From assembly GCA_034722055.1 (NCBI GenBank), contig JAYENL010000065.1:1-12997 (forward strand): a stretch of DNA of 12,997 bases, given 5' to 3'. The notes under the pieces were generated by a model, which was given only the letters and a program-made list of their open reading frames with translations, was not told the origin of the DNA and made no database searches. Position 1 is the first letter of the stretch. Each line of letters starts with the position of its first letter. Source of the DNA: Armatimonadota bacterium. Its GTDB lineage: Bacteria > Armatimonadota > Zipacnadia > Zipacnadales > UBA5352. Below, piece by piece: positions 1 to 12,997 of this stretch. The translations under genes were made by a program, and so were the position numbers.

Positions 1-124
1 CCGACCTGGGCCTGCCACAACTGCGCGTCAGGGACGCAGCCTCAATCTGATCGAACCGCCGTGTACGGACCCGTACGCACGGTGGTGTGACAGGGACAGC
101 CCGTGAGGGCCTACCTATGTCAAT
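1..124 (+). mobile_element. 3' end of a group II intron, class IIC (5' part lies outside the window)
   Basis: Domain V at 55-86 (ACCGCCGTGTACGGACCCGTACGCACGGTGGT) is a 32-nt hairpin with a CGC catalytic triad at 57-59, a CG bulge at 76-77 and a GACC loop. Domain VI at 89-121 pairs GACA/GGG with CCT(A)TGTC, with a bulged A at 117 and a GCCC-GTGA-GGGC GNRA hairpin at 99-110. The element ends in AT at 123-124. The short domain V with a CGC triad is typical of class IIC. Confidence 0.93.
3..50 (+). CDS. C-terminal end of the intron-encoded reverse transcriptase/maturase (partial)
   Basis: The frame from position 3 reads DLGLPQLRVRDAASI and stops with TGA at 48-50, four bases before domain V. An 'LGLPxL' ending directly before domain V is typical of class C intron-encoded proteins, which lack an endonuclease domain. 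Confidence 0.75.
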   Translation, partial: DLGLPQLRVRDAASI

Positions 125-215
125 CCTTGACGTTGTCGTTGTGGCCCGTGCGTGCGACCGACACGACGAATCGATACCCGCGGTCAGGTCAGTCGCTCTC
201 CGTCACCGCCAGACC
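124..215. repeat. Direct repeat, copy 1 (92 bp perfect; extends to 225 with 2 mismatches)
   Basis: TCCTTGACGTTGTCG...CACCGCCAGACC is identical to 343-434 at an offset of 219. Confidence 0.97.
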
Positions 216-307
216 GATGCCGGCCCCTCCGTACGACAGCAACACGCCCCGGAGCTGTTGCTCCATCGCAGGCCACCCACAAGACGCGGGTAATGCCTAG
301 GTCGTTC

Positions 308-343
308 GGAGCGGCGGCGTCTTTAGACCCGCCGGCCGTTTGT
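308..343 (+). terminator. REP-like or terminator-like hairpin followed by GTTTGT; putative group IIC target structure
   Basis: GGAGCGGCGGCGTCTTTAGACCCGCCG forms an imperfect stem, CGGCGG(C)GTCT/AGAC(C)CGCCG, followed by GCCGTTTGT. It lies downstream of the minus-strand gene run. Confidence 0.55.
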
Positions 344-434
344 CCTTGACGTTGTCGTTGTGGCCCGTGCGTGCGACCGACACGACGAATCGATACCCGC
401 GGTCAGGTCAGTCGCTCTCCGTCACCGCCAGACC
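343..434. repeat. Direct repeat, copy 2 (overlaps the last codons and stop of the minus-strand gene ending at 408)
   Basis: Identical to 124-215; extends to 444 with 2 mismatches. Confidence 0.97.
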
Positions 435-1355
435 AAGGCCGGCCTCCAGCCCGCCGGCGTAGTAGAGGTAGAGCCGGTCGTCCCACTCGAAGGGGTAGGG
501 ATCGCGGAGGTCGTCGCCCTCCCACTCGAGCGCTGGCTTCAGCACTGTGCCCAGACGCTCGGCCCGCCACTGCTGCGGCGGAGCCGAGGTGTCCACGCGC
601 GCCAGCCGGATGACCTCGCGGTCCAGCTCCGCCGAGGTGCGGGTCGAGTAGTAGACATCGAGCGTGCCGTCCCGGACGTGCATGCCGGAGTGCCGAATGA
701 TGCCGAAGTCCCCCTGGTCGTCGGGCCACAGCAGCGGCTCCTCTCGCACGCGCTCCCAGTGCAGGTAGTCGCGGCTGTGCAGGAGCCCCTGGCAGTTTCG
801 CGCCACGCCGGGGGCGGCTCGCTCGCCGCCGTTGCCCATGTAGAGCGCAAGGCTGCGGCCGCCCAGGCGGAACGGGCGCAGGTATGCGGTGGCGTTGCAG
901 TCCCACTAGCCCTCACGCTCGGATGGCCGGATCAGCGGCTCGGGCTCCTCCACCTCGAAGTGCAGGCCGTCGTAGGAGACCGCGCTGCCCATGACCTGCC
1001 CGCGACCGGCGGCGTTGCCGCCATGGTAGTAGAGGTAGAGGCGCTCCGCGTCCTCGTCGATGAGCACATCCGGGGAGGAGATGTGTCCCTCGAGCATGGG
1101 CGCGTCAGCGAGGTCGAAGACCGGGTCCTGGACCGTCCACGGGCCCTCAGGCTCGGACGCGGTCGCGAGGCCGATACCGGCGCCATGGTGGCTGGCATAG
1201 TACATGTAGAGCCGATCCAATGGCTCACCGACCCAGCCCGGCGCGCCGACGACCGTCGGGAACATCACCGACGGCCTGCTCGCCGGCCAGCGTATGGCGT
1301 CCCAGGTCAGGACCGGCTCATCGAACACGCGAGTGAACTGCGGCACGTCGGGCAT
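408..1355 (-). pseudogene. Five-bladed beta-propeller glycoside-hydrolase-like protein (GH43/GH32/GH130-type fold), interrupted by one in-frame TAG at 906-908 (nonsense mutation or readthrough)
   Basis: ORFs 906-1355 and 408-839 are in the same frame and join as ...LIRPSEREG*WDCNATAYLRPFRLGGRSLALYMGNGG... Repeated blade motifs are present: LYMYYASHHGAGIGLATA, SSPDVLID..LYLYYHG, DPYPFEWDDRLYLYYAG..AGLGLA. An AGGAGG RBS lies at 1363-1368. The joined frame is 315 codons. Confidence 0.8.
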
Positions 1356-1442
1356 GGTGGGGCCTCCTGCTCTTTCGGCGTTGCTGTGCAGAGCGAATGA
1401 CTGCGACGCCGTCAGCTTGCGGCTTGCAGCGTGTAGCTGCCG

Positions 1443-4124
1443 TCACCGCTCCTCGGCCTTGTCCCTGAGCCGCGCCAGGGCCTGCAGGGCCTCCATGGGC
1501 GTCATGTTCTCGGGGTCGAGGGACCTCAGCTCCTCCACGATGGGGTGCGGGGCGGCCTCGAAGAGCTGAAGCTGGACCGTCGGCGCCACCCGTGCGGCCG
1601 CCTCCTGCGACGGGCCGATCTCGGTGCCGATGTCCTCGCGCTCAAGGGTGTGCAGGACCTCCCTGGCGCGGTCGATGACCGCCTGCGGGAGGCCGGCGAG
1701 GCGGGCCACCTGGATGCCGTAGGAGCGCTGCGTGCCGCCGGGCTCGATGCGGCGGAGGAAGGTGATCTGATCGCCCTCCTCGCGCACCATGACCTTCAGG
1801 TTCTGCACCTCGTCGAAGAGGGACTCCAGCTCGTTGAGGTGGTGGTAGTGGGTGGCGAAGAGGGTCTTGGCGCCGATCTGGTTGATGAGGTACTCGGCCA
1901 CCGCCCAGGCGATGGAGACGCCGTCGAAGGTGGAGGTGCCGCGGCCGATCTCGTCCAGGAGCACCAGTGACTGCGTGGTGGCGTTGTTCATGATGTTGGC
2001 GGCCTCGTTCATCTCCACCATGAAGGTGGAGCGGCCCGTGGCGAGGTCGTCGGAGGCCCCCACGCGGGTGAAGATGCGATCCACCACGCCGATGCGCGCG
2101 CTGTCGGCGGGCACGAAGCTGCCCATCTGCGCCATGAGCGTGATCAGCGCCACCTGCCGCAGGTAGGTGGACTTGCCGGACATGTTGGGGCCGGTGACGA
2201 TCTGCATCTGCCGGCTGTCACGATCCAGAAGGGTGTCATTGGGGACGAAGGGCTCCTGCCCCGGCGCGCGCTCGACGACCGGATGGCGGCCGGCGGTGAT
2301 CTGGATGACCTCGCCCGCGTCCACCTCCGGGCGCACGTAGTCGTACTCGATGGCGACCTCCGCCAGGCACACCAGCACATCGATGGCCGCCAGCGCCCGG
2401 GCGGTGGACAGCAGCGTCTCGGCGTGCTCCGCCACCTGGGCGCGCAGATCGCAGAACAGCTCGTACTCCAGCTCCTGCATCCGCTCCTCGGCACCGAGGA
2501 TCCTGGACTCCTGCTCCTTGAGCTCGGGGGTGATGTAGCGCTCGGCGGACGTGAGGGTCTGCTTGCGCTCGTAGTCCTCGGGCACCAGGTGCGTGTTGGC
2601 GTTGGTGACCTCCAGGTAGTAGCCGAAGACCTTGTTGTAGCCGACCTTCAGGTTCTCGATGCCCGTCCTGGCCCGCTCCTGGGCCTCCAGCTCCGCGATC
2701 CAGCGCTTGCCGCCGGAGGCGATGTCACGCAGCTCATCAAGCTCCTCGGAGTAGCCGTCGCGGATGATGTCGCCCTCGGTGATCTGCACCGGCGGCTCGT
2801 CCCCCAGCGCGCTGTCGAGCAGCGCCGTCACATCCTCCAGGGTGCCCATGCGTTCGCGGAGGCGCCCCAGCAGCTCGGCCTGGCAGCCCTCCAGCACGGT
2901 GACGATCTCGGGCAGTCGGCGCAGGGACTCGCGCAGGGAGACCAGGTCGCGGGCGTTGGCGCGGGCAGCGGTGACGCGGCTGGTGAGGCGCTCGATGTCG
3001 TAGACGTCGCGGAGGTGCGTGGCGAGGTCCTCGGCGGTGAGCCGGTCGGCGACGAGCTCATCCACCGCGTCCAGGCGCTGGTTGATGGCGGCCGGGTCCA
3101 GCAGCGGCTGCAGCAGCCAGTCGCGCAGCAGCCGGCCGCCCATGGCGGTGGAGGTGCGATCCATCAGCGACAGCAGAGAGCCCTCGCGGCGGTTGTCGCG
3201 GATGGTCCTGGTCAGCTCCAGGTTGCGGCGGGTGGCGGCGTCGATGACCAGGAACTGCTCCGTGGAGTAGGTTGTGATCCCCGAGAGGTGGGGTACGCCG
3301 TCGGGGTGGGTCTGCTGCAGGTAGCGGAGGGCCTGGGCGGCGGCGCTGACGGCCGCCGGCATCTCCTCGCAGCCGTACCCGCGCAGCGAGTCCACGCCGA
3401 AGTGCTCCTGAAGCTGCCCGGCCGGGGAGCTGAAGGCCATGCCATCCTCGTCCGCCACAGTCACGGGCGCCTCCATGCGCCGCGCCAGCAGCTCGCGCAG
3501 CTTCTCCTCCTCGGCCAGCTCCGGGTGGAGCAGGATCTCGGTGGGGGAGAGGCGCGTGGTCTCGTCCACCACCGCCGCCACCGATGGGTCGATGCCCTCC
3601 GGAGCGGTCTCGGGAAGCTCGGGTCGGTGGGGCTGGTGAGTCTGCTGGGGCGCGGGCTCGGTGACCAGGAAGTCGCCGGTGGAGACGTCCACGGCGGCGA
3701 GCCCGTAGCGGTCGCCGCTCCGCGCGATGGAGAGCAGGAAGTTGTGATCGCGGGTGTCCAGCAGCTCGTCCTCCACCAGCGTGCCGGCGGTCACCACCCG
3801 CGTGACCTGCCGGCGCACCAGGCCCTTGGCCTTGCTGGCGTCCTCCACCTGGTCGCAGATGGCGGCCCGGTAGCCCTTGCGGATGAGCTGGGCGAGGTAC
3901 TTCTGGGCGGCGTGGTAGGGCACGCCGCACATGGGCAGGTGGATGCCCTCACCGGCGCGGCGCTTGGTCAGCGTCAGCTCCAACTCGCGGGCGGCCACCT
4001 CCGCGTCGTCGCCAAACAGCTCGTAGAAGTCCCCCATGCGGAAGAGCAGCAGAACATCCGGGTACTGCTGCTTGGCCTCATGCCACTGCTTGAACACGGG
4101 GGTGAAGTTGCTGGGATCCGGCAC
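1443..4124 (-). CDS. mutS: DNA mismatch repair protein MutS (MutS1)
   Basis: Contains the mismatch-binding motif FRMGDFYELF, GVPYHAA, Walker A GPNMSGKST, STFMVEM, Walker B LLDEIGRGTST, FATHYH, SYGIQVARLAGLP and a C-terminal QLQLF clamp-binding-like motif. The start is placed at GTG 4124, behind an AGGAGGAG RBS at 4129-4136, giving 893 aa. Confidence 0.97.
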   Translation of the reverse strand: MPDPSNFTPVFKQWHEAKQQYPDVLLLFRMGDFYELFGDDAEVAARELELTLTKRRAGEGIHLPMCGVPYHAAQKYLAQLIRKGYRAAICDQVEDASKAKGLVRRQVTRVVTAGTLVEDELLDTRDHNFLLSIARSGDRYGLAAVDVSTGDFLVTEPAPQQTHQPHRPELPETAPEGIDPSVAAVVDETTRLSPTEILLHPELAEEEKLRELLARRMEAPVTVADEDGMAFSSPAGQLQEHFGVDSLRGYGCEEMPAAVSAAAQALRYLQQTHPDGVPHLSGITTYSTEQFLVIDAATRRNLELTRTIRDNRREGSLLSLMDRTSTAMGGRLLRDWLLQPLLDPAAINQRLDAVDELVADRLTAEDLATHLRDVYDIERLTSRVTAARANARDLVSLRESLRRLPEIVTVLEGCQAELLGRLRERMGTLEDVTALLDSALGDEPPVQITEGDIIRDGYSEELDELRDIASGGKRWIAELEAQERARTGIENLKVGYNKVFGYYLEVTNANTHLVPEDYERKQTLTSAERYITPELKEQESRILGAEERMQELEYELFCDLRAQVAEHAETLLSTARALAAIDVLVCLAEVAIEYDYVRPEVDAGEVIQITAGRHPVVERAPGQEPFVPNDTLLDRDSRQMQIVTGPNMSGKSTYLRQVALITLMAQMGSFVPADSARIGVVDRIFTRVGASDDLATGRSTFMVEMNEAANIMNNATTQSLVLLDEIGRGTSTFDGVSIAWAVAEYLINQIGAKTLFATHYHHLNELESLFDEVQNLKVMVREEGDQITFLRRIEPGGTQRSYGIQVARLAGLPQAVIDRAREVLHTLEREDIGTEIGPSQEAAARVAPTVQLQLFEAAPHPIVEELRSLDPENMTPMEALQALARLRDKAEER

Positions 4125-4156
4125 GTCGCTCCTCCTGCAATGCGCTCGGGCGTCGG

Positions 4157-5524
4157 TCAAGGTGCAGTCGATTCTTGTACAGCTTTGGGCTTTATACCTG
4201 CACAGCCCTGTGCGTCTATCTGCCTGCCCATCCAGCCCCACAGGAAGGCCTTCTCCGCCCGGACGGGGACGATGCGCCCGATCAGCTCCTCGCCGCCGGG
4301 GAAGATCATCAGCTTGTGCTGCCGCGTGCGCCCGCGGACGTGCCCCTCCGACTTGGGGTCCGGCTCCTCCACCAGCACCTCGTAGACCTCGCCGACCAAC
4401 TCCCGATTGATGTCGCGGGCGATCTCATTCTGTAGCGCCACCAGCTCCTCGAGCCTGTGCTGCTTCTCCTCCTCTGGGACCTTGGGCTGCATGGTCTCGG
4501 CGCGCGTGCCGGGCCGGTCGTTGTACTTGAACATGAAGGCCTGGTCGAAGCGGAGCTCCTCAAAGGCCTTCAGCGTTGCCTCGAAGTCTGAGGGAGTTTC
4601 CCCCGGAAAACCTACCATGACATCGGTGGTGACGGCAAGGTCGGGGATGGCCTGGCGAGCGGACTCGATCAGCGTGCGGAAGTGCTCGTAGCTGTAGCCG
4701 CGGCCCATGGCCTCCAGCACCCGGTCGGAGCCGGCCTGCAGCGGCAGGTGCAGGTGCTCGCAGACCGTGGGCAGGTCGCGCATGGCGTCGATGAGCCGCC
4801 GGGTCATATCCTTGGGGTGGGAGGTGGTGAAGCGCAGGCGGTCAAGCCCCTCCACGGCATCCACGCGGCGGAGCAGGTCCGGGAAGTCGATCGCGCCGGG
4901 CAGGTCCCGGCCGTAGGAGTTGACGTTCTGGCCCAGGAGCGTGACCTCTCGAGCCCCGGCGGCGACCACGCGCTCAACCTCCGCCAGGACGTCCTCGGGC
5001 AGGCGGCTCTGCTCCCGCCCGCGGGCGTAGGGCACGATGCAGTAGGCGCAGAAGTTGTCGCAGCCGTAGATGACGTTGACGAAGGCGGTCAGATGCGAGG
5101 CCCGCCGGGCCGGGAGCCCCTCAGCGATGTGGCGGTCCCCTCCGATGGTGAGCGTGCAGTTGCGCTGTGCGCTCGCGCCAAGGTCCCCCAGCGCTGGCTC
5201 CAGCATATCGTAGCAGCGGGGTCCGACGACGATGTCAGCGCCGCGCTGGCGGAGTTCATCGGCGGCGATCTGGGCCACGCAGCCGGCGACCACGATGACC
5301 AGGTCCGGGTTCTCCCGGCGCAGCTTGCGCAGCTCGCCCAGGCGGCTGTAGACCCTCTCCTGGGGCTTGTCGCGCACGGCGCAGGTGTTGAGGATGGCGA
5401 CGCGGGCATCGGCGGGATCATCGCACGGTGTCATGCCGAGCTTCTCGCAGATTCCCGCCAGGGTCTCCGAGTCCCGCTCGTTCATCTGACAGCCGCTGGT
5501 GTCGATCCAGTAGTGCCGAGGCAT
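4157..5524 (-). CDS. miaB: tRNA-2-methylthio-N6-dimethylallyladenosine synthase MiaB (radical SAM methylthiotransferase)
   Basis: UPF0004 N-terminus (GCQMNERDSE, LNTCAVRDKP, AGCVAQ), radical SAM CDNFCAYC followed by IVPYARGREQSR, LLGQNVNSYG, RFTTSHP, HLPLQAGSDRVL, VGFPGET and a C-terminal TRAM domain. The start is ATG at 5524 (MPRHYWIDTSGCQMN), giving 455 aa. Confidence 0.95.
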   Translation of the reverse strand: MPRHYWIDTSGCQMNERDSETLAGICEKLGMTPCDDPADARVAILNTCAVRDKPQERVYSRLGELRKLRRENPDLVIVVAGCVAQIAADELRQRGADIVVGPRCYDMLEPALGDLGASAQRNCTLTIGGDRHIAEGLPARRASHLTAFVNVIYGCDNFCAYCIVPYARGREQSRLPEDVLAEVERVVAAGAREVTLLGQNVNSYGRDLPGAIDFPDLLRRVDAVEGLDRLRFTTSHPKDMTRRLIDAMRDLPTVCEHLHLPLQAGSDRVLEAMGRGYSYEHFRTLIESARQAIPDLAVTTDVMVGFPGETPSDFEATLKAFEELRFDQAFMFKYNDRPGTRAETMQPKVPEEEKQHRLEELVALQNEIARDINRELVGEVYEVLVEEPDPKSEGHVRGRTRQHKLMIFPGGEELIGRIVPVRAEKAFLWGWMGRQIDAQGCAGIKPKAVQESTAP

Positions 5525-5530
5525 GTCTGA

Positions 5531-5560
5531 AGTATAGCACGCAGTCGGGATGGGCGACAA
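5531..5560 (-). promoter_or_regulatory. Sigma70-type promoter for miaB, probably giving a leaderless transcript
   Basis: The minus strand reads TTGTCG-N18-TATACT with an extended -10 (TGCTATACT). The -10 box ends 6 nt before the ATG and there is no Shine-Dalgarno sequence. Confidence 0.7.
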
Positions 5561-5677
5561 AGGCTGGGTGCGGCGGCAGGCTCGGGCGCAGTGCCTGCAG
5601 GGCCGGAGGGACCGGTGGGGCGTGCGACGAAGTAGACACGACGGCACTCCTACACTGTCGAAAGCGGTGAGATCCGA

Positions 5678-6706
5678 ATGAGGAAGTACGCGGAGGGCAA
5701 TCTGCGTTACGGCGTGATCGGCGCCGGCATCCAGGGCGAGAAGCACATCCAGGTCATCGGCCTGATGCCCAACACCACCTTGGTGGGGGTGTGTGACGTG
5801 CAGGAGGAGCGGGCCCGGTCGATGGCGCTCAAGCACGGCGCCCAGCACGCGGTGAGCGACTGGGAGGAGCTGCTGGCGATCGACGAGATCGAGGCGGTGA
5901 GCATCGCGCTGCCCGACCACCTGCACCGAGAGGTAGCCGTGGCGGCGCTTCAGGGTGGCAAGCACGTGCTGCTGGAGAAGCCCATGGCCACGACGGTGGA
6001 GGACGCCGAGGCCATCGTGGAGGCGCAGCGGGCATCCGGCACGAAGCTGATGATCAACTGGAGCAACCGGTGGATGATCGCCTTCGCCAAGACCAAGGAG
6101 AAGCTGGAGGCCGGAGAGCTGGGGGACCCCATCTACTGCTACGCGCGGCTGAACAACACGCTGTATGTGCCGACGGAGATGCTCTCGTGGTCGGCGGACA
6201 CGCGGCTGCCCTTCTGGCTGATCTGCCACCGCTACGACATCGCGCGGTGGTACTTCGGCTCGGAGGCGAAGAAGGTCACGGCGGTGTCGCGCTCGGTGGT
6301 GCTCAAGGAGATGGGCATCGACACCCCGGACTTCTACCAGGCCACGGTGGAGTTCGAGGACGGGCAGGTGGGCAACTTCGAGTCCTGCTGGATTCTGCCC
6401 GAGAGCATGCCCTACCTGGTGGACAGCAAGTTCCAGCTCATCTGCACCAAGGGCTACGTCAACGTCGATCCTACGCCCCCCGTGCACCAGCTTGCCACCG
6501 ACGAGGAGTACTCCCACGAGGGCTTCCTGTTCGGGAACGTGATGGGCGAGCCGGTGGGCTTCGTGCGCAACGCCATCGAGCACTTCGTCAACTCGGTGCT
6601 CACCGACAGCGAGCCGATGATCACCGGCGAGGACGGGCTGCAGATCACCCGGGCGCTGGTGGCGATGGTGGAGTCGGCTGAGACGGGAGAGGCGGTGTAT
6701 CTGTGA
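5678..6706 (+). CDS. Gfo/Idh/MocA family NAD(P)-dependent oxidoreductase
   Basis: Rossmann motif YGVIGAGIQG, IALPDHLH, GKHVLLEKPMA, and a C-terminal EPMITGEDG; 342 aa. Confidence 0.93.
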   Translation: MRKYAEGNLRYGVIGAGIQGEKHIQVIGLMPNTTLVGVCDVQEERARSMALKHGAQHAVSDWEELLAIDEIEAVSIALPDHLHREVAVAALQGGKHVLLEKPMATTVEDAEAIVEAQRASGTKLMINWSNRWMIAFAKTKEKLEAGELGDPIYCYARLNNTLYVPTEMLSWSADTRLPFWLICHRYDIARWYFGSEAKKVTAVSRSVVLKEMGIDTPDFYQATVEFEDGQVGNFESCWILPESMPYLVDSKFQLICTKGYVNVDPTPPVHQLATDEEYSHEGFLFGNVMGEPVGFVRNAIEHFVNSVLTDSEPMITGEDGLQITRALVAMVESAETGEAVYL

Positions 6707-7653
6707 GGCGTCCGGCGGCTCTGGGCGTGACGCTGCTGGCGGCGGCCACGCTGGCCGTGGGCGGGTGCGCGCGGGGCAGAGACAGCGAGCAGCGGCCTGA
6801 GGTCCAGCCCGCCGGGGAGCAGGTTGAGGTGCCCGCCGCCCGCGAGGAGCTGTCCGAGGAACGGGCGCGGGAGATCGTCGTCGAGGCCACCGGCGTCGCG
6901 GCCGACGAGGTGACCGTGCTGTCCCGGGAAACGGAGGGTGAGGTGGCCACGATCGTCGCCGACGTGCCGGCGCACGAGAAGCTACTGTCCCCGGGCGGTG
7001 ACAGAAAGGAGCGTGACGAGCGTCGGCCACGGCGAGAGGCGGTGGAGATGAGGTGGGACCTGCGGGCGGATCGCCTCACGGACATCCTGTGGACGGAGCG
7101 GCTGCAGTTCGCCGACGAGGAGCCGGTTAGCCCTCAGGAGGCGGAGAGGACGGCTCGGGAGCTGATGGAGGAGTGGTTCCCGGAGGTCCCCGTGGCGATG
7201 ACCATGCAGCCGCCGCATCGGCTGAACCGCCCGGTCTACGTGGTGCTCTGGCGCGGTGAGGACGATGGTGTGCTGACCGGCGATCGCGTGGTGGTGCAGG
7301 TCTCGGCGGTGAGCGGCCTGCCCATCGCCTACAGCCAGCGGGTGGCGGACCAGCGGCCGTCGCCGGACGAGATCGATGTCACTCACGAGCAGGCGATCGA
7401 GGCCGCGCGGGAGACCCTGGCGGAGGCGGGCGTCGAGCACGCCGAGGAGATGCGGCTGGAGGCGGAGCTGGTCCTGAGCTCGCCGGCGCATCCCGAGGGC
7501 GGGCCGGCGTGGACGGTGACGCAGGCCGGTCGGGGGCGCCGCGGTGTCGCGATCGTGGACGCCATGAGCGGCGACGTGCTCGAGACCGCATCGCTCGTGG
7601 GGCAATCGTCTGGGGCTGAGGATGACAACGGGGAGGCCCCCGAGCGGAGATGA
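6703..7653 (+). CDS. Putative lipoprotein with PepSY-like repeats, function unknown
   Basis: The GTG start overlaps the upstream stop (GTGA). Signal peptide with lipobox LAVGG-C. PepSY-like segments LSEERAREIV, VSPQEAERTAREL and VTHEQAIEAARE...AWTV...AIVDAMSGDVL. Confidence 0.7.
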   Translation: MRRPAALGVTLLAAATLAVGGCARGRDSEQRPEVQPAGEQVEVPAAREELSEERAREIVVEATGVAADEVTVLSRETEGEVATIVADVPAHEKLLSPGGDRKERDERRPRREAVEMRWDLRADRLTDILWTERLQFADEEPVSPQEAERTARELMEEWFPEVPVAMTMQPPHRLNRPVYVVLWRGEDDGVLTGDRVVVQVSAVSGLPIAYSQRVADQRPSPDEIDVTHEQAIEAARETLAEAGVEHAEEMRLEAELVLSSPAHPEGGPAWTVTQAGRGRRGVAIVDAMSGDVLETASLVGQSSGAEDDNGEAPERR

Positions 7654-7793
7654 AGCAGTCGGCGATCGGGGCGCGGGCGGGGTGCGTGGGCTTCCCGTGC
7701 GAGAACACCCACGGCTATGAGATGGCGCACCTCGAGTCCATCATCAACTGCGGGCGGCTGCTCGCGGCGTACATGCAGGATCCGGTCCTCTGA
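7650..7793 (+). pseudogene. 47-codon ORF resembling the C-terminal end of an M42 (M20/M28 clan) metallo-aminopeptidase; probable gene remnant
   Basis: Translates as MKQSAIGARAGCVGFPCENTHGYEMAHLESIINCGRLLAAYMQDPVL*. The ATG overlaps the upstream TGA (ATGA). The 'G.P..NTHGYE..H...I.NC.RLL.AY' pattern matches my recollection of M42 C-termini. It is absent from the supplied ORF track. Confidence 0.65.
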
Positions 7794-7886
7794 TAGCAGG
7801 GGCCGGCACGCAGTGACAGAGCGCTGAGAGATGCGCCCGGCTGCTGATGGGGCAGGCGGCCGATCTGGTGCTGTGAGGGAGAGACC

Positions 7887-8894
7887 ATGAGCGAGAGGCT
7901 TGGAGCGGCGGTTATTGGTCTGGGCATGATGGGCGAGCGACACGCCCGGGTATGGGCGGAGCTGCCCGCGACCCGGCTGGTGAGCGTGTACGACATCGTG
8001 GATGAGCCGACCCAGGACGTGGCAGGCGACCTCGGCTGCGCGGCTGCGGGCTCGCTGGAAGAGGCCATTGGGGCGGACGGGGTCGAGATCGTCAGCGTGT
8101 GCACCGACGATCAGGCGCATCGTGAGGCCTGCGTGGCGGCGGCCGAGGCGGGCAGGCACGTGCTGGTCGAGAAGCCGCTGGCGACCACGCTGGCCGACTG
8201 TGACGCCATCATCGAGGCGTGTGATGCCGCCGGCGTGAAGCTGATGACGGGGCATATCTGCCGCTTCGACGCCTGCTACGTGCGCTGTCGCGATGCGGTG
8301 GCGTCGGGAGAGGTGGGGGACGTGGTGCAGGTCTTCGCGCGCCGCAACAACATCGTGCCCTCCGGCCGGCGTATCGGCCCGCGGACCTCGGTGGCGTTCT
8401 TCCTGGGCGTGCATGACATCGACCTCATCCACTGGGTGACGGGCTCGCGTATCACGCGCGTGCACGCCGAGAGCACCAGCAAGGTCCTGGCGGACATCCC
8501 GGCCGATGACAGCATCATGACCGTGCTGCGGCTGGACAACGGTGCGGTGGGGGCGCTGGAGACCTGCTGGGTGATCCCCGAGGGCTCCCCGAACACCCTG
8601 GACGCGCGGCTGGAGGTTGTGGGGACGCGCGGGCGGGTGGCGGCGCGCGTGGGCGGCGAGGGATACGAGCAGCAGTCAACCCAGCGCGCCGACCGCCCGG
8701 ACATCGCCTACTGGACGGAGATGCACGGGCGGGCCTACGGCGGTCTCCGGACGCAACTTGAGCACTTCGCTGAGTGCGTGCTGAAGGATCGCGAGCCGGC
8801 CATCTCCCCCCAGGACGCGCGACAGGCGGTGGCTGTGGCCGCGGCGATCCACGAGTCGCTGGAGAGGGGCGCGCCGGTTGAGGTGGGAACATGA
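7887..8894 (+). CDS. Gfo/Idh/MocA family NAD(P)-dependent oxidoreductase
   Basis: AVIGLGMMG, VCTDDQAH, GRHVLVEKPLA, LMTGHICRF, LGVHDIDL; a GAGGGAG RBS precedes the start; 335 aa. Confidence 0.93.
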   Translation: MSERLGAAVIGLGMMGERHARVWAELPATRLVSVYDIVDEPTQDVAGDLGCAAAGSLEEAIGADGVEIVSVCTDDQAHREACVAAAEAGRHVLVEKPLATTLADCDAIIEACDAAGVKLMTGHICRFDACYVRCRDAVASGEVGDVVQVFARRNNIVPSGRRIGPRTSVAFFLGVHDIDLIHWVTGSRITRVHAESTSKVLADIPADDSIMTVLRLDNGAVGALETCWVIPEGSPNTLDARLEVVGTRGRVAARVGGEGYEQQSTQRADRPDIAYWTEMHGRAYGGLRTQLEHFAECVLKDREPAISPQDARQAVAVAAAIHESLERGAPVEVGT

Positions 8895-8921
8895 CAGGCG
8901 CGAGCGCTGTCAGAGGCTGAG

Positions 8922-10331
8922 GTGATGGCAGTGACCCCATGGCGGCTCCTGAGGCTGATCGGCGCGGCGATCCTGATCCTCTGCGCCTGCGCAACGGCGC
9001 CGGCGCAGGACGAGCGGCTGGTGGCCCTGGAGCTGCCGGCCATGGGGCCGGGCTATCAGCTCGGGGACTGGCTGCAGGGGGAGCTGGCCGACGAGGGGAT
9101 GCACGTGCGCTGGCCGGACCTCGATGAGGAGGGCGCGCCGGCGGAGGCGCCGGACTGCGTGGTGACCTGGTCGGAGCCGGGGCGCCCCGGCAGCGAGGTG
9201 CGGCAGCTTCGTGGCCTGCTCCGACAGGGGCGGGGGATCATCTACGTCATCGGCTCCGGCGAGCGACATCTCCGGGGGGCCCGGTCCTTCTGGGGCCCGA
9301 CGGACGTCACCATCGAGGACCCCGACGGCGGAGCCGGCAGCGCGCAGTGGGTGGATCATCCGCTCACCGAGGGCATGGAGGACATGGGGGCGGTGACGCC
9401 GGGCAGCGCCGTCTCGGGCGTGGGCGGCAGCCCGCTGGTGCGGGCCGGCGGGAGGACCATCGCCATCGCCTTCGACTGGGGGCCGCTGGGCCGGGCGGTG
9501 ATCCTGGACTCCTCGATCATTTTCGATCCGCTGCACACCGACACTCCCAGGCCCGCGGTCCGCGAGTTCCTGCTGCGCGCGGTCCGGTGGAGCTCGGAGG
9601 CGACGGCAGCGGCGCCGCCGGAGGCTCAGCCCGCTGACGAGGAGAGGCCCACGGCGCCCATCTGGGGTGAGCTGCCGGAGCCTGAGGACGTCGGCGGGCC
9701 CGAGTACATGAGGGCGGTCGTTGACCTGCCGACGGAGGCGGACGGCTGGCCGCGACTCCGGGAGACGATCCTGGAGGAGCTGGAACGGGCGCGCCTGGAG
9801 GTCGAGGAGTTGCGGGCCCGTGAGGGCGAGCCGCTGATTGCTCCCGATGACCTGGAGCGTGCCGGGATGCTGGTGGTGGGCTCCGGCCGGGAGGAGGTCC
9901 ACTACACGGAGCCGCTGACGGTGGCCCGGTTCTTCGACACCGGCGGGCGCCTGCTGCTCGTAGGACACGCCCGAGGGCGCCGACAGAAGCGCATGATCGG
10001 CTTCAATCAGCTCCTCAGCCAGCTCTGCATCGCGGCGTCGCTGGGACGCCCGCACGGGGATGCGGAGCTGCAGGAGCATCCCATCACCAGAGGCCTGGAG
10101 CTTCCCGAGAGGCCGCTGGTGCGGGGCGGGATGCAGATATGGACGCCGCTGGCGGAGCCGCTGGTGACCGTTCGCGGCCGGCCGGCGGCCGGAGCGTGGC
10201 AGCGCGGCGACGGCCGCATCGTGCTCATCGACGGCGAGCTGCTGCTCCCGGCGCCGCGCCGGGACGATCCCTATCCGGCCTTCCCTAAGCTACTGCGTCA
10301 AGCCATAGACTGGCTGCTGGGCGAGCGGTGA
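8922..10331 (+). CDS. Secreted hypothetical protein with two tandem GATase-like/DUF4350-like domains
   Basis: N-terminal signal peptide (RLLRLIGAAILILCACATAPA-QD). Two similar halves (HPLTEGM..SPLVRAGGR..GRAVILDS..FLLRAVRW and HPITRGL..EPLVTVRGR..GRIVLIDG..LLRQAIDWL) are separated by an Ala/Pro/Glu linker. The start is GTG 8922 or ATG 8925. Confidence 0.7.
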   Translation: MMAVTPWRLLRLIGAAILILCACATAPAQDERLVALELPAMGPGYQLGDWLQGELADEGMHVRWPDLDEEGAPAEAPDCVVTWSEPGRPGSEVRQLRGLLRQGRGIIYVIGSGERHLRGARSFWGPTDVTIEDPDGGAGSAQWVDHPLTEGMEDMGAVTPGSAVSGVGGSPLVRAGGRTIAIAFDWGPLGRAVILDSSIIFDPLHTDTPRPAVREFLLRAVRWSSEATAAAPPEAQPADEERPTAPIWGELPEPEDVGGPEYMRAVVDLPTEADGWPRLRETILEELERARLEVEELRAREGEPLIAPDDLERAGMLVVGSGREEVHYTEPLTVARFFDTGGRLLLVGHARGRRQKRMIGFNQLLSQLCIAASLGRPHGDAELQEHPITRGLELPERPLVRGGMQIWTPLAEPLVTVRGRPAAGAWQRGDGRIVLIDGELLLPAPRRDDPYPAFPKLLRQAIDWLLGER

Positions 10332-10672
10332 GCGACAGTGGCCGGTGCCAAGGGGCGAGGCGGGTAGTGCTCACCTGCGGAAGTCGCCGGGTCTTGACGA
10401 CGAGCGCAGCCGGCGGGCGTGGGTCGTGGAGGGGCTGCCTGAGCGCGCCACCAAGAGGCGCGCGAAGTCGGCCCGCACGCTGTGGACAACGACGGGGCCG
10501 GCTTCGGCGCGGTTGCGCAGACAACCGCGCCTCAGGACGGCCCCTCCACGTCGGGAGGAGATGTCCTGGCGTGGCCTGAGATGATGCGCGAGTCCCTGCC
10601 ACCACGCACTGGAGAAGAGGGCGTTCGGCGGTGACGCACGGATACCAACCTGTCCACGAGGCGGAATGACTG

Positions 10673-11341
10673 ATGGTCTACGACTTCCACACTCACACCA
10701 CCCTCAGCGACGGGGTGCTGCTGCCGATGGAGCTGATTCGGCGGTGCATCGTGCGCGGATACTCGGCGCTGGGGATCGCGGATCACACCTCCGCCAGCAC
10801 CATGGGGCGGGTGATCCGCGAGGTGCGGCGGGACTGCGAGCTGGCCCGGAAGCACTGGGGCTTCTCGGCGTTCCCCGGCGTTGAGCTGACACACGTCCCG
10901 GCGGCGGCGATCGGGGACCTGGCGGCCGACGCCCTGCGCACGGGCGCGGCCTTCGTGGTGGTCCACGGCCAGTCGCCTGTGGAGCCGGTGGAGCCGGGTA
11001 CGAACCTGGCGGTGGTCTCCTGCGCGGACGTGGACATCCTGGCGCACCCGGGGGATCTGACTGAGGAGGAGGCGCGGCTGGCGGCTGACAACGGCGTCTT
11101 CCTGGAGCTGAGCGCCAGGCAGGGGCACTCGCTGGGCAACGGACGCGTTGGGCGAGTGGCGCTGGAGGCCGGGGCGAAGCTGCTGGTCAACTCCGACGCC
11201 CATGACCCGGACGGCCTGCTGACCGAGGAGAAGGCCCGCGACGTGGCGCGGCTGGCGGGCCTCACCGAGGCCCAGGTGGAGCAGACGCTGGTGGACAACG
11301 CGCAGGAGCTGGTGGAGCGCATCAGAGGCCGGATGGAGTGA
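10673..11341 (+). CDS. PHP-domain phosphoesterase (histidinol-phosphate-phosphatase-like family)
   Basis: Metal-binding motifs DFHTHTTLSDG, IADH, GVELTH, VVHG, ILAHP and VNSDAH; 222 aa. Confidence 0.9.
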   Translation: MVYDFHTHTTLSDGVLLPMELIRRCIVRGYSALGIADHTSASTMGRVIREVRRDCELARKHWGFSAFPGVELTHVPAAAIGDLAADALRTGAAFVVVHGQSPVEPVEPGTNLAVVSCADVDILAHPGDLTEEEARLAADNGVFLELSARQGHSLGNGRVGRVALEAGAKLLVNSDAHDPDGLLTEEKARDVARLAGLTEAQVEQTLVDNAQELVERIRGRME

Positions 11342-11351
11342 GGGAGGCGGC

Positions 11352-12629
11352 ATGAGTCGGCGACGATGGGCGGGAGGGTGCGTGGCGGCGTTGCTGCTCG
11401 CCGCGGCGCTTCCCATCGGCGGCTGTGCGCGGGGCGGCGAGCAGGAGCCGGTGGTGCCCGAGACGGTCCTGGACCTCGTGGTGACCTACGCCGCCGCCGT
11501 GGAGGACGCCTTTTACTACTACGTCGCGCTGGATACCGACGGGGACTTCGGCGCGGACGGGCCGCTGCCGGTGGCCGCTGGCCCCAACTGGGGCAATGGC
11601 TGGGGCACCGGCTCGCTGACACATTACGTGGAGTACCACCAGGGCCGCTACGAGCTGTTCCGGGCCACCCTGGAGCCGGACCTGATCGCCGCCGGGGGCG
11701 GTATCGTGGGCGTCGCGGGGACGCCCGATACCAGCGACGCCGGCGTGCACGCGATCACCATCGATTCGCTGTCGTTGGGCCAGGCGATGGTCACCGGCGA
11801 TGGCGCTATCGCCTCGGTCAGCAACGCGAGCTTCCAGGCCGCGGGGACGCTGAGCATCGAGACCGACGCGGCGGGCCGCACCGTGGCGGATTCCGTCTCA
11901 TGGACGCCCGCGGATGACGGCGGCCGGCCGCTCACCAGCCAGGAGCAGGCGCAGATCGATGTCCTCAATGCCGGCGGGGTGCAGCTTGCGGCGGACTCGC
12001 TGTCGGAGCTGGGGCTTGCCCTGACGCTCAACACCGGTGGCGACCTGTCGGGCGTGCAGACCATCACGGTGCAGCAGACGACCGCTCAGGTGACGGGCGT
12101 GTTCACTCCCGAGGGCCTGGGCGCCGGTCGGACCACGCAGTCCACGCTGCCGGCTAACAACGATGACACGCTGGCGGCGGGCCCCATCCCCGGGATGACC
12201 ATCAGAACGCAGGACCTGGTGGTGGCTGAGTCCGCGCGCATCCGGCTGCTTCCCAACGCCGTGGGGGAGAGCCTGGGCTTTCCATACGAGTCCACGCTCC
12301 CACAGGGCGGCCGGACCCTCCGCGTGACGCTGGACCTGGCGCAGCTTGGCGAGGGCGTGGACGACGTGAGCATCAACTTCATCTCCACCGCGGAGCTGAT
12401 CTTCGACCCCACGGTGGTGAACCCCGACGAGAACACCTACGATGGGCTGGGGCGGCTGGGGAACGACTTCTTCACGATTCTGACCAGCGAGGTGCAGACC
12501 ATCAGCGACGGCGAGGGGCTGGTTGAGGAGGAGTCCGGGGATCCGACGCTCGAAGGGCCGCATCCGCAGGAGGCGCGCAACGCCGTGGATGTGGTGGACT
12601 GGCGGGTGATGGTGCGGCGGCTGCGGTAG
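11352..12629 (+). CDS. Putative lipoprotein, function unknown
   Basis: GGGAGG RBS; signal peptide with lipobox LPIGG-C; acidic, beta-rich sequence (YYYVALDTDGD..GPLPV..PNWGNGWGTGSLTHYVEY; TYDGLG); TAG stop; 425 aa. Confidence 0.8.
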   Translation: MSRRRWAGGCVAALLLAAALPIGGCARGGEQEPVVPETVLDLVVTYAAAVEDAFYYYVALDTDGDFGADGPLPVAAGPNWGNGWGTGSLTHYVEYHQGRYELFRATLEPDLIAAGGGIVGVAGTPDTSDAGVHAITIDSLSLGQAMVTGDGAIASVSNASFQAAGTLSIETDAAGRTVADSVSWTPADDGGRPLTSQEQAQIDVLNAGGVQLAADSLSELGLALTLNTGGDLSGVQTITVQQTTAQVTGVFTPEGLGAGRTTQSTLPANNDDTLAAGPIPGMTIRTQDLVVAESARIRLLPNAVGESLGFPYESTLPQGGRTLRVTLDLAQLGEGVDDVSINFISTAELIFDPTVVNPDENTYDGLGRLGNDFFTILTSEVQTISDGEGLVEEESGDPTLEGPHPQEARNAVDVVDWRVMVRRLR

Positions 12630-12636
12630 GGGCTGG

Positions 12637-12712
12637 CCTCATCCCTCGGAGTTTGCGTCCCAAACTCCACTCCCCTCTGCCTGGCGGCTTGGCCGCAGGC
12701 GGGAGAGGGGGA
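12637..12712. repeat. REP-like palindromic element (CCTCATCCC...CCCCTCT...AGAGGGG type); possible terminator for the plus-strand genes
   Basis: Hairpin GGAGTTTG/CAAACTCC at 12648-12668, followed by a long stem TCCCCTCT-GCCTG-GCGGC..GCCGC-AGGC..AGAGGGGGA at 12671-12712. Confidence 0.65.
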
Positions 12713-12758
12713 CAACGGTAACGTCGCGGGGACGAGACCCACAGCGGGAACCCTTATC

Positions 12759-12851
12759 TTGGGAGGCGGGCGCCCCCGCCCGCCTGCGGGCCGAAGGCCC
12801 GCTCCGAGGTCGCCGAGGGAGTATGTGCGGGCGGGGGCGCCCGCACCCCAA
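12759..12851. repeat. REPIN-like inverted pair of 25-bp palindromic repeats
   Basis: 12759-12783 (TTGGGAGGCGGGCGCCCCCGCCCGC) matches the reverse complement of 12827-12851 (TTGGGGTGCGGGCGCCCCCGCCCGC) at 23/25. An internal GCGGGCCGAAGGCCCGC hairpin lies between them. Confidence 0.8.
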
Positions 12852-12900
12852 CATGTGGAGTGCTGCGGGCACCGCGTGCGGATCGGACGCGAGGCCGTTG

Positions 12901-12977
12901 CCCCCTCCCGCCTGCGCCACGTCGTGTGTGGCGCCAGGGAGGGGGGTGGGCCGAGCGAAGCTCGGGTCGGGGGGAGG
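12901..12977. repeat. REP-like palindromic element, inverted relative to 12637-12712
   Basis: Stem CCCCCTCCC..CTG-CGCCAC..GTGGCG-CCAG-GGAGGGGGG, followed by a CCGAGC-GAA-GCTCGG hairpin and GGGGGGAGG. Confidence 0.6.
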
Positions 12978-12997
12978 CGCGCACGGCGGCTTGCCTC

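What the first reader, a model, noticed from the sequence alone, without database searches (positions are those of the whole stretch)
53..444. Group IIC intron sits beside a duplicated, unoccupied copy of its own target site
Seen in the sequence: the intron 3' end (..TGTCAAT, 124) is followed by CCTTGACG..., and the same sequence recurs 219 bp later, preceded by a hairpin (313-333) and GCCGTTTGT. The repeat boundary coincides with the splice junction. Established: class IIC introns insert a few nucleotides downstream of DNA stem-loops (terminators, attC sites) using a short IBS1, and TTGT is the IBS1 reported for attC-targeting IIC introns. Inference: 308-434 shows the pre-insertion site (hairpin-TTGT|C, so IBS3 = C). 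The locus would then carry one occupied and one empty target, and the intron would be targeting a REP-like hairpin rather than a classical U-tract terminator or attC.
Basis: partly seen in the sequence, partly recalled or inferred. Interest (0 to 1): 0.75.

Follow-up and report, generated by a model that had tools for sequence, protein, structure and literature searches.

The report
Group IIC intron beside duplicated empty target
A multi-copy self-splicing retroelement (group IIC intron) sits in one of two tandem copies of a repeated DNA hairpin site, leaving the second copy empty; this is a clean natural before/after view of an insertion, but it is ordinary behaviour for this kind of intron.

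Summary
Window 1-124 is the 3' end of a group II intron (Rfam RF00029). Window 124-225 recurs at 343-444 with 2 mismatches in 102 nt. The window starts at a contig end inside the intron. The predicted 5' exon (...AGACCCGCCGGCCGTTTGT|GTGTG) lies on contig C20. C20 is the syntenic left neighbour in a same-genus genome.

The 219-bp tandem duplication is present in the reads. k=31 unitigs from 3 runs span the new junction at about single-copy depth, a contig of a fourth run crosses it, and the duplicated parts have about 2x depth in the two runs where both could be measured.

The intron is class IIC. Its DV triad reads CGC. The protein of the nearest full-length relative matches GsI-IIC RT best and lacks an endonuclease domain. 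9 of 10 5' exons carry a hairpin.

EBS1 is ACGU and EBS3 is G, placed by covariation over 79 relatives. The preferred site is NCGT|C, so TTGT|C is a weaker wobble variant.

The hairpin belongs to a REP-like family of 58 copies. Most carry equal or better motifs and are not seen occupied, so an empty twin is not exceptional.

Verdict: a new member of a known kind, of modest interest.

The parts
1..124 (+). Last 124 nt of a multi-copy group IIC intron. The rest is not assembled because the contig starts here.
   Evidence: Window = G000:C65:1-12997. 13 further contig ends carry the same sequence at 99-100%. RF00029 hit at 54-124.
3..50 (+). Probable C-terminal codons of the intron-encoded protein (...DLGLPQLRVRDAASI, stop TGA at 48-50).
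   Evidence: My own reading of frame 3 of the sequence. The LGLP.L motif resembles RSLGVPFL at the C-terminus of the relative's IEP. A Logan contig of 864 nt at high depth extends 781 nt upstream of window position 1, so the element is at least 905 nt long and not the 647-nt ORF-less form. Inference.
55..86 (+). Domain V. The catalytic triad reads CGC (57-59) where the Rfam consensus has AGC.
   Evidence: Alignment to RF00029. Structure used for model R2.
89..121 (+). Domain VI with bulged A117, the candidate branch point 7 nt from the 3' end.
   Evidence: RF00029 structure line; model R2.
125..225 (+). Copy 1 of the duplicated 3' exon. It includes a detached copy of the last 12 codons plus stop (189-225, minus strand) of the neighbouring gene and keeps the ancestral GATGCC at 216-221.
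   Evidence: The same-genus genome G001 has GATGCC at this codon.
221..225 (.). CGGCC microhomology at the duplication junction.
   Evidence: Window/C20 identity runs 221-343. Copy1/copy2 identity runs 124-225.
221..343 (+). Second copy of the 5'-exon sequence, 100% identical to the last 123 nt before the intron on contig C20.
301..367 (+). REP-like element that spans the insertion point: GTCGTTCGGAG, hairpin, GCCGTTTGT | CCTTGACGTTGTCGTTGTGGCCC.
   Evidence: 58 copies in G000 cover the hairpin. Copies also occur in relatives G001, G006, G008, G009, G010, G012, G019, G020.
311..333 (+). Core stem-loop of the target (6+3 bp with a 1-nt bulge, loop TTTA).
340..344 (+). Unoccupied target: IBS1 TTGT (340-343) | IBS3 C (344).
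   Evidence: Matches the occupied junction on C20 and window 124|125. EBS1/EBS3 assignment.
344..444 (+). Copy 2 of the duplicated segment, continuous with the gene. It carries AAGGCC at 435-440 (Leu where copy 1 and G001 have Ile).
408..1355 (-). Glycoside-hydrolase-43-like gene (weak Pfam hit) whose 3' end is part of the duplication. It has an in-frame TGA at 906-908.
   Evidence: The orthologue in G003 is an intact 313-aa ORF.

Best explanation
The locus reads, on the + strand: contig C20 (threonine-dehydratase-like gene, unknown ORF, bPH-like membrane gene, MITE-like repeat, segment X) - [group IIC intron] - Y - X - Y' - GH43-like gene - mutS. X (123 nt) ends in a REP-like hairpin plus GCCGTTTGT. 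Y (about 100 nt) starts CCTTGACG and runs into the last 12 codons of the GH43-like gene.

A 219-bp X+Y unit was duplicated in tandem by a slip between two CGGCC microhomologies. A highly proliferated IIC retroelement then reverse-spliced into the upstream X|Y junction only. Recognition uses the DNA stem-loop plus a 3-4-nt EBS1 (ACGU) - IBS1 pairing and an EBS3 (G) - IBS3 (C) pair.

Shown here: the intron class features, the junction sequences, the duplication and its copy number, and the EBS/IBS positions. Inferred: the order of events (duplication first), that the intron is still mobile, and that the second site is empty because TTGT is a weak, wobble-paired IBS1 and homing into this REP family is rare.
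For: Intron identity:
- RF00029 at the window 3' end.
- RF02001 (D1-D4) at 125-129 bits on the 5' parts held by C54 and C81.
- 5' GUGUG and 3' ...AAU ends; DV triad CGC (alignment).
- The nearest full-length relative (L034, 1995 nt, 96% identical over DV-DVI) encodes RVT_1 + GIIM with no HNH domain. Its best PDB match is GsI-IIC RT at 470.6 bits, followed by three other entries labelled group II intron RT/maturase or retron-type RT at 353-280 bits, which I recall to be group IIC maturases. LtrA scores 130.9 and 6me0 scores 106.1.

Copy number: 14 contig ends carry the 3' end and 10 carry the 5' end, at 97-100% identity. Unitig depth suggests about 16-29 copy-equivalents per genome.

Target rule:
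- 9/10 5' exons have a hairpin, and 7/10 fall in the lowest 10% of the genomic MFE background.
- The last four bases are TCGT x3, GCGT x2, CCGT x2, ACGT, ACGC and TTGT.
- The first 3'-exon base is C in 8, T in 4, A in 1 and G in 1 of 14.

EBS1/EBS3: the positions were placed with my own covariance models on 79 relatives.
- Watson-Crick pairing at -1/-2/-3/-4 was found in 51/48/52/25 of 54 distinct pairs.
- The mean was 3.26 pairs, against 1.72 in shuffles (maximum 2.11 in 2000 shuffles).
- Only loop register 3-6 pairs.
- Bulge AA goes with T in 21/23 and AG with C in 34/36.
- Within the family, G014 has loop CGGC with exon GCCG.

Adjacency of C20 and C65: C20 ends in X|intron 5'. In same-genus genome G001, the C20 genes abut the end of the GH43-like gene directly.

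Duplication in the reads:
- The unitig 186-250 across the new junction has depth 59.1 / 12.7 / 26.9 in runs X1 / X2 / X3. Flank depth there is 56.9 / 16.3 / 58.4 beside the locus, falling to 37.9 further on in X3.
- X has depth 125 / 22.5 / 75, and Y has 124 / 34 (X1 / X2).
- The intron|Y junction has depth 61 (X1).
- The empty junction has depth 88.9 (X1).
- A contig of run X4 covers 125-321 and crosses the new junction.
Against: - The intron interior is not assembled, so the C20-intron-C65 link rests on synteny and junction logic, not on a spanning sequence.
- The runs are Logan contigs (k=31) from one study and may include the sample the genome was built from. They prove the junctions and copy numbers but not the order of the parts, which comes from the two contigs.
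- In X3 the junction depth is only about half to 0.7 of the flank, so part of that population may lack the duplication.
- The two differences between the copies fall in one codon of the gene-attached copy. Simple neutral divergence after a recent duplication does not predict that.
- The empty-junction depth in X1 (1.56x flank) is unexplained. Shared REP words or some cells with both sites empty could account for it.
- Intron activity (splicing, mobility) was not tested.
Confidence: 0.85

Rival explanations
1. Assembly artefact or strain mixture. Occupied and empty alleles of a single-copy site, from different cells of the metagenome, were stitched into one contig, and there is no real duplication.
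For: The genome is a metagenome-assembled draft of 330 contigs, broken at every intron copy. No single Logan record spans 124-445. In X3 the junction depth is below the flank depth.
Against: A mixture cannot create the new Y->X junction. That junction is present as its own unitig in 3 runs and inside a 197-nt contig of a fourth, at about 1x flank depth in X1 and X2. X and Y both sit at about 2x there. Copy 1 carries the ancestral GATGCC, which the gene-attached copy lacks, so the two copies are distinct sequences.
Confidence: 0.04
2. The duplication is a by-product of intron mobility, for example aberrant priming or repair at a replication fork during retrohoming that re-copied the flanks. It would then be a long target-site duplication.
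For: One repeat boundary coincides with the splice junction. Endonuclease-less IIC introns are thought to use nascent strands at forks as primers (my recollection, not checked here).
Against: - The coincidence follows trivially from insertion at the X|Y junction of an existing X-Y-X-Y array.
- The actual duplication joint lies 101 nt downstream of the intron, in a CGGCC microhomology.
- None of the other 13 3' flanks has a local second copy. The two other look-alike pairs lie on other contigs and belong to repeat arrays.
- The gene-attached copy has since acquired two substitutions.
Confidence: 0.05
3. The intron inserted first, the whole X-intron-Y unit was duplicated, and the downstream copy later lost its intron precisely (for example by recombination with a spliced cDNA).
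For: It cannot be excluded from sequence alone. Precise intron loss is documented for group II introns (recollection).
Against: It needs two rare events where one would do. The depths of the intron|Y junction (61, against flank 56.9) and the empty junction give no sign of a second occupied copy in the population.
Confidence: 0.05

Closest known systems
Bacterial class C (IIC) group II introns that insert after terminator stem-loops or other inverted repeats (B.h.I1 of Bacillus halodurans, PMC1702495; O. iheyensis intron, PMC3669008; GsI-IIC of Geobacillus stearothermophilus, PDB 6AR1)
   Same: - Short IBS1-EBS1 of 3-4 bp in an 8-nt loop of domain I.
- A single-base EBS3-IBS3 pair.
- A hairpin where IBS2 would be, with the insertion 1-9 nt after the predicted MFE pairing, 10 nt after the core stem at the window site. 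PMC1702495 reports 3-11 nt.
- CGC triad in domain V.
- An RT/maturase without an endonuclease domain. The relative's protein scores 470 bits to GsI-IIC RT.
- Many near-identical copies in one genome.
   Different: - The host is an uncultured high-GC (68%) bacterium from brine metagenomes.
- At this site the hairpin is a dispersed REP-like repeat without a U tract, lying antisense to both flanking genes, rather than the terminator of a co-oriented gene.
- IBS1 here uses a G.U wobble.
IIC-attC introns of integrons (S.ma.I2 lineage), consensus target TTGT/T (PMC7923331 passages; PMC3001079 abstract only)
   Same: The target is a repeated, non-terminator DNA hairpin. The orientation is opposite to neighbouring gene transcription. 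The four bases before this particular insertion are TTGT.
   Different: - EBS1 here is ACGU and the genome-wide preference is NCGT|C.
- IBS3 is C, not T.
- The hairpin is flanked by direct GTCGT motifs and does not look like an attC site to my eye.
- I did not search the genome for an integron integrase.
Association of mobile elements with REP sequences (Tobes & Pareja 2006, PMC1525189: table row 'Group II intron 2/9, 22.2%' for Pseudomonas putida KT2440)
   Same: A group II intron is found in or next to REP elements of its host, alongside REP-targeting IS elements.
   Different: I read only a table row, which gives no mechanism. Here the insertion point inside the repeat unit, the pairing rules and an uninterrupted twin of the same unit are all defined.

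Membership tests
Group II intron (ribozyme) | Domain V-VI match with a bulged branch A and a 3' end of type ...AY | tested here: met
   RF00029 at 40.0 bits, which equals but does not exceed the gathering score, at window 54-124. A117 is bulged. The 3' end is AAT. My own model R2 scores 103 bits.
Group II intron (ribozyme) | Domain I-IV core and a 5' GUGYG end | tested here: met
   10 contig ends start GTGTGCC. RF02001 scores 124.6-129.4 bits on C54 and C81, cut off at the contig end. This was tested on other copies, because the window copy's 5' part on C20 holds only 59 nt.
Class IIC | Domain V catalytic triad CGC instead of AGC | tested here: met
   In the alignment the consensus GAGCCGU aligns to CCGCCGU. 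That CGC marks IIC introns is my recollection; PMC3669008 mentions only G359 of the O. iheyensis triad.
Class IIC | [quoted passage not shown] | tested here: met
   A hairpin is present in 9 of 10 5' exons. The Rfam structure that fits the sequence has a single exon-binding loop. The absence of an EBS2 pairing was not searched for exhaustively.
Class IIC | IBS1-EBS1 of only 3-4 bp, and an EBS3-IBS3 pair | tested here: met
   Covariation in 54 and 59 distinct relatives. G000 junctions.
Class IIC | Intron-encoded protein of the class C lineage, with RT and X domains and no endonuclease domain | tested here: inconclusive
   This is met for the nearest full-length relative L034. The window intron's own ORF is not assembled; only a plausible 16-residue C-terminus is seen at 3-50.
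IIC-attC sublineage | Insertion in the bottom strand of integron attC sites at TTGT/T | tested here: not met
   EBS1 is ACGU and EBS3 is G. 9/10 sites are NCGY (8 NCGT, 1 ACGC) and IBS3 is mostly C. Integron integrase was not searched.
REP / BIME-type repeats (for the target) | A short imperfect palindrome, dispersed in many intergenic copies, often in arrays | tested here: met
   58 copies cover the hairpin. The core CGGAGCGGCGG occurs 132 times. Paired or tandem copies occur on C110, C106, C259 and C253. Copies are present in 8 relatives.
REP / BIME-type repeats (for the target) | A cognate RAYT (Y1 transposase) flanked by the repeats | tested here: not met
   There are 6 Y1_Tnp loci in G000. 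None has this repeat within about 1.5 kb of the Y1_Tnp match, less where a locus is cut by a contig end.

The most novel reading that the evidence does not exclude
The intron lineage in this bacterium has tuned its exon-binding bases (EBS1 ACGU, EBS3 G) to the conserved ...GTTTGTCGT|C tail of the host's own REP/BIME-type repeats. Self-multiplying repeat arrays would then serve as a renewable supply of harmless landing pads. Local duplications of such units, as in this window, would create fresh empty sites next to resident copies, giving a two-layer parasite-on-repeat system.
Probability: 0.2. Interest if true: 0.45.

Novelty: new member of a known kind. Interest (0 to 1): 0.3.

Why it matters
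The locus is a tidy natural control. The same 219-bp unit sits twice in one chromosome, once with and once without the intron. This shows a scar-free insertion exactly between TTGT and C, with no target-site duplication of its own.

Together with the other 9 5' and 13 3' junctions, it gives a complete target rule for a highly proliferated IIC intron in a little-studied lineage: a hairpin, a few nt, then NCGT|C.

It also shows that REP-like repeats, and not only terminators or attC sites, serve as IIC landing sites. Even so, most such sites stay empty. That bears on what limits IIC intron spread, but it does not change the current picture of these elements.

Tried and rejected
- Rfam at gathering threshold over the whole window listed nothing. 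The DV-DVI hit appeared only in the E-value mode, at exactly the gathering score.
- A search for the intron's maturase domain in the genome (PF08388) found none. The interior is missing from the assembly (smallest contig 1525 nt), so the window intron's own protein could not be examined.
- The G014 relative (L032) has a 90%-identical 5' part, but no 3' end was found. I used it only for the EBS1 comparison.
- Single copies in G011 and G032 do not fit the EBS3 rule (G with G, C with C). The G032 5' exon does not fit its EBS1 loop either. I treated these as ectopic or decayed copies and relied on the 79-locus survey.
None of the 6 Y1_Tnp loci carries this repeat nearby.
- Scanning the region for classical terminators and sigma-70 promoters gave 0 hits.
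- A look-up of earlier findings by sequence returned nothing.
- Two Pfam calls failed on coordinates containing stop codons. I repeated them with correct ORFs.
- Coverage gaps in X4 (bins 361-420) are uninformative.
Full report
**What is in the window.** The window is the first 12,997 nt of contig C65 of a 330-contig draft genome (G000, 6.14 Mb, 68% G+C). Earlier notes of this scan call the organism an uncultured Armatimonadota bacterium; I did not check that.

Positions 54-124 (+) match Rfam RF00029, group II intron domains V-VI, at 40.0 bits. That equals the gathering score, so the default search did not list it; the E-value search did. A covariance model I built from three family members scores window 50-124 at 103 bits and ends at 124.

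Domain V reads CCGCCGUG...CACGGUGG, with CGC where the consensus triad is AGC. Domain VI has a bulged A117, 7 nt from the end.

The direct repeat is real. Window 124-225 matches 343-444 over 102 nt, with spacing 219 and mismatches only at 216 and 218.

**The intron is a multi-copy element that breaks the assembly.**
- Fourteen contig ends carry the same 3' end at 99-100% identity, each followed by a different 3' exon.
- Ten contig ends carry a common 5' end, GTGTGCCGGGCATG.... Up to 249 nt of it are held, and they match Rfam RF02001 (domains I-IV) at 125-129 bits.
- No maturase domain is found in the genome. The smallest contig is 1525 nt, so the roughly 1.5-kb interior was probably lost with the short contigs. 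This is an inference.
- Logan unitigs of the intron 3' end have 16-29 times the depth of the flanking single-copy gene in runs X1-X3. That suggests more copies than the 14 seen, if all belong to this organism.
- An 864-nt Logan contig reaches 781 nt upstream of window position 1, and frame 3 of window 3-50 ends ...DLGLPQLRVRDAASI*. The element is therefore most likely ORF-bearing.

**Class.**
- The nearest full-length relative (L034, from a same-order genome) is 1995 nt long. It is 96% identical over domains V-VI and 72% over the 5' 249 nt.
- It encodes a 478-aa ORF with RVT_1 and GIIM domains only.
- Its best PDB match is GsI-IIC RT (6AR1, 470.6 bits, full length), then three other entries at 353-280 bits. 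Their titles read 'Group II intron reverse transcriptase/maturase' and 'Retron-type reverse transcriptase'; that they are group IIC maturases is my recollection.
- LtrA scores 130.9 bits and the maturase of 6ME0 scores 106.1 bits. That LtrA is class IIA and 6ME0 class IIB is also my recollection.
- With the CGC triad, the short IBS1 and the hairpins (below), the IIC assignment is sound. The one caveat is that the window copy's own protein is unseen.

**The predicted 5' exon exists.** Contig C20 (minus strand) ends ...CACCCACAAGACGCGGGTAATGCCTAGGTCGTTCGGAGCGGCGGCGTCTTTAGACCCGCCGGCCGTTTGT|GTGTGCCGGG.
- Its last 123 nt before the intron are 100% identical to window 221-343. Further upstream it diverges into a MITE-like repeat.
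- C20 and C65 are true neighbours. In the same-genus genome G001, the C20 genes (82% identity over 1.5 kb) abut the stop of the GH43-like gene of the window directly.
- In G003 the two genes are also adjacent.
- Relative to G001, G000 therefore has about 0.9 kb of repeats plus the intron inserted between two co-oriented minus-strand genes. The intron lies antisense to both.

**The duplication.** Call the 5'-exon segment X (window 221-343) and the 3'-exon segment Y (125-225 and 344-444). The contigs give A-X-[intron]-Y-X-Y'-gene.
- The new Y->X joint lies in a 5-nt microhomology, CGGCC (221-225).
- Y contains the last 12 codons and the stop of the GH43-like gene, so copy 1 carries a detached gene tail.
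- At the only variable codon, copy 1 has GATGCC like G001, while the gene-attached copy 2 has AAGGCC, changing Ile to Leu. Copy 1 keeps the ancestral state, so the two copies are distinct sequences.

Evidence from the reads:

| Feature | X1 | X2 | X3 |
|---|---|---|---|
| Unitig 186-250 across the new joint | 59.1 | 12.7 | 26.9 |
| Flanking gene | 56.9 | 16.3 | 58.4 beside the locus, 37.9 further on |
| X (221-336) | 125 | 22.5 | 75 |
| Y (92-nt unit) | 124 | 34 | not separable |
| Intron\|Y junction (98-153) | 61 | not listed | not listed |
| Empty junction (315-372) | 88.9 | not listed | 62.4 (record 315-434) |

- Run X4 has one contig covering 125-321.
- A loose end at 221 reproduces the C20 sequence.
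- These are k=31 contigs from one study and may include the source sample. They prove the junctions and roughly two copies of X and Y per genome, but not the order of parts.
- The order rests on the two draft contigs, whose roughly 124-127-nt shared intron ends suggest a k of about 127, large enough to resolve both repeats. This is an inference.
- No record spans the whole array.

**Target rule in this genome.**
- The last four bases of the ten 5' exons are TCGT (3), GCGT (2), CCGT (2), ACGT, ACGC and TTGT (C20).
- Nine of ten have a hairpin, with 1-9 nt between the last base paired in the MFE fold and the junction (10 nt from the core stem at the window site). Seven fall in the lowest 10% of a 1500-window genomic MFE background. 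C104 has none.
- The first 3'-exon base is C in 8, T in 4, A in 1 and G in 1 of 14.

**EBS1 and EBS3.** The Rfam structure fits the G000 sequence with all 43 pairs canonical. It puts an 8-nt loop, GCACGUGA, at intron nt 180-187 and an AG bulge in GUAGAU at nt 224-225.

To fix the positions independently, I fetched 79 loci that encode relatives of the L034 protein. They are 55-62% identical and come mostly from Acidobacteriota, Alphaproteobacteria and Planctomycetota MAGs. I built two covariance models, aligned 83 hits for each and extracted the junctions. Results:
- Among 54 distinct loop/5'-exon pairs, loop bases 3, 4, 5 and 6 form Watson-Crick pairs with exon bases -1, -2, -3 and -4 in 51, 48, 52 and 25 cases.
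- The mean is 3.26 pairs, against 1.72 in 2000 shuffles (maximum 2.11).
- The other four loop registers give 0.72-1.26.
- Among 59 distinct rows (3' exons that were another intron copy were dropped), an AA bulge goes with T in 21 of 23 and an AG bulge with C in 34 of 36.
- Rows without a recognisable GTGYGCY 5' end at 80-105 nt upstream, or without a complete 3' hit, were left out.
- Within the family, G014 has loop CGGC with exon GCCG.

This agrees with the O. iheyensis structure: EBS1 AUAA with exon UUAU, and EBS3 A223 with U+1 (PMC3669008, passages read).

For the window's intron, EBS1 is therefore ACGU and EBS3 is G, and the ideal site is ACGT|C. The site TTGT|C pairs as A-T, C-G, G.T and a U.T mismatch, plus G-C at +1. 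It is the only one of ten junctions with a wobble at -3. G.U at -3 occurs in 1 of 54 relatives.

**The hairpin is a REP-like repeat that spans the insertion point.**
- BLAST with window 296-372 finds 58 copies covering the hairpin, counting the window copy and the C20 copy.
- The consensus is about ...GTCGTCCGGAGCGGCGGCGTCTTCAGACCCGCCGGCCGTTTGTCGTCAGCCGTTGTCGTTGTGGCCCC.
- Several copies align through window 367, which is 24 nt past the insertion point. The uninterrupted 343|344 junction is thus the native state of the repeat unit.
- The core CGGAGCGGCGG occurs 132 times, and CGTTTGTCGT occurs 70 times, against about 5 expected from base composition by my arithmetic.
- Copies occur in 8 of 20 relatives searched.
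- Neither strand scores as a U-tract terminator.
- No RAYT-type transposase locus (6 found) carries the repeat nearby.
- Of the 58 copies, 54 have NCGT followed by a pyrimidine within 24 nt of the stem, 19 have TCGT|C and 24 have TTGT|C. Only the C20 copy is seen occupied. At least 4 5' junctions remain unassembled.

An unoccupied twin is therefore not surprising. The genome is full of unoccupied sites that look as good or better.

**Other occupied/empty look-alikes.**
- The 5' exon of the C238 copy is 99% identical over 100 nt to one of two tandem, empty REP units at the start of C253.
- The 3' exon of the C314 copy is 97% identical over 77 nt to C240:24371-24447, where it follows an empty hairpin-...CCGTCGT| site.
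- None of the other 13 3' flanks has a second copy nearby on its own contig. This argues against the intron itself generating flank duplications.
- Four of ten 5' exons lie in dispersed repeats that reach or come within 5 nt of the junction (C17, C20, C238, C259).
- Five have no repeat at the junction: four are unique, and C104 has repeat hits only in its distal half.
- One (C323) has a single weaker match.

The intron targets hairpins in general, not REPs specifically.

**Literature.**
- IIC introns lie after terminator motifs 'or other inverted repeats', with splice sites 3-11 nt after the stem-loop (PMC1702495, abstract and passages).
- IIC-attC introns insert at TTGT/T (PMC7923331, passages).
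- A table in PMC1525189 lists a group II intron as REP-associated in 2 of 9 copies in Pseudomonas putida KT2440; I read only that row.
- One full-text search for 'group II intron' with 'repetitive extragenic palindromic' returned 9 papers, and none dealt with IIC targeting of REPs in its title or abstract. I opened passages of two of them.
- I did not find the occupied/empty tandem arrangement described, but I made no dedicated search for it.

**Verdict.** The observation and most of the interpretation are correct. The biology is the expected behaviour of a proliferating IIC retroelement that lands beside DNA hairpins, here in a repeat unit that had been duplicated in tandem by a microhomology slip. 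It is a new member of a known kind, useful as a worked example and of modest interest.

Noticed in passing
window 906-908 (minus strand), within gene 408-1355: The GH43-like gene has an in-frame TGA (REG*WDCN). The same-genus genome G001 has TGG there and the G003 orthologue is an intact 313-aa ORF. It could be a nonsense mutation, a pseudogene or an assembly variant. The position lies outside the stretch I laid reads on.
   Followed up: partly
L017 (contig C20) 183-341, i.e. C20 reverse strand 2730-2888, next to X: A MITE-like repeat with inverted ends of the type GGTTCCACCCC...GGGATGGAACC gives 20-44 BLAST HSPs per position across 47 contigs. Related sequences end 15 contigs (groups of 8 and 7). 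On C326 the repeat's end is again followed by an X-like segment at 74% identity, so X may be part of a composite repeat.
   Followed up: partly
G000 contig ends: C114, C129, C157, C208, C273, C313, C42, C43; and C135, C151, C188, C304, C9: Two further repeat families end 8 and 5 contigs. They start ...CCTAAGTTATGCGCC... and ...CCTACATTATGCGC.... Several are preceded by GCAGGCTGGAACC, half of another hairpin repeat (GCAGGCTGGAAGCCTGC). They look like IS elements that also target a REP-type hairpin.
   Followed up: no
L019 (G000:C293:9000-13500) 2175-2472, minus strand: There is a second, different group II intron. Its DV-DVI scores 43.7 bits, and a weak D1-D4 hit (25.5 bits) lies only about 60 nt upstream, so it may be an ORF-less copy.
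   Followed up: no
L033 (G011:C79:1500-6000) 898-1544: An ORF-less derivative of the same intron family, about 647 nt long. It is 79% identical over the 5' 249 nt, 84% over the last 94 nt, and has the same EBS1 loop.
   Followed up: partly
L102 1438-1600; L058, L084 and L085 (genome contigs relatives): Head-to-tail tandem introns. One copy starts immediately after the 3' end (...TGTCGAT|GTGTGCC) of another, as if domain VI served as the target hairpin. L085 holds an array with four domain-I hits and three DV-DVI hits.
   Followed up: no
L044, L049-L054, L067, L069, L074, L076, L081, L088 and others: Many Acidobacteriota and Alphaproteobacteria relatives sit after one conserved motif...GCCGC-GNNA-GCGGCTTCGTT|CAA..., in different genomes. 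That suggests another repeated hairpin target for that sublineage.
   Followed up: no
G000:C253:1-230 and C238:5541-5640; C240:24250-24447 and C314:42-118: Two more near-identical occupied/empty target pairs exist in the same genome (99% over 100 nt, 97% over 77 nt). The first involves two tandem REP units with a 117-nt period.
   Followed up: partly
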